Below, in pieces: positions 1 through 64,000 of a DNA stretch of 64,000 bases. Under the pieces are notes generated by a model, which was not told the DNA's origin, made no database searches, and was given only the letters and a program-made list of their open reading frames with translations. Positions within the stretch are counted from its first letter, which is position 1, and every line of letters starts with the position of its first letter. The stretch is from a virus (Duplodnaviria; Caudoviricetes), in IMG/VR virus record IMGVR_UViG_2862873970_000001, positions 1 to 64,000 of that record; one strand, written 5' to 3'. The translations under genes and the position numbers were made by a program.

Positions 1-687
1 ATGAAGCTGGACGCACCCAAGAACAACAACTACGCCGCCACCATCGTATGTGTCCGCAACCTCATCGAGCTTGACGGTCTGGACAACCTGGTCGGCGTGC
101 CCGTTCTGGGGCACCAGGCCCTCACCCAGAAGGACGTCAAGCACGGCCAGCTTCGCGTGGCCTTCACAGCCGAGACTCAATTGAGCGAGGACTTTTGCGC
201 GATCAACAACCTGTACCGGGACGCAACCCTGAACAAGGATCCCGCGGAGACCGGCTACCTGGAGAAGAACCGTCGCGTCCGGGCGATCAAACTGCGTGGG
301 CACACCTCAAACGCTCTCTTGATGCCGCTGTCATCGCTGGCCTACACCGGCTTTGACGTCCACGGCCTGCTGGAGGGTGACACCTTCGACACCCTGAACG
401 GCCACGAGATCTGCCGCAAGTACGAGATCCAGCGTCACGTTCAGAATCCGGCCAAGAGCAAGGTGGAGAAGGCCTTCAAGCGCGTCGACAAGAAGCTGTT
501 CCCGGAGCACCTGGAGACGGACCAATACCACAGGAACAAGCACTTGCTGAAGGCCGGCCGCGAGGTCGTGGTCACGCAGAAGCTCCATGGAACCAGTTTC
601 AGGGCCGGCTGCGTCGTCCCTGTCCTTCGCCAGCTTTCACCGCTAGAGAGGCTATTGATAAAGCTTCGACTTGCCGAACTCGTATGA
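1..687 (+). CDS. RNA ligase (DRB0094-like), N-terminal half
   Basis: N-terminal OB-like region (RVRAIKLRG..S.ALLMPL) and nucleotidyltransferase motif I TQKLHGTS; the other motifs are in 1135..1779. Confidence 0.75.
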   Translation: MKLDAPKNNNYAATIVCVRNLIELDGLDNLVGVPVLGHQALTQKDVKHGQLRVAFTAETQLSEDFCAINNLYRDATLNKDPAETGYLEKNRRVRAIKLRGHTSNALLMPLSSLAYTGFDVHGLLEGDTFDTLNGHEICRKYEIQRHVQNPAKSKVEKAFKRVDKKLFPEHLETDQYHRNKHLLKAGREVVVTQKLHGTSFRAGCVVPVLRQLSPLERLLIKLRLAELV

Positions 688-1157
688 ACGAAGTCGAGTG
701 TGCGTGGGTGGCCGGACTGCTGGAAGGGGAGGGCTGCTTCAGCTTCGGGGTGAAAAATGGGAGGAAATTTCCCAACATCTCTTGCGGCATGACCGACCAG
801 GACACGATAGAAAAGCTCTTACGCCTGACTGGCGTCGGTGGAATATGTGTTACTCACAGGGAAAACCTAAAGCCAATCTACTCCTGGCGCGTATCCAAGA
901 GGGCTGACGTTGCCCCACTCTTGCATTCGGTACGTCCACACATGTCCACACGTCGAACGGCTCGCATAGATGAGCTTTTAGATTACATAGACACCCACCC
1001 GTTTTACAACGTTCAGCCGGCGGAATGCGGGACGCGCAAAAGTTATCGCCGCGGTTGTAGATGCACGCTCTGCCACGAGGCGAGTAACCAATACCAGCGC
1101 GATTCATATCAGAAGAGAAAGAGGCGTGGGGACAATGCCCTGGTTCAAGAAGATTAA
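684..1157 (+). CDS. LAGLIDADG homing endonuclease with C-terminal Cys-rich tail
   Basis: WVAGLLEGEGCF LAGLIDADG helix; CGT..YRRGCRC..C tail; starts at an ATGA overlap with the ligase N-half stop. Confidence 0.8.
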   Translation: MNEVECAWVAGLLEGEGCFSFGVKNGRKFPNISCGMTDQDTIEKLLRLTGVGGICVTHRENLKPIYSWRVSKRADVAPLLHSVRPHMSTRRTARIDELLDYIDTHPFYNVQPAECGTRKSYRRGCRCTLCHEASNQYQRDSYQKRKRRGDNALVQED

Positions 1158-1779
1158 GATTCCCCGTTACGAATACGACGTAGTGTTTGGATCTCGCAAG
1201 GTAATCAAGGATCCCAACAACCCGAGGCAGAACCATTACTATGATCAGGATATTTGGACACACTACGGCCAGAAGATTGCAGAGCTTTTGCCCGAGGGTG
1301 TCGTCCTCTATGGAGAGCTTGTGGGATGGACGCCTGGTCCCGATGCGGTACCTCTGCAAAAGAACTATACATATCACCTTTCCAAAGGCGAGGCTGAGCT
1401 TTTCGTATACCGGGTATCCACGATCAACTCCCAAGGTGTCCTGACCGATTTGCCCTGGGATGGCGTCAAGGAATTCTGCCAAGCCCGCGGCCTGAAATGG
1501 TGCCCGGAATTGAAGCGCATTCCGCTCCATGGCGGGCGTGAGCCCCTGGTGGAGGTGGAGGAGTTCCTCGGGAATTTCCTGGATGAACGCCTGGCCGATT
1601 TTGGCGGCTGGAATGATATCCCACTCATTGTGTCTAGCCACAAGACGGTTGACGAAGGCATCTGCTTACGCCAAGAGGGATTAGTCCCACTCATTCTCAA
1701 AGCCAAGTCACCCAAATTCCTTGAACACGAAACCAAACTCCTCGACAAGGGAGAGGTTGACCTAGAAAGTGCCGCATAA
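1135..1779 (+). CDS. RNA ligase, C-terminal half
   Basis: FGSRKVIK, LYGELVG (motif III), FVYRV (IIIa), DEGIC (IV), LKAKS (V); ATG 1135 follows an AGAGG RBS. Confidence 0.75.
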   Translation: MPWFKKIKIPRYEYDVVFGSRKVIKDPNNPRQNHYYDQDIWTHYGQKIAELLPEGVVLYGELVGWTPGPDAVPLQKNYTYHLSKGEAELFVYRVSTINSQGVLTDLPWDGVKEFCQARGLKWCPELKRIPLHGGREPLVEVEEFLGNFLDERLADFGGWNDIPLIVSSHKTVDEGICLRQEGLVPLILKAKSPKFLEHETKLLDKGEVDLESAA

Positions 1780-2616
1780 ATGCAGAGCCGGCGTTGCGCT
1801 AAGCCAACATGTAATCGTGCAGAACAGACCGGGGGTTTCTGCAAACCCCACTATGAATTAGAGACCAGGCATTTACCCACAGGCAAGGCCGATCCAGGTC
1901 CTGTCATAGCCCATATCAAGGCACTGTCGGACGCGGGGATATCCAATGCGCGCCTGGGTCAGATGGTCGGCATTCCCCAGAACAATATCTGGGGCATCGT
2001 CGCCGGCCGCCGACGCTATGTGCTGGCCTCTACCGCAGCGAAGATCCTTTCCGTTCCCATTCCGGACGTGCCATGGAAAATCGCCAACGATGGATGTCCC
2101 GTTCCCGCGGTGGGAACTCAGCGCCGACTACAGGCCTTACATGCCATCGGATATCAGGGTCGGCACCTGGCTGAACTCCTGGGTGTAGAGCACTCGGTTG
2201 TCACAGCAATCACGTCGAGTAGACAGCCTGGCGTGAATGCGAAAACGGCGCGAGCCGTGGCCAGGTTGTTCAACGAATTGCAGATGACCCAGGGCCCCAG
2301 TAAAGAGAGTCGACGCCGCGCCGCAGCAAGGGGCTGGGTCGTCCCACTTGCCTGGGATGAGGATTCAATCGATGATCCCGCAGCCTCTCCTCAAATGCCA
2401 GAAGACGATAGCTCGGCTTGGTATGAGGACTACTGCGAGCTGAAAGAAATCGGCCTGGACGACACCCAAATTGCGGAACGCATGGGCATCCAGCGCAGCA
2501 GCCTTCTACACCGATTGCGGAGGCGATCACATGAGCTACAGGGACGTTCGTTGGCACGACCAAGCGGCTTGCAGGGGGATGCCTCTGAGCCTTTTCTTCC
2601 CGCCGCGGGGATGTAG
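1780..2616 (+). CDS. multi-HTH DNA-binding protein
   Basis: Repeated HTH-like segments (ISNARLGQMVGI, GRHLAELLGV, DTQIAERMGI); PLAWDEDSIDDP motif typical of actinophage proteins. Confidence 0.6.
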   Translation: MQSRRCAKPTCNRAEQTGGFCKPHYELETRHLPTGKADPGPVIAHIKALSDAGISNARLGQMVGIPQNNIWGIVAGRRRYVLASTAAKILSVPIPDVPWKIANDGCPVPAVGTQRRLQALHAIGYQGRHLAELLGVEHSVVTAITSSRQPGVNAKTARAVARLFNELQMTQGPSKESRRRAAARGWVVPLAWDEDSIDDPAASPQMPEDDSSAWYEDYCELKEIGLDDTQIAERMGIQRSSLLHRLRRRSHELQGRSLARPSGLQGDASEPFLPAAGM

Positions 2617-2782
2617 TAGCGACGCCGGCAAGAAAGTGTGCAACACATGTCCCGTATGGCAGCAATGCCTTAGGGACACCCTCGCGATAGAGGTATCCGG
2701 TGCCCGCCATGGTGTGTTCGGTGGCATGTCGGCGAATGAACGCAAAGTATTTGATCAGGAAGGCGAGCCATGGGCGGTCTAG
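2531..2782 (+). CDS. whiB: WhiB family transcriptional regulator
   Basis: W..QAACRG..LFFP, C..CPV..QC and GVFGGMS..ER signature. Confidence 0.9.
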   Translation: MSYRDVRWHDQAACRGMPLSLFFPPRGCSSDAGKKVCNTCPVWQQCLRDTLAIEVSGARHGVFGGMSANERKVFDQEGEPWAV

Positions 2783-2931
2783 GTGTCACGGTTACCAATC
2801 TGAACCGGTGGGGCAAGAAGATGAACAAGTGGAAAGTCGTCATCGGTAAGCGCACCCGCTACTTCACCCAGGAAGAGTGGGAAAAAGACGGACTCGCCTG
2901 GGTTAACTCAGCACATCAGCAGGGTGGGTGA
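2770..2931 (+). CDS. small hypothetical protein (53 aa)
   Basis: Open frame bridging whiB and the next gene, with a GTGA overlap. Confidence 0.45.
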   Translation: MGGLGVTVTNLNRWGKKMNKWKVVIGKRTRYFTQEEWEKDGLAWVNSAHQQGG

Positions 2932-3539
2932 GCACGGATCCTCGTTGTCGCTCGGGTAGGCACTGCATAGGCAGAACCTCTGACGGTCCTGCCATCACGG
3001 CCAAGGTCAACACCATCTGCGCCGGCTGTATTCAGGATCTGCAACGCCAGTTAGAGGAGCTACCCCACCTGGCCGCGGCTCTACGATTGTTCCTCGGCGT
3101 CACACCGAAGACCGCTTTGCAGAGTCGGGTTAAGTCATCCCCCGAGCCGGCATGCCCCATCGATCCCCGCGTTGATGAACTCTTGGTCGACATCTCCGAC
3201 GTCATTGAACGCACCGACAACCTTCGGGTGGCAGACCTCATCGCTCAGCCCCCCACCAAGTTTCAGGTCTGGTACAAGGACAAGGCCTACGACAAATACT
3301 TGGAAGGTTGGCAACGCGCCTGCGATATCCGCGGGGTGCATGTCAGGGCCAACGCCATCCTCGGCTTCGGCCGTATCGCAGTGAAGCGTCACGCCCCCTG
3401 CCCCAGATGCGGCCTGCCCACTCTTCAGCAGTGGATCGGCGACCCCACTATCGAATGCAGCGACGAGGAATGCGGATTCGTCATGTCCCTGGACGAATAC
3501 GACCAGCACTGCAACGACCTCGCGAAGGACTCCAAGTGA
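2928..3539 (+). CDS. hypothetical protein with Zn-finger motifs
   Basis: CRSGRHC, CAGC, CPRC...C...C; coupled within the operon. Confidence 0.6.
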   Translation: MSTDPRCRSGRHCIGRTSDGPAITAKVNTICAGCIQDLQRQLEELPHLAAALRLFLGVTPKTALQSRVKSSPEPACPIDPRVDELLVDISDVIERTDNLRVADLIAQPPTKFQVWYKDKAYDKYLEGWQRACDIRGVHVRANAILGFGRIAVKRHAPCPRCGLPTLQQWIGDPTIECSDEECGFVMSLDEYDQHCNDLAKDSK

Positions 3540-3721
3540 AGAAGAGATACAAGAAACCACCGCCCGAATTCTTTCAGGTAGAAATCGTCTGCCCCGAGGT
3601 GTGTCTTCACCCCGTCGCCATCCACTTTGTGTGGATCGGCAACGCGGACGAGTCCGGTGTGGTTCAGGTCGAGGTGGCCAGGGATTTCCTGGAGAACATC
3701 GCGGGGCTGTTAGGTGACTAA
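3536..3721 (+). CDS. small hypothetical protein
   Basis: GTGA and TAATG coupling to both neighbours. Confidence 0.45.
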   Translation: MKKRYKKPPPEFFQVEIVCPEVCLHPVAIHFVWIGNADESGVVQVEVARDFLENIAGLLGD

Positions 3722-4785
3722 TGCTTTACTCCCTCCTCCCGCCCGAGATCAACTCGCTGAGGATGTATACGGGTGCGGGCGCTGGCCCTCTTGTGGCTGC
3801 AGCAGCCTCGTGGTCCCAGATAGCGAACGGGCTGAGCGATGCTGCGATGCAGCACGTCGCGACGGTTACGGCGTTAGCGGGTGTATGGACGGGTCCTTCA
3901 TCCGACGCCATGTTGAAGTCCTCCCTGGCGTATACCAAGTGGTTAACGTCTACGGCAGCACAGGCGGAAGTGACGGCGACACAGGCACAAGCCGCGGTCG
4001 CCGCATACGAGACCGCCTTCGCCGCTACCGTTCCGCCATTCGAGGTCACTGAGAATCGCGCTCGACTCACTGCTCTGGTTGCTACCAATTTCCTGGGTGT
4101 GAATACGCCGGTCATCATGGCTACCGAGGCGCAGTATTCGGAGATGTGGGCACAAGACGCCGCCGCGATGACCACCTATCAGGTGTCATCTATGCAGGCG
4201 ACCAGACTGCCTAGTTTTACCCCGCTCAAACCGCTCACAACGAACGTTGCGCAGCAGCCCAAGCAACTACCGCAGGGTGGCATTCAGAACGCTCTACAGG
4301 GGCTACAAAACATTGATCCCACAACGGGATGGCTGGGTCTATTCAATGACTACATCCAGTCCAACCTATCCTCCGGGGTCCTGTTCGATGTTCCCTTGGG
4401 TGTCATTCAATCCATCACCTCGACAGTGGCATTGATGAGCCTCTTTCAGGGTGAGAAGCAGATCGCCATCGGCGAGGCGCAACTCCCGCCTGAGCAGGTG
4501 GCCCAGATCGAATCCCGCTTCGGCGGGGGAATGACAGGTGGCCTCAACACCGCCGCGTCATTCGGTAACGCCCAGTCAGTGGGCAAGCTGAGTGTCCCCC
4601 AATCCTGGGAGCGTTCAGCATCCCTGCCGTTCACTAATCCTGAACCTGTCTCAGCATTGAACACGGGCGAGGGGTACTTCGGTCCCCCTGTCACGCCACT
4701 ACTTGGCAGGCGGGAAAAGCCCGAGCCGGCACGCTACGGCTTCCGCCAAAAGAAACTCATTCCACGCCATCCATCCGGAGGGTAA
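3721..4785 (+). CDS. PPE family protein, SVP subgroup
   Basis: LLPPEINS.RMY.G.G..PL..AA..W N-terminus, WTG (WxG), NFLG.NTP, EA.Y.EMWAQD, C-terminal GKLSVPQSW and RYGFR. Confidence 0.95.
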   Translation: MLYSLLPPEINSLRMYTGAGAGPLVAAAASWSQIANGLSDAAMQHVATVTALAGVWTGPSSDAMLKSSLAYTKWLTSTAAQAEVTATQAQAAVAAYETAFAATVPPFEVTENRARLTALVATNFLGVNTPVIMATEAQYSEMWAQDAAAMTTYQVSSMQATRLPSFTPLKPLTTNVAQQPKQLPQGGIQNALQGLQNIDPTTGWLGLFNDYIQSNLSSGVLFDVPLGVIQSITSTVALMSLFQGEKQIAIGEAQLPPEQVAQIESRFGGGMTGGLNTAASFGNAQSVGKLSVPQSWERSASLPFTNPEPVSALNTGEGYFGPPVTPLLGRREKPEPARYGFRQKKLIPRHPSGG

Positions 4786-4786
4786 T

Positions 4787-5050
4787 TTGTACTTCAAGCA
4801 GCATCAGGAAAAGGCTAAGCCACAGCTTGGCTTTGGACCGAGCCTCGAATATTCCACCGCACTCGGGTCCACCCCCACGCTGACGGTTGAGTGGATGGGC
4901 CGGCGACTCACGCGCGAGGGTGTGCCCCTTAATTACAAGACCATTTTTCGCGTAGCCAATGAGCTACTGGCCGAGATCAAGATGTTCTACGGCATTATTT
5001 CTGATGAAAAGGAGTTCGTGGCACCGCCATGCCTGCTGACACGACGCTGA
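4787..5050 (+). CDS. hypothetical protein
   Basis: TTG after a GGAGG RBS; fills the gap before ssb. Confidence 0.45.
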
Positions 5051-5463
5051 CCATTGTCGGCAATCTAACTGCCGATCCTGAACTTCGCTTCACCCCCAGT
5101 GGTGCCGCGGTATCCAACTTCACCATCGCCAGCACCCCGCGGCTCTACGACCGCCAGAGCGGGGAATGGAAAGACGGCGACGCCCTTTTCATGCGCTGCA
5201 ACATTTGGCGCGAGGCCGCCGAGAACGTGGCGGAAACCCTTCAGCGCGGCCAGCGTGTGATCGCCACCGGCCGGCTCAAGTCCCGCTCTTATGAAACCCG
5301 CGAGGGCGAGAAACGCACCGTCATGGAGCTTGAGGTGGACGAGATCGGCCCGAGCCTGCGTTACGCCACGGCACGGGTGAGCAAGAGCGACAACCGGCCA
5401 TCGGGTGGTACCAAGACCAACTCCGATGCATGGGGCGGATCTGACGACGAACCGCCATTCTGA
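5029..5463 (+). CDS. ssb: single-stranded DNA-binding protein
   Basis: [39 protein letters not shown]-terminal DDEPPF. Confidence 0.97.
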
Positions 5464-5546
5464 CGAAATTCGTCTGAAACCCGAAAATCCACCCCCGGGG
5501 AAAACCCCCGAAATCGAAAATGTGGGCCCCTAATGCAAGGAGAAAA

Positions 5547-6293
5547 ATGACCAGTCCCGCAGAAACCGCCAAGTTCGAAGCAGAAGCAGCTCACCTCTTG
5601 GCCCAGACCGAACTGCGCAAGGCCGAAACGCGCCGCAAGCTCGCCGAAGCTGTTGCCGCCGAATACCACATGGAGACGGCCCGCATCGCCCGTGACGCCG
5701 CTGTGCGCCAGGAGAAGATCGCGACGTCGGCCAACCACCACCACTACCAGTTCGACTTTCTGACTGGGGTGTACGACGAGCCGGTCACCGCCTGCCTCGC
5801 GCAACTGGCCATCTGGCACCGCAACGAACCGAACTGCCCGATGACCATCGTCATGGACTCCCCGGGTGGATCAGTGATCGACGGCATGCACCTGTTCGAC
5901 CAGATCACCGCCTACTCCACACGGCCGTGGGACACCAGCAGTCGGCCCAAGGGCACGCACCACACCACCATGATTGTGCGCGGTTACGCCGCCTCCATGG
6001 CCGGCATCCTGCTGCAGTCTGCGGACCACAGGATTGTGGGGCCCGAGTCTTACATCATGGTTCACGAGGTGTCGTCATTTGCCCAGGGGAAAATCGGTGA
6101 ACTCAAGGATGAAATAAAATTTCTCGATAAAATGAGTGATCGTGTGGCGAATATCTTTGTCACCCGAGCGCAGGCCACGGGCCGTCCCGACGCTATTGAC
6201 CTGGATACCTTTAAGGCAAAATGGAACCGCCAAGATTGGTGGCTCGATTCCGAAGAGGCGTACAGGCTGGGTATCGTAGACGAAATTGGGTAG
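5547..6293 (+). CDS. ClpP-like serine protease with N-terminal coiled coil
   Basis: DSPGGSV..G, GYAASMAG, IMVHE, DWWLDSEEA..LGIVDEI. Confidence 0.9.
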   Translation: MTSPAETAKFEAEAAHLLAQTELRKAETRRKLAEAVAAEYHMETARIARDAAVRQEKIATSANHHHYQFDFLTGVYDEPVTACLAQLAIWHRNEPNCPMTIVMDSPGGSVIDGMHLFDQITAYSTRPWDTSSRPKGTHHTTMIVRGYAASMAGILLQSADHRIVGPESYIMVHEVSSFAQGKIGELKDEIKFLDKMSDRVANIFVTRAQATGRPDAIDLDTFKAKWNRQDWWLDSEEAYRLGIVDEIG

Positions 6294-6765
6294 TTGCTCA
6301 GTTGCGGTCTGTGGCCGAGCGGCGGTTAAGAAGTCCCTGTGCGATGCGCATTATTTACGCATGCAACGCGGAGCCCCGCTAGATAGTCCAATCAGACCTT
6401 GGCGAAGCCGTCAAGATGCCATCGTTACTAACTGCGATGACTGCGTATCCAGTGGACAAATGTGCTCCACACATTTCGCCCAGACCAAGAGGTACAAGCT
6501 GGACCCAAAGATCCTGGCCCAAATGCTGTCGCGCGGTTGCTATGTCTGCGGAGCCCCGCGCGACAGGAATGGGCGGGCTCTGCGTATAGACCATGATCAC
6601 ACATGCTGCCCGGGTCGATTTGGCTGCGGCGAATGTGTGCGTGGTGTCTTATGTAACCTGCACAATATCCAGGCGGGGTATCTACAACATCCAGATCGAG
6701 ATGCCGTACAGCGATATCTTAATGAATGGGAGTCGACAAGATTAGCCAATACTCCAAGGACGTAA
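6286..6765 (+). CDS. endonuclease VII-like HNH protein
   Basis: C..CG....IDHDH.CC......CG.CVRGVLC..HN; N-terminal Cys/His finger. Confidence 0.85.
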   Translation: MGSCSVAVCGRAAVKKSLCDAHYLRMQRGAPLDSPIRPWRSRQDAIVTNCDDCVSSGQMCSTHFAQTKRYKLDPKILAQMLSRGCYVCGAPRDRNGRALRIDHDHTCCPGRFGCGECVRGVLCNLHNIQAGYLQHPDRDAVQRYLNEWESTRLANTPRT

Positions 6766-6914
6766 TCGAAAACCGGAAGTGGGCGCTGGGAATGGCCGGC
6801 GCCCTACTTCAACGCGTTCCCACTGGCATCGGTATCGCTAGTGCAGTGACGGACATGGCTGAGCACTTCTACAGGTGGGCCACCGTCCCACCGGAGAAAG
6901 GTAAGAATGGCTGA
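6726..6914 (+). CDS. hypothetical protein
   Basis: Operon-coupled ORF. Confidence 0.4.
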   Translation: MGVDKISQYSKDVIENRKWALGMAGALLQRVPTGIGIASAVTDMAEHFYRWATVPPEKGKNG

Positions 6915-7146
6915 CTTCCGCCTGGCCTACCTCCTAGAGGCTCGGGAATGCCACCGGCAGCGCCAAAAGCAGAGCCTCTACTCCCTACCCTTCTGGGCCA
7001 ACCTCATCGGGGCCCTAGCCAACGGCATCATCGCCTGCGTACCTGATTCGGTCGCTGCAGCGTTTGAGGCCCAGCAGGCCTGGGATAGGGAAGCTCGCAA
7101 CCATCTGCGTGACGCGGTAGAGGATGCCCTTGACCGAGCTGGATAA
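6907..7146 (+). CDS. hypothetical protein
   Basis: RBS and overlap coupling. Confidence 0.5.
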   Translation: MADFRLAYLLEARECHRQRQKQSLYSLPFWANLIGALANGIIACVPDSVAAAFEAQQAWDREARNHLRDAVEDALDRAG

Positions 7147-7564
7147 CCTGGACTACCACCCGCTTACTGGTCCACTCATCGCCCTTGTTGCGCTCTTCTT
7201 CTTCGTGCTCGCCGCATGGGTTGCTGGTTACTTCTACAAGGGTCGGCACCGCGGTGAGTACGTTGAGAAACCGGAATGGCGCCAGAGGTGGCAGTTTGTC
7301 AACGTCGATCCTGAGCCGTGGCACGTCACCATTTTCGGCAATGTGCTGATTCGTGAGTGCAAGCCGGTGGAGATTAAGCCGGATACAACCCATCTGGACA
7401 TAACCGTGCTTGGCGGTGGCGGGGGTAGTTATGGAAGATTTGGCGACAGCGATATTGACCTGGCCGATACAGCACCTCTATGGCCTTTTCTGGAGGCTGG
7501 GTCTCTTGGAGATCTTGAAGCAGAAGGATGGGTCGACATCGGAGTGTGCAAGGAGTTCAAATGA
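7124..7564 (+). CDS. membrane-anchored hypothetical protein
   Basis: One hydrophobic segment LIALVALFFFVLAAWVAGYFY. Confidence 0.55.
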   Translation: MPLTELDNLDYHPLTGPLIALVALFFFVLAAWVAGYFYKGRHRGEYVEKPEWRQRWQFVNVDPEPWHVTIFGNVLIRECKPVEIKPDTTHLDITVLGGGGGSYGRFGDSDIDLADTAPLWPFLEAGSLGDLEAEGWVDIGVCKEFK

Positions 7565-7749
7565 GTGAACGCTACGGCACCATTGACGAAGTGTATGAGT
7601 TAATGCCCGATTTCGAGGATTGGGTCCGCAAGGAGATCGAGAAGGTTCGCAGCGGAATATACACCGTGGCAACCGTGGGCGAGGCTCAGGTCATGCACGG
7701 ACGCTGGGAGGCATTTCAGGACGTTCTATCGTGGTGGGGCGTTGGCTGA
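7561..7749 (+). CDS. hypothetical protein
   Basis: AAGGAG RBS; ATGA overlap. Confidence 0.5.
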   Translation: MSERYGTIDEVYELMPDFEDWVRKEIEKVRSGIYTVATVGEAQVMHGRWEAFQDVLSWWGVG

Positions 7750-8071
7750 CTGGCACACAAGGTACCGCCGGATCATAGACGCCTATCGCACGAGGCTGAT
7801 GGAGGTATCGCTAGCCGCATGCAATGAGGTCGATGATCGTATGTGGGCAAGCGGGGAAAAGTGGCTTGTTAACGACGCCCCCATTGACTTAGATCGGCTG
7901 ATGTCAGCCCGCGATCTCGCGGAGCGCTTCGGGTTCACTGAGCAGAATATCCGTGACTGGGCGCGTCGACACCGCGACAAGGTACCCACGCATAAACAAT
8001 CAGATGGACGTGCGTTATATCGTGTGCGCGATGTCCTAAGATATCGAGCCGAGCGCGAGCGCAATGGCTAG
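7742..8071 (+). CDS. HTH DNA-binding protein (MerR/excisionase-like)
   Basis: LMSARDLAERFG..EQNIRDWARR...GRALYRVRDV. Confidence 0.65.
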   Translation: MADWHTRYRRIIDAYRTRLMEVSLAACNEVDDRMWASGEKWLVNDAPIDLDRLMSARDLAERFGFTEQNIRDWARRHRDKVPTHKQSDGRALYRVRDVLRYRAERERNG

Positions 8072-8480
8072 CCGCCTGGGGGGCCTTAAGGGATGCCTGT
8101 ATATAGTAAGATTCCGGAATGGCGTACTAAAGGTTGGCAGGACCGTCCGTCCCGTGCAGCAGAGATTCACCGAGTATGAGCGCGAGGCCAGGGTCCATGA
8201 CAATCCAATCGTGGCTGCGTTCGCCTCCCGCCAGTTTATGGGCATAGACACTGCCGAGAATGATCTAATTGGCTGGATGCATAAGCATGCTATCGGCATG
8301 TCGACGAAACGATCTGAATGGTTTCGCCCACGCACCGGGGAGTCCGATTCCGTGTATGTCGGGGCCAGGGTGACCATTGCACAGTTATCCGACTCCAAAA
8401 TGGCATGCTATAGGCCATTGGTGCAGCCCAGCATGTATTTTGCCGGGGAGTGGCCCGTCCCGCACGCGATAGCGTGCTAG
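8064..8480 (+). CDS. GIY-YIG/T5orf172-like protein
   Basis: GCLYIV.....LKVGRT....QRF, AE..L, SEWF. Confidence 0.6.
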   Translation: MASRLGGLKGCLYIVRFRNGVLKVGRTVRPVQQRFTEYEREARVHDNPIVAAFASRQFMGIDTAENDLIGWMHKHAIGMSTKRSEWFRPRTGESDSVYVGARVTIAQLSDSKMACYRPLVQPSMYFAGEWPVPHAIAC

Positions 8481-8482
8481 GC

Positions 8483-8511
8483 TTTTTCCGTAGCACAGCT
8501 ATATCTACAAT
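8483..8511 (+). promoter_or_regulatory. putative SigA promoter for the long ncRNA
   Basis: TACAAT at 8506-8511 in an AT-rich patch just before the structured region; the -35 match is weak. Confidence 0.4.
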
Positions 8512-8517
8512 CAAAAA

Positions 8518-9301
8518 TCTTTAGGGCATGACCTATAAGCCGCCGCAAGGTGGTGAAAGGCGAGGTGACAACTCGCCGCCGGCAACGGTACCTCATGCAA
8601 TCCCAACTCAACACCGTCACTGATACTGGCGGTGCGCTACCGAGTTACGCCCCCGGCCCAGGGCTGTGAACCAGTGGGGCTGACCATGCCGTACGTGCGG
8701 CTGAAAAGGCTATCGAACAAGGCTAGCGTGAGTGCGGAAGGAATATCAGTCCGACCCCGGCAGGGAAGGGCGGATTCCATGACGGTTTTAGTGCGGTGGT
8801 CGACGGATCACACGACGAATCCTGAGGGTGCGAAACAGGTGAGCCGACCTGAAGCACGAGAGGCGTGAAGCATTCTGTACCTCAAAAGGGTGCGGACCTT
8901 CATGGGGAAGCACGTCTCCAGTCAAAAACACACTTAGCTCATTGGCAGAGCATTGATATTTGGAATCAACGGAGTGGGTTCGATCCCCACAGTGTAATCA
9001 TCGCTATATGGTTATATAAAGCAAAAGCCTTTCCCTGCTGTAAAGTTAAAGCGTCTTAATCCCCTGCCGAGGTCGGAACAGGGGCCGTCACGAGCCCGCA
9101 AGGCGACGGCGGTTCATGGACAAGTAGTGCAGCTCTGGGCCCGCGAACCCAGTGTCGAAGCGAACGTCGTGGAGTAGCTTGCAGCATAACGAGTGGTTAG
9201 CGTAACTGACCAGGCGTGGTAAGTACCGATGGGAATCGGTGGAAAAGTCAGGAATCCATAATCTGGCGAAAGCTTACTGAGGAACGGTGTATTCTCAGCC
9301 T
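8518..9301 (+). ncRNA. large structured ncRNA, GOLLD-like
   Basis: ~780 nt with no convincing ORF; many GNRA-capped stems; internal tRNA-like element; segments such as TCAAAAGG, GAGTAG, ACGAGTGGT and terminal GTATTCTCAG resemble GOLLD as I recall it. Boundaries approximate. Confidence 0.65.
8928..8998 (+). tRNA. degenerate tRNA-like element (anticodon TTG, Gln) inside the ncRNA
   Basis: D arm GCTC-ATTGGCA-GAGC, anticodon arm TTGAT-ATTTGGA-ATCAA, T arm GTGGG-TTCGATC-CCCAC; acceptor stem only 5 bp (ACACT/AGTGT); no CCA. Confidence 0.6.
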
Positions 9302-9532
9302 CTACAAACTTTAATAGGACCGCGCCGGGGCGCTATGGGCAGGAACCGACCTGCCACCCGGCCGTCACCGCGCTTATCCCGACGCGCCTGATAAGTATCG
9401 GGACAAAACTTAAGCTCCCTCGCGCCCACGCTGGTGGCCGGTTTATCCGGTGGTAAATTCCATAGCAGGGAGAGCTGCACCGAGGGGCGTAAAGGTGCGG
9501 ACCCAAAATTACGTGATGTAAAGGATGGCGTG

Positions 9533-9805
9533 ATGCCAAAAGAAATCATTCAGTTCGCACAGACCGAGCTGCCCAGTGGGCAGCCAGTCGCTGATGCCAC
9601 CAGCGTGGAATTGCGCTGGTCGAAGCCCGAGGCCGGCGGTAATCTCCAGTTGCGCTTTCAGCGCCACGTCTGGGATCAATCCTTCCGTGACTCAGGCGTC
9701 GAAGAGATCGACCAGTACACCGACCAACTCAGCCGTGATGATTGCAACCGGCTGATTCGGGCGCTGAGGCGTGCTCGCGACCAGGTTTACGGCGCGGACG
9801 CATAA
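9533..9805 (+). CDS. hypothetical protein
   Basis: AAGGA RBS; C-terminus LSR..CN.LIR.LRRARDQ.YG.D typical of actinophage proteins. Confidence 0.65.
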   Translation: MPKEIIQFAQTELPSGQPVADATSVELRWSKPEAGGNLQLRFQRHVWDQSFRDSGVEEIDQYTDQLSRDDCNRLIRALRRARDQVYGADA

Positions 9806-10030
9806 AACTCTCCCACCCTAGTCGTCGGGGTGGGGTGATCTACAAAGGCGACACGACGTCTGACATAGCGCAGTATGTCCGCTGATTGCCGGCGTTAGGG
9901 CAGTCGGGGGCCAACTCACGCCCACCCCTTGTGAACAACCTATGGGCGTCTAACTTCTAATTCTGGCGCTCCCCGGCCACTATCCCTTCCTACTAAATGC
10001 AGTGGAGTTGAGGGTTTTGAGCGCCACGCA

Positions 10031-10072
10031 CCGGGGTGCCCCCGTTAAGGCTGAGGCACCCCGGCTCTCTTT
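10031..10072 (+). terminator. putative intrinsic terminator
   Basis: CCGGGGTGCC...GGCACCCCGG stem followed by CTCTCTTT. Confidence 0.5.
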
Positions 10073-10091
10073 ATGTAAGGAGCCATTGAGT

Positions 10092-10328
10092 ATGAACGCT
10101 GGCTGGAAATGGATGCAGTTGTTCCTCAATGTGCTGGATTACGAACTTGACGATGGCCCGATGTTGTCGGAAGGCGCGGATTCGCTCGTGGAGCAACATC
10201 CCATCGCCGGCCGCGTGTTCATCGTGTCAGTCGGCTCGATCATCACCCTCCATCTCGCCAACCTCATGGACGAGAGATACGACCTGTTAGCCCAATCATT
10301 TTGGAAGAGACTTCGTAAGGGAAGATAA
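10092..10328 (+). CDS. hypothetical (membrane) protein
   Basis: AAGGAG RBS; hydrophobic segment. Confidence 0.5.
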   Translation: MNAGWKWMQLFLNVLDYELDDGPMLSEGADSLVEQHPIAGRVFIVSVGSIITLHLANLMDERYDLLAQSFWKRLRKGR

Positions 10329-10826
10329 ATGGCATCCAGAGCCGAACGCAAACAATTGAATAAGAATTGGCTGCGGAAGCTGCTGACTGGACAACCACAC
10401 TTTATCATCGGCGGTGAGCACAACCCCTATTTACTTAGGTGGTTTTTGATCCCCCGCAACTCCTTTATCAACATCTATCTGCATAAATTCAAGCGCAGCG
10501 ACGACGACCGCGCCTTGCACGACCATCCCTGGTGGTTCGCCTCCCTGATCCTCAAGGGTCAGTACATCGAGCACCGCGACGATGGCTCTACAAGGCACCG
10601 GAAAGCGGGCTCAGTTGCCCTCAGGCGGCCGAACACGCTTCACCGGGTGCAACTCCTACAAGAGGTTGTCACCAGCGATGCCGGCTGGACCATGCAGCGC
10701 GAGCGTCCCACCTGGACGTTGATTGTCACCGGGCCTAAATTGCGCAATTGGGGATTCGAATGCGCGCGCGGATGGGTTCCCTGGGAGTACTTCGAACACA
10801 ATAATGGATGCGGCGAATACGCTTGA
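10329..10826 (+). CDS. cupin-like hypothetical protein
   Basis: IYLH.F.RSDDDRALHDHPW...G.Y.E...HRV.L. Confidence 0.65.
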   Translation: MASRAERKQLNKNWLRKLLTGQPHFIIGGEHNPYLLRWFLIPRNSFINIYLHKFKRSDDDRALHDHPWWFASLILKGQYIEHRDDGSTRHRKAGSVALRRPNTLHRVQLLQEVVTSDAGWTMQRERPTWTLIVTGPKLRNWGFECARGWVPWEYFEHNNGCGEYA

Positions 10827-10926
10827 ATAAACTGAGTGACAAGTTCTGGTATTACTACTGGTACTTCTATTTGTGGCTGCAGGAACAGGTTGATTACTTC
10901 CAACTCGGGCCGTTAGGTGTAGTTAA

Positions 10927-11268
10927 ATGAATTGCCATCCCATCCTCGATGAGGTACGAGTCACTAGTGAGACCGGTGGCCAAAAGGGTTCTAAGCTCGC
11001 GCGCTTCGACCTTATCCCGGCAGAAATCCTCTGGGAGATCGCTGAGCATTTTGGAAAAGGCGCAGCTAAATATTCAGATTCGAATTGGAAAAAAGGCTAT
11101 GACTGGAAGTACTCCTACGCAGCCTGCCAGCGCCACCTGAATTCTTTCTGGGCTGGCGAGGACATCGATCCCGAGACCGGGACTAAGCACGTTGTCGCCG
11201 CAGCCTGGCACTGCATCGCCCTGGCTTGGTTCATGGACAACATGCCGGAATACGACTCGCGTGGCTAA
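10927..11268 (+). CDS. dATP/dGTP diphosphohydrolase-domain protein
   Basis: RFDLIP...GA.KY...NW.KG...RHL..FW.GED.DPETG..H...AAW. Confidence 0.85.
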   Translation: MNCHPILDEVRVTSETGGQKGSKLARFDLIPAEILWEIAEHFGKGAAKYSDSNWKKGYDWKYSYAACQRHLNSFWAGEDIDPETGTKHVVAAAWHCIALAWFMDNMPEYDSRG

Positions 11269-12022
11269 CGGCCCCAAGACTCTGATCTATGACATTGAGC
11301 TAGCACCTAATGTGGTGTCGGCCTGGTCTCTTTTTAAGCCGATGATCGGCATAAATCAGATCATTGAGTCTTCGCACATCATCTGCTTTGCCTACCGCTG
11401 GCATGGCGAGAAACGCACCAAGTTCGCCTCCGAATGGGGCGATGGGTACAGCGACATGATCGCAACCCTGCACGCCCTCTTCGAAGAGGCTGATGTGGTC
11501 TGCGGGTACAACAGTGTCGGATTTGACGATAAGCACACCAGGGCGGCATTCCTAACCGAAGGATTAGCCCCTCCAGCCCCCTTTAAGCAGCTAGATCTCT
11601 ACAAGGAGATTCGCCGCCAGTTCAACTTTCCGAGTCGCAAGCTGGATTACATCTGCCAGCGCTTGGGGCTGGGGCATAAGGTGGCACACACCGGCCAAGA
11701 GCTGTGGAATGAAGTCCTGCGGCCCTCCAGTGAGCAGTCGGGCAAGAAGGCCCGCGCCCTTATGGCCAAGTATTGCAAGACCGACGTCGACTTGACGGTT
11801 GACCTGTATGACCTTCTTTACCCATGGCTCAAGATGCCGATTAACGCTGGCTTGTTTGTTGACGACAACGAGCCGGCGTGCCCCCACTGTGGCCATGCTG
11901 TACAGCGCCGGGGGTGGGCATATACGACAAACGGACGTTATCGCCGCTACTACTGCCCGGACTGCCATGTGTGGTCGAAGGGCAAGACCGGGGATAAATT
12001 CGCAGAATTGAGAGCAGCATGA
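11261..12022 (+). CDS. RNase H-fold (DnaQ-like) 3'-5' exonuclease with C-terminal Zn ribbon
   Basis: YDIE, GYNS..FD, KLDY, YC..DV; CPHCG...C.DC. Confidence 0.85.
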   Translation: MANGPKTLIYDIELAPNVVSAWSLFKPMIGINQIIESSHIICFAYRWHGEKRTKFASEWGDGYSDMIATLHALFEEADVVCGYNSVGFDDKHTRAAFLTEGLAPPAPFKQLDLYKEIRRQFNFPSRKLDYICQRLGLGHKVAHTGQELWNEVLRPSSEQSGKKARALMAKYCKTDVDLTVDLYDLLYPWLKMPINAGLFVDDNEPACPHCGHAVQRRGWAYTTNGRYRRYYCPDCHVWSKGKTGDKFAELRAA

Positions 12023-12289
12023 TCCAGACCTATGTCCAAAGAATATAACGACCGCTGTGATAGGCCGCTGCGTGAACAATATGCCGCACTTGAGCAGCAA
12101 CCCCTCCAGGTTATTGCTGGCCCCATGCCCTGGAGCACGGGGCAAAGCCTGTGACTGACGGGATTGCATTGCCGACACCAAACTGGTGGGCTTACGTGCC
12201 CTGGCGCGACATCATCGATCACGTCGAGGCCAATAGGCCCGGTAGCCTAGCCAACAACATCTCCCGCGAGAACGCGAGGAAGATTCTCG

Positions 12290-12607
12290 GTGGGTAATCC
12301 CATTGCCCGCCAGACGCTAGATGGCCCATGGGAATCTGACTATGCCCGCATGATCGGCGGTCCCATGCCCATCGTGACCGGCTACGACGCAACGATACAG
12401 GCCGCGGTCGACGGATGGACATACATATTCGATGGCGCCGGCAACTATCTAGGCCGTAAGCGCACCAACCCCGCCTGGGCGTTCGCCCATGGGGATAACT
12501 CCTGGGTTGATGAGATCCACGATTATGTAGGAGAAGAAAGTGACGACGCTGTTTCCGCTCGATCAGGAACAGAACGACAAGCTTCTCCTACAGGAAGCTC
12601 AGCGTAA
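12290..12607 (+). CDS. hypothetical protein
   Basis: ORF in the rightward operon. Confidence 0.4.
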   Translation: MGNPIARQTLDGPWESDYARMIGGPMPIVTGYDATIQAAVDGWTYIFDGAGNYLGRKRTNPAWAFAHGDNSWVDEIHDYVGEESDDAVSARSGTERQASPTGSSA

Positions 12608-13001
12608 GCAAGATTTAATAGACTTCGCCACTCGGCGATTTGCACCTCATCTGGTTGACAAACCCGATGTCCGACTAATCAATTTGTACTCCACGAACGC
12701 ATCCCTGCGGAAGGAGATCCGCGCCCTATGTGGCGACCGGATAATTTGCGTGGAACATGTGGTGGCCGCGACCGGGCGTAAAGACCGCAATGAGATGGTG
12801 CAAGAGGGCATGTATCTGGATCTGCCTCAATCGGCGGATCTGGTTGCCACCAAGTCGGCGTTGAACACAAAGGTGGAATGGTTGGCAGCGCGTTTAGGTG
12901 CGTTGCCAATCGTTCTGCCTGAAGCCACTAACTACCTCATGGCACTTCTGGAAAAGAAGCACGTCCTGACGATTGTCGGGGGCGAGCAATCAAGAAGCTG
13001 A
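12540..13001 (+). CDS. hypothetical protein
   Basis: AGGAG RBS; 153-aa ORF. Confidence 0.55.
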   Translation: MTTLFPLDQEQNDKLLLQEAQRKQDLIDFATRRFAPHLVDKPDVRLINLYSTNASLRKEIRALCGDRIICVEHVVAATGRKDRNEMVQEGMYLDLPQSADLVATKSALNTKVEWLAARLGALPIVLPEATNYLMALLEKKHVLTIVGGEQSRS

Positions 13002-13017
13002 GTCGACTAAAGGTGTC

Positions 13018-13434
13018 ATGATGGATAACTATTACTACTGCTGGTATCCCATGCGGGTGCTGCCGTATCAGGTTCTCACCCCATCCCTAACCATGTCGGG
13101 ATGCCAATGCGGACTAGGCAATGGCCAGCCCGCAGCGCGACTCTTCGCGACGTCTCTAACGGCCGAGCAGGAACTGATCCACACCCAGTACAAGGGTGGT
13201 ATCAGCATGGAGGAGGATTTCTATCCGGAGACTTTGACTGCGAACTTCATCGCCCCCGAGGCTGCCGCGGTTATGATATTCGGCATCTGGATCCACCCCA
13301 AGGCTTATCGCAAGGGTTCCGTCTACTTCGGCTTCTACGAGAAGGTCAAACGCACCCCTCCTATCGCCGGCCGGCTTCTCGACTCTTCACTCAATGAGGT
13401 TATTGAGCTTGATCCATATTCACCGCTGGTCTAA
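13018..13434 (+). CDS. hypothetical protein
   Basis: Open frame; start uncertain. Confidence 0.4.
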   Translation: MMDNYYYCWYPMRVLPYQVLTPSLTMSGCQCGLGNGQPAARLFATSLTAEQELIHTQYKGGISMEEDFYPETLTANFIAPEAAAVMIFGIWIHPKAYRKGSVYFGFYEKVKRTPPIAGRLLDSSLNEVIELDPYSPLV

Positions 13435-13521
13435 GTGGTCTGTGCCGTTTCAGCGGTATGACCTGATGTGGAAGTCGAGTCGACGCTGTCGCAGGTGCGG
13501 GAAGGAACAGGTGAAACTGAT

Positions 13522-13797
13522 ATGAGTGATCTTCGTGCGCGCCTCGCGGACGCACTGTGGCATCAGTGGGTTCCATCCCATGTCGTGTACGGCAGTGATG
13601 AGCCGGTCGGATTCCGCTCTCTGTGTGAATGGTCAGAATCCGTTGCCGATGTGCTGTTGTCGTTACCCGGCATCGCCATCCTGGACGAACAAGGCATCAA
13701 GACCGTCAACAAAGCCGCATCCGTCCTCGCGGGACACATAGGCGGCGATCTGTCACGCCGACTCAGCGCACTGATCGCGGCTAAGGAGGTTAATTGA
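13522..13797 (+). CDS. hypothetical protein
   Basis: MSDLRARLADAL...ADVLLSLPGIAI, a common mycobacteriophage small-protein pattern. Confidence 0.6.
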   Translation: MSDLRARLADALWHQWVPSHVVYGSDEPVGFRSLCEWSESVADVLLSLPGIAILDEQGIKTVNKAASVLAGHIGGDLSRRLSALIAAKEVN

Positions 13798-14207
13798 CCG
13801 ACGCTCATGAGCAAGAGGTCACGCATCACTACACGATGCACTACCCCGAACACGAGCCGCGCGAGCACGATCCCCACTACCACGATTTCGAGGCCTACCG
13901 GCGCCGCACAAAGGCGACCGCGGTGTGTGCCATAGGTGAGTGGCGGAAAGACTTCTCGGGCTGTCGGGGGCCGCTAGAGCTGCATCACGCGCACATCGAG
14001 TTCGCCCTGCAAAACGCCGTCGACTTAGCCGTCCTGGAGGCGCACTATCCCGGTGTGTCCAATCCGGACGAGGTTGGCGAATGGGTGGAGTCCGCGGCCA
14101 ACCTGGAATGGCTCTGCCAGTTCCATCATCGAGGCCATGGCGGGGTGCATGTCGCGTCCTCTAGTGACTTCGAAGCCCAGAAATTCATCGAGGGACTAAT
14201 CAGCTAG
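13794..14207 (+). CDS. His-rich HNH-like protein
   Basis: LELHH, NL..LC..HHRG..GVH. Confidence 0.55.
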   Translation: MTDAHEQEVTHHYTMHYPEHEPREHDPHYHDFEAYRRRTKATAVCAIGEWRKDFSGCRGPLELHHAHIEFALQNAVDLAVLEAHYPGVSNPDEVGEWVESAANLEWLCQFHHRGHGGVHVASSSDFEAQKFIEGLIS

Positions 14208-14215
14208 GACTCCGC

Positions 14216-14783
14216 ATGGACAAGTCATCGATCCCCTACTGGGTGGGTCTGCGTAACCAAATCTCTTACCGCGCCCACCAGCGTCGCGAGCCTATTACTT
14301 GCGCCAGCGGGGAAGAGACAACGTCCTACCTTGACCTCAAGAGCCTATTCACCCACAGCGGTGCGATGCTGCATCTAGCCGAGGCTATGCGTATCTATCG
14401 CCGCCAACTGGGCATCCCACTCCCCACGGCGGTGGGTGGGCCGACAATGGGCGCTGACTTCATGGCGTTCTCCATCGCTGTCGCACAGGTGGGCATTGAC
14501 TGGTTCTCCGTGCGCGACAAGCCCAAAGATCACGGCCTACAGAAGCTGATCGAGGGCGCCGAGCTTGACGAGTTCGACAAAGGTCGTCCTCGTGGATGAC
14601 GTGGTCTCTACTGGTGCTTCACTCATGCGCGCCTTCGATGCCGTATGGGATACCGGCGCTGAGATCCTAGCCGTCATGCCTTTAGTGGACCGTGCCGGCG
14701 TGGCCGATACGTCTTTCCGCGAACGAGGGGTGCGCTATCACCCACTGTTCACCCACCATGAGTTGGGAATTGATCCGCTGTAA
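14216..14783 (+). pseudogene. pyrE: orotate phosphoribosyltransferase-like gene split by a +1 frameshift
   Basis: ASG.....YLDLK, VGGP.MGA, VR..PKDHG..KLIEG in one frame; VVLVDDVVSTGAS PRPP motif in the +1 frame; break at AAA 14579-14581. Confidence 0.8.
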
Positions 14784-14989
14784 TGGATCACAAAGAGATC
14801 GCCGAAGCCCTTCTAGGCGCCAGCGACGTGTGGGCTCATGGCGGTATCGCACCGGATGGCCGACCACAAGCCTGGCCTTCAGCCCTCACCCACGCCATCC
14901 TGGCCCTGTGTGACCGCCTGGACGCCTTGCCGGCCGTCATCGCCCTAACTGATGCGGAAGAGTGCGAAGAGGGCCCAGAGGACCGATAA
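14783..14989 (+). CDS. hypothetical protein
   Basis: TAATG coupling; its TAA stop lies in the left arm of dif-like site A. Confidence 0.5.
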   Translation: MDHKEIAEALLGASDVWAHGGIAPDGRPQAWPSALTHAILALCDRLDALPAVIALTDAEECEEGPEDR

Positions 14990-15006
14990 GACGCCTTACG
15001 TCAGGC
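14979..15006 (+). repeat. dif/Xer-like site A
   Basis: AGGACCGATAA-GACGCC-TTACGTCAGGC (11-6-11). Confidence 0.7.
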
Positions 15007-15162
15007 CTCAGGGAAGTGAACCGAGAGCTTTGCGCGCCCGTCCTGCGCGGCCTCAACGATGGCGTTCCATTCCGGCTCGGGGACGTCGTACCTGCTCCCG
15101 TCCGTGAAACGGACCTCGACATCCCCGTTTCCGCGCCCGATGGCGTAATCGAAAACCTTCAT
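15001..15162 (-). CDS. cassette gene 1 (53 aa, MKVFDYAIGRGNGDVEVRFTDG...)
   Basis: GGGAG RBS just after site B; TGA stop inside the right arm of site A. Confidence 0.6.
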   Translation of the reverse strand: MKVFDYAIGRGNGDVEVRFTDGSRYDVPEPEWNAIVEAAQDGRAKLSVHFPEA

Positions 15163-15178
15163 GTCATCTCCCTGTCGA

Positions 15179-15210
15179 AGTGCCGATAATCAAGCGGTCT
15201 TATGTCGTCT
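15179..15210 (+). repeat. dif/Xer-like site B
   Basis: AGTGCCGATAA-TCAAGCGGTC-TTATGTCGTCT. Confidence 0.75.
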
Positions 15211-15397
15211 GTTCGGGATGCCAGGCGGCGATGTTGGCGCGCACAGCGCGGTCACGCGCCGCCAGCGCATCGTTGTATCTCTGTCGAGCCTCATCGACTT
15301 CATGCTGCGCCGCTAGCAGGTCAATTAGGGCAGCATCGACTGCCGCATTGGCCTCTAGGCGTTCACGCCAAGTGCGCTCTTTCAGTGTCTCGCTCAT
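15200..15397 (-). CDS. cassette gene 2 (65 aa, coiled coil)
   Basis: RBS just after site C; stop TAA is the TTA of site B. Confidence 0.6.
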   Translation of the reverse strand: MSETLKERTWRERLEANAAVDAALIDLLAAQHEVDEARQRYNDALAARDRAVRANIAAWHPEQTT

Positions 15398-15406
15398 GTT
15401 GACCCT

Positions 15407-15438
15407 TCTGCCGATAACTGCACGGTCTTATGTCGGGC
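15407..15438 (+). repeat. dif/Xer-like site C
   Basis: TCTGCCGATAA-CTGCACGGTC-TTATGTCGGGC. Confidence 0.75.
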
Positions 15439-15691
15439 TCAGCGGCTTGACGTTGGGCAGCGCGTAGTACGGATATGCGTCGAACGTGTCGCAGTCGTCC
15501 AGCTCGTCATCGTCGGCGTCAAGGTACTCGCGGGACTCGTCAAACTCCCACTGGAAGATGCCGTCGTCGTTGAAATAGCCGTGGTCGGTGGCGTGCCCGG
15601 CAGAATGCTTTGTCCCGATGCGCCCGAACTTGTCCGCGAACGCGGTGCCACTGGGAATGTCCTCGAAACGGCGGTAGTCATAGTCAGCCAT
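15428..15691 (-). CDS. cassette gene 3 (87 aa, highly acidic)
   Basis: AAGGAG RBS after site D; stop TAA is the TTA of site C. Confidence 0.65.
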   Translation of the reverse strand: MADYDYRRFEDIPSGTAFADKFGRIGTKHSAGHATDHGYFNDDGIFQWEFDESREYLDADDDELDDCDTFDAYPYYALPNVKPLSPT

Positions 15692-15712
15692 CTTGGTTCT
15701 CCTTGTGATTTG

Positions 15713-15742
15713 TTAGCCGATAACGTTGCGTTTATGAAATCC
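15713..15742 (+). repeat. dif/Xer-like site D
   Basis: TTAGCCGATAA-CGTTGCGT-TTATGAAATCC. Confidence 0.7.
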
Positions 15743-15813
15743 GGTGTCGTCTAACGGCAGGACGTCGGGCTCTGGACCCGAAGGTTGGGGTTCGAATCCT
15801 TGCACCGGAGCCA
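15740..15813 (+). tRNA. tRNA-Gln(CTG)
   Basis: Full cloverleaf TCCGGTG...CACCGGA-G-CCA, anticodon arm TCGGG-CTCTGGA-CCCGA, GGTTCGAATCC T loop. Confidence 0.95.
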
Positions 15814-15884
15814 CCGCTGGCAGTCGGCACACGGACACCGCGCCGGCCAGTTGGGACACCGCGGGGCTGCTACCTCCATGAGTT

Positions 15885-16070
15885 TCATTGACACATCCTT
15901 TGCACTGTCGGAATAGACATACCAATAGCTTCTGCAAGCTCTTCGTACGTGTGTCCCGATAACTTCGCTTCCTTGACCGCTTCATTGAGGCCAGCTCGGG
16001 TATACGAGGCTTTTTCAGCCTGTTGCTGCCAGATCTTCGCTAGGCGACGCACGCGGGCAAGATGATCCAT
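15885..16070 (-). CDS. small HTH DNA-binding protein
   Basis: AVKEAK.SG.TYEELAEAIGMSIPTVQR. Confidence 0.65.
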   Translation of the reverse strand: MDHLARVRRLAKIWQQQAEKASYTRAGLNEAVKEAKLSGHTYEELAEAIGMSIPTVQRMCQ

Positions 16071-16387
16071 CACTGCCCCACCAGCGTCAGCAGCGTCACG
16101 CGCTTCCACCCCATCGGCTCACACGCATACGCTGTTTCGCCGATCACCACGACATCCCCAACCGAGAGGCTGCGGTTACCGTTCCTGCGGTATTCCTGCG
16201 CCCAGGTTGTCCCAGGATCGTCTTTGTTCAACTGACTGAATACGATCTTCAGCAGCATCTCGATATGCCCACACGCGGGCAATGAGGACTGGAAAACGAT
16301 GGCCTCAGTCAGATCGTCACCAGCCGTGTACCCACGAAATGCTGCGGAGTTGTTCAGCAGAACTTTCACTGTCGCTTTGTCGCCCAT
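16070..16387 (-). CDS. YodL-like hypothetical protein
   Basis: RSLSVGDVVVI....Y.C...GW motif. Confidence 0.55.
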   Translation of the reverse strand: MGDKATVKVLLNNSAAFRGYTAGDDLTEAIVFQSSLPACGHIEMLLKIVFSQLNKDDPGTTWAQEYRRNGNRSLSVGDVVVIGETAYACEPMGWKRVTLLTLVGQ

Positions 16388-16830
16388 CAGAGTCCAGCCT
16401 CCAGGATCTCCCCGGCCACCTTGGCAATCCTCTCGCCATGCTCGTCGGTGGCCTCGCAGTGCATCAGCACATAGGACAGGTAGTCCAGCTCTTGATTCAT
16501 GTCGAACTCGACGCCGGCCATGCCCGCGGCGAAGATGGCGACTGAGTGAGCCTCGACCTCATGCAGATCCTCGTTGGCCACCTTCTGCGCCAGCGCAGGT
16601 AATGCCGCCCACATCTCTTCGACCGTTTCGGGGAACTTCATGGTGTGCCCGAGCAGTATATGCGCCATCTCGTGCATGGCCACGAATTCGGGGTAACGCT
16701 CCTGCGGGTCTATCGCCACTTCTCGGCCGATGCTGTACCCGCGTGGCTCTCCTTCCATGGGTCGATAAGGGACTGGCGTGATGTCCAGCCTTTCCATGGC
16801 TTTACGGATATCCCATTTTGGTTGAGTCAT
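16387..16830 (-). CDS. zincin metallopeptidase (ArdC/MPTase or ImmA-like)
   Basis: HEMAHILLGH (HExxH) followed by EVEAHSVA and YL.Y. Confidence 0.7.
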   Translation of the reverse strand: MTQPKWDIRKAMERLDITPVPYRPMEGEPRGYSIGREVAIDPQERYPEFVAMHEMAHILLGHTMKFPETVEEMWAALPALAQKVANEDLHEVEAHSVAIFAAGMAGVEFDMNQELDYLSYVLMHCEATDEHGERIAKVAGEILEAGL

Positions 16831-17117
16831 GCTAGTCCTCCTTATACTGAGGGTTGGTAGTTTAGTGAATGACGTCAGCTTATCACGTGTGATAAGTGAG
16901 ACACAAGACTTATGCCCGACTGAAAAGTACCGACTCCAATGTTTTGCCGACTCGCCAATGCTATTCAGTTAATGCGCTGTAGCCAGAAATTTTACGGGCC
17001 AATTTTGCGCCGATAGATCCAACGATCCCCCACCCGCTGCCACTCCAGGACAGCGGCAGACAGTGCGCGGCAGCCCGCGAAATGCCACCCATCCGTACGC
17101 CTACAGTGCTGACACAT

Positions 17118-17348
17118 CTACGAAATTCCTGCCTTGGCCAATACCATCTGAATGGTGCCCACGCCGAGACCGGTGGCGTCACGCATCTCTCGAAACGATG
17201 CGCCGGCCTGCCTGGCGTCACACAGCAACTTGTTGACCTGGGCGCGCTCATCGTTGGCCGCGGCCACGGCCGAACGCCAGGTCTGGGTACGCCCACGCAA
17301 CCGCGACAGAATCGCATCCACCTGGTCGAATTCGTCCGAAACGGTCAT
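17118..17348 (-). CDS. small HTH DNA-binding protein
   Basis: ARQAGASFREMRDATGLGVGTIQ. Confidence 0.6.
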   Translation of the reverse strand: MTVSDEFDQVDAILSRLRGRTQTWRSAVAAANDERAQVNKLLCDARQAGASFREMRDATGLGVGTIQMVLAKAGIS

Positions 17349-17560
17349 CAGCCACACTCCTTGGTCACACGTCCACAGCGGACTGCTGTATGCACCCCGT
17401 GATCCGATTTGACCACATAGAAGCCGTTGCCGGTCTGCTCGACTCGCCCAAACGTGCGAACGCCATCGCGTTCCCGTACCCACGAGACGCGATCACCGCG
17501 GTAGATCCTATCCGGGCTCTCCATGCGTACAGTATACGTACGCTCGTTTGTTGTGTCCAT
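17348..17560 (-). CDS. hypothetical protein (SH3-like beta fold)
   Basis: GDRVSW......FGRVE.....YVVKSD. Confidence 0.45.
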   Translation of the reverse strand: MDTTNERTYTVRMESPDRIYRGDRVSWVRERDGVRTFGRVEQTGNGFYVVKSDHGVHTAVRCGRVTKECG

Positions 17561-17712
17561 ACCCTGATTTCCTAGTTGCTGTAGCGAAAATTTTTGTAGC
17601 GGAAATTTTTAGCCGGCCAGCTCCGACTCGGCCCTCTCCACCGCCTCCTGGTAGGTGAGGCCCAGATTGGACTGGTACATGCAGACCAGCGCGATAAAGC
17701 GTGTCGAGTCGT

Positions 17713-17916
17713 TCACGTCCATAGCTCCTTAGCAATCTTCAATGCCTCACGCCGCACTGTGGCAGGAATCGTGAGGCCCCGCGCGAGTATCCGCCACCCG
17801 CTAGGCCATAGGGACACGCTGAATTCCTCACGCCGGCCGGATTTATGCGTGGCGACAAAATCCACACTGGGGATCGTTCCCCACTCCGCGCCGGTAACGT
17901 GCAGTGTCCAGCTCAT
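17713..17916 (-). CDS. hypothetical protein
   Basis: AGGAGG RBS. Confidence 0.55.
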   Translation of the reverse strand: MSWTLHVTGAEWGTIPSVDFVATHKSGRREEFSVSLWPSGWRILARGLTIPATVRREALKIAKELWT

Positions 17917-17978
17917 TTACTCACCTCCTAGTCTCAGTGGCATTAGACCGCTCACCTGTTTAGATGAGCGATGTAATG

Positions 17979-18164
17979 TCACTCAGATGATTCAATTTTT
18001 CGTAGCTCGTAGGGCTCTACGGTGAACTGGTCTCGGCCAGATACATTCTCAACAATGGGGAGCCCGGCATCTGGGTCAAATCCAACAAGTTCTACGGTTA
18101 GAACCTGTCCCACTTCGTAGCGCTCCGTGTCGCGCTCTGTTGCGATGAAGTGATATAGCTTCAT
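17979..18164 (-). CDS. hypothetical protein
   Basis: AAGGA RBS. Confidence 0.5.
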   Translation of the reverse strand: MKLYHFIATERDTERYEVGQVLTVELVGFDPDAGLPIVENVSGRDQFTVEPYELRKIESSE

Positions 18165-18235
18165 TTCACTGTCCTTACTACTTGTAGTGATGTAACTCCG
18201 TAAGGCTCACTAGACACGTAGTGAGCCAAGCGCAG

Positions 18236-18481
18236 TCACAAGCGCGCCACTGTGGCTATTACTTTCACGTCACCATTACGCCAGACTCTCGAATAGACGT
18301 CTCCCACGCGTTGCGGCTGATCTCCCACTAGGATCAATCCGAGACTCCGCGCATACTCGCGCGCCAAGCCTTCTGATGCCCGTATACCAGAATTGAACGC
18401 ATATTTGCTTGCCTCGCCGACTAGCTCGATTTCGTCGCCGCTGACCCGCTCAAGAGTGACATTTACAGTTGAACGTTTCAT
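18236..18481 (-). CDS. hypothetical protein
   Basis: AGGAGG RBS; TGATG coupling. Confidence 0.55.
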   Translation of the reverse strand: MKRSTVNVTLERVSGDEIELVGEASKYAFNSGIRASEGLAREYARSLGLILVGDQPQRVGDVYSRVWRNGDVKVIATVARL

Positions 18482-18969
18482 CAGTTGTAACCTCCTACAT
18501 AAGAACCGTTGTCATAGGCGTTAGGACCCGTTGCGAAGTCGGCGAACTTAGTCCGCTGCACTGCCCGGTCACTGTGGCGCTGATGTAAATGCTTACTCAC
18601 GGGCAAATAGCTGCCAGGATCCTTATCCCAATCGCTTCCGTGAGGTTGACCGGAGCAATCGATCTGTCCGGTATACAGGTTGATTTCGCAGCTATCGGGA
18701 TATGTGATACTTCCGTCGCCGTGACGATAGCCATCGCTAGGTTTCCATGGCTCGCACGGCCATTCTGCGAATAGCACGCCGCCATCGTCATAGCAGCCGG
18801 CAGGAGCATGGTTGGCATTGTTCGGACCACAGACACGGTTACCGTCGTCAACGCACGACCAGCACGGTTCATCTTCCATGCATTTAGCCGTGATGGTCCC
18901 GTGGTGGGTCGGAGCTAATCCGAGTGCTCCTACTGCCAGTGCGACACCAATTGCTTTAATCACTGTCAT
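18481..18969 (-). CDS. secreted Cys-rich hypothetical protein
   Basis: Signal peptide; C.EDEPCWSCVDDGNRVCGP motif. Confidence 0.6.
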   Translation of the reverse strand: MTVIKAIGVALAVGALGLAPTHHGTITAKCMEDEPCWSCVDDGNRVCGPNNANHAPAGCYDDGGVLFAEWPCEPWKPSDGYRHGDGSITYPDSCEINLYTGQIDCSGQPHGSDWDKDPGSYLPVSKHLHQRHSDRAVQRTKFADFATGPNAYDNGSYVGGYN

Positions 18970-19075
18970 CTCCCGAATGTGTTTGCATCCATGCAGCGGA
19001 GTCCGAGACTTCTAACTCCGCTCCCACGTCGTCTATCAGGTAGTGATAGAACCTGCTAAGTAGCGCGGGCATGAC

Positions 19076-19480
19076 TCACCTGTACCAGTACGTCACGCCG
19101 TCATATTCGACGCTGGTGTAGTCCATTCGCAGCTCGCGCGCGGCACGTTCCCAATCGATGCAATTGTGTGGCCACTGCTCCGCGCCGGTAATCGCCCCGA
19201 TGTCCTCTGCCAACTCTTGCGCGTAGTCCTCGAAATACGAGTCGCGAATCAACGTGACCGGGTACCAGTCACCGCGCCATTGCTCATCGCCACCGTTGCC
19301 GCGCAATTCGTCTAGCAGCGCAGTAAGCTCGGCGTATTCCTCGTGATCATCTTCGTGACCCTCGTATTCCGCGCCGGCAGACCCGTCGACCACAGACCCG
19401 TTTGACGTCTCTTCCAAGTACTCGACGCGTTCGATGATGTCTCGGACATCGATGATGTCTTCATAGTTGTCGATTCCCAT
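19076..19480 (-). CDS. acidic ArdA-like antirestriction protein
   Basis: Very acidic; YFEDYAQELAED...IDWERAARELRMDY resembles the ArdA C-terminal domain. Confidence 0.6.
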   Translation of the reverse strand: MGIDNYEDIIDVRDIIERVEYLEETSNGSVVDGSAGAEYEGHEDDHEEYAELTALLDELRGNGGDEQWRGDWYPVTLIRDSYFEDYAQELAEDIGAITGAEQWPHNCIDWERAARELRMDYTSVEYDGVTYWYR

Positions 19481-19564
19481 TGCCTTCTCTCTTCCCTGAA
19501 TTGTGTAGGTTGGTAGTCCTATCCCTAGTGTAAACCCGTACAGTACCCGTACGCAAGGAGTAAT

Positions 19565-19762
19565 TTGATTCACAGCGAACCATCAGCAATCGATTGCCTA
19601 GAAAAGCGTCTGGAGCTACTAGAGCACCCGACAGGCCCGGTCAAGCTGGTACAGTTCCACCACAACAGTCCCCAATTGCAGAAGCTCCGCAGACACATCG
19701 CGGAGGCAATTGTGATTACGCTGGAATCTAACGGCTACGTGGTGAAGAAACGTGCGAAGTAA
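19565..19762 (+). CDS. hypothetical protein
   Basis: AAGGAG RBS; rightward gene inside the leftward cluster. Confidence 0.5.
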   Translation: MIHSEPSAIDCLEKRLELLEHPTGPVKLVQFHHNSPQLQKLRRHIAEAIVITLESNGYVVKKRAK

Positions 19763-19937
19763 AGACGTCCAGCTCCGCACTATCGAGGTAGCGAAGAAGC
19801 TATGCGAATACGCTGGTTGCTCTGTCTCGGCCGAACATTGCGCCGATGACACGGTTAACCTCATCATTACCGTGACAGGTACTGATGACCATGCCGGCGA
19901 TCTACTACAGGCTGCGCTGGCGGCGCGGGATGCCTAG
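19752..19937 (+). CDS. hypothetical protein
   Basis: Overlap-coupled to the previous gene. Confidence 0.4.
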   Translation: MRSKDVQLRTIEVAKKLCEYAGCSVSAEHCADDTVNLIITVTGTDDHAGDLLQAALAARDA

Positions 19938-20225
19938 TTAAACCCGACTCTCCGCCATGCGTAGACGGTCGTCACGCTGGGTTATGCGGCGACCTACGAC
20001 TAGATCGTCATATCCACGCGCGACCAGCTCGCCATGCAGTCCCGCGTATTCATACTCGCGAGCTGGCACGGTGGTGTAGTACCAGTCTTTAGAGCATGCG
20101 CTATGCTGGCCCAAGTGCGCGTAGCAGGTCATTTCGCGGCCGTTGTATGTCGCGGCGATCTGCGGAAAGACTGCTACTACCTCGTTGGCCGCTTTGTCCT
20201 TGCGGAAGATAACTTTAGTGCTCAT
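19938..20225 (-). CDS. conserved phage hypothetical protein
   Basis: KVIFRK....VVAVFP...CYAH.GQHS.C; AGGAG RBS. Confidence 0.6.
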   Translation of the reverse strand: MSTKVIFRKDKAANEVVAVFPQIAATYNGREMTCYAHLGQHSACSKDWYYTTVPAREYEYAGLHGELVARGYDDLVVGRRITQRDDRLRMAESRV

Positions 20226-20337
20226 CGCGCCATACTCCTCACTGCGTTCTGCGCTGATTCCTTAGTAAAGTAGTGCTGACGTAACCGATGCCCATTCACC
20301 ACTACGGCATAGACTTGTGGGCGGATCTCGATGACCA

Positions 20338-20589
20338 TCACATTCCCCTACCTACGGTTACAGACTCGGTAACATCCTTTACCTCGGACCATTCCCGCTC
20401 GACAACGGAATCTGTTACTAGAGTCGCGTTACCGATTTCCCACTCAAACTCTTCCGCTAGCTGTTCGTCATCTGACGAGTCGTAGTCGCGCCCGGGGTGG
20501 ACAGCGCGAAGTAGCGCTAGCACCTCTTCGCGGGAGAACTCCGAGTGTAAGACTGTGGTCAACTCGCGGCGGACTGTGAATGTCGACAT
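20338..20589 (-). CDS. acidic hypothetical protein
   Basis: AGGGG RBS. Confidence 0.5.
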   Translation of the reverse strand: MSTFTVRRELTTVLHSEFSREEVLALLRAVHPGRDYDSSDDEQLAEEFEWEIGNATLVTDSVVEREWSEVKDVTESVTVGRGM

Positions 20590-20669
20590 GACTTACCCCT
20601 ATCGCGTAATGGTTGTCTCGCTCATGCCTCTATCGTACGCCTACTGTACGGCAATGTGAATACCTCACG

Positions 20670-20704
20670 CATAAAAAAGAGAGCCGGATTGCTCCGACTC
20701 TCTT
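20670..20704 (-). terminator. intrinsic terminator (leftward)
   Basis: Minus strand AGAGAGTCGG-AGCAAT-CCGGCTCTCT-TTTTT. Confidence 0.65.
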
Positions 20705-20721
20705 GGTTCCTACCTCCCTCC

Positions 20722-20955
20722 TTATCGCCCCAACTCCCGGTCTAGCCGCTCGGCTACGGCGTTTAACCCGCACTCGTAGCAGGTGACGTAATCGTTCTCG
20801 CTGCTGTCATACCATTGGCGGTCAGTACTCGCGTCCTCTGCGCTGTCCGCGTCATAGTTGGCGTAGTCAATATAAGGCTGCACGAAATGCTCCTCGCATA
20901 ACGTCGCCTCTGACATCGCCGTGCCTTGATCCGTGATCCGTGAGTACTGTTTCAC
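20722..20955 (-). CDS. acidic hypothetical protein with C..H/C..C
   Basis: AGGA RBS; LCEEH and CYEC. Confidence 0.5.
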   Translation of the reverse strand: MKQYSRITDQGTAMSEATLCEEHFVQPYIDYANYDADSAEDASTDRQWYDSSENDYVTCYECGLNAVAERLDRELGR

Positions 20956-21331
20956 GATTTGTCCTATCTCCTATCGGCTAATGGGTTCGTTGTCCAGCTG
21001 GTTTAGGTAGTCCCCTACCGCTAATGCCAGTCCGATACCAGCGTTAGCCGTGTCTAATCCGTGCGCGTCGCGGGCTTCGACGTGGTTAAACTCGCGTAAT
21101 GCTTCCCGTAGCCGCCCTAATGCGTCCATGGTGCCCTCCTAGCTGGGTTGGTAATTTCAGTGTACCCCTACAGTACGCACTCACACAATAGGAATGTCCC
21201 CATATGCTTCCCAATGTCAACAATAGTTCCAGCACACGAGCGAAGGTATTCAAGAACGCATCCAACACCTGGACCGGCATTCACCGATACCTAGGCGCCC
21301 GAGGGTTCGACACTTGGCGTGAGGCGATGAA

Positions 21332-21700
21332 ATGGGCCACTATCAAATTAACGCTGGTCAATTGAAGCGTCCCCCTAGACCCTGCACAGTGTGCGGACAG
21401 CCCGTATACCGACAGGCCCGTTGTCGCACCCATTACAAGCAAGCGGAGAAGCGTCGTGGGAATAGCTCCGAACGCGGATATGGGTCTCGACACGAGAGAA
21501 TGTTCCGCCGTCCCGTCCTAATGCGGGATCCAATATGCGTAATGCAGGACTGCGATGAACCATCCGTACACGCAGACCACTACCCCTACACCCGTAGGCA
21601 GCTAGTGCGTATGGGCCTAGACCCTGATGACCCACAGTACGGGCGTGGACTCTGCACCCATCACCACAACCAGTGGACAGCTAGCCAGCCCCGTACCTAG
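21332..21700 (+). CDS. packaging-associated HNH endonuclease
   Basis: PC..CG...C..H, RG.S.ERGYG..H, RDPIC...C.....ADH, GLC..HHN..T; start uncertain. Confidence 0.8.
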   Translation: MGHYQINAGQLKRPPRPCTVCGQPVYRQARCRTHYKQAEKRRGNSSERGYGSRHERMFRRPVLMRDPICVMQDCDEPSVHADHYPYTRRQLVRMGLDPDDPQYGRGLCTHHHNQWTASQPRT

Positions 21701-21825
21701 AGGGTTGCATGGTGTATCTATCTGCATTACATTCCCACCACTATGAGCGGTAGAGAGCCGTCGACCACCCGCGTTGTCGTGCTGGTATGAGCTAAAGAGA
21801 GCCGCTGTCCCCCTTGACGTTTGGA

Positions 21826-21995
21826 GGGGAGGGGGTGGGTCGAAATCCCTGCAGTGTCATAAGCGGGGCGACCGTTCCGGTTCGATCCGTGTCGAAGCAC
21901 GTAATCCGTTCTTGTGCAAGGGTTTTCGGAAAATAATCCAAACCCAGCTTCCCAAAAACCTCACCCCGAAACACTAAGCAGTGCAAGGGTTTTCG
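21826..21995. other. putative cos/packaging region
   Basis: GGGGAGGGGGTGGGTCGAAATCC...GACCG after the HNH gene, as in cos phages with P27-type TerS; 15-bp direct repeat GTGCAAGGGTTTTCG at 21914 and 21981. Confidence 0.5.
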
Positions 21996-22021
21996 ATTAA
22001 CGCCAACCAAGGACTCCTCGA

Positions 22022-22708
22022 CTGAAATGCGTAGACTGCGGCGTTGACCTGGAGCCGCATCAAGGGCGTGGCCGGCCGCGTAAGCGCTGCCCATCATGCT
22101 CCCCACCAGGTCGTTACTACGTTCCCACGACAAATCGCGACCAGGCAATTTGCACCTTCTGCTCCCGGTCGTTTGAGGTGACGTCGCGTCGTGGTCCGAT
22201 TGCTTTATATTGCTCACGCGCATGTCGCATGGCCAACCTTTACCGAAATCGCACCCCTAACAGGGAGTGTTCCCATTGCGGGGTCGTGATACCGGTTGGA
22301 TCCGCTCAAAGGAGATTCTGCTCCAAGGATTGCCACAACGCTTCGATGCGAAAGGGCTATCCGGTCACGAACTGCGAGACCTGCGGCATAAAGATCATCT
22401 CGGGAAGTTCGCAGCCCATCCGTTTCTGCGATGCCCACAGGCCGCCCGACTCGGCATATTCCCAAAGACGCCGCGACTTGATTAAGGGCGGCGAGCGCAT
22501 CGATCCTGTCGAGGTGTTCGAATCCGACGACTGGACGTGTGGCGTCTGCGCCGGCCCGGTCGATCCGGAGCTTAAGTTCCCCGACCCCATGGCCGCGAGC
22601 CTCGATCACATCATCCCCCTATCCCGGGGTGGCGAACATGTCAGGTCAAATGTCCAGTGCGCTCACTGGATCTGCAACTGCCGGAAGTCCGCAAAGGTTG
22701 CAGCCTGA
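22022..22708 (+). CDS. HNH endonuclease with multiple N-terminal Zn fingers
   Basis: WTCGVC, SLDHIIPLSRGG.H..SNVQCAH..CN..K; frame open from 22001 with further CxxC pairs; CTG 22022 follows AAGGA. Confidence 0.85.
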   Translation: MKCVDCGVDLEPHQGRGRPRKRCPSCSPPGRYYVPTTNRDQAICTFCSRSFEVTSRRGPIALYCSRACRMANLYRNRTPNRECSHCGVVIPVGSAQRRFCSKDCHNASMRKGYPVTNCETCGIKIISGSSQPIRFCDAHRPPDSAYSQRRRDLIKGGERIDPVEVFESDDWTCGVCAGPVDPELKFPDPMAASLDHIIPLSRGGEHVRSNVQCAHWICNCRKSAKVAA

Positions 22709-22712
22709 TCAG

Positions 22713-22862
22713 TCACGACACAGCGTCCCGCGGTAGCTGCTCTTCCTTGTAGCCGCAATGGCCACAAGTCACCATAATGAGGTCTGCAGCGCTGTCGTAA
22801 CTGGCCTTATGGGATCTGCTCTCACACTTGGGACAGAGCCACCAGCTCGAATACATCTCCAT
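22713..22862 (-). CDS. small Zn-ribbon protein (49 aa)
   Basis: CPKC...CGHCG. Confidence 0.45.
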   Translation of the reverse strand: MEMYSSWWLCPKCESRSHKASYDSAADLIMVTCGHCGYKEEQLPRDAVS

Positions 22863-22880
22863 CGCTTTGGTAAATCCGCC

Positions 22881-23138
22881 TTATGTCGCCTTAGATTGCT
22901 TGATTTCGAGTGCTTGACGTAGCCGCCAGGCGTTCGCCAAGTGCCGCGCCGACAGACCATCCTGGTAGGCGATCTGGCGCTCTAGCTGATCCTGTGGCCA
23001 CTCGGCCATACCCTCGATAACCTTGCGCTCAAAGGCGCACTGCTCGTCATCGCAGTCATAGGCGGGACCGGGCACTGACACCTGACACGATGTGCCGTCG
23101 ATGTCGATAACGTGGCTGTGGAAGTCAATCTTGCTCAT
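22881..23138 (-). CDS. cassette-type gene (85 aa)
   Basis: Stop within TTATGTCG (22881); GAGG RBS directly after GCCGATAA (23151-23158). Confidence 0.6.
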   Translation of the reverse strand: MSKIDFHSHVIDIDGTSCQVSVPGPAYDCDDEQCAFERKVIEGMAEWPQDQLERQIAYQDGLSARHLANAWRLRQALEIKQSKAT

Positions 23139-23174
23139 GGTGTCCTCTCTGCCGATAACGTTGCGAAATCGACA

Positions 23175-23399
23175 TCACGCCAGCACCGCTGTCCTGACCT
23201 GATGAACCCCACCACAGCTCCACCCATCCCGCTCATACCGCCATCCCCGCTGCCGCACGACCGCGTCCGCGTCTTCCTCACAGACTGCGTCGACCACCTG
23301 CACATGTGTACATGGCTGCGCCACCTCCCCGCGATGGCCGCGTCGACTCACGGTCTTGTCGCAGGTGTAGAGGTATCTGTTGATGACTTGTCTGGGCAT
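23175..23399 (-). CDS. hypothetical protein
   Basis: AAGGA RBS; GW....GWSCG..H motif. Confidence 0.5.
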   Translation of the reverse strand: MPRQVINRYLYTCDKTVSRRGHRGEVAQPCTHVQVVDAVCEEDADAVVRQRGWRYERDGWSCGGVHQVRTAVLA

Positions 23400-23408
23400 T
23401 CTTTTCCT

Positions 23409-23481
23409 TGGCGTGTAGCTCAATGGGCAGAGCAGCGGATTGTTAATCCGCCGGTTGGAGGTTCGAATCCTCCCGCGCCAG
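23409..23481 (+). tRNA. tRNA-Asn(GTT)
   Basis: TGGCGTG/CGCGCCA acceptor stem, GCTC-AATGGGCA-GAGC, GCGGA-TTGTTAA-TCCGC, GGAGG-TTCGAAT-CCTCC. Confidence 0.93.
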
Positions 23482-23691
23482 CCTGTAGCCGTCGAGATAG
23501 GGCTCCAGTGGCATTGAGAACTTGAGATGGACGACGCCGAGGTAATTGCCGACTTCGTCATAGACCTCGCAGAAGCTGTACATGCCGTCGAGGTGGTCGA
23601 ATTCCACCCACCCGTCCGGATAGTCCCCAGGGCATAGCCCATGGATCTTCGGCCGCGGATTCTGCCGCTGCGGTAGGTCGCTTAACTGCAT
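23443..23691 (-). CDS. hypothetical protein
   Basis: AAGGA RBS; FDHLDGMYSFC motif; 3' end overlaps the tRNA antisense. Confidence 0.55.
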   Translation of the reverse strand: MQLSDLPQRQNPRPKIHGLCPGDYPDGWVEFDHLDGMYSFCEVYDEVGNYLGVVHLKFSMPLEPYLDGYRLAREDSNLQPAD

Positions 23692-23701
23692 GATAGATCC
23701 T

Positions 23702-23911
23702 TCACGCCAGTCCCCACTCAAAGTCGGATATGCGTCGCTTGAGGCGCCAGTTCCACCACCGCACGGGCGTCCAGAATGACGTGGGCGGCGCACAGCCGTC
23801 AGTGTCGAATGCGTACAGGTACCGGCCGCACTCGCAGAGCCATATGCTCCCCAGCGGACGGTCGGGCGGATCGCAACGATGCCTCTTGCCCGCTACGTAC
23901 ACGTCAGTCAT
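23702..23911 (-). CDS. hypothetical protein (Cys motifs)
   Basis: HRC.PP...G.IW.C.CG; ATGA coupling. Confidence 0.5.
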   Translation of the reverse strand: MTDVYVAGKRHRCDPPDRPLGSIWLCECGRYLYAFDTDGCAPPTSFWTPVRWWNWRLKRRISDFEWGLA

Positions 23912-24180
23912 ACGTACTCGGCCTCTCGCAGTGCTTCGAAGACCCGATCAGCGTCGGGAACCACCAGCTCGTTCAGTAGGGTGAGGATGCGCTCGTTGAT
24001 GGGCGGGGCGTCGGCCGGCCAATGGTCGGTGGCGTTCTCCATCAGGGCCTCGTAGATGGTCTGCCACGCAGGATCGTCCTGATATTCGGACAGCTCCTCA
24101 CTGGCGTCTCTCCTCTCGGCTAGACGGCTCTGCCAGTCCCCCAGGCCCCACCATTGCGGATTTGGGACGATATCGCCCAT
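23908..24180 (-). CDS. hypothetical protein
   Basis: GGGAGG RBS. Confidence 0.55.
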   Translation of the reverse strand: MGDIVPNPQWWGLGDWQSRLAERRDASEELSEYQDDPAWQTIYEALMENATDHWPADAPPINERILTLLNELVVPDADRVFEALREAEYV

Positions 24181-24269
24181 AATCCCTCCCTAACCTCACT
24201 AAACTCGGCGCAAAGCGCCCTAAACCCCCCCGAATCCTACTGTACCCGTACGCAGGGTGTCCATAGCCT

Positions 24270-24896
24270 CTACGCTGACTGTTCTAGTTCGCGTGAGGGA
24301 TCGTGGTTGTGAATTCCGTAGTCACGCAGCATGGAGGACATGGCCAGGTAGCGTCTGGCGTCACGGAACTGCCGAGCACACGGCTTGGCGAGCCTGTCGT
24401 CACACCAGTAGGCGACGACCCGGGCGTACTGGGTGCGAAAGCCCTTGGTGCCGATGATGGTCTGGCCCTCGGCGGCGACCACGGCGACGACATGCTGGGC
24501 GCTGTCGCCGTACTGCTTGTTGAGGCATTCGAGGGACAGTGTGGCGTAGATGCCACAGTGGCAACCCTCGCCTGGGGCTTCGTGTTCACCAAGGTGATTC
24601 AGCGCCTTTATCAGTGCTGATACCGACTGCGGATCGTCCACGCACTCGGCTTTGCAAGTCCCGTCAGCCCAATGCGATCCCGGCATGGTTACCGAGCACA
24701 GGGTCAGTGGATCCGCGGGATTGTCCGCAAATGGATCCCAGGGCTCGGTGCCGAACAGGATGTCGAGCCTTGTGAATGAATTAAAGAATCCCCACCGGTT
24801 GCCCGCATCCACCTGACTGGCGGGCAGCGCCCTGAATGTACGGAGCCCGTACCGGGCTACCTCCAGGTCAACCTTTTCCCCAGAGTAGTCACTCAT
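24270..24896 (-). CDS. conserved actinophage hypothetical protein
   Basis: H.AP...C.CGIYA...G.TIIGTKGFR.QYARVVA. Confidence 0.7.
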   Translation of the reverse strand: MSDYSGEKVDLEVARYGLRTFRALPASQVDAGNRWGFFNSFTRLDILFGTEPWDPFADNPADPLTLCSVTMPGSHWADGTCKAECVDDPQSVSALIKALNHLGEHEAPGEGCHCGIYATLSLECLNKQYGDSAQHVVAVVAAEGQTIIGTKGFRTQYARVVAYWCDDRLAKPCARQFRDARRYLAMSSMLRDYGIHNHDPSRELEQSA

Positions 24897-25098
24897 GCCG
24901 GCACCGGCTCCTTCTCTGGAACCTTCACGGGTGAAGGTGCGGGTTCGGGTGCTGGTTGCCGAACAGGCTTGGTCGCGGGGAGGACTTCTACCCTGCGTGG
25001 ATTGGTGCCGATGTCGCCCATTTACGCTCCTAAGTTTTAGTCGGGCTCAATTCCCGTTAATCGTTATCCTACTGTACCTGTACGGAGGTGTCTATATT

Positions 25099-25575
25099 AT
25101 GGGCCAACGTGGACCCAAACCGCGGCCAACTCACCTGAAGGTGGTGGCCGGCGAGCAGGAGTCGCGCATCAACCGTGATGAGCCATTACCCACCGAGGGC
25201 GAAGTTGTCGCCCCTGAGGGCATGTCAGAGGCCGCAAGGGCTATCTGGGATGAACTGGCTCCAGACCTGATCGACAAGGGCTGCCTCACGCCGTGGGACG
25301 TCTACACGTTCGAAGCGTTCTGTCAGGCCGTCGCCCTCTACCGAGAGTGCCGCGACCTGCTGTACGAAGGCCAGTCGGAGTACGGCCGGTTTGTGGAACG
25401 CGGTGCGGCCGGCGGTGTTATCAAGTCCCCCTACCACCAGATGATGAGGGACCACGTCGAGACGATGGCCAAGCTGGGATCCCGCTTCGGCTTCACCCCG
25501 GGTGATCGTGCCAACCTCCGACTCGACGCCAGTGATAACGGGCCCGCACAGGGCGCCGAGAGGCTACTTAGTTAG
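25099..25575 (+). CDS. terminase small subunit (P27 family)
   Basis: RGPKPRPT.LKVV.G, A..IW.EL, FG.TP..RA.L; GGAGG RBS. Confidence 0.9.
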   Translation: MGQRGPKPRPTHLKVVAGEQESRINRDEPLPTEGEVVAPEGMSEAARAIWDELAPDLIDKGCLTPWDVYTFEAFCQAVALYRECRDLLYEGQSEYGRFVERGAAGGVIKSPYHQMMRDHVETMAKLGSRFGFTPGDRANLRLDASDNGPAQGAERLLS

Positions 25576-25761
25576 TGGCCACCTACCGCTTAGAGGCGTG
25601 GCTCAGCCACCCCGAGGGGGACATGGAAGACGAGTTGCAGGATCGCGTCGCGATGGCCATTCGTGGTGCCCAGGTCGGCATCAAAGAGGGTCCGGTGATC
25701 TTCCGCATCTACCCCTACGACCCGTCTGACACCGCCGCGTCGCTCTAGCGCCGAGTACACC

Positions 25762-25956
25762 CTACGTAAGGCTGCGAGCGCGATCCACAGCAGCGAAGTG
25801 GTTGTTTGCCTTGACAGTCTCGCGCCATTCGGCAGATGGATTGTGAAACAGTCCAAACTGAACATGCTCCTCGCACAGGCCGCATCGCGTGCAGCGCCGC
25901 AGGCTGTACCCATCCCATTCCCACGAATGGAACCACGATCCTTTGTTGTGGGCCAC
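25762..25956 (-). CDS. cassette-type gene (64 aa, CTRC motif)
   Basis: AGGAG RBS directly after GCCGATAA; stop within CTACGTAAGGC. Confidence 0.55.
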   Translation of the reverse strand: MAHNKGSWFHSWEWDGYSLRRCTRCGLCEEHVQFGLFHNPSAEWRETVKANNHFAAVDRARSLT

Positions 25957-26050
25957 TGTGTCTCCTATGCCGATAACGGGCGCTATGAAAGCTTCCCTAC
26001 CCGCACAGTACCCGAACTGTGAACATCCATCAACACCCCGAAAGGTGAAT

Positions 26051-26257
26051 ATGTCCGTAAACATTGAACAGATCGTCAAGGACATCGAGGACGCGGTTGC
26101 CAAGGGCGTCATTGACGTTAAGGCTGTCGAGCCCCTGGTGAACAAGGCTCTTGACATCCTGACCCTGGCCGAGCCCCTGGTCCCCCAGATCGCGCCGGTC
26201 GTGACCGTGGTTCGGCAGGTCGAAAACCTGGTGAACGAGGCCATCGCCAAGCTGTAA
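26051..26257 (+). CDS. hypothetical protein
   Basis: AAAGG RBS; amphipathic. Confidence 0.55.
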   Translation: MSVNIEQIVKDIEDAVAKGVIDVKAVEPLVNKALDILTLAEPLVPQIAPVVTVVRQVENLVNEAIAKL

Positions 26258-26466
26258 TGGCTGGCCCCTCAAACCGCATCATCCATAAACGCCTGAAAGA
26301 ACGATTTCTCCAGCATCGCGAAAAGCTGGACCTCCATAAACAGCGAGGTCCAGCTTTCGCTGCTGCAGTCGAAAGGCTTGAGCAGACGATATTCCCAGAG
26401 GGGGTGCCGTGCGACGAAGAAAGTACCCTGAGTGCGGATACACCCTCGACGGAGTCACCTGCGTAG
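26257..26466 (+). CDS. hypothetical protein
   Basis: TAATG coupling. Confidence 0.45.
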   Translation: MAGPSNRIIHKRLKERFLQHREKLDLHKQRGPAFAAAVERLEQTIFPEGVPCDEESTLSADTPSTESPA

Positions 26467-28109
26467 AGAAGGGCGAACACTTCTGTGTTCCCCGCGCTAA
26501 TCGCGTCCAGAGGTTCTTTGAGGAACTTTTAGTACACACCAAGGGTCGTTACGCCCGCAAGAAGTTCATCCTCGCCAAATGGCAGCGTGACGACATTATC
26601 CGGCCGCTCTTCGGCAGGGTGGTGTGGTCGGATGAATTCGAATGCTACAAGCGACGCTACGAAATCGCCTGGATCGAGCTGGCCCGTAAGAACGGCAAGA
26701 CCGAACTCCTGGCCGGCGTCATGCTCTACCTGCTCTGCGCAGACGATGAAGAGGCTGGCGAGATCTACGGTGTGGCCCGCGACATTAAGCAGGCCCAACT
26801 CGCCTTCGACGTCGCCGCACAGATGGTCCTCTTCTCCCCCGTGCTGTCTAAGCGCCTGAAGGTCAGCGACTACAAGAAACGAATCTACGATGTCAAAACC
26901 CGGTCTTTTTACCAAGTTATCGCGGCTGACGCTAAGTCTGCTCTTGGTAGTAACCCTTCAGGTGTCGGGGCAGACGAAATCCTCGCCTGGCAGTCAGGTG
27001 ATATGTGGGACTCCCTCCGCACCGGTATGGGTTCAGGAGCGCGTCTACAACCTCTAATGATGGCCAGCACCACCGCTGGTAACGATCCAGAGGGCTTCGC
27101 CGGCCAGATGCACAAGAAGATGGAAGCGGCGCTAGAACATCCAGACCTTGAAGAACACCGCCACGTCTTCGTTTATCTGAAGAACACCCCAGAACAGGCC
27201 GACCCCTGGAAAGAGGAGAACTGGCCGCTGGCCAACCCCGCGCTGGGTGACTTCCTCACCCTGGAGGGCTTGCGCAAGCAGGCTCATGAGGCACGCACCA
27301 ACCCCATTGCGGAGATGGCCTTCCGTCAGTATCGCCTCAATCAGTGGCAGTCCTCGACGGTGCGCTGGATGAACATGTTCCTCTGGGACAAGGCGTCCAA
27401 CCGCGACATCGTCTATCCGGACAATGACTCACTGCTGAACTCTTTCGCCGGCTGCGATTGCTACTTCGGCCTTGACCTTGCAGCGAAGCAGGATCTCTGC
27501 TCTATCTGCTACCTGTTCCCCTGTGCCGATCCCTCCTATGGCGTGGACGTTGTCTGGCGCCACTGGATCTGTGAGGCCGGCTTAGAGAAGCTGGACCGCC
27601 TCAATAAGGGTCGCTTCACCCACGAATTCGTGGAAGGCAAGTGGCTCACCGTCACTCCCGGTGACGTTCTGGACTTCGAACAGCTCTACGCCGATATCAA
27701 GGCTGACTCTCTCCGGTTCACGTTCCTTGGCGGGGACGTCGACAAGCACATGTCCGAACCCGTCATTCAGCGGATCCGGCTGGAAACCGGTATCGGCGTG
27801 GAGGATATCTACGCCTACGACAACCAGTTCGCGACGATGTCAGACGGTATGCACCGCGTCTACGACATGGTGACCGATGGCATCTTCCGCCATCACAACA
27901 ATCCACTGGCGCGATTCTGCTTTGACGCCTGTGAAGCTAAATACAAGTCTTCGGACCCCGACTTGATCATGCCCGAGAAGCCGAATCGAATGCGAGCATC
28001 TAAGCGAATCGACGCTGTACCAGCGGCAATCATGGCGACAAATGCCTGGTGGACGAGGGACGGTGCCGTCTATTCGATTTACAACGAGAGGGATGTTCTG
28101 GTCCTATGA
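26409..28109 (+). CDS. terminase large subunit
   Basis: Walker A ARKNGKT, Walker B GADE, STTAG, GLDLA..DL, KRIDAV.A. Confidence 0.97.
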   Translation: MRRRKYPECGYTLDGVTCVEKGEHFCVPRANRVQRFFEELLVHTKGRYARKKFILAKWQRDDIIRPLFGRVVWSDEFECYKRRYEIAWIELARKNGKTELLAGVMLYLLCADDEEAGEIYGVARDIKQAQLAFDVAAQMVLFSPVLSKRLKVSDYKKRIYDVKTRSFYQVIAADAKSALGSNPSGVGADEILAWQSGDMWDSLRTGMGSGARLQPLMMASTTAGNDPEGFAGQMHKKMEAALEHPDLEEHRHVFVYLKNTPEQADPWKEENWPLANPALGDFLTLEGLRKQAHEARTNPIAEMAFRQYRLNQWQSSTVRWMNMFLWDKASNRDIVYPDNDSLLNSFAGCDCYFGLDLAAKQDLCSICYLFPCADPSYGVDVVWRHWICEAGLEKLDRLNKGRFTHEFVEGKWLTVTPGDVLDFEQLYADIKADSLRFTFLGGDVDKHMSEPVIQRIRLETGIGVEDIYAYDNQFATMSDGMHRVYDMVTDGIFRHHNNPLARFCFDACEAKYKSSDPDLIMPEKPNRMRASKRIDAVPAAIMATNAWWTRDGAVYSIYNERDVLVL

Positions 28110-28562
28110 GACGGCGGCCAATCGTTCCTGTCGCACGATACGGCTGATATTGGATTGGTTAACGCCATACTCGTCGGCCAGCGCATACTGCCGCTCACCC
28201 GCTTCGTAGCGTTCACGGATTTCGCGCACCTGGCTATCGGTCAGCTTATTATGGCCACCCGGTCGGCGTGGGGCATTGCGCCCCTTGGCTGCGCGGTCCT
28301 TGTTGTTGCCCCCTATGGTTCCGACCCTTAGGTGACCAGGGTTCACGCATGGCGGGTTATCGCACAGATGCAGGATGACCAAGCCCGTGGGGATATCGCC
28401 CCTATACAGACGGTAGGAAATTCTGGCGGCGACCTGCTCTCCGAGTAGCCGCATTCTTCCATAGCCCTGACGGTCACGGTATCCGCGCCATTCCCAGCAT
28501 TCGTCGGGCTCGCCCCGCACGTACTTGGCCTCAAACCTGGCCCGTAACTTTTCCAACTCCAC
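28104..28562 (-). CDS. HNH homing endonuclease with C-terminal HTH
   Basis: CWEWRG....GYG, LH.CDNPPCVNP.HL..GT...N..D; KLT...V.EIR...LA.EYGV. Confidence 0.9.
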   Translation of the reverse strand: MELEKLRARFEAKYVRGEPDECWEWRGYRDRQGYGRMRLLGEQVAARISYRLYRGDIPTGLVILHLCDNPPCVNPGHLRVGTIGGNNKDRAAKGRNAPRRPGGHNKLTDSQVREIRERYEAGERQYALADEYGVNQSNISRIVRQERLAAVS

Positions 28563-28610
28563 CCCGACAGCATACCACTACTGTACGGGTATCGCACCCT
28601 GGAGGGGTAT

Positions 28611-28841
28611 TTGAAAAATTTAATACACAAAAAGCTCCGCGAACGCTTCCATGTCACCCCTCGGGTGGGAATGCAGTTCTCGGGTGTACTCTTATCCGAG
28701 GATCGCACTTATGCCGTCTTTGGTGACGTTATCGCCTATCCTGACGATGCTACGCCCGAAAAGGCCGATGGCGACTTATATATTCGCCACGAAAATGTCG
28801 CCTACGTCCAAACCGTTCCGGTGAGACATGCGGACGAGTAA
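28611..28841 (+). CDS. hypothetical protein (Sm-like beta fold)
   Basis: FSGVL...D...GDLYI....VAYVQ; GGAGG RBS. Confidence 0.6.
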   Translation: MKNLIHKKLRERFHVTPRVGMQFSGVLLSEDRTYAVFGDVIAYPDDATPEKADGDLYIRHENVAYVQTVPVRHADE

Positions 28842-30486
28842 GGGCAAAAACCTACCTGTTCGTGTCAGTGGTGGTTCTGTCCCGATTGCCCCCGAGGCGC
28901 TTGCTGAACTTCAGCCCATTATCCCCCAAAGCTATTACTACGCAGACTATTTGGGGATGGAGCTGGAGTACCGCTACGCCCTGTACGGCGAGATCTATCA
29001 GCGGTCTCCCTGGGTGCATGTCGTTATCGACAAGCGAGCAAACGCTCTTGCCCGCCTCCCCGTCAATGTCTGGGATGTCAACGGGGATACGCGAGAGCTA
29101 GACACCCGTTCGCAGTACGCACAACTCATCGCCAACCCGTGCTTGGAGATTGAGGGCGCTCCATACCTGGACCCCTTCCGCTTCTGGCACTGGATACAGA
29201 CCACCATCGACATCTACGGCGAGGCCTACCTGGCTATTGCCCGCGATGGAAATGACGTGCCTATCGGATTCATGCCGATGCACCCCTCACGCGTGGCGAT
29301 CCGTCGTAACGCCAAGGACGGTAGCTACGACTACTACTTCCAGGCCGGCTCGGGCATCAACACCGAACTGGTGCATTTCCCCCAGCGTGACGTCGTCCCC
29401 TTCCGGCTGTACAACCCCGGCAAGCTTGAGCGCGGTATGTCCAAGATGGAGGCGATTCGCCAGACCATCTTTGCCGAGGATTCCTCACGCAACGCCGTGT
29501 CTTCCATGTGGAAGAACGGTGCGCGCCCCAACCTCATTCTGCAGACGCCCAATCGACTGACGGACGTCGGCGCCAAGCGGCTCAAGATCGCCTTCGATCA
29601 GGCGCACGCCGGCTCATCGAACGTCGGTCAGACCCTGGTCCTAGAGGATGGCGTCGAGGCCAAGGAGTTCCAGATCTCTGCAGTGGATCTGCAGTTGGTC
29701 GAATGCCGCAAGATGAACCGCGAGGAGATCGCGGCCGTCTATGACGTTGCTCCGACCCTTATCGGAATCCTTGAGCACGCAACGTTTTCCAACATCACCG
29801 AGCAGATGCGCGGCTTCTACCGCGACACGATGGCCCCGGTCATCGAGTTCATCCAGAGCGTCATGGACACCTACGTCGGATCGTTCTGGTCCCGCAAGAA
29901 CATCATGCGGTTCGCCACCGACGAGGTGATGCGTGGTGACTTTGAGATGCGTATGGAGGCTGCCCACAAGGGTGTCTCTGTTGCAGCCATCACGCCCAAT
30001 GAAGCACGAGAACTGTTGGGCTACAACAGATATGACGATCCTAAGGCGGACAAGCTCTATTGCAACTCTGCGATTCAGGAACTCGGCACGCCCGGCGAGG
30101 TTATCCGCATGAACACTGAAGCGACCGGGGTTACGCCAGATGGCATCCACCTAGACCCTGGCCCCCAGACCACCCCCGTGCCAGCCCTCGCTCAGGGCAA
30201 CAGCAGCAAGCCAGGCAAGCCACACTCGATACCCAAGAAGCCACCGACGCCCATTCCGGCCGGTGGTCAATCGGGTGGGCCGCAGCCAAGAAACCAGAAC
30301 CCCTCATCCACACGCCCCAAGCACTTCCGCGAAGTGAACGCCCAAGTGGGCCGTGGCAGAACCCCCGAAGAACTCAAGGCTTTCGCCCTTGATCTGGCGG
30401 GCAAGTACCCCGACGAACTTGAGGACATTCTCGAATCGGTGCGTATGGCTATCGCCGAGCGCGATAAGAAAGGCAAGACAACTTAA
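28828..30486 (+). CDS. portal protein (HK97 family)
   Basis: IYGEAY, PMHPSRV, G.S, NGARP, IAAVYDV.P..IG..E.ATFSN. Confidence 0.95.
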   Translation: MRTSKGKNLPVRVSGGSVPIAPEALAELQPIIPQSYYYADYLGMELEYRYALYGEIYQRSPWVHVVIDKRANALARLPVNVWDVNGDTRELDTRSQYAQLIANPCLEIEGAPYLDPFRFWHWIQTTIDIYGEAYLAIARDGNDVPIGFMPMHPSRVAIRRNAKDGSYDYYFQAGSGINTELVHFPQRDVVPFRLYNPGKLERGMSKMEAIRQTIFAEDSSRNAVSSMWKNGARPNLILQTPNRLTDVGAKRLKIAFDQAHAGSSNVGQTLVLEDGVEAKEFQISAVDLQLVECRKMNREEIAAVYDVAPTLIGILEHATFSNITEQMRGFYRDTMAPVIEFIQSVMDTYVGSFWSRKNIMRFATDEVMRGDFEMRMEAAHKGVSVAAITPNEARELLGYNRYDDPKADKLYCNSAIQELGTPGEVIRMNTEATGVTPDGIHLDPGPQTTPVPALAQGNSSKPGKPHSIPKKPPTPIPAGGQSGGPQPRNQNPSSTRPKHFREVNAQVGRGRTPEELKAFALDLAGKYPDELEDILESVRMAIAERDKKGKTT

Positions 30487-30488
30487 TA

Positions 30489-31691
30489 ATGCAGGTCTAC
30501 AGCAAGGCCTTCGCCTCTATCGAAGAGGTTGCAGAGAAGGACTACGGTCCTAACGGCGGTTTCACTGCCATTCTCTCCACCCCCTCCGAGGACCGCGACG
30601 GCGACGAACTGTTCCAGGAGGAGTGGAAGGACTTTACGTTCGACCGCTACCCGCTGGACATGGACCACGGCATGTCCGTGGCCGAGACTGTCGGCTCCTT
30701 CACGCCGTACTTCGACGGCCAGAAGATGATGATGGACGCCTACTTTTCGTCCATCCCGCGGGCCCAAGAGGTCCGCACCCTCGTGGACGAGGGTCACATC
30801 CGCACCGTCTCTGTGGCTTTCATGGTCGACAAGACGAAGAAGAGCGGTGAGAAGAAGCGCGAACTGCTGAATGCCGGCATTGTTGCGATCCCTTCCAACC
30901 GGGATGCGGTAATCCTCGCATCCAAGGCCGCCAGCGCCCTCAAGGACGCGTTTTCTGACGCCACCGAGGGTGATGTGCCCGACGAGGTCAAGAAGGCCGT
31001 CCTGGACGCTCTGGGCGTCAAAGAGGCTGCGGCTCCCAAGGACTCCGAGGGTGAAGCCAAGGCCGCTGTCTACGTTGACGTTCTCCCCCGAATCGATATG
31101 GATCAGTGGGAGAAGTCCATCAACGAGGCCGTCACCAAGGCCGGCGCCACCGCAAGTGGCATCGGCAGCGACGGCGCCCTCGTGCAGGCCATCCACGACG
31201 CATCCAGCCACCTGGGTGCCGCATGCCCGGTGATCGAGGTCGCCGACCCCGGCACGGGCGCCAGCGATGGTGCCAACAAGAGCACCGACGACGTCGAGAC
31301 CAAGGATGTCGACGCCCACCAGGTCGTCGCTGGCCTGGACGCCATTATCGATGAGGCCGTTGACCTTTCGGCCACGGCTGACCGCTCCACGCTGCCCGAG
31401 CCCGTTGGGCAGGCACTGGACCTGTTGGTTGGGGCGAAGGAGGCTGTCGCCTCGCTCATGGAAATGCTCGGCATTTTCGACCCAGACGGAGACAAGTCCG
31501 TCGATCCCGCAGAGGCTTTCGCGAAAGCCCTGGATGAAGTTTTAACGCCAGACGAATCACCCGCCGAGGCCGCTGCCGCTTCCGATAAGGAACCCGCACC
31601 CGCCGATGACGCCGCTGAGACCAAGAAGGCGCAACGAGAAAGAACCGCGCAGCGATACGAACTGCTTGCGCGCACCAAAATCAATTCCTAA
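30489..31691 (+). CDS. prohead protease fused to an acidic scaffold-like region
   Basis: STPS.DRDGD, DH, SVAF, ELL....V.IPSN..A; located between portal and capsid genes. Confidence 0.85.
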   Translation: MQVYSKAFASIEEVAEKDYGPNGGFTAILSTPSEDRDGDELFQEEWKDFTFDRYPLDMDHGMSVAETVGSFTPYFDGQKMMMDAYFSSIPRAQEVRTLVDEGHIRTVSVAFMVDKTKKSGEKKRELLNAGIVAIPSNRDAVILASKAASALKDAFSDATEGDVPDEVKKAVLDALGVKEAAAPKDSEGEAKAAVYVDVLPRIDMDQWEKSINEAVTKAGATASGIGSDGALVQAIHDASSHLGAACPVIEVADPGTGASDGANKSTDDVETKDVDAHQVVAGLDAIIDEAVDLSATADRSTLPEPVGQALDLLVGAKEAVASLMEMLGIFDPDGDKSVDPAEAFAKALDEVLTPDESPAEAAAASDKEPAPADDAAETKKAQRERTAQRYELLARTKINS

Positions 31692-31711
31692 TAGAAGGAC
31701 CATAAAAGAAT

Positions 31712-33244
31712 ATGCCTACTAAGGCAGAACTGGACCACAAGGGTCGGGAACTCACCGACCGCTTGAAGAATTTCGCCACCGAATTTGAGGCGAATGACTC
31801 CATTACCGAGGACGAGAAGGAAACCGCGTGGAAGGCCCTTGAGGGCGAGTTCAAGGCGTGGGAATCCAACATGTCTCGTTGCGAATCCGCTTCGGAGATG
31901 GCCGCGAAGCTGGCCAACTGCGGTGAGGCTCTGGACGCCAAGTCCGGCAAGAGCGTTACCAAGTTTGAGGTCGCCAGCCCGATGAGCCGCGCCGGCATCA
32001 AGGCCCTGGCGCGCGAGGCCGCGAGCCACGAAGAGTTCGCCGAGGTCTTCGGCTTCAAGGACGGCTTCCGCAAGAAGCTGGACGTCAACGTCATGCTGGG
32101 CATGAAGAGCCTGTCGAACGACGCCACCGAGGCCCACAACCTGATGGGTGAAGGCCTGGACGGTAACGCTGGCATCGCCGCGGCTGCCGCGGGTCAGACC
32201 CCGTTCCTGGGCGGTACTTTCGGTCAGGGCATTCAGCCCGACTGGCGCCCGGGCATTGTGGAGCAACTGTTCTACCAGTTGACCATTCCGGACCTGATCA
32301 GCTCGTTCGCGACGACCGCTCCGAACATCTCGTACCTGACTGAGTCTTCGGACAACATGCAGGCCACGAGCGTGGCTGAGGGTGGGACCTTCCCGTTCTC
32401 CAGCATCGAAATCGCTCGCGAGTACGCGCAGATCGGCAAGATTGCCAACGCTCTGACGATCACCGACGAGGCCGTGTCCGACGCGGCCACCCTGTACAAC
32501 TTCGTCCAGGGTCGCCTGCTGCTGGGCCTGCAGCGTCAGGAAGAGGTTCAGATCCTGGCTGGTACCGGTTACCCCGGTGTCGGCGGTCTGCTGAGCTTCG
32601 CTTCGAACTTCACCAAGTCTTCGGCTGGTTCGATCTACGGCGACACCCACGCGACGGCTGGTTCCGCTCTCGTGTTCCCGCCGGCTGGCACCTACGGTGC
32701 TGGCGCGCAGGCGATCTCGCTTTCGAGCCTGCCGCTGGGTCGCGTCGTGACCGGTGCGGCCGGCACCTCGGGCGACACCGCGGGCAAGTACCCCGACCCG
32801 CTGACGGTGTCGCTGAACCTGAAGGACGTTGCGGTCGATATCGAGTTGGCCGTCTTCCAGTCCCCGACCGCGCACATCATGAACCCGCGCGACTGGCAGT
32901 TGCTGGAAACTGCTCAGGACAATAACGGTCAGTTCATGAACACCTCGTACTTCGGTAACGTTTACGGTGTTTCGCGTACCCCGGTCAAGAGCCTGTGGAA
33001 CATTCCCGTCGTGACGACCCCGCTTATGCCGAAGGGTCTGATCCTGACCGGTTGGTTCGACGCGCAGTCCGTCCAGACGGCTCGCCGTCAGGGCGTTCAG
33101 ATGCAGATGACGAACTCGAACGAGTCTGACTTCATCGAAGGCAAGATCACCGTTCGTGCTGACGAGCGTCTGGGTCTGCTCTGCTACCGTCCGACCGCCT
33201 TCCAGTTGACGCAACTGGTCAAGGGCGCTAACTACAGCGGTTAG
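31712..33244 (+). CDS. major capsid protein (HK97 fold)
   Basis: VAEG..FP.S, KIA....TDE, IL.G.G, MNP.DW..L, D.NG.F, F..G.ITVRA.ER.G. Confidence 0.95.
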   Translation: MPTKAELDHKGRELTDRLKNFATEFEANDSITEDEKETAWKALEGEFKAWESNMSRCESASEMAAKLANCGEALDAKSGKSVTKFEVASPMSRAGIKALAREAASHEEFAEVFGFKDGFRKKLDVNVMLGMKSLSNDATEAHNLMGEGLDGNAGIAAAAAGQTPFLGGTFGQGIQPDWRPGIVEQLFYQLTIPDLISSFATTAPNISYLTESSDNMQATSVAEGGTFPFSSIEIAREYAQIGKIANALTITDEAVSDAATLYNFVQGRLLLGLQRQEEVQILAGTGYPGVGGLLSFASNFTKSSAGSIYGDTHATAGSALVFPPAGTYGAGAQAISLSSLPLGRVVTGAAGTSGDTAGKYPDPLTVSLNLKDVAVDIELAVFQSPTAHIMNPRDWQLLETAQDNNGQFMNTSYFGNVYGVSRTPVKSLWNIPVVTTPLMPKGLILTGWFDAQSVQTARRQGVQMQMTNSNESDFIEGKITVRADERLGLLCYRPTAFQLTQLVKGANYSG

Positions 33245-33331
33245 TCAATTGGCCCCCGGATGCCCACTTTATTTGGCGTATACCAACTTTGGTGGGCTCC
33301 GGGGCCACCGAAAGGAGAGCATTTACCCAAA

Positions 33332-33592
33332 ATGATTACCATAGGCACTACCGCTACCACCCTTGTCACGGCCAGCACCGGCCTGCCGATTATCGTTCGA
33401 AATAATGGCCCGTTCACCATCTTCATCGGGGCATCCACAGTCACGGCGGATAATTCGCCCACTGGGGGGTTCCAGCTTCATCCCGGAGAGAGTTACCAGA
33501 CACCCGTGGTACAAACACCATTCTCGCTGTACGCGGTGACGGCCACCGGGAACTCTTACGCCTCCACCCTGGACGGAGATTCCCTAGCATGA
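33332..33592 (+). CDS. small virion-associated protein
   Basis: AAGGAG RBS; VRNNG..TIFIG...VT....GF.L.PGES. Confidence 0.55.
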   Translation: MITIGTTATTLVTASTGLPIIVRNNGPFTIFIGASTVTADNSPTGGFQLHPGESYQTPVVQTPFSLYAVTATGNSYASTLDGDSLA

Positions 33593-33825
33593 GCTACCCC
33601 ATCACCCGCGTAGTGGTGAAGGATAACCCGCCACCGAAACGGCCGGTTATCTCGGTTGGGCGTATCTACCCCACCGTAATCAGCCCCGAGCCCGAGACCG
33701 TTTTCAGCACCGTGCGCCGCGAAGAGGACAGCGAGGCCGAGAAGTCGGCTGAGACTGAGACCAAGGTGGTTCGTGGTCGGCGTCGGCCGGCGCCGAAGGC
33801 TAACGAGGCCGCGGAGTCTAAGTGA
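33589..33825 (+). CDS. hypothetical protein
   Basis: ATGA/GTGA coupling. Confidence 0.5.
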   Translation: MSYPITRVVVKDNPPPKRPVISVGRIYPTVISPEPETVFSTVRREEDSEAEKSAETETKVVRGRRRPAPKANEAAESK

Positions 33826-34430
33826 CGTTCGCAACCCAACTCGCTGAGGCGTTCACCCCCATCGGCGGTGTCTACGACGAGGCCAGCATTTCGCAGGCAC
33901 TGAGTTGGGCGCAGTCCTTCATTGAGGAGTACTGCAACCGCGGCGACAACGGATTCGATGTAGTCGAGGACGATACCGTCTTCATTGACCCCAAGCCGTA
34001 TCGCCAGGCGCTCCTGCCCGAGATCCCGGTTGTAAACGTCAGTGAAGTCCAGGCGCTCCTGCCGAGCCAGACTGGTGGCGGAATGGTGTGGACAACCCTC
34101 ACCAATTACGCCTATGTCAATGACACCGGATTGATCTACGACACCACCGGAGAACCCGGTGTGATGCAGAGTTTCGGACCCACCTGGCCTTGGCTTCCCG
34201 GCAGCCTGAAAGTCACCTACGACCACGGCTATGAAACCGTCCCGAAGTCCCTCATCAACGCTGCCGTGCGCTTTGCGCAACAGTACCTGGAGAACCCAAC
34301 CCTGAAGCTGCAGCGCAGCATTGGTGACGTTAACGACCGCTTCGCCGGCAACACTGGCGGCGTCGGCATCGTGATCGATGCGTTCGATGAGCGCATCCTG
34401 GACCGCTACACGCTGATATCTATCGCGTGA
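33822..34430 (+). CDS. head-to-tail adaptor
   Basis: A.S.IEEYCNR, LP..PV..V..V, VTYDHGY..VP; position in operon. Confidence 0.8.
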   Translation: MTFATQLAEAFTPIGGVYDEASISQALSWAQSFIEEYCNRGDNGFDVVEDDTVFIDPKPYRQALLPEIPVVNVSEVQALLPSQTGGGMVWTTLTNYAYVNDTGLIYDTTGEPGVMQSFGPTWPWLPGSLKVTYDHGYETVPKSLINAAVRFAQQYLENPTLKLQRSIGDVNDRFAGNTGGVGIVIDAFDERILDRYTLISIA

Positions 34431-34550
34431 GCGAGGTGTTCTTCTGCGACGTGTGTGGGATCAGCTACGAGAAGGACTATCCACACGACCACCGCACTCT
34501 CGGGACCTTGAGTCCTGAAGAGGCGCTTGCGTATTGGAATGGGAGAAAGA

Positions 34551-34895
34551 ATGCCCCAGAATCCCGGCGCACTCGCGATCACGTTTAACCCCCCCGGCGA
34601 TTTCGTCGTAGACAAGTACCACACCGTGCCGGCGTCCGAAGGCGCATCCCCCTTTACCCAGGTGGGTTGCACCAAGCAGCCCATCTCGGTGAGGGACAAG
34701 ATCGACAACACCGCGTACTCCGAGGCCACACACAAGATCTACACGCCGTACAACACCAATACGGCCCAGATCTCGGCTGAGTGGACGGCGGTCTACAACG
34801 GTATCTCCTACCGCGTCATGGGCATTGAGATCACCCCGGATGACTGGGGCCGGATCGACTTCTGCCGATTCATCTGCAAACAGCAGGAGGGCTAA
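34551..34895 (+). CDS. head-to-tail stopper
   Basis: Position; YNG.SYRV.G motif. Confidence 0.6.
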   Translation: MPQNPGALAITFNPPGDFVVDKYHTVPASEGASPFTQVGCTKQPISVRDKIDNTAYSEATHKIYTPYNTNTAQISAEWTAVYNGISYRVMGIEITPDDWGRIDFCRFICKQQEG

Positions 34896-35353
34896 TGGCT
34901 ACACAGCCACGCGATGACCGCGGGCGCTTCATGTCCAAGGCGGCTTTCATGGCCGAACTGGAAGCTTGTGGAGTTCACGCGGCCGACCTTGAGGGCTGGA
35001 TCGTTGCATCCGCAATCGTGCAGGCCGCCAAGAGGGCCAAGGCCGAAGAGGTCAAGGAATACTGGAAGTCCATCGCCCCCGAGCGCGGCGACAAACCCAC
35101 ACACGGACGCGACGACGGACCAACGGCCTATGGGACGAACTGGCCCGAGGACTACCTCGAATCCATTCAGGTCCATGAGGATCCAGACGGTGTGATCACC
35201 GTTGGCTCAGACCTCATCCCGCTAGCCGACTGGCTGGAATACGGATCCATCCACAACCCCGAGCACGGGTATGGAATCCGAGTGCTACAGCACTTTGGAG
35301 GTGGCCCCGTTGACGAAGGCGCCCGCATCACCAATGCGTTGTTTATTGGATGA
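34895..35353 (+). CDS. neck/tail completion protein (HK97 gp10-like)
   Basis: WKSIAP...Y..SI...WLEYGS..NP. Confidence 0.65.
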   Translation: MATQPRDDRGRFMSKAAFMAELEACGVHAADLEGWIVASAIVQAAKRAKAEEVKEYWKSIAPERGDKPTHGRDDGPTAYGTNWPEDYLESIQVHEDPDGVITVGSDLIPLADWLEYGSIHNPEHGYGIRVLQHFGGGPVDEGARITNALFIG

Positions 35354-35745
35354 TCGCCGCCGACGCTGAGGAACTTGTAGTCGCCTATCTCGCCCAATCA
35401 TTTGCGAACGTCGGCCTAGACATGCCTAATACGCCCCCGCTGCCCTTCTATCTAGTGAACCGCCTCCCCAGTCCCAGTGACTGGATCACGGATCATGCAT
35501 TGATATCGGTACACGCCTTCGCGGCCACCCGTACCGCAGCGGCCGAGGCGGCAAGGCAACTGGACGCCGTGATGAACCCTTGGGTGCTTACCCCCAAGCT
35601 GTCGTTCAATTTGAGCAATGGCCCAGCCTCCATAGACCGCATGTGCGTCTTGGAGCGGCCGGCTTGGCACAACTACGAGAACCCTAATCTTCAACGATAC
35701 TGCGGTCGTTACCGCATCGAACTGAGGATGAATCAATCCTCTTGA
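35350..35745 (+). CDS. tail terminator
   Basis: DAEELVVAYL, PF.LV.R, V..FA, RY...Y. Confidence 0.75.
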   Translation: MIAADAEELVVAYLAQSFANVGLDMPNTPPLPFYLVNRLPSPSDWITDHALISVHAFAATRTAAAEAARQLDAVMNPWVLTPKLSFNLSNGPASIDRMCVLERPAWHNYENPNLQRYCGRYRIELRMNQSS

Positions 35746-35774
35746 TAACTTAATATTTAAGGACACAACTTAAT

Positions 35775-36782
35775 ATGACCACAGGTGAATTGTGGACAGC
35801 ATTTAATGAGGTCGACAGCAACAACATTCGTAAGTGGCTGTATGGCTCTGTGCTGGTCCGCGACTGGGACCCCTCAGGTACCACCTCCCTAGAGGGCTTC
35901 ACGCCCTTCGAAACTGACGGCAGCCTGAAGTCGACCCTGTTCGACGCTGACAACCCCGGCGGCCCCTGGTTCGACATCGGCGCCATTGACGTCAACGGTG
36001 TGGACTTCACGCCGCGATACAAGACGTCCGACACTGACATCTGGCAGAACCGTTTCCCGCAGCGTACTGACGTTGACAGCGACGGTGAAGACATCCAGGT
36101 CGTCTGCGCCGAGACCAACGAGGTTGCGCTGGCGCTGTACAACAACCTGCCCCTGGTGGACGTGCCCGGTACCGGTGCCAAGTCCATCCTGAGTTCGGTT
36201 GGTGCCGCGGACTTCCGCGCCACCTACTCGCTCATTCCGCAGATCATCTACCGCCAGATGCTGATCCTCGGTGTCGACGGTGAGCTGTCCAACCCGATCT
36301 ATGTTGCCGAGCTTCGCCCGCGCATCTCAATCACCAAGCTGGACAAGCGTCAGTTCAACGCCAAGAAGGCGGATGAATTCGGTCTTTCGTTCGGCACCTA
36401 CCCTGACCCCGCCTCGGGCTTCGTCAAGGACGCCGTCTATGGCGGGCCGGCCTGGCTGGCGCTGGGTGGTCCGGTGACCCTTCCGACCGTCAAGACCGTT
36501 ACGGCTACCGCCGTTGCGGGTGGCAAGGCGACCCTGGTGTTCGCTCAGCCGACGTCGAAGAACTCGCCCTTCACCTACTCGGTGAGCCAGACCACCAGCT
36601 CCACGACGACCGCAGTGTCGGATTCGGATCTGACCACGTCGGTTGCTTCTGACGGGACGGTCACCCTGACCGTTTCCGGTCTGACCGCCACCGATGAATA
36701 CACCTTCACGGTGACCGCGACTGGCGCCAACCTGACGACCGCCGAATACACGGTGTCGAACAGCGTTACCGCCCTTTCGTAA
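35775..36782 (+). CDS. major tail protein with C-terminal Ig/FN3-like domain
   Basis: Position; C-terminal VSGLT...YTFTVTA. Confidence 0.85.
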   Translation: MTTGELWTAFNEVDSNNIRKWLYGSVLVRDWDPSGTTSLEGFTPFETDGSLKSTLFDADNPGGPWFDIGAIDVNGVDFTPRYKTSDTDIWQNRFPQRTDVDSDGEDIQVVCAETNEVALALYNNLPLVDVPGTGAKSILSSVGAADFRATYSLIPQIIYRQMLILGVDGELSNPIYVAELRPRISITKLDKRQFNAKKADEFGLSFGTYPDPASGFVKDAVYGGPAWLALGGPVTLPTVKTVTATAVAGGKATLVFAQPTSKNSPFTYSVSQTTSSTTTAVSDSDLTTSVASDGTVTLTVSGLTATDEYTFTVTATGANLTTAEYTVSNSVTALS

Positions 36783-36791
36783 CAACCCATG

Positions 36792-36853
36792 AGAAAGGCC
36801 CCGCAATGTGTGCGGAACCGTATCAACGGAAGAGCACACACCGGGGCCTTTCT
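36792..36853 (+). terminator. long hairpin (attenuator/terminator) after the major tail gene
   Basis: AGAAAGGCCCCG...CGGGGCCTTTCT enclosing TGTGTGC/GCACACA. Confidence 0.6.
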
Positions 36854-36875
36854 TCTATCCACATAGGAGAACTAC

Positions 36876-37292
36876 ATGGCCGAACGGCCGCAGAATTCAC
36901 TTGCAGAACGTCGCCAAATGGGCCTGGAAGAGTTTCGACAGCAAGTCATCGAAGCTCAATCACAGCTCGCCTCCATTCGCTTGGAAATGCCCAATGAAGA
37001 GGTGTTCGAAATCCCCCACCCCATGCTGATCTCTGACGACGCGCAGAAGCGCCTGGAGATCGTGCAGTCCTTCCAGGATCTGGATAGGGACCGTAAGAAT
37101 CAGATTGTGGACCCTCCACAGATCGATGGAAAGCCCGCTGAGCCGTTGCAGATCCGCATCGCCAGGGCACTCCTGGGTGAGGAACAGCACGAGAAGTTCA
37201 TCGCGGCCGGCGGTCACTCCAATGATGTGACCCTCGCCTGGCAGTACCTGTCCCAGGAGCACCGGGCAAGGGCTGAAGCTGACCCAAAATAG
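36876..37292 (+). CDS. tail assembly chaperone (gpG)
   Basis: Precedes the tape measure gene; ends at slippery C CCA AAA TAG. Confidence 0.85.
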   Translation: MAERPQNSLAERRQMGLEEFRQQVIEAQSQLASIRLEMPNEEVFEIPHPMLISDDAQKRLEIVQSFQDLDRDRKNQIVDPPQIDGKPAEPLQIRIARALLGEEQHEKFIAAGGHSNDVTLAWQYLSQEHRARAEADPK

Positions 37293-37678
37293 TCGAAGCC
37301 GTTATCTACATGCGGCACTTCCCCCGAGAGATTGAGGCAGACTTACTCTTTCGGGGGATCGACATCTTCGACTGGCATCAAGGCCGGATGTCCAGTCGCC
37401 GGCTCCTGGTGCTTATCCGCGCACTGGAAGCCGATCACAAATCCACCTATTGGCGTGAACGCAACGATTGGGACTGGAACGAGGAGGAATACCTCCGCGC
37501 AGCCATTGTCAATGAGATAAGACTGCTGCGAGCCGATCAGGCTGCCATCCATGCCCAGCATGACATGAAAATCGACATGGTTTCCTCACCCGCTCAGAGG
37601 AAGGCCGAAATGGACCTGGCTGAGCGCACGCGTCAAGTTCGCGAACACATCATGAAACAACTGAATCCAACTAAATAA
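37283..37678 (+). CDS. tail assembly chaperone, -1 frameshift extension (gpGT)
   Basis: CCCAAAA at 37283-37289 (X XXY YYZ); the -1 frame reads ATA GTC GAA... into the 37310..37678 ORF. Confidence 0.85.
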   Translation, partial: PKIVEAVIYMRHFPREIEADLLFRGIDIFDWHQGRMSSRRLLVLIRALEADHKSTYWRERNDWDWNEEEYLRAAIVNEIRLLRADQAAIHAQHDMKIDMVSSPAQRKAEMDLAERTRQVREHIMKQLNPTK

Positions 37679-37687
37679 GGAGCGCCG

Positions 37688-40600
37688 ATGGCCGAGGGCG
37701 GCATCTTTCTTGACATTTTGGCCAGACTCAACATGGCCTCTGTCGACCGCGTCCTCGCTGATGTCAGAACCATCATGCGCGACGCAGGTGCCAAAAGTGC
37801 CCGCGCCTTCGAAGAGGGTTTCAGGCTAGACGCGGCCACCAGCCAGTTCAAGGAACTAAGCGCTGCAGCCGATTTGGCTTATCGGGATATGCAGCGTGGC
37901 CTAGCCGATCTGCAGATCCAAGAAGCCCGAGTCAACGAGCTTCGCGCCCGTAACTTCAAGGCCAGCACTGACGCCATGATCTCGGCCCAGCGGGACCTGG
38001 ATGCTGCCATTGCCAACTCGATGAAGCTCATGGAGACGGCGAATGCCCGTGCTGCAGAGCAGCGAGCGGCGGCGGTGACAGCGGTTCCGACCCGCGGGCG
38101 CTCCGGTGAAGAACCTGAACGCCGCGGGCGTAGTCAGGCCATCCCAATGTCGCGTGGTGCCAACATTATTGGTGCCGGCGCGGCGATTGGTACGGCAGTG
38201 GGCGTGGCCGAGGGTGCCCGGGTCTCTGCAGACACCTCACGGAATATGCAGCAGGTCAGGGCATTCCACCAGGACCCCACCCACACCCAGGACTACATAA
38301 ACCGACAAACCCAGTCGATCTACCAGATGTCCACCCAGGTGCCGTATTCGCCGCAGGAGTTGTCGAAGGTCTATCAGGACATCGAGAACCACGGCTACAC
38401 CGGCCAGGCCGCCCTGGACCTTTTGAGTACGGCGGCGAAAACCGCTGTGTCCACCCAGGCGGATCTAAAGGACACGACGGACGGTTTGATGACCACCGTC
38501 AAGGACTTCGGGGTACAGGCGCAACTTCAGAGCACCAATCTGGATGAGTACAAGAAGGGCCTGGAAGACCTGAACCAGATGGCCGGCCAGCTTGTCGGTA
38601 CATTCGGTCAGCTCAAGGGTGTCAACCCCGATGAGTTCTTCCGGTCACTCGGTAGTGTTGAGCCGACAGCCATGAAGTACATGGCGAACCTGTCGGGCCC
38701 CGCGGCTTCCGCTCAGGTGAACTCGGCACTATCCCTCTTGGCTCAGGTCGGTATCGGCCCAGAGCAGGGCTCCCACAACGTTTCTCGGATCATGGCCCAG
38801 TTGGGATCCATCCCTCCGGGTAGCAAGATTTACAACATGCTCGGGCAGTTGGGCGTCAAGCCCGAGGATATCGTCACCACCACTCGTGATAAGGGTATCT
38901 TCGCCCCGCTGCAGATGATTCAGGGTGCCATCGCGTCCAGAACTAACGACGCTGGCATGGTCAACATCGGCTGGCGGTACAACAACCAGCAGGTGTCTGA
39001 GCTGGAGCAGCAGGGCTACCAGAACCTGAGCCCCGAGGGTAAGGCGTTTGTCGACTCCCACCCGGAGATCAGGCAGGGCCTGGCATCGAAGATGTCACTG
39101 CGCAAGGCGCTCAAGGGTACAGACCTTGGTGCCGGCGAAATCGGCGATATCTCCACCCTGGCCCAGTGGTACTCAATGTCCAACGGCCCCAACAAGTTCA
39201 CCAAGCAGGGTGAGCCCACCGAGGTCACCCCAGGGCAGGTCTACCAGATTCTGTTCGGTACCGGTGACATCGCCCGTACCGGTGCGATCCTGGGTAACAG
39301 TGCCCAGGAAGGCCAGCAGGTCGCAGACCAGCTCACCAAGACTGGTTCAGATGCCCTGAAGAACGCCTTCAAGGACATGATGTCCCAGCTTCCCGAGCAG
39401 TGGAAGCAGTTGGGGGCGTCGCTACAGTCCCTGGCGGGTCAGATGGGTCAACACCTGCTGCCGGCCCTCACTCGCTTTGTGGGTGATCTGAACGGCGTTG
39501 CCGACTGGCTGGATCGCCACAAGACGGCCGAGGAAGCCCTAGTGGGCACCGTGGGTGCCATCGCGACGGCGTGGGGCGCAGCGAAGATCGTCAATATCTT
39601 CAGCGACCTGGCCGGTCCACTCGGCAAGCTTAAAGATGCCGCGAACACACTCGGCGGGATCATGAGTGACCGTCTGCCGACCCAAGTCGGGGGCCTGGGT
39701 ACCGCCGCCGAGACGACGGCGGGCGAAATCAGAAAATCCGGCATCGGCTCTGCCCTGAGGGGCGCCGCCGCTAACGTCTCCGCCGCCTTCTCAAGGGGTG
39801 CATTGACGTTGGCGATTGCCCAGACTGTTGGTGGCGCTCTTGATGCCTCTGGCCTCCCTACGCCCGGTGAAATAACCCAACACCATCCCGGTGCGTCTAC
39901 TAACCCTGTCCCATCGTGGCTTCAGGACCCCAAGTGGCTGCAGGGAATTGGAAAGTTTTTCGGAATGTATGACGGTCAGGGCGGCAAGGCACACGGCGGC
40001 ATCGTCGGCTTCGATGACGGCGGTGTAACCAATCCCTACTCACAGCCGCTAATGAGCGTGCCCGACAAGGGTATTGACACAGTTCTCGGCATGTTGCCCA
40101 ACGGAACCCCGGTCGGGTTGCGCGGTGGGGAGGGCATCCTCACCCCAGAGGCCGTGAATAAGCTCGGCGGCAAGGGTGCCATCGATGCGCTCAACAACCC
40201 TTGGGCCGACCCACTCAAGGTGGGTGCGACCTTCTACGGTTCATTCGCCAAGGGTGTGGCCAAGTACTCCCCATTCGGTAAGTACCTCACGGCCACGAGT
40301 CAGACCATTGACTCCCTAGTTGATGAGTTTGAGAAATCCAACGAGGCTCACGAGGCTGGCCACGGCCGTCACCACCGCAAGGGGCTGCCGAGCGAAATCG
40401 AGGGACTATTGTCCTCTGGGCTGTCGCCCGAGGAAGTTATGCAAAAGCTCGGCGTCAAGGCCGGAAAGCGCGGTGGGCTTGAGCTTCCAAGCGGACAGTA
40501 CCTGTCCAACGAGGACCGTGCGCTATTGGGGCTCCCCGCGGCGAAGAGTCGCGGTGGCGGTGGCCCATCCTCGGGCGGCTTGATACCCGCCCTGCGGAGG

Positions 40601-42118
40601 GCCGGCATTGACCCGAGCATGTACCCGCTGCTTCAGGGGTTCGCAAAAACGGAGGGGGATAACCCCTCTGGCGTACCCACCCTGGGCTTCACCGACTCCC
40701 AGGCCGGCAGCTCGTTGGATGAGCATGCGCAAGCTTTGGCAAATCAGATCCGCAATCGTCAGTCAGTGGCGGGACCGTTCCCGGCCAATGGCAGCCCTCA
40801 GGAGCAAGCGTCCTGGATGGCTACTGTCGTGGGCCAGAACGGAGTGCAGAGCGACTGGCAGGGCAATGCCCAACCTTCCCGGCAGGATTACGTCAACCGT
40901 GTTGCGAGCGGTTTTGGCCCCAAGTATTGGTTCTCCCAGGGTGGCCAAATTCCCACCGGGGATCTCGGCCCCCTTTATGGGACCAGCCCTGGCCCCACGC
41001 CGGGTGGCCCTGGTAGTCAACTGTATCCAGGACCGGGTAGCGGTGGGATTAACAGCACCTGGGTTCCAGACTGGTGGAATAAGGCATTACGCAAAGGCTC
41101 TGGCCAGCATCCGTGGTGGCAGGCGCCCTATAACGGAAGTCCTCCCCCGCCAGCGAATGATCAGGGACCGCATCGACCGCCCGTTGATGATAATACGGAG
41201 CCGTTCGGATATTCGACCGGTGGCATTGTCGGTTTCGACGGCGGCGGCTTCGTGCCCACACCAAGCCAGCCCGGTGTTGGTGCAGCACAGGCATCTACAA
41301 ACATCACCACCGCAGCACAGGCTCGGGGTATTGCACCCCAGGATGGCGGAAAGGCGCCCGATATCGCGCCTAAGGACATGCCGAATCATGTTCCGGCCCC
41401 CGGTAACACAAGCACCCCACCGCAACAGCTAAAGAATCAACCGCCACCCCCGGCCACACCCGACAGACGGCCTCCGGGCTCGGACAAGGGGCCCGACAAG
41501 GCCAAGATGCCACAGTTCACCGCCCCTGGCGGCAAGCCGGGTGACTACACAACTCCGGAAGACACCCGCAACCTGAACAACAACCCATCACGCGAGCCGG
41601 GTATCAACAACACCTCTAAGGGATTTGGGGTCAGTGGCGGCTTAATTGGCACGGCCGAGGGCGCTGCGGAGATGGCGGCGTCAACAGCCGCTAACGCATT
41701 CGCTCCCGGCTCTGGGGCTGCGGCCAGTCAGGCGATGAACATCGGGTTCCAGTTGGCCAACCGTGCGATGGGCTATGCAGGCCAATTGGCCGGCATCGGC
41801 ATCGAAGGCATCATGGAAACCTTCCTGCCAAACGACTCAGCGCTGGGTGACCCGACCAACAACATCCTAGGCAAGATGGCCATGGGTATTGCTGGTGCCC
41901 ACCCAAGTCCCAAGAACACCGCGGGTAATTCAGCAATGAAGCTGGACCCGAAGGAGAACTTGGACGCGGGTGCGATGGCTGGAAAGCAGCAGGCGCCGAT
42001 CCATATCGAGAATGTTCATAATCATGGCCAACAGAGCTGGGAGGGCTTAGAGGCCGCTCAAAAGAAGGCGGTCTTCCAGGGGACCATGGGTAATTTAAAT
42101 GGGGCTAGTTACCGCTAG
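37688..42118 (+). CDS. tape measure protein
   Basis: 1476 aa, Ala/Gly/Gln-rich helical, follows the chaperones; GG.V...DTV..M...GE.IL motif. Confidence 0.93.
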   Translation: MAEGGIFLDILARLNMASVDRVLADVRTIMRDAGAKSARAFEEGFRLDAATSQFKELSAAADLAYRDMQRGLADLQIQEARVNELRARNFKASTDAMISAQRDLDAAIANSMKLMETANARAAEQRAAAVTAVPTRGRSGEEPERRGRSQAIPMSRGANIIGAGAAIGTAVGVAEGARVSADTSRNMQQVRAFHQDPTHTQDYINRQTQSIYQMSTQVPYSPQELSKVYQDIENHGYTGQAALDLLSTAAKTAVSTQADLKDTTDGLMTTVKDFGVQAQLQSTNLDEYKKGLEDLNQMAGQLVGTFGQLKGVNPDEFFRSLGSVEPTAMKYMANLSGPAASAQVNSALSLLAQVGIGPEQGSHNVSRIMAQLGSIPPGSKIYNMLGQLGVKPEDIVTTTRDKGIFAPLQMIQGAIASRTNDAGMVNIGWRYNNQQVSELEQQGYQNLSPEGKAFVDSHPEIRQGLASKMSLRKALKGTDLGAGEIGDISTLAQWYSMSNGPNKFTKQGEPTEVTPGQVYQILFGTGDIARTGAILGNSAQEGQQVADQLTKTGSDALKNAFKDMMSQLPEQWKQLGASLQSLAGQMGQHLLPALTRFVGDLNGVADWLDRHKTAEEALVGTVGAIATAWGAAKIVNIFSDLAGPLGKLKDAANTLGGIMSDRLPTQVGGLGTAAETTAGEIRKSGIGSALRGAAANVSAAFSRGALTLAIAQTVGGALDASGLPTPGEITQHHPGASTNPVPSWLQDPKWLQGIGKFFGMYDGQGGKAHGGIVGFDDGGVTNPYSQPLMSVPDKGIDTVLGMLPNGTPVGLRGGEGILTPEAVNKLGGKGAIDALNNPWADPLKVGATFYGSFAKGVAKYSPFGKYLTATSQTIDSLVDEFEKSNEAHEAGHGRHHRKGLPSEIEGLLSSGLSPEEVMQKLGVKAGKRGGLELPSGQYLSNEDRALLGLPAAKSRGGGGPSSGGLIPALRRAGIDPSMYPLLQGFAKTEGDNPSGVPTLGFTDSQAGSSLDEHAQALANQIRNRQSVAGPFPANGSPQEQASWMATVVGQNGVQSDWQGNAQPSRQDYVNRVASGFGPKYWFSQGGQIPTGDLGPLYGTSPGPTPGGPGSQLYPGPGSGGINSTWVPDWWNKALRKGSGQHPWWQAPYNGSPPPPANDQGPHRPPVDDNTEPFGYSTGGIVGFDGGGFVPTPSQPGVGAAQASTNITTAAQARGIAPQDGGKAPDIAPKDMPNHVPAPGNTSTPPQQLKNQPPPPATPDRRPPGSDKGPDKAKMPQFTAPGGKPGDYTTPEDTRNLNNNPSREPGINNTSKGFGVSGGLIGTAEGAAEMAASTAANAFAPGSGAAASQAMNIGFQLANRAMGYAGQLAGIGIEGIMETFLPNDSALGDPTNNILGKMAMGIAGAHPSPKNTAGNSAMKLDPKENLDAGAMAGKQQAPIHIENVHNHGQQSWEGLEAAQKKAVFQGTMGNLNGASYR

Positions 42119-42909
42119 TTGATGGGTTCGGGTACGGCGTCGAAGGGGATCTTTGCCCAAGTCTTCGAGTCGCCACCACACCCGCTGCCCTCCACCGTAT
42201 TGGTCTGCATGCCGGCAAACGTTCCATCGGGTCGCGGGGTGAACACCCACTTAATGGTGAACTCCCCCGTAGTCCCATCCCCACAGTCGACAGACAGGTG
42301 GGGCGGAATGTTCTGCCACCCCCCATCAATGAATTGCAGTGTCGTATTAGTTGGACCCTTCGGAGCGTTCAGCGGCAGTGGATGGTCGGGGTCGGTCACT
42401 GCGGTCCCCACTGCGGTGCATACCCCATTGTCCGAGCAGGACGAATGAAATTCCCAGAGCCCGGATGTATCTGAGAGTCCCAGCGGGTTATTGCCATCAC
42501 TGGTCGTCTCGCGACTGAAGTGCATCTGCAGTCGATAGACGCCATTGAAGGTGGGCCAATGCGGAGCTGGCGGGGACGGCCGCACAGTTGAGGGCGGTGG
42601 CGCTGGTGTCGGTGTTGACGTGGGAGCTGGGGCTGTGCGCCCCCCGTGCCACAGGACCCAGGAAAGCCAGCCCACTGCCGCCAAGGCCGCCACCAGCGCT
42701 ATAGCGACGGGGATCCACCACATACCGCGAGGGCTCGACTCTGCCCACGCCTGCGTATCCGGCTCCTCCCGGGACCAGGCCAGTGCGGGCTCGATGGCCA
42801 CCCCGGTCGGGGGATAGTCCTCCACTATCACCTCAGTGGGGAACACGAGCCCCATCTCCGTGGGTGGCAATTCTTCGGCTACAGCAGCCGTATCCCGTAA
42901 CTCAGCCAT
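42115..42909 (-). CDS. membrane-anchored protein with Pro-rich linker and extracellular domain
   Basis: TM segment WWIPVAIALVAALAAVGWLSWVLW, PAPTSTPTPAPPP, W.F.SSC...GVCTA. Confidence 0.75.
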   Translation of the reverse strand: MAELRDTAAVAEELPPTEMGLVFPTEVIVEDYPPTGVAIEPALAWSREEPDTQAWAESSPRGMWWIPVAIALVAALAAVGWLSWVLWHGGRTAPAPTSTPTPAPPPSTVRPSPPAPHWPTFNGVYRLQMHFSRETTSDGNNPLGLSDTSGLWEFHSSCSDNGVCTAVGTAVTDPDHPLPLNAPKGPTNTTLQFIDGGWQNIPPHLSVDCGDGTTGEFTIKWVFTPRPDGTFAGMQTNTVEGSGCGGDSKTWAKIPFDAVPEPIN

Positions 42910-42938
42910 ACGCAAACAATAGCCCAAGGAAGGCTTCT

Positions 42939-44618
42939 TTGACCAGTCCCTTTGTCTATCCACCGGGCCAGATTTCTCAGTGGGGTATAAACCAGGCTCT
43001 CACTAACGAGAATACCTGGATCTCCTATATCGGCGCCGATGGAACGATCTTCTATCTCGCCGGCCCACTAGCCCCCGTAGCAGGGGCCCAGGATGGCGTG
43101 GTCCTCCTTAAGCACATGGGCTTGATGTCTCCGTTCCAGAACCTGGATCAGAGAGGCGCACGGCAAGACGGCGCCACCTGGAATGCGACCGTCTACGACC
43201 CGGGCGAGATCATGCTCGGTGTTGAGGCCTCTGGCCTTGCGCCGCAGAACATTCGGGATGTCATCCGGCACTGGATTAGCGCCTGGAAGCCGCGGGCCAC
43301 CGGCATCTTCTCCGTCTTCACTCCCGACATGGGTGAGTGGTGGTGCCCGGTGCGCCTCGGTAAGCACATCAGCGACGAGTTCACCAAGGACTACACCTAC
43401 TCGGGGCGCCAGGTCTTCACCTGGGAGGCCATCAACTATGACGCCTTTTGGTACTCCGTGGATTCGGTGTCTTCTTTCGGCGCCAACATCGTCACTAACA
43501 CGGTTAATTTCACCCAGTTGCCCAATGCAACGACACTGCCCAACACCTTCACCAGTTTCATCACCCCAAGTACAGACGACGGAACTCAGGGAATCCAGAA
43601 CGGCGCTGCCGTACTAATCCCCACCAACGGCCAGGTCTTTGAGGCCCAGAACATCTACAACACGGCGACGGACACTGATGACCAAATCGTCTCCATCACT
43701 TTTGCCGGCGCGACGCTGGCACACCTCTTCGATGTCTACGACCCGTTCTGCTATGTCGACGTCTGGGCCCGCTGCAGCAGTGACGGTAAGAACGGGATCC
43801 GCCTGCGCCTCTCAATGCTGACGCATGAGATCGCCGCGTTTGTCGACGGGGCGATGGTTTGGGAAGAAGTCCTAATCAACGTCGAACCGCCGCTATGGGG
43901 TGAGACTTTCACCCTTATCGCTGGTACCTCCACAAGCCCATACAACATCATGGCGCTTCGCGATGGCTTCACCTACTTCAATGTGCAGGACAACGCTCAT
44001 CTATCCGCACTGGGTGAGGATTATCGACTCACCGGCTTCGGTATGACGTCGTCCATCTATCTGGGCCTCTACTTCAATCCTCAGCCCATCGCCGTGTTCT
44101 CCATGGGGGACAACACGACAATCACCCAGTCGGGCACCGTGCCCCTGACGAACATCGGTGATGAGGACGCGTGGCCAAGGTATTTGGTATACGGCCCAGG
44201 CACTTTCAGCTTCTCTAACGGCCCCGGTAGCCAGAGCATGATCACCTTCGGGCCACTTGAGGCGGGGCAGGTAGCCCTTGTGTGTACCGACCCGATGTTA
44301 CGAACGATCACCGACCTAACACCCGGGCAGCCACCGCCTCCGACCGCGGCTCAGCAGAGCCTACTCACGGCCCTGCTCTCCTTCGCCCAAAACAACAACA
44401 CCCCACCCTTCCTTGCGCAGTATCAGTCCGTCTTTGGCGCTGTCCCGCCGCAGGGAAACCTCTCCGCACTGGTCAGTGGCAGATTCACCAATCCGCTTCC
44501 AGGGGCGGTGTATGGCATCGCACCCAAGGAGCAGCACTTCAACGTGACTATCACTAATGGTGGACCCACAAGCAAGGTGGTGGCGGCTGTCACGCCCATG
44601 CGGCGATGGCCACTCTAA
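42939..44618 (+). CDS. minor tail protein (distal tail-like)
   Basis: First gene after the tape measure; TTG after AGGAAGG; L.N.GD..AWPRY.VYGPG. Confidence 0.85.
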   Translation: MTSPFVYPPGQISQWGINQALTNENTWISYIGADGTIFYLAGPLAPVAGAQDGVVLLKHMGLMSPFQNLDQRGARQDGATWNATVYDPGEIMLGVEASGLAPQNIRDVIRHWISAWKPRATGIFSVFTPDMGEWWCPVRLGKHISDEFTKDYTYSGRQVFTWEAINYDAFWYSVDSVSSFGANIVTNTVNFTQLPNATTLPNTFTSFITPSTDDGTQGIQNGAAVLIPTNGQVFEAQNIYNTATDTDDQIVSITFAGATLAHLFDVYDPFCYVDVWARCSSDGKNGIRLRLSMLTHEIAAFVDGAMVWEEVLINVEPPLWGETFTLIAGTSTSPYNIMALRDGFTYFNVQDNAHLSALGEDYRLTGFGMTSSIYLGLYFNPQPIAVFSMGDNTTITQSGTVPLTNIGDEDAWPRYLVYGPGTFSFSNGPGSQSMITFGPLEAGQVALVCTDPMLRTITDLTPGQPPPPTAAQQSLLTALLSFAQNNNTPPFLAQYQSVFGAVPPQGNLSALVSGRFTNPLPGAVYGIAPKEQHFNVTITNGGPTSKVVAAVTPMRRWPL

Positions 44619-46357
44619 GCCGAGCAGAAGACTGGACTAACCCAACAAACTTACTTCCCGCACTTACATCTGGATCCCCAGAGCTGGCTTCGGCCGCATC
44701 ATGGACCGCGGCGCTGGCCAATCAAGAGCCGGCCACGGATATCAGCGTGACGTTCTACACGTACACGTATGAATTCCTGGCGACCTGTGATTCCTATATC
44801 TCGCTGGAAGTCGAGTCTAAACGCAATGATATGGGCACGGCCACCCTTGTTCTCAAGGCCGATGACCCCTGCGTACAGATTGCCATGCAATGCACGACCA
44901 CCGTCGTGCCAGTGGTTATCCAGTTAAATAACATCCGGTGGAGTGGACGCGTCAATTCGTACTCCAATGCGCTAAACAATCGCCTGCGTACATGCACCAT
45001 TGAACTAATCGATGACTTCGCTTGGTTCTCCAGGATGCTCGTGTGGCCGAACTTTGAATTGCCCATTGAGATCCAGGTGCCTTCGAATGCCGTGTACGTT
45101 GGCCCCGCCATTAGCTGCGTCCTTACCATGATCGCCGAGCAGGCTTTTCGCCTGCAGTCGGGCATTTGGAACTTCATCAACGATCCCATTGTCTCGGTGT
45201 TGTCGCTTCCTGTCGCATGGCAGGACTTCTTGCAGAGATGGAATATGGCCGGCGGCAACCTGCTGCAATACTTGGCCGCCCCCATTTGCGTCATGTTCCA
45301 GAACCCGATATTCGACACCTCTCCGTGGGTGGCGCTTACCGGGCGCATGGACAAGATCTACGACCTGATCAAAGACACGCTGATGGATTATGGCCTGGCA
45401 CTGCAGATCAACCTGTGGCTGCCCGGTGACCCACAGCCCGGTACCGAGGCACTGATGGCCTCCATGCTGCCGCTGGTGACCGAACTTACCGGCCCTACGC
45501 TGGTGGTTACCTGTGTCGACCGCCGTGGCGTGACGGGGCCCACGGGCACGTTTATCGACGGCCTCGTGGAGGACGTTGTCGACCTGGAGCACAGCCTCCT
45601 GGGCAACACCCTTTCTCCATTCCTGAATCCCAACAACGAGTACTACCCAGCCAACCTCGGTATCAATATTGCGCCGACATTGGGTGTGAACTTCGTGCCG
45701 TCCTGGGTCCTATTCAATGGCGACGATCCTAAATTCAGCGGACTCGATTCATTCAAGCTGACTGGTTATCACCCCCTCGCGCACACCGTGGTGGGCGGCG
45801 GCAAGAGCCCTAAGTGGTTAGATGACCTAATTAACGCTACTCTGGAATTTCTCATCGATGCCATCGAAATTACGGTGGGCTTCACTGGTATTCCGGACAC
45901 GTTGCTGAATGGAACCTTTGACGACATCCTCTTGGCATTCCAGGAGCAGATCAACTACGAGCGCCGGCTTCAGCTAGGGCCATTCGGATTCCCCGAATAC
46001 TTCATGAAAACCGGGGCATCTGCATACACCCTGGACGAATGGTTCGCCTTGATGCAGGGGATGTTTGATAGTCAAGGCTATACCTGTATTCAGCTTACTT
46101 GGCAGGATGGACGACCGTACGAGATTGGTCGGGATGTATTCCTGGGCGGACTTGTCTCTTTTGTGCTGGACGGTCTTCTCTACACGGACTATGTCTACTC
46201 CTTCAAGATTAAAGATGATCGTAAGACTCGCGCTCTAGTCGAAATCGTTGTCGGCGATGGAAAGCGTGAAGTTAACCCAATCCTGCGCGTGGTTCGCATG
46301 CTCACCGGTCTTGAACAAGTCGTGAACGTGGTGACGATGAGTCCCGCTGGCAACTAA
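44606..46357 (+). CDS. minor tail protein
   Basis: RWSGRV, L.WPN..LP...Q.P, GGKSP.W, LAFQ, typical of mycobacteriophage minor tail proteins. Confidence 0.88.
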   Translation: MATLSRAEDWTNPTNLLPALTSGSPELASAASWTAALANQEPATDISVTFYTYTYEFLATCDSYISLEVESKRNDMGTATLVLKADDPCVQIAMQCTTTVVPVVIQLNNIRWSGRVNSYSNALNNRLRTCTIELIDDFAWFSRMLVWPNFELPIEIQVPSNAVYVGPAISCVLTMIAEQAFRLQSGIWNFINDPIVSVLSLPVAWQDFLQRWNMAGGNLLQYLAAPICVMFQNPIFDTSPWVALTGRMDKIYDLIKDTLMDYGLALQINLWLPGDPQPGTEALMASMLPLVTELTGPTLVVTCVDRRGVTGPTGTFIDGLVEDVVDLEHSLLGNTLSPFLNPNNEYYPANLGINIAPTLGVNFVPSWVLFNGDDPKFSGLDSFKLTGYHPLAHTVVGGGKSPKWLDDLINATLEFLIDAIEITVGFTGIPDTLLNGTFDDILLAFQEQINYERRLQLGPFGFPEYFMKTGASAYTLDEWFALMQGMFDSQGYTCIQLTWQDGRPYEIGRDVFLGGLVSFVLDGLLYTDYVYSFKIKDDRKTRALVEIVVGDGKREVNPILRVVRMLTGLEQVVNVVTMSPAGN

Positions 46358-46377
46358 TTAAATAGGGAATTTATCAA

Positions 46378-47226
46378 GTGGCAATTACTGTCGACGGCAA
46401 TAACCTCGTCTTTGAGGGTACTGTCACAATCACCAATTTCAATGCAACTCCAACCACTGGTGTTTGCACGCTGACCCTTACCCCCAGCGGCGGGGTGGGG
46501 TCTTTCCCGGCGTTGGCACCGGGCCTCCCCGGCATGGCGCCAATTCTGACCAAAGGCACCGTCACCACCCTGGCCGCGGGACAGCAGGCCACTTTCGACC
46601 TCGTTCAGACCAGCCCCGGCGGTGCCGGTGTGGCGTCGGAGTACACAGTCAATCTGGGCCTGCCCCAGGGCGCTGACGGAACCTCCGGAACCACCACGAT
46701 TGGCACGGCCAGTGACGTCAGTGGCACGCCGGCCGCAGGTGATTTCATCTCGGTGTCGGGGGTTAATGGCGGCACTCCGTCATTCGAGTATGTCTCCTTC
46801 CCGTGGGGAAACGTCTACAACGCAACGTCATTCGACACGGTCAGCGAGAGCGGAAATACGCAGGGCACCCTGGGGACGATCAATATTCCGGCGCAGACGG
46901 CCGACTACTACCCAATCGTTTACGCGACGGCCATCGTCAATGGCACCGCCAACACCGTGGTGGAACTCCTAGCCTTGATTAATAGTCCGACCACGGGCCA
47001 GGTCGTGGCGCAGGTTCCGGGCTTGTCTGGCACTGCAAATCAGCGCCTGGTGATGATCCCCGGGTTTGGTGCGCTCATTGGTGCGTCCGGCTATGGCAAG
47101 GTGTCCGCGGGCGAGACTGTCGAGATCTACCTGGTGGCCCGTCAGACGGCCAGCGTTTCTGATAGCTGGGCGATTGAGGCCTCGACGGTCACGTTCACAG
47201 TCGAAACGCGCCCGGTGGCTTCGTGA
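46378..47226 (+). CDS. minor tail protein
   Basis: Position; G.PG..P, LP.G..G, IPAQ..DY.P.V. Confidence 0.8.
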   Translation: MAITVDGNNLVFEGTVTITNFNATPTTGVCTLTLTPSGGVGSFPALAPGLPGMAPILTKGTVTTLAAGQQATFDLVQTSPGGAGVASEYTVNLGLPQGADGTSGTTTIGTASDVSGTPAAGDFISVSGVNGGTPSFEYVSFPWGNVYNATSFDTVSESGNTQGTLGTINIPAQTADYYPIVYATAIVNGTANTVVELLALINSPTTGQVVAQVPGLSGTANQRLVMIPGFGALIGASGYGKVSAGETVEIYLVARQTASVSDSWAIEASTVTFTVETRPVAS

Positions 47227-50200
47227 CGTCCCCAATCACGCCAGACCCCTCAATCCACAACGACCCCACCACCCCGCAGCAGCTCCCCAGCTTCAACCTT
47301 CAGCCACTGCTGAAGATGTTCGCCGACATCCCAGCCGAGATTATCGAGCTGATTGTCAACGCAGTCCTCAGCGCCTTTGGCCTAGGCAGGATTACAGGCT
47401 CGGTCGATGACCTAGTCAATCAACTGGAGAACGCCCTGCTGGATATCCCGCAGGGCAACATTGCGGGCCTAGTCGAGGCTTTGGCGCAGGCTGGCAGCGA
47501 CATCATTGACGCCATCGTGGGCGCCCTTGGGGGTCCGACTTCAGGCAACGGGATTGCCGACCTCATCAAGTATGTCTCAGCGCTGCCCGAGGACATCTTC
47601 AACACCATCACCAGCATCCTGCAGGGAATTCCGGTTGTCGGGAATCTCATCACCTTTGGTGAATCCCTGATCGGTGGCCTGGTGAGCTGGGTGGCCAGTC
47701 TCCTCGGCTTGTTGGGGCATCCCATTATGACGTCGGGTGGCTCTGGTGCCACCACGAGCACTGGCGAGACACTGACGCAGAGTCAGGCCCTGAGCACGCT
47801 GTTGGGCCTGCTGCCTACCAACCAGCCCGTCCCCACCAATGTGTGGGCGGCACTGGCGCCGGCAGCAAGTCCGAACATCTACACCAGCCCAGCGTCTCAG
47901 TTCCTCAGCGGCGCTGGAATTCAGGGCCAAGGGCTTTGGATGTGGGATGGCTGGGTCGGTACGGGTGCCCCCAACGGGCCCATGGGCTCAATCGCTACCA
48001 GACGCCCCGGTCTGATCACCGTCTATGTCGCCCCCGGCACGCCTGGTGGCATCTTCACGCCAGCGTTCAAGTCTGGCGTGTTCATGGACTATCTACAGGA
48101 CCCCGACACGGCCCACCTAGCCCTCGGATACCTCTTCAATCAGCTTGACCCTGAGTACTTCGAAGTCGTCTACGTTCCGTATCCCACCACGGGAACGATG
48201 TCCACTGCCGTTCAGCAGGGCATCAACTGGATGATCAACACGATAAACACGACTCCCGGTCCTTTCATTCTGGTTGGGCAGGGGCAGGGCACGCTCATCA
48301 TGTCGGGCGTCTATGACCAAATCCGTTATGGGCAACTGACATCGAGGGACAATGACCTGCTGGCTGGTGTCATGTTCGGCAACATGCGCCGCGAGGAGGG
48401 TGCCGGCTTCCCTGGCTACACTCCCCCGGTTGGCACCTCGGGTGCTGTCGTGGATTGTGCAGCCATTGGGCCCTACGCGAATCAGGGCGACCCGACCAAC
48501 CCGGCCGGCGGAAACCTGATCGACACCGAGCCGCGGTGGTGGGAGATGGCCGCTCCTGGTGACTATCTCAGTTGCTGCCCCGTCAAGGGAAGTGCCACGC
48601 AGGTCGGCATGCCGTTTGATCTCGCGAACGCGCCGGGGCCGGATCAGCCCATGTCTCCCGAACTCACTGGTGTTATCGATGCGATTGTCGAGCTGGGTCT
48701 GCTCATCGAGCCCACACCTGGCTTTACCCTTGGTATCTCGGGTCCCATGGGCTACTACTACAAGTCCTACGGATCTGGTGTAACCCTGGATGGTTTCCAG
48801 CGATTAGGTTCTGTCACTAAGGGATTCACCGCCACGGCAATCCTTATTGCAGTGGACGAGGGGCTCCTGACCCTGGACGACACCCTGGACACCTACGTCT
48901 CGGGCGTCGCCAACGGTGACAAGATCACCATTCGCCAGATGCTAATGCAGACCTCTGGTGTCTATGACACTGAGCAGGACGCGCTGGCATCGATTGGCTT
49001 CCTTATCAATCCCGCAGAGGGCATTGACGAGTACACCATGCTGGGGATCATCCGCGGCGGGACACCCAATTCGGAGCCGGGAACCGTTTGGTACTACACG
49101 GAATCCAACTTCATCCTACTGGGATTCATTCTTGAGGCGATCTACCCCGGGAAGACCGCAGGCGAAGTCATCACTGAGAAGGTGTGTGAGCCACTGGGTC
49201 TTACGGCCGAATTCCTCAAGGGTGTCGCAGCCGTCCCCTCGCCCGCCAACACCACCTATGTCCCGGTAATCCTTGACTACCTCGGCCTGCCCTTCGGCGA
49301 CCAGGTGCAGGGCGCCGTGAATATGGACTACTGGTGGACCGCTGGTGCCATGGCCGGAACCATCTACGACCTGGTCAAGTTCGCAACCGCCTCTGGCGCG
49401 GGAACACTGCTCAGCGCGGAGACGCAGCTAGAACGGTTGAATACGTTCACTTCACCAACTGTTACTCCCATGGAAGTGTGGGCGGGGGCTACGGGCTCGG
49501 CCACCTATCAGGAGTGGGGACTGGGCTGGTTCCAGGTCGGCTCTTGGGTTGGCAACGACGGCTCCATCCCCGGCAACGACTGCTGCTGCATGTACGAGCC
49601 GGTGACTGGTACCACCATCGCCGCGATGGAGAACGTTGAGACCACCGCGCCGTATGTCCTTGCGGCCCTTAGTCTTCATTGGTACAACATCGCGTCCTAC
49701 CTACTCCCCGGTTCCACCAACCAGCCCGGCTACTCCCCCGGGTCGCAAGAGGGATCTCTGAATCTTGTTGACGGTGGACAGTTCCGAAACTTCTTCCACT
49801 GGGTCATGCAGACCTATGCGGGCGGAACGCTAGGGGCGCCAGCCGGCGATACCCAATCTCTGACGCTAGAGAACTATTACATCGGCAATGTCGATAGCCC
49901 GCAGAGCGCCTACTTTCTCGGCCAGCCGTTGCTCGGGAAGGGTGATGGACGGTCCTACGCCCAGATTGCGGTGGACTACATCAACTCCTTTGCGGGTGGG
50001 GCGCATCCAGATGGCACGCCAATCACGGCACCGCCAGTCGAGGGGATTCGGCATCAGTTAATCCCCGGCCAGCCCGTCGCAGCCAAGCCCGGGCAGGTGA
50101 TTCGTGCCGGTGCTTCGGTGATATGGAACAACATTGGGACGAACGGCGCATCAATCATTGTGGCCGTTAATGCCTACGATATCGACGGCAATCTCATCGG

Positions 50201-53027
50201 AACCATCACCGCCCCGCAGGCCACGCTGAGCGTTAGCTCACCGTCGAGTGGCTGGCTCTGGAAAGAGCTAGAAGCCGACTTCGTAATGCCCCCTGGTACA
50301 TACAATGCCTGCCTGGTATTCGACGTCGAGGACTTGGCGATGACCACCGGCAAGGTGTGGTTCGCAGCGCCGATATTCGAAGTCACCAACCTGATTGATG
50401 GAAGCCTGATTGACCAGACCACCATCAACCAACTATCCGGCCTCCAGGTCACTGGTCCGCAAGGCATCGCCGACGTGGCGACAGCCTTCCAGAACATGTT
50501 TGACTCTATCGCGTCTGGAACGACTCAAACCGACCAGACGGGAACGGATTACGCCGCTGCCATGCAGGCCTTGGCGCAGTCGGTTATGCAGGCCCAGTTG
50601 GGTTATAACCTCGGCGTCGCCAACAACACCGTCCTGAGTAACCCGGCCACACAGCCTGGCTACAACGCCATCTCCCCGAGCGCGCAAGCCACCTTCCCCT
50701 ACACGAGCCTGACGACGGGGACGCTGAATAAGATCACGGTTACGGCCGGCACAAGCGTTGTCGGGCATATCAACTGCAATCAGGCGCTGACCCTTGGCTT
50801 CGTCAGATTCGTAGCCACCGCAAGCGCGACAGTGAGCGGTGTTTATGTCAACGTCTACACGCTGGATTCCACCGGCACGTACACCAATAAGTGGTCATCT
50901 GGCGACATCGGGTCTTCCATCCCTGATGGATTTGAGGGCTGGGTCAGCGTCAATATCCCTGGCACAAGCCAGTTCGACATTGTCGCTGGCCAGTGGATCG
51001 CCATAGAGGTTGTTTCAGCCACCAACAACATCAGCATCATCGGGGAGACCTGGACCGTACCTAACCAACTCGGTTCTGTTCCGACCAACCTGGGTGCGGT
51101 ACGCACACTGTCCAATACTGGTGGAAACACTCCCGCGACACTGACGGAATCGGACCTGACCTACAGTGGTCAGCTCGCCTACCTGTCATTCGACGTCTCC
51201 ACGCTGCCGCCGGACTACCAGGCCCCACAGGGATGGAGTAAGACCTCCCACGGGACCTACACCTACACAATCCCCGAGTGGGTGCAGGACGGCGACTTCC
51301 TCGACGTCGTCTTGTGTGGAAGTGGCGGTTCGGGTGGTGACGCTGATGGGACGCTGTCCATCTTTGGCACCTACACCTCGGGTGGCAACGGACAGGGTGC
51401 AACCGGTGGTATTTGGCAAGCGCAAACATTCACCTATGGAACCGACATTCCGGACGGCACGACGAGCCTGACCGTCATCGTCGCTCCTGGCCCTCAGGCC
51501 ATTAGCGCTGACGGCGCTACCTCCACGGTGGGTACCGGATTTGCTTCGGCACCCCTGTTCGACGCCAAGGGTATCGGAGCGTCGGGAGCGGGGACGTCCC
51601 TCACGGACAATATCACCGTCGCCGACAAGGCTTGTGTGATCGCCGCAGTCAATACCGGCTATGGCACGTTCAATGTCACCTGCGGTGGCAAGACTATGCA
51701 TCCGCTTGGCCTTGTCTACAACGGCAATGCCGGATCCGGTGGCGCTACCGCACTCTACTGGTTGAATAACGTTTCCGCGGGTGACGTGGAGGTGGTGGCT
51801 ACCTTCGCCACATCTACCTACGCCACCCTGGAAACGATCAGCTTCACTGGAGTTTCCTCGGCCGGATTGGTCACCTCAGTCTATGGCGTTTCCAACTCCC
51901 TGTCGCAGGAAGTTGTATGCGGCGAGAACCAGGTCATTGTCCAGTGTTTCGGTGCGCTATCAGCTCAGTTGGGTGAGTTCAGTGGTGGAACCAAAGAACT
52001 CTACGACTACACGCAGATCGCCTCTGGCGGCACGACGCAATTCCGTCAAGGGTTGTCGGTGTCCTACGCAACTGAGACCACAACGTTTAGTGCCACGGCG
52101 AACGTGGCCGACGACTGGGGTGGCATCTCTGTCGCGCTGAATGGTGCGCTCACCCCGCTGCTTGCTGCAGCCGGCGGTGCGGCCGGCGGCCCGGGTGGTG
52201 CTGGAAACTTCAACCCCGCCAACACTAACCAGACGTCGACAGGCAAGGGCCCAGGCAATATTGTCTGGCAGGGCCAGCTCCATGTGGGCGGACCCGACAC
52301 TATATCGCTAGACCTTCCCGGCAACGCGCCCGGTGGTGGTAGCGCTGGTGGGGATTCCTCTGCTCCTACGCCGCAGTTTGGTGCTGATGGTGCAGCGTAT
52401 ATCACTGCCCGACAGGGGATTAAGTCCTCTGGCGGCGCTGCGGTGCAACCACCCGTGGTGGCCACCTATGAAACACCGGGAACTTACACATACGAGATCC
52501 CGGATTGGGCGGTGTATCTGGACTTCATTCTGCTGGGTGGCGCCTCTGGTGGCACTCCCGGTAGCAACGTTCAGGGTAATACCGGCAGTGGCGTTGGTGG
52601 TGTTCCCGGCTCATGGACGACGGCCACTATATCCACAACCTCTGGATGGCCCTCCGGTGGAACTATCACCGTCACGGTGGGATCTGGTGGTGCTCAATCC
52701 AATACCCAGGGTGTGAATAACAACGGCGCTGCCTCGACTGTTTCATCTCCTGGGATGACTACTTATACCGGCGCTGCCGGTGTGGGTGTTAATACTGGCA
52801 CCGCCGATGGCGTCGGCCCTGGGGATCGGTCGTATAACGGATTCACCTTCGATGGCGGGGCTACAGTGCCTGCGCCCCCGCCGCCAACAAGCACCTCAAG
52901 CAATGCTCAAATCGATGGCAATGCCCCTGGTGGTGCCGGCGCGGGTGGTACATCCGATGGTGCCTTTTATTACTTCGGTGGTGCTGGCGCCGCTGGCGCT
53001 GTCTGGATCATAGCGAGGGCATCGTGA
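47223..53027 (+). CDS. large minor tail protein: cutinase-like, D-Ala-D-Ala carboxypeptidase/beta-lactamase and Gly-rich domains
   Basis: alpha/beta-hydrolase pattern (V.YP...LVGQGQG...MFGN.RR...GD), GSVTKGF (SxxK), WYYTESNF, repeated GTYTY.IP.W..GG.GG modules. Confidence 0.85.
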   Translation: MTSPITPDPSIHNDPTTPQQLPSFNLQPLLKMFADIPAEIIELIVNAVLSAFGLGRITGSVDDLVNQLENALLDIPQGNIAGLVEALAQAGSDIIDAIVGALGGPTSGNGIADLIKYVSALPEDIFNTITSILQGIPVVGNLITFGESLIGGLVSWVASLLGLLGHPIMTSGGSGATTSTGETLTQSQALSTLLGLLPTNQPVPTNVWAALAPAASPNIYTSPASQFLSGAGIQGQGLWMWDGWVGTGAPNGPMGSIATRRPGLITVYVAPGTPGGIFTPAFKSGVFMDYLQDPDTAHLALGYLFNQLDPEYFEVVYVPYPTTGTMSTAVQQGINWMINTINTTPGPFILVGQGQGTLIMSGVYDQIRYGQLTSRDNDLLAGVMFGNMRREEGAGFPGYTPPVGTSGAVVDCAAIGPYANQGDPTNPAGGNLIDTEPRWWEMAAPGDYLSCCPVKGSATQVGMPFDLANAPGPDQPMSPELTGVIDAIVELGLLIEPTPGFTLGISGPMGYYYKSYGSGVTLDGFQRLGSVTKGFTATAILIAVDEGLLTLDDTLDTYVSGVANGDKITIRQMLMQTSGVYDTEQDALASIGFLINPAEGIDEYTMLGIIRGGTPNSEPGTVWYYTESNFILLGFILEAIYPGKTAGEVITEKVCEPLGLTAEFLKGVAAVPSPANTTYVPVILDYLGLPFGDQVQGAVNMDYWWTAGAMAGTIYDLVKFATASGAGTLLSAETQLERLNTFTSPTVTPMEVWAGATGSATYQEWGLGWFQVGSWVGNDGSIPGNDCCCMYEPVTGTTIAAMENVETTAPYVLAALSLHWYNIASYLLPGSTNQPGYSPGSQEGSLNLVDGGQFRNFFHWVMQTYAGGTLGAPAGDTQSLTLENYYIGNVDSPQSAYFLGQPLLGKGDGRSYAQIAVDYINSFAGGAHPDGTPITAPPVEGIRHQLIPGQPVAAKPGQVIRAGASVIWNNIGTNGASIIVAVNAYDIDGNLIGTITAPQATLSVSSPSSGWLWKELEADFVMPPGTYNACLVFDVEDLAMTTGKVWFAAPIFEVTNLIDGSLIDQTTINQLSGLQVTGPQGIADVATAFQNMFDSIASGTTQTDQTGTDYAAAMQALAQSVMQAQLGYNLGVANNTVLSNPATQPGYNAISPSAQATFPYTSLTTGTLNKITVTAGTSVVGHINCNQALTLGFVRFVATASATVSGVYVNVYTLDSTGTYTNKWSSGDIGSSIPDGFEGWVSVNIPGTSQFDIVAGQWIAIEVVSATNNISIIGETWTVPNQLGSVPTNLGAVRTLSNTGGNTPATLTESDLTYSGQLAYLSFDVSTLPPDYQAPQGWSKTSHGTYTYTIPEWVQDGDFLDVVLCGSGGSGGDADGTLSIFGTYTSGGNGQGATGGIWQAQTFTYGTDIPDGTTSLTVIVAPGPQAISADGATSTVGTGFASAPLFDAKGIGASGAGTSLTDNITVADKACVIAAVNTGYGTFNVTCGGKTMHPLGLVYNGNAGSGGATALYWLNNVSAGDVEVVATFATSTYATLETISFTGVSSAGLVTSVYGVSNSLSQEVVCGENQVIVQCFGALSAQLGEFSGGTKELYDYTQIASGGTTQFRQGLSVSYATETTTFSATANVADDWGGISVALNGALTPLLAAAGGAAGGPGGAGNFNPANTNQTSTGKGPGNIVWQGQLHVGGPDTISLDLPGNAPGGGSAGGDSSAPTPQFGADGAAYITARQGIKSSGGAAVQPPVVATYETPGTYTYEIPDWAVYLDFILLGGASGGTPGSNVQGNTGSGVGGVPGSWTTATISTTSGWPSGGTITVTVGSGGAQSNTQGVNNNGAASTVSSPGMTTYTGAAGVGVNTGTADGVGPGDRSYNGFTFDGGATVPAPPPPTSTSSNAQIDGNAPGGAGAGGTSDGAFYYFGGAGAAGAVWIIARAS

Positions 53028-53404
53028 TACTCACTACTGCTGGGCCTGCTGCGGCCGGAATCAACTGGCAGGCCGTCATTCTCACCAAGATGGGGCTCTT
53101 GGTTGAGCCGGATATCGTGATCAGAAATGATCCCCAAACCGGCTTCAACCTCGGCCTCCCCCCCAGCATTCAGATGCTGCCGCCGCAGGGCATGAGCCTG
53201 CAGCTTTCCTCTGGCATCAAGATGGTGTTCGGGACGGTTGGGACTGCCGGCTTCAACGTCGACGCCCCAATTTCTATTGGTGTCAACACCATTCCGAAAA
53301 CCGCTCTCGATGTCCGCATTGAGCTTGGCATGTCCATGGAAGCGGTTCCGATCACTCCAGGGCGTCAGAACAATACCGCGGTTCAGCGAGCATCTACTTT
53401 CTAA
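53024..53404 (+). CDS. hypothetical tail-region protein
   Basis: GTGA coupling. Confidence 0.5.
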   Translation: MILTTAGPAAAGINWQAVILTKMGLLVEPDIVIRNDPQTGFNLGLPPSIQMLPPQGMSLQLSSGIKMVFGTVGTAGFNVDAPISIGVNTIPKTALDVRIELGMSMEAVPITPGRQNNTAVQRASTF

Positions 53405-53428
53405 AGCGTTTAGGAGAAACAACAAAAT

Positions 53429-53929
53429 ATGTCAGCCAGGCTTTATGTCGCCTATAACGCCGTTACCACGGCGCTGACCGCCCCCATGGCTGCGACTGCC
53501 ACATCCGCCAGTACTAGCACTCCGAAGACCATCCTTCAGATCGCCCCCGGGTCACACATCCAGGTTATCGAGGCGGGTTACATGTTCACCTCGGTGCCAT
53601 CAGCCCCGGTGACCATGGAGTTAATCGAGACGGGTTCGGTCTTTGCCACCGTTACGGCGGGAAGTATCTCGAATTACAACGCCCCTACAGGTCAAGCCTC
53701 CGCGGCGACCACGGGCACTTCGGCAACGGGTTTCAACGCAACAAATGAGGGGAGCATCACCGCCACGCGCCTCCTGGCCATGACGGTGGATCAGTCGTTC
53801 TATCAGAAGCAACAGTTCCCGCTGGATCGGGAGCCAGAGGTGGAGAGCGGCAAGTCACTTCGCATCAGGGCTACCCCCGGCAGCGCTGCCGCCGTAAACG
53901 TCATTTGCTACGTCATCTGGGCTGAGTAA
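53429..53929 (+). CDS. virion structural protein
   Basis: AGGAG RBS; Ala/Thr-rich; QFPL.REP. Confidence 0.6.
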   Translation: MSARLYVAYNAVTTALTAPMAATATSASTSTPKTILQIAPGSHIQVIEAGYMFTSVPSAPVTMELIETGSVFATVTAGSISNYNAPTGQASAATTGTSATGFNATNEGSITATRLLAMTVDQSFYQKQQFPLDREPEVESGKSLRIRATPGSAAAVNVICYVIWAE

Positions 53930-54577
53930 ATGGGGGCCCGTTCGGGACGTGCTTATCCCTTGCCGTTATTGAGGCCGATACCCGTACCCCCGGTCGCCTA
54001 TAACGCAAAGGGGACAGGTGCCACAACTGGGGTTGCCACCAGCATCAGTTGGTCACATACCGCAACCGCAGGGGCATACGTGCTCGCCGCTTTCGTGAGC
54101 ACCACCGCCGGGTCAACGCTATCTAATGTCAAATACGGCACCGCGAACATGGCGCTGGTCGGCAGCCAGAATATGGGCACCAACGGTCCGCTCTACATCT
54201 ACGGGCTAGCGAACGCACCATCGGGTGCCCAAACCATCTCGGCCACTGCATCCACCAGCACAGTCATGAACGGATGCTCAGTGTCTTACCTTAATGTATC
54301 GGCCATTGGAACGCCAGTCGTTACATCGGGCAGTAACGCATCACCGTCGCAATCCGCGACAGGACCGCTTAACGGCATCGTATTCCAAGCATTCGGCTGC
54401 TATAACGCCTCGGTGACCAGCTACTCGGGAGGAACCCCGAGGTATAACGCGATAGATTCCACTGGATTCGCAGCACTCGCTATTCAGGATTCAGCAGCCA
54501 ATAACCCATCGTTCAGTGCAGTCCTCAGTGGTTCCACCCCCTGGGCTGGTGTGGCTGTTCCGCTACTACCAATCTGA
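53930..54577 (+). CDS. minor tail protein
   Basis: Resembles the beta-rich module near the C-terminus of the 1934-aa tail protein (.AKG.GA...G.T..Y...W.G..V.L). Confidence 0.65.
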   Translation: MGARSGRAYPLPLLRPIPVPPVAYNAKGTGATTGVATSISWSHTATAGAYVLAAFVSTTAGSTLSNVKYGTANMALVGSQNMGTNGPLYIYGLANAPSGAQTISATASTSTVMNGCSVSYLNVSAIGTPVVTSGSNASPSQSATGPLNGIVFQAFGCYNASVTSYSGGTPRYNAIDSTGFAALAIQDSAANNPSFSAVLSGSTPWAGVAVPLLPI

Positions 54578-54604
54578 CCACTTCGAAGACTCGCGGTGGG
54601 CGGT

Positions 54605-54757
54605 TTAGCCCGTAGCGCATCCGTCGCAGCGCACACCGTCGCCCTGCAATCTCCATCCCGGCGGCAGGCACTCCCGGATGCGCCTATCCGAATCGACGGG
54701 GTGGGACTTATCGGTGGCGCCGCAATTATCGCAACGCCACATCAGCAAAGCGCTCAT
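54605..54757 (-). CDS. small Zn-binding protein
   Basis: CDNCG...LPPGW...CDGC. Confidence 0.4.
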   Translation of the reverse strand: MSALLMWRCDNCGATDKSHPVDSDRRIRECLPPGWRLQGDGVRCDGCATG

Positions 54758-54856
54758 GCCAGCGCATTCTAGCCGCTCACGAAAGGGAAGCCAACCCCCA
54801 GTTAGGCCGCGCTTCACCATCCGCTCAAAAGTTTTAAAAGGAAACAACAACTAAAT

Positions 54857-55528
54857 ATGGGTATTCCAAACACAACTCATCAAGTGGCGTCCAATGCCAT
54901 TGCTGCCGAGGGTAACTGGATCTCCCTCCACCAAGGTGCAGGTGCTGGTACCACGGGCGCTAATGAAGCCTCGGGTGGCGGGTATAACCGTGTGCAAACC
55001 ACATGGGCTCCTGATGGCGTAGGTGACAATAACGGCTCGCAGGTCAACATTCCTTGCGCCGCAGGCACTTACACCGAGGGTGGCATCTTCTCCACCCAGA
55101 TCCTGACGCTTCTTCCCGCACCCTCCGGTCTTACCATTTCCGCCGCTAGTGGCGGAAGCCTAGTATCTGGGACCACTTACTACGTCACCGTCACTGCCGT
55201 TAACTTTGCCGGCGAGACGACCGTGAGCAATGAGCAGTCGATCACGCCGAGTGGAAGCAACCTATCGGCGTCCATCCACTGGTCGGCAGTCACGGGGGCG
55301 GCCTCTTACAACGTCTACCTGGGAACATCCGCTGGCGGCGAAAACGTCCGCATAGCCAACGTAACTGGCACCAGCTACACAATTTCTGCCACCACCGGCA
55401 CCTCGGCCACCCCGCCCAACTCCAACACGGCATCCACCTTTGTGGGGTCCGCGGCCTTTACCGGCGGTTCGGTGACCGTCACCGGAACTGGTGCCTCAAT
55501 CAACGTCACTCCATCCATTACGGCTTAA
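54857..55528 (+). CDS. minor tail protein with inserted FN3-like module
   Basis: SLH....GTTGANEASGG.Y.R..TTW; GTTYYV.VTA...GET..S, W.AV.GA.SYNVY. Confidence 0.75.
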   Translation: MGIPNTTHQVASNAIAAEGNWISLHQGAGAGTTGANEASGGGYNRVQTTWAPDGVGDNNGSQVNIPCAAGTYTEGGIFSTQILTLLPAPSGLTISAASGGSLVSGTTYYVTVTAVNFAGETTVSNEQSITPSGSNLSASIHWSAVTGAASYNVYLGTSAGGENVRIANVTGTSYTISATTGTSATPPNSNTASTFVGSAAFTGGSVTVTGTGASINVTPSITA

Positions 55529-55839
55529 TGAGAATCAAGGAACTAAAAGTAGAAGCAGACGCGCAGGACTATCAGATAGTCATCAACGGCCTTGAGCGCA
55601 TGGTCCTCATCAATAACAGGACCGGGCGAGCCGAAGCGGTAGCCGAACGAACCGGTGGACACACGTGGGTTGTCCAGTCCGTCAATGGCGACCAACCTTC
55701 TGTCACCACCGCCGACCGCTCCGACGCGGTCACAGCCATCAATGACATGGCTACCGCCAACGCCGGCCGTGGCGTCGCCATCTGGGAACCGATCATCAAG
55801 TTCAACGATGAGCTAACCCCATTGCGCCAGTTGCCGTGA
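55528..55839 (+). CDS. hypothetical protein
   Basis: TAATG coupling. Confidence 0.5.
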   Translation: MRIKELKVEADAQDYQIVINGLERMVLINNRTGRAEAVAERTGGHTWVVQSVNGDQPSVTTADRSDAVTAINDMATANAGRGVAIWEPIIKFNDELTPLRQLP

Positions 55840-55842
55840 GCC

Positions 55843-56751
55843 ATGCCCGGATTCAATCGGAGAAACGCCCTTAAGTTTCTCGGCCTGGCTACCGCGCTGG
55901 GCCTGATGACGAAAACCCCAACTTCACAGGGAGAAACATTGAACTACCGGCTCGGTAAGCACCCGGCGACTCCACACTACGGCCTGAAGCTGAGCGATTA
56001 TGTGCGCCACTCCGACCTGCCATCGCTGCCGGAAGAGTTCGGTCACGGAAACCTGGTCTCCGACTGGGGAATGCTGGGAAACGACACTGTCGGTGACTGC
56101 GCAATCGCGGGGCCCTTCCACGCCGAAATGTTGTGGTGTACCGAGGGTGACAAGCCATTCAAGATCAACACCGAATGCACGCTTGAGATGTATTCGGCGA
56201 TCACCGGATACGATCCGTCTGCCTATAACTGGTGGACCAACTCCAATCCCACGGACAACGGGTCCAACGTCCAGGACGTCGCCGAGTACTGGCGCACGAC
56301 CGGACTGAAGGACGCTGCAGGAAACATCCACAAGATCCAGTGCTACATGGCGCTGGAGCCCGGTAATGTCGAGCAGCTTTTCCAGGCCATCTACCTGTTC
56401 GGCGCCGTAGGCATCGGGGTAGAGCTACCCGCCGAGTTCCAAGATGCGTTCAACCGCGGCGAGGTCTGGGATGCGTTGGAAGACCCGCATATTGAAGGTG
56501 GTCACTACATCCTCGGGGTGGGCAAGCGCGCCGGAAACATCGAGATCGTCACCTGGGGTCAAACCTGCCAGCTCACCCCTGCTGCATACGAGCAGTTCAA
56601 TGACGAGACGTTCGTCTATTTCAACGAGGAAATGCTCGTCAAGGGCAAGAGTCTTGAAGGCTTCGACGCTGACCAGCTCATGGCCGACCTGGCCGACATC
56701 CACAACGAGACCGGTGGTGAGGATCCCGCGCCACAGTTATGCGGCAAGTGA
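55843..56751 (+). CDS. papain-like cysteine peptidase with putative Tat signal
   Basis: NRRNALKFLG plus hydrophobic stretch; GND..GDC (Cys), GGHY (His), VTWG. Confidence 0.65.
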   Translation: MPGFNRRNALKFLGLATALGLMTKTPTSQGETLNYRLGKHPATPHYGLKLSDYVRHSDLPSLPEEFGHGNLVSDWGMLGNDTVGDCAIAGPFHAEMLWCTEGDKPFKINTECTLEMYSAITGYDPSAYNWWTNSNPTDNGSNVQDVAEYWRTTGLKDAAGNIHKIQCYMALEPGNVEQLFQAIYLFGAVGIGVELPAEFQDAFNRGEVWDALEDPHIEGGHYILGVGKRAGNIEIVTWGQTCQLTPAAYEQFNDETFVYFNEEMLVKGKSLEGFDADQLMADLADIHNETGGEDPAPQLCGK

Positions 56752-57065
56752 TGTCGGACAGATTGCTTGATCGATTCGCGGCCTGGTTCGCATCAGCCAG
56801 GGGCGTGTGGCAGACCCTAGTCGTCACACTGGCTGTCGTTGCCTTCGAGGTGATCCACCCCACTGCGGATCCCCAGATGCTCATCCTGATGGCGATATTG
56901 ACCATCTACTCCGCGATCACCCAGCCAGCCCTGGCCTACGTCGGATGGCAGGCGGGTGTGCGAACAGACGCACTCCTCAACGAGGAATTGAAACTCATCA
57001 AAGAAGAACTACAACTATTGCGCCAGCTCACTGGCGACGACGAGGTGGAGGTGGGAAAAGAATGA
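56751..57065 (+). CDS. two-TM membrane protein (holin candidate)
   Basis: Two hydrophobic helices; immediately precedes lysin A. Confidence 0.5.
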   Translation: MSDRLLDRFAAWFASARGVWQTLVVTLAVVAFEVIHPTADPQMLILMAILTIYSAITQPALAYVGWQAGVRTDALLNEELKLIKEELQLLRQLTGDDEVEVGKE

Positions 57066-58582
57066 CTGTCCTCCAAAGCAGTATCAACTGGGTAATCACC
57101 AATTTCGAAGAGCGCCTTGGGGATCCGTATGTGTACGGCGGGGTGTACTCCAATGGCAATGTCAGGCAGGGCTGTGACTGTTCAGGTTGCGCCGGCTGGG
57201 TGCTAGAAGCCCTCACCAAGACCCCCGCGAATATGAGCTGGGCCCATAACGTTTCGACCGAGAGCTGGCCCTACGACTACAATACCAACACGCCGGCAGC
57301 GCCTGGCACCGTTGGTCCGTACGGGACCATCTCTGTGGGATCCAACCCGGCCGCACTGCCGGCCGATGCCGCCCTGTGGGTGAACATCATGCACGGCGGC
57401 GGTGGCGAAGACTCGCACATGAACACCATGCTGCCCAATGGATTCATCATGGAATCCAACGGGGACGACGGCACATGCACCAATGGCACTGGCGGGGCGG
57501 ATCAGAACAACCCCGAGTGGACCGACCACTGGTACCTCCCTGGCCCGGTCACTGCAGATGTTACCCCGGTCACCCCGGTCACACCGCCTCCGGTTACCCC
57601 GGTCCTGTTTGGAATCGACATATCCAACAACAACTTTGGTGGACCCACCAGCCCCAACCTTGGGGCCATTCCAGGGTTCGTGGCCGAGGTTGTCAAAGAG
57701 GGCTTCTCGTGGATCGAGGCCAAGGCCAGTGAGGGCAGCACCTTCGCTGACCCCACCTTCCCCGCGATCTACCAAGCCTGCCTCGCTAACGACATCCCCG
57801 TAGTGGCATACCACTACGTGGACACCAGCAATCCCGATTCCCAGGCCAGTAACTGCAAGGCCGCACTCAATGGGGCCGACGTCGGAATCATGCTCGACTG
57901 GGAAACCAACGGCGGTGACTTCAGCAATTACGAAGCCGTCTGGCATGCCTTCACCAACGCCGGCTTGACCATCGTCCTGGAATACATCCCCCAGTGGTAC
58001 TGGGAGAGTCAGGGCTCACCCGACCTGTCGGCGGTGAGCGTCAAGGGCATGGTCTCGTCCAACTGGGTCAACGGATCCGGCTACGCCTACAACCTTTACC
58101 CGGGTGATTCCTGGGGCGGTTGGGCGTCTTATGGCGGGGTCACCCCGGTGATCCTGCAATTCACGAGCCAGGCCCAGGTAGCCGGCATGTCCCTGGACGC
58201 CGACGCCTTCCGCGGCTCACTGGCCGACCTCAAGGCACTTCTCGGAACTACACCATCACAAGGAGATGACCCTCTCATGGCACTTTCATCGGCGCAGCAG
58301 GAGGACATGTACAACATGCTTCTGTTCCTGACGCAGAGCGTGACCGGAGACCTTAATCCGTCGATTACCCAGTTCCTACTGCCGGGTTCACCTACCCCGG
58401 TGGGCGCCGACTGGGGCACGCAGCCAAACGTGGGCGATCAAATCGCAACCGTCGCTAAGGCTGTCGCCGATCTGACCACTGCAGTCACCGCTTTGAGTGC
58501 TGACTTCGCGACTACGTCCACCGGCCTGGCCGTGCTCCAGAAGCTGGCCGACCTCAATTCGATCCTTCAAGGAACCAAATGA
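57062..58582 (+). CDS. lysA: lysin A (N-terminal NlpC/P60-like peptidase plus GH25 muramidase)
   Basis: YVYGG...GCDCSG...SHM; FGIDIS, KASEG..F.DP, AYHY, MLDWE, LQFTS..V.G...D. Confidence 0.88.
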   Translation: MTVLQSSINWVITNFEERLGDPYVYGGVYSNGNVRQGCDCSGCAGWVLEALTKTPANMSWAHNVSTESWPYDYNTNTPAAPGTVGPYGTISVGSNPAALPADAALWVNIMHGGGGEDSHMNTMLPNGFIMESNGDDGTCTNGTGGADQNNPEWTDHWYLPGPVTADVTPVTPVTPPPVTPVLFGIDISNNNFGGPTSPNLGAIPGFVAEVVKEGFSWIEAKASEGSTFADPTFPAIYQACLANDIPVVAYHYVDTSNPDSQASNCKAALNGADVGIMLDWETNGGDFSNYEAVWHAFTNAGLTIVLEYIPQWYWESQGSPDLSAVSVKGMVSSNWVNGSGYAYNLYPGDSWGGWASYGGVTPVILQFTSQAQVAGMSLDADAFRGSLADLKALLGTTPSQGDDPLMALSSAQQEDMYNMLLFLTQSVTGDLNPSITQFLLPGSPTPVGADWGTQPNVGDQIATVAKAVADLTTAVTALSADFATTSTGLAVLQKLADLNSILQGTK

Positions 58583-58932
58583 CAGATCCCAATGTAAACG
58601 CGACCGCAGAATCGGTTTCGGACAAGATCGACGGCATTGACGGCGATGGCAACCAGCTCTCGTACCGCAAGGTGGCGATGTTCTATGACTCGCACCTGTT
58701 CGGTCGGGCTGTTGATTACGCCTTTCCGGAGGGCGCCAACGTGTCATCGTCTATGTGTGACCACGCCGCCAGTGAGGCGAAGCTGTGGACCAGAACGCGA
58801 AAGATGAGCGACGGAAACGATTACGACGCCCATGATGCGCTGTATACGTTGCTCAAGATCGCGCTCCAGGCCAACCCGCACATCAATGACGACGAGCCGC
58901 TGAGCGTCAACTACAAAGCCCCGGCGACGTGA
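58579..58932 (+). CDS. hypothetical protein
   Basis: AAGGA RBS; ATGA coupling. Confidence 0.55.
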   Translation: MTDPNVNATAESVSDKIDGIDGDGNQLSYRKVAMFYDSHLFGRAVDYAFPEGANVSSSMCDHAASEAKLWTRTRKMSDGNDYDAHDALYTLLKIALQANPHINDDEPLSVNYKAPAT

Positions 58933-59447
58933 CGGAGCAGTGGCGAGCCGTCATCGGATACGAGGGCTCCTATGAGGTGTCTGATCTAGGCAACGTTAGA
59001 TCAAGAAGGCGTGTTGTGCACTGCGCAGATGAGACCATTCGGATAGTGCCCGAGCGCCAACTCAAGCCAATAACGGCAGCACCCTCTGGCTACAAGTCCG
59101 TAGTTCTAGCTAAGGGTGGACGTACAAAAATGTTTCGCGTCCATCGTCTAGTGCTAGAGGCGTTCGTTGGGGGACGCCCTGAAGGCATGGAATGCCGCCA
59201 CTTAAATGACATTCCCTGTGACAACCGACTAGAAAATCTGGCGTGGGGAACCTCATCTGAGAACAAATTGGACATTGTCCGTAATGGTAATCACCACTAC
59301 GCCAAGCGCACCCACTGCGCCAAGGGGCATGAGTTCACGGTCGAAAACACCTTAGCCCGCAACGAAGTGCCTAGTGGTCGACGTTGCCGTACGTGCAAGA
59401 ACGAGCGGGAACGGATCCGCTATCACAGGGAGAAGGCGTCCGCATGA
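58929..59447 (+). CDS. NUMOD4-HNH homing endonuclease
   Basis: EQWR.V.GYEG.YEVSDLGNVRS; VHRLV..AF; CRHLN....DNR.ENL.WGT..EN. Confidence 0.92.
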   Translation: MTEQWRAVIGYEGSYEVSDLGNVRSRRRVVHCADETIRIVPERQLKPITAAPSGYKSVVLAKGGRTKMFRVHRLVLEAFVGGRPEGMECRHLNDIPCDNRLENLAWGTSSENKLDIVRNGNHHYAKRTHCAKGHEFTVENTLARNEVPSGRRCRTCKNERERIRYHREKASA

Positions 59448-60343
59448 CAAGGCCGGTAATCATAACTTGCAATGGCACAGGTGATCCGGACCCCGCGGAT
59501 ACCACCGGATTTGCCGGAATGCTGGGCGCGATGGTCGGCGGGGTCAACCCCTGGCAGATCGTCGCCGACAAGCTGGATGGGCTAATACCCTCGCAGCCCC
59601 CGTGGCGCTGGCAGCCCATCGGCTATCCGGCCGCGGTGTTCCCGATGACCCCGAGCGTGCAGAATGCCCGCAAGCAGATCATTGCAGCGTTGGGTGGGCC
59701 GGCGTTTCCGGACTACCAGGCCCCGGTCTACGACTCTGGGCCGTTCTCCCTGGCGGGTTATTCGCAGGGCGCCTTGGCCACTGACATTGTCTGGGTCAAT
59801 GACATCCTCGCCGAGGACGGTGTGCTGCATCACCGGCTGCCAGATTGCTATGCGGTGGTGAACTTCGGTGACCCGATGCGTACCCCTGGAATCTCCAATG
59901 GCAATACCTACCAAGGAATTCCAGTACCCGGGACGCAGGATGGTGAGGTCACTGGCGGTATCGCTGGCGCGCAGGATCTCACCGAGGAACAAACCAACTA
60001 CCCCAATCCCCTGGGGAAGCCCACGGTGATGTCCTTCAACCTGCCTGGCGATCTCTACGGCAGTGCTCCGGTCGGTCCCCACCCTCAAACGGATGAGGCC
60101 GGCCCGGGCAAGATCGGCACCGCGATATACGACTTCGTGGAATCCGGATCCATCGTGGACTTCTTGAAGATTCCGGTGTCATGGTTCCGGCTAATCTCGG
60201 CGTTTGAAGAGGGCTGGAATGCCGCATCATTCTTCGCCGCCGGCACTAACGCAGCTCACTGGCAGTACGCCAACCAGGGCTGTGTAGCCGCGGCCGCGAG
60301 TTACCTGCTTGACATCGCCAACGCCCTGGGGGTGGCAGCATGA
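59444..60343 (+). CDS. lysB: lysin B (cutinase-like mycolylarabinogalactan esterase)
   Basis: NGTG, WQPIGYPA..FPM..S, AGYSQGA, FGDPMR, GD.Y, H..Y. Confidence 0.9.
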   Translation: MTRPVIITCNGTGDPDPADTTGFAGMLGAMVGGVNPWQIVADKLDGLIPSQPPWRWQPIGYPAAVFPMTPSVQNARKQIIAALGGPAFPDYQAPVYDSGPFSLAGYSQGALATDIVWVNDILAEDGVLHHRLPDCYAVVNFGDPMRTPGISNGNTYQGIPVPGTQDGEVTGGIAGAQDLTEEQTNYPNPLGKPTVMSFNLPGDLYGSAPVGPHPQTDEAGPGKIGTAIYDFVESGSIVDFLKIPVSWFRLISAFEEGWNAASFFAAGTNAAHWQYANQGCVAAAASYLLDIANALGVAA

Positions 60344-60735
60344 CCCCAGGGCCCTCGGATGGCACCTTCTGGTCGCACGTCCCCCACTGGATGTGGCCTA
60401 TTCTCATGGCCGGCGTGCTGGGTCTGTTCCTCTATGAGCTGATCAAGACGTCGGAAACGGTGGCCCGCATCTTCGGTAAGGCCGGCCGTGCTGTCTATGA
60501 CCGTGTGAACGCACCGCGGCGCACGCTTCGGCGCGTCGAGCACATCGAAGAGCTTCTATCCCAGACCAGCGACAAGCTGGAGTGCGCCACCACCTACCTG
60601 GTGATTGATGCCGACTATCACCACCAGGAGGACATCATCCTTGCCGAGAATTGCCCCGGCGTCTTTCGACTACTGCCCAAGCGAATTCCCTTCACGGAGT
60701 TCTCGCGTAAATGGCAGGAGGGATGGCGCCCTTGA
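60340..60735 (+). CDS. membrane protein (lysis cassette)
   Basis: One TM segment; ATGA coupling. Confidence 0.55.
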   Translation: MTPGPSDGTFWSHVPHWMWPILMAGVLGLFLYELIKTSETVARIFGKAGRAVYDRVNAPRRTLRRVEHIEELLSQTSDKLECATTYLVIDADYHHQEDIILAENCPGVFRLLPKRIPFTEFSRKWQEGWRP

Positions 60736-61010
60736 TCGTCAAGCTCTACAGCCTGCCGGGGTCACAGTGCCCCGGATGTAAGGCCACCAAGCGGGAGTTC
60801 TCCCACCCGAAGAAACGCCATATCCCCTATGAGGAGATCCGCCTCGACACGACGCCGGGGGCGGTGGACTACGTGAAGTCCCTAGGCTATGTCCAGTCAC
60901 CCGTTGTGGTGGTCGATTATGGCGACGGCGTCACCCTGAGCTGGTCAGGCCACCAGCCTACGAAGATCGATCAACTGAGAGCGACGCTGAGCGAGACGCT
61001 GAGCGATTAA
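60732..61010 (+). CDS. nrdH: NrdH-like glutaredoxin
   Basis: CPGC.AT, YV.SLGY..SPVVVV, WSG..P.KI. Confidence 0.85.
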   Translation: MIVKLYSLPGSQCPGCKATKREFSHPKKRHIPYEEIRLDTTPGAVDYVKSLGYVQSPVVVVDYGDGVTLSWSGHQPTKIDQLRATLSETLSD

Positions 61011-61076
61011 CGCTAGCTGGGTAGGGTAACTACACCCGAGAGGCCAGTTCTTCGCTCTACGATCCACACACACATG

Positions 61077-61117
61077 AAAAAGCCCGATACCTCAATTCCT
61101 GGGGTGTCGGGCTTTTT
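61077..61117. terminator. bidirectional intrinsic terminator
   Basis: AAAAAGCCCGA...TCGGGCTTTTT between convergent operons. Confidence 0.8.
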
Positions 61118-61376
61118 CGGTTTTCAGGGAGTTGGACGCGTCCCCACGGGGGTTGACGGGGATGTGCAGCGCCCCCGCGGGAACGTGATGCCTACCGTAC
61201 CGGTACGAGATTACGTTGGCAAGCGCCGATAGGGCGCCTTGCGTAAGCCCGACTTCAGCCAAGGGGCTTCGTGCAAGTTTCCGGCGCAACAGTAGTGTAT
61301 GGGGCAGCGTGAGCCAGTAGCAAAGCCAGTAATACCAGGGCCATTCGTCCATGGCGCTTTTGTGATGGGGTTTCAT
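61092..61376 (-). CDS. hypothetical protein (reads through dif-like site I)
   Basis: ATGA-coupled to the upstream gene; Trp/Tyr-rich N-terminus. Confidence 0.4.
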   Translation of the reverse strand: MKPHHKSAMDEWPWYYWLCYWLTLPHTLLLRRKLARSPLAEVGLTQGALSALANVISYRYGRHHVPAGALHIPVNPRGDASNSLKTEKARHPRN

Positions 61377-61537
61377 TTCCGCCCTTCCGATGCGCATTTT
61401 GTACAGCGGACAACGACCCAGAGTCGGCGAACGCCGCCTTCGTTCATGGTTGTGATTGGGTAGATCAGCAGTGATGGGAGTTGGCAGGTATCGCACCATC
61501 CCGCCGTGGGTGTTCCGTGATCTATTGTGAGGATCAC
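61373..61537 (-). CDS. small Zn-finger protein (cassette-type)
   Basis: WCDTC...CTKC; AGGAAGG RBS directly after GCCGATAC. Confidence 0.55.
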   Translation of the reverse strand: MILTIDHGTPTAGWCDTCQLPSLLIYPITTMNEGGVRRLWVVVRCTKCASEGRK

Positions 61538-61672
61538 TGGCACCTTCCTTTCGCCGATACGACCGCCAGAATGGGCGAGAGCCGGGACCGCTGTCGACAA
61601 TTTGGGGCGCGATCCCGGCTCTCCTACCAACCCTCACAATGGAAGGTGAGGTCAGCATAGCACCCCTATATA

Positions 61673-61918
61673 TCACTTGCCAAGGTTTACCAGCCAGGAA
61701 ACAATCGTCGCCCTTTTATGCCTCGGACCAGTACGTTCCTGCAATTTCACATCGGTGATCTTCTGGAAGGTATATCGCCGGCCCTCTTCAATTGTCCCAT
61801 CACGGCGGTAATCGATAGCAACCATGTGCTGACCACACACCAAGGTGTCCCGTCGAAACTCCTGATGGCAATCCCAATGGAACATCTGGGCGTGCTCGCG
61901 AATACCGACCGTGCTCAC
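61673..61918 (-). CDS. hypothetical protein
   Basis: GGAGG RBS within the end of lsr2. Confidence 0.5.
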   Translation of the reverse strand: MSTVGIREHAQMFHWDCHQEFRRDTLVCGQHMVAIDYRRDGTIEEGRRYTFQKITDVKLQERTGPRHKRATIVSWLVNLGK

Positions 61919-61920
61919 TG

Positions 61921-62295
61921 CTACCTCCCAGCACCCTCTTCAAAGGCCTGCAGAATAGCCAAGGGGATCCTTCCCCTGTCCGACACCTCATGGCCGTTAC
62001 GTCGGGCCCATGACCGAATCTCGGCCAACTGCTCGGAGCTGTATCCAGATGACATAGGAGTCTGGACGCTGGGTGAGCGCGGCTTACGTGTCACGCGCCT
62101 GTTCCCACTATCAATCAAGCGGGCGTGCTCAATCCACGGCTTCAACTGACCGTCGAGCTTGGTGGCATTCTTCTTGCAAAGGTCGATCTCGTACTGTCGT
62201 CCCTGATAGCCGAAGATAACCGTGCCGGCGTCGGCCTCGATCTCTTCACCCTCTGCCATGTCATCGAACAGTAGATGGATAGTCTTTCTACTCAC
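61921..62295 (-). CDS. lsr2: Lsr2 nucleoid-associated protein
   Basis: L.DD......TV.FG..G..YEIDL...NA..L...L.PW; IR.WARRNG.EVS.RGRIP. Confidence 0.93.
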
Positions 62296-62356
62296 TGTGC
62301 TCTCCCGATCTCATGATTCTTGAGTATTGATATATTAGCAGAATACATAGCCAAAG

Positions 62357-62932
62357 CTATGCCGCGGTCGCTCGTAGTGGCTTCCGATAGGCCCATGTAT
62401 CTGACAATCCTACGTCCGCACCCGACTCATCTTCACCGGTTATGTGGCCAGCTCCGTATATGGCACGCAACTTGTCACATATATTAGCGATAGGTGGGGA
62501 GCTTAACGCCAAGCCGCGGTGACGACACTCTTCAGTATGCCGAGATCCATGACAGCATGAGAGAATTGGCACATTTTCAAGCCTGTTATAGATCGGATGC
62601 TCACGGTTGATGGCACGAGACTCGGCAACCTCGGCCTGCCGGCGCGTACGGAACATATTATCCACTGACACAAAGCTCACATCACCCCACCACTTGCGGT
62701 GCCGATGACCGAGGGTGCACCGAAGACGCAAGTCCTTGGTGACACCAACATAGAGGAGCGATCCATCGCAACTAAAGAACCGATACACGACATGACCGGT
62801 GGTGTGCTTGCTGAAGTTTGTGATCGGCCGGCCACTAAAGTGTGACAGGACTGGAAGATCTAATCCGCACAGGTGGTGCACTGTCCATGTCGCATCCCTG
62901 CTGTTTGATGAGTTTGCAATGGACAAGATCAC
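62357..62932 (-). CDS. GIY-YIG nuclease-like protein
   Basis: VVYRFF..DG.LLYVGVT.....R...H...KWW...AE..AI..E.P.YN; start uncertain. Confidence 0.75.
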   Translation of the reverse strand: MILSIANSSNSRDATWTVHHLCGLDLPVLSHFSGRPITNFSKHTTGHVVYRFFSCDGSLLYVGVTKDLRLRCTLGHRHRKWWGDVSFVSVDNMFRTRRQAEVAESRAINREHPIYNRLENVPILSCCHGSRHTEECRHRGLALSSPPIANICDKLRAIYGAGHITGEDESGADVGLSDTWAYRKPLRATAA

Positions 62933-63123
62933 TGATTTACTCAGGTTCAGTACCCTCCCGGTTTTGGATATACCTATCTCACGGCAGGAGAACGCATGTT
63001 GAAAGCGCTGTATTGACGTCCCCAGATGTTGAATCGCGTACCCTGACGGCTGGGGGGAGATACAGAGGCTGAATCAACACTCCCTGGAAGATACTACTGG
63101 CGAGTGATGGGACCGTCTACCAT

Positions 63124-63945
63124 TTACCCTGATTTATTTTTGTCACGATCACCATTTGGCGGGTCAGACCACGAAAGGCCCCCTGACCAGGTCACATGCT
63201 TGGTGAAGCTGCGCAGTCGAGTAATCCAGGAGAGGCCGGCCGCGTAGGCGAAAGTACAGATTGCGACCCCGGCAGGTATGGCCATGAGTGTCAGTACAGT
63301 AGGGGTATCCCACTGGGGTATGACCGCGGTAAGTATTCGCATGCCTAGACAGATCACCGCCGAGTAGCAACCCGCCAGATAGAGGTTGCACAACAAGCGT
63401 GTCTCGTCGTCTTTCAGGTCATGGAAAGCGCGTATCCCATGGTAAAGTAGATAAATCAGCATCAAGCTGAGCACGATCCAGTAGGCCGTCAGGTATGGAT
63501 ACCGGCCGTCGCTGGGATACGTGCCGAGGTTATACATGGGGTGCCTGTTAGCATCGCTGTTTGCGAAGAGGGCGGTGATGATGAGGGTGCCGATTGCGGT
63601 GGGGGTCTGGATCCATTTGAAGAACCATGAGTGAAACGTTTCGGTGCTGTGTCGGCGCGGTCGATCCAGCTTGGATACCGCGTTGTAGACGACAGCGCAC
63701 ATTGCACCCAGGGCGCAGAGATGCCCCAGCCAAAATTGGAGATTCCACACATGGGTGATGTGGTGGAGCTTGCACCCGACGAATGTACTTACGGGCGTCG
63801 AGGAGAGCATCAACACCGCGACAGCTAGAAGGCAGATACTGGTAGTACTGGCCGTTTCCCACTTGACACGCCAGGTATGACGCCTGGTCCAGAGCGCCCA
63901 CGCGAGCACCCCCGCCGTTATTAACGAGATCGTGAAAGCCATCAC
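63124..63945 (-). CDS. multi-pass membrane protein
   Basis: About seven hydrophobic segments. Confidence 0.75.
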   Translation of the reverse strand: MMAFTISLITAGVLAWALWTRRHTWRVKWETASTTSICLLAVAVLMLSSTPVSTFVGCKLHHITHVWNLQFWLGHLCALGAMCAVVYNAVSKLDRPRRHSTETFHSWFFKWIQTPTAIGTLIITALFANSDANRHPMYNLGTYPSDGRYPYLTAYWIVLSLMLIYLLYHGIRAFHDLKDDETRLLCNLYLAGCYSAVICLGMRILTAVIPQWDTPTVLTLMAIPAGVAICTFAYAAGLSWITRLRSFTKHVTWSGGLSWSDPPNGDRDKNKSG

Positions 63946-64000
63946 TGTGTCGACTACATCCGTTTACGTTCCGGTGCTGGAGCGGAACCTTCGGGATGCA

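Follow-up and report, generated by a model that had tools for sequence, protein, structure and literature searches.

A GOLLD RNA gene standing outside any tRNA-gene block in an integrated prophage

Introduction

GOLLD RNAs are encoded in phages and prophages, usually beside tRNA genes, and some of them hold a tRNA within their linker. They are expected as discrete RNAs whose level rises during the lytic cycle. The GOLLD genes of mycobacterial tRNA clusters were reportedly treated by Morgado in 2020, in work that Kretsch et al. cite. ROOL RNA (RF03087) is likewise a large RNA of phages and prophages that lies near tRNA islands, and it forms RNA-only cages.

Two GOLLD RNAs have been characterized structurally. 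Excerpts of Kretsch et al. describe env-38 GOLLD, from a marine metagenome, as a 14-mer cage with D7 symmetry by cryo-EM. The 3' domain of Streptococcus agalactiae GOLLD is reported to form 8-, 10- and 12-mers, mostly the decamer, and the cage functions suggested are encapsulation or presentation of the linker tRNA, ribosome binding and storage (excerpts of Kretsch et al. and of PMC12990946). For mycobacteria, the excerpted text of Behra et al. 2019 (PMC6582537) places a GOLLD with an internal pseudo-tRNA and a weak Northern signal in clusters of 32-37 tRNAs, and names M. aubagnense, M. abscessus M24 and M. conceptionense as carriers of GOLLD-bearing clusters. Mycobacterial GOLLD in tRNA clusters is repeated in PMC9569102 and PMC6418233, and as far as the excerpts of these three papers go, the published mycobacterial copies lie in 32-37-tRNA clusters.

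Here we describe a GOLLD copy found in a 64,000-nt stretch of DNA (hereafter the window, to which positions refer unless a contig is given). Our joint reading, to which we assign a probability of roughly 0.87, is that 8519-9303 (+) is the GOLLD RNA gene of an integrated prophage of ~78.6 kb, that its product would assemble as a cage and that it probably has a promoter of its own.

Results

Identity and extent of the RNA

Inspection of the window reveals a gene-free gap between an ORF at 8064-8480 and the next gene, which starts at 9434 or 9534. A preliminary description had marked 8518-9301 as a long stretch without genes and had proposed GOLLD or a related class. We confirm this stretch, with nearly exact coordinates: homology runs from 8519/8520 to ~9303 and only short ORFs lie inside. 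The RNA is GOLLD itself. In the Rfam gathering-threshold scan of the whole window, RF02032 (GOLLD) matches 8858-9301 (+) with 222 bits against a cut-off of 150 (E 1.6e-61). The match spans the full length of the model (1-416 of 416) and was recovered again in a whole-genome search and an E-value scan. Four matches were returned by the gathering-threshold scan, namely GOLLD and three tRNAs, one of the latter lying within the GOLLD match. Among the 11 GOLLD copies scored, 222 bits is the top Rfam score, the remaining copies reaching 144.5-216.4.

The Rfam alignment places the UCAAAAG loop, AAAGCAAAAG, GAGUAG, GAGUGGU, AUAAUC and the terminal GUAnUCUCAG with high posterior probability. The motifs named in the preliminary description (UCAAAAG, GAGUAG, GAGUGGU and a 3' GUAUUCUCAG) all stand at conserved positions of the Rfam consensus. 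Model positions ~230-277 are replaced by a local insertion (16+23 nt) that still folds as a hairpin. The proposed check with both the GOLLD and the ROOL covariance models thus returned the former and not the latter: ROOL (RF03087) gave no match at its gathering score in the window, nor at E <= 1 in 8300-9700. The permissive Rfam scan of 8300-9700 (E <= 1) yielded nothing beyond GOLLD and tRNA, with no ROOL, ribozyme or YrlA. We conclude that 8519-9303 (+) is a non-coding RNA gene of ~785 nt and a genuine member of RF02032.

The Rfam GOLLD model describes the conserved 3' domain only, and 8518-8857 was therefore assessed by comparison with homologues. In alignments of 11 and 16 sequences, homology to relatives starts abruptly at 8519/8520 and ends at ~9303, with flanks that cannot be aligned. 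The RNA accordingly comprises a clade-specific 5' cap domain of ~340 nt (8519-8857, +), conserved from its first base in both alignments, a linker with a tRNA-like module, and the universally conserved 3' domain (8858-9301, +). Its 5' domain is structured and less conserved, and the total of ~785 nt falls within the ~700-850 nt looked for.

Could the stretch instead code for small proteins, whether one or several, of the kind that the records of related phages show? Deposited 'hypothetical protein' coding sequences of 38-47 codons do lie over the 5' domain in Estes, Rey and Aziz, and the window itself carries + strand ORFs of 78 aa (8632-8868) and 64 aa (8865-9059), the longest inside the RNA. 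However, no ORF of >= 30 codons occupies common alignment columns across the 16 homologues, the annotated ORF (columns 259 to 397-426; to 536 in MrMagoo) is restricted to four Reyvirus copies, and the substitutions compensate for base pairing. We give this alternative almost no credence.

Homologues and novelty

A blastn search of the phage collection found homologues in 32 records, all of them Mycobacterium phages (29 with M. smegmatis as host and three M. abscessus prophages), at 67-80% identity, the longest matches running from ~8519-8524 to ~9304 of the window. All nine phage records that were fetched exceed the GOLLD cut-off, with 182-216 bits. Among 151 genomes sampled from the host's GTDB family, the window's own included, there is one other copy (genome G143), which at 144.5 bits falls just below the cut-off. 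The nhmmer profile identified GOLLD in 15 of 57 loci from an IMG/VR scan, and a scan of metagenome contigs with a 49-position degenerate pattern gave one short contig with GOLLD (L194). A scan of genome contigs with a 15-base motif, which is short, produced no GOLLD-profile match among the matches listed (at least 120 stretches). Removal of copies more than 98% identical left 17 distinct sequences. The window copy is 53-75% identical to the others, or 66-75% when two copies cut short by their loci (53-60%) are set aside.

The preliminary description had regarded a GOLLD in a mycobacterial phage as unusual. That view is not borne out: GOLLD RNAs of mycobacterial tRNA clusters have been published since 2019 (PMC6582537), and homologues occur in 32 Mycobacterium phage records. 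The literature already covers the GOLLD family, its occurrence in mycobacteria and the cage structure, and the copy described here is ordinary except that it stands alone, outside any tRNA-gene block. What is new is modest: the prophage is a mosaic and lacks an array, the sequence is divergent, and one loop palindrome has been swapped.

Two further observations concern the records themselves. The copy in G143 (C1:4004000-4023999, at ~9665-10445 (-) of that extract) is a second array-less GOLLD of the clade, from another genus of the family; its embedded tRNA is called as SeC(UCA), and other tRNAs are absent within +/-10 kb. In the nine fetched phage records GOLLD is unannotated throughout, three of them (Estes, Rey and Aziz) placing a 'hypothetical protein' over the 5' domain, and the linker module is labelled tRNA-Leu in the Estes record and tRNA-Ser in the Rey record.

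Compensatory changes maintain the helices

The 5' domain begins with a closing helix around three hairpins, in which two GCAA tetraloops flank one larger loop. Its consensus fold, derived from 11 sequences, contains 52 pairs, 24 of them with compensatory changes; in the 16-sequence count, 21 of the 35 pairs of helices 1-5 and 7-10 covary. The stems read by eye in the preliminary description recur in these structures. In the consensus fold GCATGA/TCATGC is helix 1, GCCGCC-GCAA-GGTGGT helix 2, GGCGAG/CTCGCC helix 3 and GCCG-GCAA-CGGT helices 4/5, and CTGGG/CCCAG (9135-9139 with 9148-9152) is helix 22; the Rfam alignment pairs GCCGTC/GACGGC and ACCGAT-GGGA-ATCGGT.

Covariation among homologues, which had been named as a check, is present above both kinds of control. 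Across the full RNA in 16 homologues, compensatory changes occur in 64 of 132 pairs, compared with 34.5 +/- 2.9 in shuffles and <=26 in slid controls, and 95.8% of cells are paired, compared with 84.3% in shuffles (0 of 500 reach the observed value) and <=48.2% in slid controls; these counts use a structure derived from the tested sequences themselves, which favours it. One pair of helix 1 (14-104) is A-U in the window alone and G-C in the other 15 sequences. The helices are shown to be maintained by compensatory substitutions, some of which are unique to the window lineage.

Alignments of the 17 copies draw attention to the hairpin of helix 22 (9135-9152, +), whose 8-nt loop (9140-9147) carries the palindrome CGCG at 9142-9145. 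The loop columns read GGCC in 15 copies, CGCG in the window only and AGCU in one metagenome copy, where the tetranucleotide is shifted by one column; each of the three is self-complementary. Palindrome-for-palindrome exchange in a hairpin loop is taken as support for a symmetric intermolecular kissing loop in the excerpts of Kretsch et al., in which the GOLLD kissing loop with palindrome covariation is L21a, bridge B8 of the cryo-EM structure. By analogy, the hairpin at 9135-9152 is a candidate symmetric intermolecular kissing loop, which would correspond to L21a/bridge B8 by position only. The replacement of GGCC by CGCG in the window is what would be expected of a self-pairing kissing loop. 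This independent palindrome swap offers a ready-made test of cage formation in this clade.

A tRNA-Gln(UUG)-like module in the linker

The variable linker of the 3' domain holds a tRNA-Gln(UUG)-like module at 8928-8999 (+), detected by the Rfam tRNA model (46.5 bits, 8928-8998) and by ARAGORN. Its D, anticodon and T arms are canonical. Its acceptor forms five of seven pairs, with both terminal pairs mismatched, and it has neither a U1-A72 pair nor an encoded CCA. The host tRNA-Gln(UUG) and the free-standing prophage tRNA-Gln(CUG) both begin with U and close with A, whereas the embedded module does not.

ARAGORN-type calls across homologous loci indicate that the anticodon of the linker module differs in almost every lineage, with Leu-UAG, Ser-GGA, Met-CAU, His-AUG, Ser-UGA, SeC-UCA, Pro-AGG and Arg-UCU among the homologues and an unreadable anticodon in the M. 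abscessus prophages. No linker tRNA was called in Aziz, MrMagoo, Bongo, Reindeer or Nanosmite; in the alignment, Nanosmite has a deletion at this place and the other four keep a truncated remnant. We read the embedded module as a variable, tRNA-shaped insert of a linker that would lie in the cage interior, rather than as a proven decoding tRNA. Its defective acceptor end, together with the mycobacterial counterpart, an internal pseudo-tRNA that gave no Northern signal according to the excerpted text of PMC6582537, makes a role as mature-tRNA cargo doubtful.

tRNA surroundings

The prophage has three tRNAs (Gln-UUG-like, Gln-CUG and Asn-GUU), 6.7 and 14.4 kb apart, and no tmRNA. Apart from the embedded module, no tRNA lies within 6.7 kb of the window GOLLD, the free-standing tRNA-Gln(CUG) and tRNA-Asn(GUU) being at 15740-15813 (+) and 23409-23483 (+). 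The same three identities stand immediately around GOLLD in the M. abscessus prophages, in contrast to their scatter over ~14.5 kb here. All three prophage tRNAs duplicate host isoacceptors. Codon compensation was considered as an explanation for them and rejected; it is weak for Gln, with a CAA share of 0.215 vs 0.188. The Asn codon AAT is commoner in the prophage (0.316 vs 0.174).

At 23 of 27 homologous loci GOLLD is flanked by tRNAs in a dense array, often with a tmRNA, and mostly there is a tRNA 6-10 nt past the GOLLD 3' end. Flanking tRNAs are missing from the remaining four, namely the window, G143 and two loci cut by their ends. On the 5' side, Bongo and the metagenome copy L194 have a tRNA ending 1-3 nt from GOLLD. 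The Reyvirus copies have a tRNA-like module directly against the GOLLD 5' end and their nearest called tRNA ~80 nt or more upstream, and in the M. abscessus prophages the nearest upstream tRNA is 369-445 nt away.

The tRNA-like module of the Reyvirus copies is an unannotated, circularly permuted tRNA shape, present in Rey (L005 1424-1493), Estes (L001 ~2784-2855) and MrMagoo (L009 ~1302-1373) between tRNA-Asn and the GOLLD 5' end. It consists of a T arm, a loop-capped acceptor stem and a D arm closed by a 5-bp stem, and a Ro-binding stem is absent. Rey and Estes have different acceptor and T stems, which remain paired in both. We considered the module as a novel element and rejected this, since it corresponds to the tRNA-like domain of YrlA (RF02553), a known family: the Rey module scores 43.6 bits against a cut-off of 69 (E 4.7e-09, model 23-85 of 114). 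YrlA was likewise sought at 8440-8518 of the window, where RF02553 gives no match at E <= 1 and the fold is no better than shuffles (z -1.15). A hairpin at 8462-8487 in the window aligns with the acceptor hairpin of the YrlA-like module in Rey and Estes. The window stretch 8440-8518, aligned to that module, has decayed.

Decay of the neighbourhood raises the question of whether the whole locus is a relic, its tRNA array lost from the phage lineage and the RNA gene itself disappearing. Three tRNAs and no tmRNA in ~78.6 kb, set beside the 6-21 tRNA/tmRNA genes that relatives have within a few kb of GOLLD, would fit such a history, as would the two mismatched terminal acceptor pairs of the embedded tRNA and the loss of a family match from the upstream stretch that aligns to the YrlA-like module. 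Yet the RNA has the best Rfam score among the copies scored, over the full model, and compensatory changes unique to the lineage preserve helix 1 and the loop palindrome. Pairing at 95.8% with 66-75% identity to full-length relatives would not persist without selection. We therefore regard a decaying relic as very unlikely, and favour a maintained GOLLD gene.

Upstream elements and transcription

The hairpin at 8462-8487 (+) is terminator-like, with a 6-bp stem and a GATA loop followed by a T-run, and it stands at the end of the ORF at 8064-8480. It is a candidate for the end of the preceding transcription unit; a pattern scan found one such site vs 1.5 expected in shuffles, so that the pattern is weak alone. 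The hexamer TACAAT, which had been noted ahead of the RNA, is indeed present at 8506-8511 (+), resembles a -10 element and precedes the first conserved base by 7-8 nt. Three M. abscessus prophage relatives have TATAGT at an equal distance. The pattern scan detected no full sigma-70 consensus and no terminator past the GOLLD 3' end. In the downstream spacer (9302-9533) there is no Rfam match at E <= 1 and the fold is like that of shuffles (z -1.04); we take it as plain spacer or leader.

In relatives, tRNA-processing enzymes (RNase P and 3'-processing) could cut GOLLD from the array transcript by way of the flanking tRNAs. The window copy, with no flanking tRNAs, would be transcribed from TACAAT, just past the terminator-like hairpin of the upstream gene. 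Alternatively, GOLLD may be cut by host RNases from a long + strand early-operon transcript, TACAAT being a chance match. The neighbouring genes all lie on the same strand, head to tail, from 1 to 8480 and again from 9434; neither a full promoter consensus nor a terminator after the RNA accompanies the hexamer; and the GOLLD of relatives is clearly within a polycistronic tRNA array. Against processing from an operon stand the terminator-like hairpin and T-run 30 nt upstream, the good placement of the -10-like hexamer, with TATAGT likewise in the M. abscessus prophage copies, and the lack of a flanking tRNA or known ribozyme to set the ends. We consider operon processing possible, if rather doubtful. 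The placement of the -10 element at 8506-8511 is suggestive only, and GOLLD is probably transcribed from it. A search of sequencing runs listed no RNA run with this sequence, and the best DNA runs shared at most 0.15 of its words, a result that does not bear on expression.

Prophage context

The window corresponds to C58:24886-88885 of a 5.47-Mb chromosome assembly of 146 contigs with 67.7% GC. Within contig C58, an island of 56-61% GC extends over ~24.8-103.4 kb, with host lepA to its left and a tyrosine integrase at its right end, which comes after a polynucleotide kinase-phosphatase and a DnaB-like helicase. The island encodes a terminase, a head-maturation/ClpP-like protease, long tail genes, a DnaQ-like exonuclease, a MazG-like hydrolase and HNH/EndoVII nucleases. 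We identify the element as an integrated prophage of ~78.6 kb, whose left end is ~8.6 kb away from GOLLD. Of the mycobacteriophage source proposed earlier, the affinity stands, the nearest phages being mycobacterial, but the free phage genome gives way to an integrated prophage in a bacterial chromosome contig. The label 'mycobacterial' derives from the nearest phages alone.

Different parts of the prophage point to different relatives. For the terminase, tblastn gives 68.8% identity (70% in a whole-record search) to Kostyavirus phages such as Pumpkin, and the genomes of Rey, Bongo, prophiGD54-2 and MkaliMitinis3 yielded nothing at E <= 0.001. At the DNA level the RNA ligase is similar to Lclasvirinae phages, and GOLLD resembles Mclasvirinae; Pumpkin and MkaliMitinis3 contain no GOLLD at E <= 1. 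These affinities mark the prophage as a mosaic.

At 1-1779 (+), a free-standing HNH endonuclease ORF interrupts the RNA ligase gene. The ligase parts occupy 1-687 (+; PHROG 968 positions 2-203) and 1126-1779 (+; positions 203-398), and the HNH ORF occupies 684-1157 (+). The MkaliMitinis3 homologue is instead one uninterrupted gene of 1278 nt, and Rfam detected no group I intron at the split gene. The polynucleotide kinase-phosphatase lies at C58 ~99,990-100,945 (L193 3990-4946; Pfam HAD_PNKP 1.1e-49, AAA_33). It and the RNA ligase are at opposite prophage ends and would adjoin across the attachment site in a circular phage genome. As predicted from their protein families, the two are a tRNA healing-and-sealing pair.

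Discussion

As a GOLLD, the copy described here adds little; its value is that of a natural variant. By analogy with the two GOLLD RNAs of known assembly, the transcript would fold without protein into separate 5' and 3' domains and assemble as a closed homo-oligomeric RNA cage. The 5' domains would cap each half-shell, and the 3' domains would join the half-shells by way of kissing loops that pair with themselves, a part that would fall here to the CGCG loop at 9140-9147. The tRNA-Gln(UUG)-like module and the linker that holds it would face the cage interior. Cage formation by 8519-9303 is extrapolated from two distant members of the family, env-38 and S. agalactiae.

The most likely role is the one proposed in print, in which a phage RNA of the lytic cycle would sequester or present the linker tRNA or other translation components. 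A bolder joint reading can be framed for this locus, in which GOLLD has been freed from the tRNA array, has its own promoter and resides in a mosaic prophage with a tRNA-repair pair, the caged tRNA-Gln look-alike serving as decoy or bait. Were this so, the job of the cage would be unlinked from array processing, and the module might bait a host enzyme that targets tRNA, for example a defence system's anticodon nuclease; the look-alike, lacking the U1-A72 pair, would not be a decoding tRNA. We judge this reading unlikely. A mycobacterial-type GOLLD can evidently persist under purifying selection in a phage with almost no tRNA genes, which argues against GOLLD as a mere accessory of tRNA arrays.

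Among known systems, ROOL RNA is unrelated to 8519-9303 in sequence and fold. The closest counterparts are in Mclasvirinae phages (Rey, Estes, Aziz, MrMagoo, Nanosmite, Bongo, PegLeg and others), which carry a 5' domain of like type that can be aligned from the first base and a like 3' domain; 'Cluster M' is the phage-hunters' name for these GOLLD-bearing phages. The GOLLD genes of mycobacterial tRNA clusters also rank among the nearest known systems. The phage backbone of the Mclasvirinae differs from that of the window, with its Kostyavirus-like terminase. The M. abscessus prophages prophiGD54-2, prophi86-1 and prophiT49-2 also have a GOLLD with a like type of 5' domain and 3' domain. Both groups share with the window a tRNA-like module at the equal linker position, a similar strand logic and nearby HNH endonuclease genes. 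The window GOLLD differs from theirs in sequence, at 69-75% identity, in having CGCG rather than GGCC, and in its candidate promoter. Env-38 and S. agalactiae GOLLD belong with the window copy to a common Rfam family and share with it the 3' domain motifs and a linker able to hold a tRNA. Within the family, it is the 5' domain that diverges. As in env-38 and S. agalactiae, the window copy has a self-complementary hairpin loop whose palindrome covaries.

What the first reader, a model, noticed from the sequence alone, without database searches (positions are those of the whole stretch)
14979..15742. Stack of single-gene cassettes delimited by directly repeated dif/Xer-like sites (candidate Xer-driven gene-capture system)
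Seen: four related sites in the same orientation separate three unrelated tiny leftward genes. A is AGGACCGATAA-6-TTACGTCAGGC (14979), B is AGTGCCGATAA-10-TTATGTCGTCT (15179), C is TCTGCCGATAA-10-TTATGTCGGGC (15407), D is TTAGCCGATAA-8-TTATGAAATCC (15713). Each unit is site arm, RBS, ORF, with the stop codon inside the next site (ACA TAA = TTATGT) and no room for a promoter, like integron cassettes. Established (recalled, needs checking): the actinobacterial chromosomal dif is approximately NNNRCCGATAA-N6-TTATGTCAAGT and is bound by XerC/XerD; Acinetobacter pdif modules usually alternate in orientation, whereas these are direct repeats. Inference: 0.2-0.3 kb circles carrying one dif-like site integrate in tandem via host XerCD or a related tyrosine recombinase. 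No recombinase is encoded in this window. I know of no such system described in mycobacteriophages. The 8- and 10-bp spacers are atypical for Xer.
Basis: partly seen in the sequence, partly recalled or inferred. Interest (0 to 1): 0.88.

Follow-up and report, generated by a model that had tools for sequence, protein, structure and literature searches.

The report
Portable phage gene cassettes, dif-shaped joints
A mycobacterial prophage carries tiny accessory genes as swappable units whose joints mimic the site where the host untangles its chromosomes, and the same joints occur in other phages of related bacteria, which gives a testable handle on how phages trade small genes.

Summary
The four sites are real: 4 matches against 0.07 expected. 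The window lies in a 78.7-kb prophage with a Kostyavirus-like terminase, inside a 67.7% GC genome.

After the true dif, sites B, C, A and F are the best matches to the genus dif profile in the whole 5.47-Mb genome.

Read along the genes, each unit is TTATCGG(C/T), ribosome site, small ORF, then a stop inside (Y)GAC(R)TAAG(R)C. Six unrelated genes at four prophage loci have this form.

The same halves bound small genes in at least ten other high-GC IMG/VR records, in arrays of up to about ten genes.

ORF1 and ORF2 recur in other phages with the same halves but different neighbours. Similarity drops from 80% and 67% to 33-40% at the joints.

So the cassette reading is supported. A Xer mechanism is not shown:
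- Spacers are 6-12 bp.
- The two sites around a cassette have unlike centres.
- Outer XerD-arm positions are not kept.
- Homologues of ORF3 and ORF-F elsewhere lack the joints.

The scan noted dif-shaped phage joints before on other DNA.

The parts
14979..15006 (-). Joint A, the terminal joint of the three-gene array: AGGACCGATAA-GACGCC-TTACGTCAGGC. In gene sense it reads CTGACGTAAGGCGTC-TTATCGGTCC. It sits in an 11-bp gap between two convergent genes, with no gene start downstream.
   Evidence: dif-profile score 19.5 bits, fourth best in the genome. 21 of 25 bases match my hand alignment with the joint behind gene G near the integrase (sequence printed). Close to the L225 joint at 10057.
15001..15162 (-). 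Cassette gene ORF1 (53 aa, no family found)
   Evidence: A 90% identical homologue lies in an IMG/VR contig (L321/L334) with the same 5' and 3' halves but different neighbours.
15179..15210 (-). Joint B: AGTGCCGATAA-TCAAGCGGTC-TTATGTCGTCT. It is the 3' half of ORF2 (ACGACATAAGACCG) plus the 5' half of ORF1 (TTATCGGCAC, then the ribosome site).
   Evidence: 30.2 bits, second only to the true dif in the genome. Its leader resembles the one before an unrelated gene in G402.
15200..15397 (-). Cassette gene ORF2 (65 aa, no family found)
   Evidence: A 67% identical homologue in IMG/VR contig L335 has the same halves but other neighbours.
15407..15438 (-). Joint C: TCTGCCGATAA-CTGCACGGTC-TTATGTCGGGC
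   Evidence: 23.5 bits, third best in the genome.
15428..15691 (-). Cassette gene ORF3 (87 aa, no family found)
   Evidence: The 53% identical homologues in two M. abscessus-type prophage records overlap their neighbours by 4 bp and have no joints.
15713..15742 (-). Joint D, the first joint of the array: TTAGCCGATAA-CGTTGCGT-TTATGAAATCC. Its right arm abuts tRNA-Gln.
   Evidence: It shares the 15-mer GCCGATAACGTTGCG with joint E5'.
22864..22891 (-). 3' joint of the solitary cassette ORF-E: a degenerate left arm (TTGGTAAA), then TCCGCC, then TTATGTCGCC. The stop ACA TAA lies in the right arm.
22881..23138 (-). Cassette gene ORF-E (85 aa, no family, no homologue found)
23148..23177 (-). 5' joint of ORF-E: TCTGCCGATAA-CGTTGCG..., with no XerD-like arm. 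TTATCGGCA lies 12 nt before the ATG.
25762..25956 (-). Cassette gene ORF-F (64 aa, phrog_7164), a lone leftward gene between terS and terL
   Evidence: 81% identical to Bask21 gp89, which lies between Pnk and RNA ligase on the other strand without joints.
25966..25993 (-). 5' joint of ORF-F: TATGCCGATAA-CGGGCG-CTATGAAAGCT. It lies between a promoter-like GTACTGTGCG motif and the ribosome site.
   Evidence: 19.0 bits, fifth best in the genome.

Best explanation
The sites are the joints of portable single-gene cassettes carried by phages of high-GC Gram-positive bacteria.

In the direction of the genes, each cassette reads: TTATCGG(C/T), 0-24 nt holding a ribosome-binding site, a small ORF of about 45-130 codons, and a stop codon embedded in (Y)GAC(R)TAAG(R)C. 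Where one cassette follows another, or meets the phage backbone, the 3' half of one and the 5' half of the next make a composite site. Read on the other strand, that site has the shape of the host dif: XerC-arm core CCGATAA, a spacer, then XerD-arm core TTAYGTC.

Shown here:
- The halves are non-random and are the most dif-like sequences in the host genome after dif.
- Their polarity follows the gene, not the genome.
- The same halves bound unrelated genes in other phages.
- Two cassettes of this prophage recur elsewhere with both halves, while similarity collapses in the spacer on either side.

Inferred: the joints are recognised by a sequence-specific host factor, and I take host XerC/XerD acting non-canonically as the most likely one (about 0.4). 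'Non-canonically' means long and unlike spacers, perhaps a single strand exchange. XerC/XerD would cut and rejoin within the spacer, so that units of 0.2-0.4 kb are excised, inserted or swapped between co-resident phages.

That the units are exchange modules with these joints as borders I hold at about 0.75.
For: Non-randomness:
- 4 sites against 0.07 expected.
- 5 of 5 GCCGATAA copies in the window are on one strand, each before a leftward start.
- Of 12 TTATCGG/CCGATAA copies in the prophage, I place 7 at gene borders by reading their contexts.

dif-likeness:
- A profile built from 29 dif sites of other genus members was scanned over 5.47 Mb with spacers 4-12. It ranks dif at 41.8 bits, then B 30.2, C 23.5, A 19.5 and F 19.0. 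Only 13 hits exceed 14 bits.

A family beyond this genome:
- The same halves occur in G402 (4 sites, control 0), G407 (6 full sites, control 0; 10 TTATCRG and 9 AYRTAAR in about 2.3 kb around some ten ORFs of 44-83 aa), G408, G409, G401, G403, G404, G405, G406 and G410.
- In G402, near-identical joint pairs flank unrelated cargo at 10.6 kb and 33.4 kb. Shared sequence is limited to a 21-nt and a 12-nt match.

Recurrence with the same borders:
- ORF1 against L321: 155 of 195 columns identical inside TTATCGG..TAAG, against 24 of 61 and 17 of 51 in the flanks.
- ORF2 against L335: 147 of 219 inside, against 22 of 55 and 23 of 64 in the flanks.
- In L321 an extra 83-aa gene sits between two copies of TGACATAAGG.

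Other support:
- Full sites stand at array ends where no gene starts (A, the joint behind gene G, G402 33585, L225 10057). A purely start-linked signal does not predict this.
- The host has XerD (341 bits, over the cut-off) and an XerC-like gene (318.6 bits against a cut-off of 335).
- Spacers never carry the ACA that ends the centre of all 30 chromosomal dif sites, so the joints would not pair with the chromosome's dif.
Against: - Spacer lengths: 6, 10, 10 and 8 bp here. In 20 sites of 10 other records: 2 of 6 bp, 8 of 7, 2 of 8, 1 of 9, 6 of 10 and 1 of 11. The genus dif is 6 bp in 30 of 30.
- The two joints around a cassette have unlike centres, for example CGCACGA against GGCCCGG in G402. 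Recombination between sites with unlike centres is described as inefficient, citing earlier work (10.1101/758037).
- Positions 8 (A) and 11 (T) of the XerD arm are invariant in 30 of 30 dif sites. C keeps neither. B keeps only the T at position 11 and A keeps only the A at position 8. D, E5' and F5' have no XerD-like arm.
- In L335, TTATCGG lies between the ribosome site and a GTG start, which looks more like an expression signal.
- Homologues of ORF3 (53%) and ORF-F (81%) in other phages have no joints.
- Pumpkin's 34.5-kb right arm has no copy of either half.
- Mosaic breakpoints at gene borders are common in these phages anyway (recalled), so the breakpoint result is weaker than it looks.
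- Circles of 0.2-0.3 kb are stiff substrates.
- No binding, cleavage, circle or empty-site allele was observed. No stacked sites were found in the other 400 genus genomes for the exact pattern.
Confidence: 0.45

Rival explanations
1. The cassettes are the same, but they move by recombination through short homology. The 20-30 nt of shared joint and leader sequence act as portable linkers, like the PeSL regulatory cassettes of T4-type phages. Phage or host homologous recombination between them shuffles the genes. The joints would be kept because they supply a stop in two reading frames and a translation start region. The likeness to dif would be incidental or reflect another binding factor.
For: - The shared sequence runs beyond the arms. 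TTATCGGCACTTCGACAGGGAGATGACATG (joint B) is close to TTATCGGCACTCGACGGAGGAAGACATG before an unrelated gene in G402.
- The C-terminal HPE(Q)TT tails of ORF2 and of a G402 gene are encoded by the shared 3' element.
- In L321 the extra gene is flanked by 10-bp direct repeats of TGACATAAGG and lacks a TTATCGG half.
- G407 has 25 of 26 nt identical joints in direct repeat.
- TGACRTAA closes two reading frames: ORF1 and genes in L321 and G407 stop at the TGA, others at the TAA.
- There is a precedent with demonstrated mini-circles: PMC2839356 (abstract read).
Against: - It does not explain why a 7-mer (TTATCGG) and a 6-7-mer (TTAYGTC) equal to the two dif arm cores, in the right relative orientation, stay nearly invariant while the leaders around them vary.
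- No sigma-70-like promoter or terminator is present, as PeSLs have. The scan found 1 promoter-like hit against 0.6 expected and 0 terminators.
Confidence: 0.3
2. The elements are purely regulatory repeats with no part in mobility. They would be start- and stop-associated sequences like the SAS/ESAS of Cluster K phages or the stoperators of Cluster A. A phage or host protein would bind them, or they would act in the mRNA, to control expression of small accessory genes. Cassette-like mosaic borders would simply follow gene borders.
For: - Polarity always follows the gene.
- TTATCGGCA lies exactly 12 nt before the start in 3 of 5 cases (C, E5', F5'), and 19 and 24 nt in the others.
- F5' lies between a promoter-like motif and the ribosome site.
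- In L335 the motif sits between the ribosome site and GTG.
- Cluster K ESAS are imperfect inverted repeats with variable 4-13 bp spacers upstream of starts, of unknown function and thought to bind protein (PMC3203893, passages read).
Against: - Full sites stand at array ends with no downstream gene.
- The carrier phages look unlike one another: this prophage has a Kostyavirus-like terminase and G402 matches Bclasvirinae phages. A shared phage-encoded regulator is therefore unlikely.
- As RNA, the joints B and C fold no better than shuffles (z +1.07 and +1.04). Only F5' is notable (z -2.92).
- TM4 ESAS repeats are unrelated in sequence.
Confidence: 0.15
3. A different recombinase acts on the joints: the prophage's own tyrosine integrase, or another tyrosine recombinase of the host genome.
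For: - The prophage encodes a tyrosine integrase at C58:102297-102752. Cassette G lies tail to tail with it, with a joint in the 18-bp gap between them.
- The host genome holds 11 PF00589 matches (10 over the family cut-off), one of them 0.3 kb from dif.
Against: - The prophage ends are a 23-bp direct repeat unrelated to the joints.
- The joint family occurs in phage records that look unrelated to one another, so a common phage-borne recombinase is unlikely. I did not search those records for recombinase genes.
Confidence: 0.07

Closest known systems
dif modules (pdif modules) of Acinetobacter plasmids
   Same: Discrete accessory-gene units are bounded by sites that look like the host XerC/XerD target. 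Several units sit side by side, and the same unit is found in different replicons (abstracts in the listing).
   Different: - Here the sites are direct repeats whose polarity follows the gene. pdif sites alternate in orientation and have 6-bp centres (both recalled).
- Here spacers are 6-12 bp and units are 0.2-0.4 kb single tiny genes.
- The carriers are phages of Actinobacteria, not plasmids.
PeSL mobile regulatory cassettes of T4-type phages (PMC2839356, PMC4122927)
   Same: Short conserved motifs flank small genes of unknown function in variable regions of phage genomes and mark the points of modular shuffling. Mini-circles are documented for PeSLs (abstract).
   Different: PeSLs are a strong sigma-70 promoter plus a terminator stem-loop. 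Neither was found here, and the motif is dif-shaped instead.
Integron gene cassettes (attC/attI, IntI)
   Same: Arrays of compact, mostly promoterless single-gene units sit in one orientation. The recombination site follows each gene, the next gene starts a few bases after it, and the first joint differs from the internal ones.
   Different: - No IntI gene was identified beside the arrays (not specifically searched).
- The joints are about 25-32 bp, not 57-141 bp attC hairpins (recalled sizes).
- The joints do not fold better than shuffles, tested with RNA energy parameters only.
Start-associated sequences (SAS/ESAS) of Cluster K mycobacteriophages (PMC3203893)
   Same: Asymmetric repeats in one orientation lie just upstream of the starts of unrelated non-structural genes. 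Some overlap the upstream stop. ESAS are imperfect inverted repeats with a variable spacer, function unknown.
   Different: - The sequences are unrelated.
- SAS replaces the ribosome site, whereas here a normal ribosome site follows the motif.
- Here full sites also occur at array ends without a gene start.
- Here cassette recurrence was shown.
IMEX elements (CTX-phi, TLC-phi, VGJ-phi) that exploit Xer
   Same: These are mobile DNAs with no recombinase of their own that use dif-like sites with non-canonical centres. Some use a single strand exchange (recalled).
   Different: IMEX elements insert whole elements into the chromosomal dif. Here the sites lie inside a phage genome that integrates with its own integrase elsewhere, and they bracket single genes.

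Membership tests
Xer/dif recombination site | XerC-binding left arm with the genus core RCCGATAA | tested here: met
   A, B, C, D, E5' and F5' all carry (G/A)CCGATAA. Left-arm scores are 12.4-19.9 bits. 7 of the 32 genome-wide hits at 14 bits or more lie in the prophage, against 0.46 expected by length.
Xer/dif recombination site | XerD-binding right arm TTATGTCA(A/G)NT, with A8 and T11 invariant in 30 of 30 genus dif sites | tested here: inconclusive
   B and C keep TTATGTC but have G at position 8. A has TTACGTCAGGC, 9 of 11 against the TTATGTCAGGT variant. D, E5' and F5' have no such arm.
Xer/dif recombination site | 6-bp central region | tested here: not met
   A has 6 bp, B 10, C 10 and D 8. 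In the family, 12 of 20 are 6-8 bp and 8 of 20 are 9-11 bp. The genus dif has 6 bp in 30 of 30. The 28-bp site with a 6-bp centre is stated in 10.1101/758037.
Xer/dif recombination site | Partner sites share the central region | tested here: not met
   The centres GACGCC, TCAAGCGGTC, CTGCACGGTC and CGTTGCGT all differ. The same holds for the G402 pairs. Some G407 joints do share centres.
Xer/dif recombination site | Bound and cut by XerC/XerD | not testable with these tools
   The host encodes XerD (341 bits, over the cut-off) and an XerC-like protein (318.6 bits, cut-off 335). No binding data exist.
Acinetobacter-type dif modules | Flanking sites in alternating (inverted) orientation | tested here: not met
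   All sites of an array are direct repeats. The defining feature itself is recalled, not read.
Integron cassettes | attC hairpin site and an adjacent IntI integrase | tested here: not met
   The joints are 28-32 bp. Folds are no better than shuffles for B, C, D and E5'. The only tyrosine recombinase of the prophage is its integrase, 62 kb away. An IntI-specific domain was not searched for.
PeSL regulatory cassettes | Sigma-70 promoter plus terminator stem-loop in each repeat | tested here: not met
   1 promoter-like hit against 0.6 expected, and 0 terminator-like sites, in 14600-16200.
Cluster K SAS/ESAS | 13-bp GGGATAGGAGCCC 3-7 bp before the start; 17-bp inverted repeats upstream | tested here: not met
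   The TM4 sites retrieved share no sequence with the joints. The architecture is similar.

The most novel reading that the evidence does not exclude
Phages and prophages of Actinobacteria run an integron-like gene-capture system without an integrase of their own. Host XerC/XerD, or XerC alone by a single strand exchange, would excise and insert 0.2-0.4 kb single-gene circles at dif-shaped joints. Accessory genes would thereby move between co-resident phages and build arrays of up to ten or more cassettes.
Probability: 0.3. Interest if true: 0.92.

Novelty: new variant of a known kind. Interest (0 to 1): 0.74.

Why it matters
How tailed phages gain and shuffle their many tiny accessory genes is a long-standing question. 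The usual answer is random illegitimate recombination followed by selection.

Here a defined 25-32 bp joint bounds such genes in phage records that look unrelated to one another, and it mimics the target of a conserved host recombinase. That would make part of the gene flux site-directed and directly testable by gel shifts, circle PCR and Xer depletion.

It also bears on the spread of small prophage accessory genes in mycobacteria, whose functions are unknown here, and it could give a new tool for inserting genes into mycobacteriophages.

I found no description of it in the searchable literature. Earlier unchecked notes of this scan report dif-shaped joints in Clostridium-type and soil phages, so the phenomenon may be general.

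Tried and rejected
RNA hairpin. Six joints were folded as RNA. B, C, D and E5' fold no better than shuffles (z +1.07, +1.04, -0.21, -0.24), A is weak (-1.48), and only F5' is notable (-2.92). Rejected as a general explanation. One apparently compensatory change between joint A and the joint behind gene G (CTGA/TCGG against CTTA/TAGG) was seen by eye only. DNA energy parameters were not tried.

Promoter or terminator. 1 promoter-like hit against 0.6 expected, and 0 terminators. My hand readings of -35/-10 boxes on either strand did not fit.

Close relatives for an empty-site allele.
- Megablast and blastn of 14000-17000, 14700-16100 and 11000-15000 against 50,697 phage records gave only tRNA, ORF3 and one unrelated gene.
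- A DNA search of 301 and then 401 genus genomes gave only short weak matches.
- No empty site was found, so that test remains open.

Homologue contexts.
- Two metagenome scans and one genome-contig scan found no relative.
- tblastn of ORF1, ORF2 and ORF-E against the phage records found nothing.
- A viral-contig scan for ORF-E found nothing.

Expression. No RNA holder was listed.

They were mostly single hits or conserved coding hits in unrelated low-GC phages. Only the high-GC loci were followed, so counts of carriers are a floor and a hand-picked subset.

The genome-wide pairing of the 5' and 3' motifs (7 pairs against 0.23 expected) is circular for the five cassettes it was derived from. 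The one extra hit, at C75:9115, looks like chance.

An 8-mer tally of intergenic DNA was too noisy to use, because my ORF calls are crude.

My error. (protein 5) and 61 used 25762-25957, one base too long, so ORF-F was read in the wrong frame. The tblastn hits still led to Bask21 gp89. The correct frame, 25762-25956, was used.

Searches scanned the gene strand only.

Supplementary files of papers were not opened. Figures 14-15 and S3-S4 of PMC3203893, which hold the ESAS consensus, were not seen.

The tallies include the unpublished genome G372 as one of 401. No separate claim rests on it.

It was corrected and sent again.
Full report
OBSERVATION. CCGATAA-N4-14-TTAYG occurs 4 times in the window against 0.07 expected, and 0 of 100 shuffles reach 4. 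In the whole 5.47-Mb assembly it occurs 5 times: these four and one site on contig C80. The backwards control gives 4. The three leftward ORFs (15001-15162, 15200-15397, 15428-15691) are unrelated to each other and match no Pfam or PHROG family.

Three corrections. ORF1 stops at TGA 15001-15003, inside the right arm of A. The right arm of D ends no credible gene and abuts tRNA-Gln 15740-15813 on the + strand. The left arm of A overlaps the stop of a rightward ORF.

CONTEXT. The genome is 67.7% GC, but C58:25-105 kb is about 58% GC. A 23-bp direct repeat at C58:24728 and C58:103415 bounds a 78.7-kb prophage. A tyrosine integrase lies next to the right repeat, outside the window.

The large terminase is 68.8% identical to those of Pumpkin, Dumbo, Bask21 and relatives. 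Pumpkin and Bask21 are recorded under the genus Kostyavirus; I recall these phages as Cluster E. As in Pumpkin, a rightward early operon is followed by a block of leftward genes before the packaging genes. The finding sits where the two blocks converge.

IS IT DIF-LIKE? Yes. The C80 site reads AACGCCGATAA-GCGACA-TTATGTCAAGT in a gap between genes. CCGATAA-N6-10-TTATGTC occurs, mostly once, in 332 of 401 genus genomes, and in 280 of 312 good-quality ones. Thirty aligned sites give WNYRCCGATAA-gcNACA-TTATGTCA(A/G)NT. The centre is 6 bp and ends in ACA in 30 of 30, and positions 8 (A) and 11 (T) of the right arm are invariant.

A profile of 29 such sites from other genomes was scanned over the host genome with spacers of 4-12 bp. 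It ranks dif first (41.8 bits), then B (30.2), C (23.5), A (19.5) and F (19.0). Only 13 hits exceed 14 bits. One caveat: the 29 sites were collected with a pattern that fixes the two cores, which inflates those columns.

The host has XerD and an XerC-like gene.

MORE COPIES AND THE ANATOMY. GCCGATAA occurs 5 times in the window, all on the + strand, against 72 in the genome. Besides B, C and D, there is a copy at 23151 (E5', sharing 15 bases with D) and one at 25969 (F5'). Each precedes, in the leftward sense, a ribosome site and a start. TTATCGGCA lies 12 nt before the start in C, E5' and F5', 19 nt in B and 24 nt in D.

A 3' motif, AC(A/G)TA(A/G)G(A/G)C(C/G), occurs 7 times in the prophage and 57 times in the genome. 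Five of the seven lie at the ends of ORF1, ORF2, ORF3, ORF-E (22881-23138) and a rightward gene G (window coordinates 77160-77359, beyond the window).

Gene G is preceded by GTTATCGGTAC plus a ribosome site. It is followed, in the 18-bp gap before the convergent integrase gene, by CTTACGTAAGGCGATTTATAGGTCG. By my hand alignment that matches joint A at 21 of 25 bases (sequence).

So the polarity of the sites follows the gene, not the genome. Six unrelated small genes at four loci share the plan: 5' half, ribosome site, ORF, 3' half.

ORDINARY EXPLANATIONS TESTED.
- As RNA, the joints do not fold better than shuffles, except F5'.
- No terminators and no excess of promoter-like sites were found.
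- A different motif, GTAC(A/T)GT(A/G)(C/G)G, with 9 of its 18 genome copies in the prophage, sits upstream of several leftward genes and looks like the real promoter or operator. F5' lies between it and the ribosome site.
- Pumpkin's 34.5-kb right arm has no copy of either half.

HOMOLOGUES WITHOUT JOINTS. ORF3 homologues (53% identity) in prophiT49-3 and in an IMG/VR record overlap their neighbours by 4 bp. ORF-F is 81% identical to Bask21 gp89, which lies between Pnk and RNA ligase on the other strand and overlaps both neighbours. The conserved Thr-stop end of ORF-F is therefore ancestral, not a site. These two results count against the idea that the genes always travel with the sites.

THE FAMILY. 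The high-GC loci, however, showed the same architecture.

Whole-record scans for AYRTAA, a 6-10 bp or 5-11 bp gap, then TTATCRG gave the following. The backwards control was 0 in all:
- G402: 4 forward, 0 reverse.
- G407: 6 forward, 0 reverse.
- G408: 2. G409: 2.
- G401, G403, G404, G405, G406 and G410: 1 each.

G407 holds 10 TTATCRG and 9 AYRTAAR on the gene strand, within about 2.3 kb of the 3.8-kb stretch read, around some ten ORFs of 44-83 aa. It also has one gene-less tandem joint at 9176-9198.

G402 is a complete 70.7-kb phage that matches Bclasvirinae phages such as Acadian and Thonko at RuvC and the terminase. In it, the pairs ACGTAACGC(AC)GA-TTATCGG and ACATAAGGCCCGG(G)-TTATCGG flank two genes at 10.6 kb and a different 49-aa gene at 33.4 kb. 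Shared sequence is limited to the joints. At the first locus, Indlovu and Saguaro have no gene between RuvC and the terminase, and Acadian and Thonko have one, without joints.

Among 400 other genus genomes, 15 carry one long-spacer site each. The control hits 6 genomes. By eye, at least L059 and L072 are the same element in what look like prophage settings.

DO CASSETTES RECUR WITH THE SAME BORDERS?
- ORF1 has a 90% identical homologue in a 46-kb IMG/VR phage. Similarity to the window begins at TTATCGGC and ends at CTGAC(G/A)TAAGG: 155 of 195 columns identical inside, against 24 of 61 upstream and 17 of 51 downstream.
- There the upstream neighbour is an unrelated 132-aa gene. An extra 83-aa gene sits between two copies of TGACATAAGG before a terminal TGACATAAGGCGACC-TTATCGGCC.
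- ORF2 has a 67% identical homologue in a 77-kb record. Similarity runs from GTTATCGGCAGA to ACGAC(A/G)TAAGA: 147 of 219 columns inside, against 22 of 55 and 23 of 64 outside. The neighbours are again different.
- So 2 of the 4 cassettes with detectable homologues keep both halves, and 2 do not. For ORF-E no homologue was found in the collections searched.

DOES XER DO IT? Points in favour:
- Both arm cores are present in the right relative order.
- The breakpoints fall in the spacer.
- The 7-mer stays nearly invariant while the leaders around it vary, which argues for a sequence-specific and probably host-borne factor, because the carrier phages look unrelated to one another.
- The spacers lack the chromosomal ACA.

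Points against:
- Spacers are 6, 10, 10 and 8 bp here.
- In 20 sites of 10 other records, 12 are 6-8 bp and 8 are 9-11 bp.
- The two joints of a cassette have unlike centres. A mycobacterial Xer-cise preprint says efficient strand transfer needs the first 2-3 nucleotides of the centre to pair, and that recombination between unlike centres is inefficient (10.1101/758037).
- The outer XerD-arm positions are not kept, and D, E5' and F5' lack that arm.
- In L335 the motif can sit between the ribosome site and GTG.

A single strand exchange at one spacer border, as recalled for CTX-type elements and integrons, would tolerate these features. That is inference.

VERDICT.
- The units are exchange modules bounded by these joints: about 0.75.
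- A tyrosine recombinase, most likely XerC/XerD, acts on them: about 0.4.
- Recombination through the shared 20-30 nt (PeSL-like; PMC2839356, abstract read): about 0.3.
- A purely regulatory repeat like SAS/ESAS (PMC3203893, passages read): about 0.15.

It fails the membership tests for canonical dif, pdif modules, integron attC, PeSL and SAS/ESAS, while working like several of them. Full-text searches found no description in actinobacteriophages (listings only). Earlier unchecked notes of this scan describe dif-shaped or stop-and-start joints in Clostridium-type and soil phages.

LIMITS.
- There are no experimental data, no RNA data and no empty-site allele.
- My ORF calls are crude.
- Hosts of the IMG/VR records are unknown to me.

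Noticed in passing
window 19546, 20649, 21176, 21640, 24245, 25077, 26011 (minus strand); 63294 (plus strand); a ninth copy at 65745 (plus strand) lies beyond the window: A 10-mer, GTAC(A/T)GT(A/G)(C/G)G, often preceded by GCGTACGG, has 9 of its 18 genome copies in the prophage. Most lie in gaps upstream of leftward genes. It is probably the promoter or operator of these genes.
   Followed up: partly
G000:C80:78809-82027 (L005): The chromosomal dif lies 0.3 kb upstream of a 372-aa tyrosine recombinase ORF (79085-80203), followed by a 496-aa ORF. This could be an element lodged beside dif. A lone XerC-arm-like AATGCCGATAA also lies 0.3 kb from another recombinase gene at C91:179175.
   Followed up: no
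C58:24728-24750 and C58:103415-103437 (just outside the window on both sides): The prophage ends are a 23-bp direct repeat. The host sequence left of the left repeat reads, on the other strand and by my hand translation, like the N-terminus of a translational GTPase (AHIDHGKST motif). The phage may therefore integrate at the 5' end of that gene.
   Followed up: partly
window 15740-15813 and 23409-23483: tRNA-Gln(ctg) and tRNA-Asn are on the + strand but embedded among leftward genes. Joints D and E5', which share a 15-mer, lie 24 bp and 258 bp upstream of them.
   Followed up: no
window 25575-26052; L185 1614-2278: The terS-terL interval holds leftward genes both here (ORF-F) and in Pumpkin (gp7, gp8), but the genes are unrelated. 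It looks like a conserved slot for reverse-oriented accessory genes.
   Followed up: partly
L333 640-860, L331 640-660 (Thonko, Indlovu): In these phages the gene inserted between RuvC and the terminase in Thonko is flanked by direct repeats GCTAGCCGATGC. Indlovu has the single copy TAGCCGAT. This is a second kind of short repeat at an accessory-gene slot.
   Followed up: no
L336 (G407:C1) 9176-9198: Two joint halves stand 22 nt apart with no ORF between them (TTATCGGCAAAGCACCGCAACGTTATCGGCG). This looks like the scar of a lost cassette.
   Followed up: no
window 61200-61250: GCAAGCGCCGATAGGGCGCCTTGC forms a 9-bp GC-rich stem-loop at the end of a rightward gene.
   Followed up: partly
window 54700-54730: GGGGTGGGACTTATCGGTGGCG: a TTATCGG copy overlaps a possible GTG start on the + strand, as in L335. 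This may be a further start-linked copy among the late genes.
   Followed up: no
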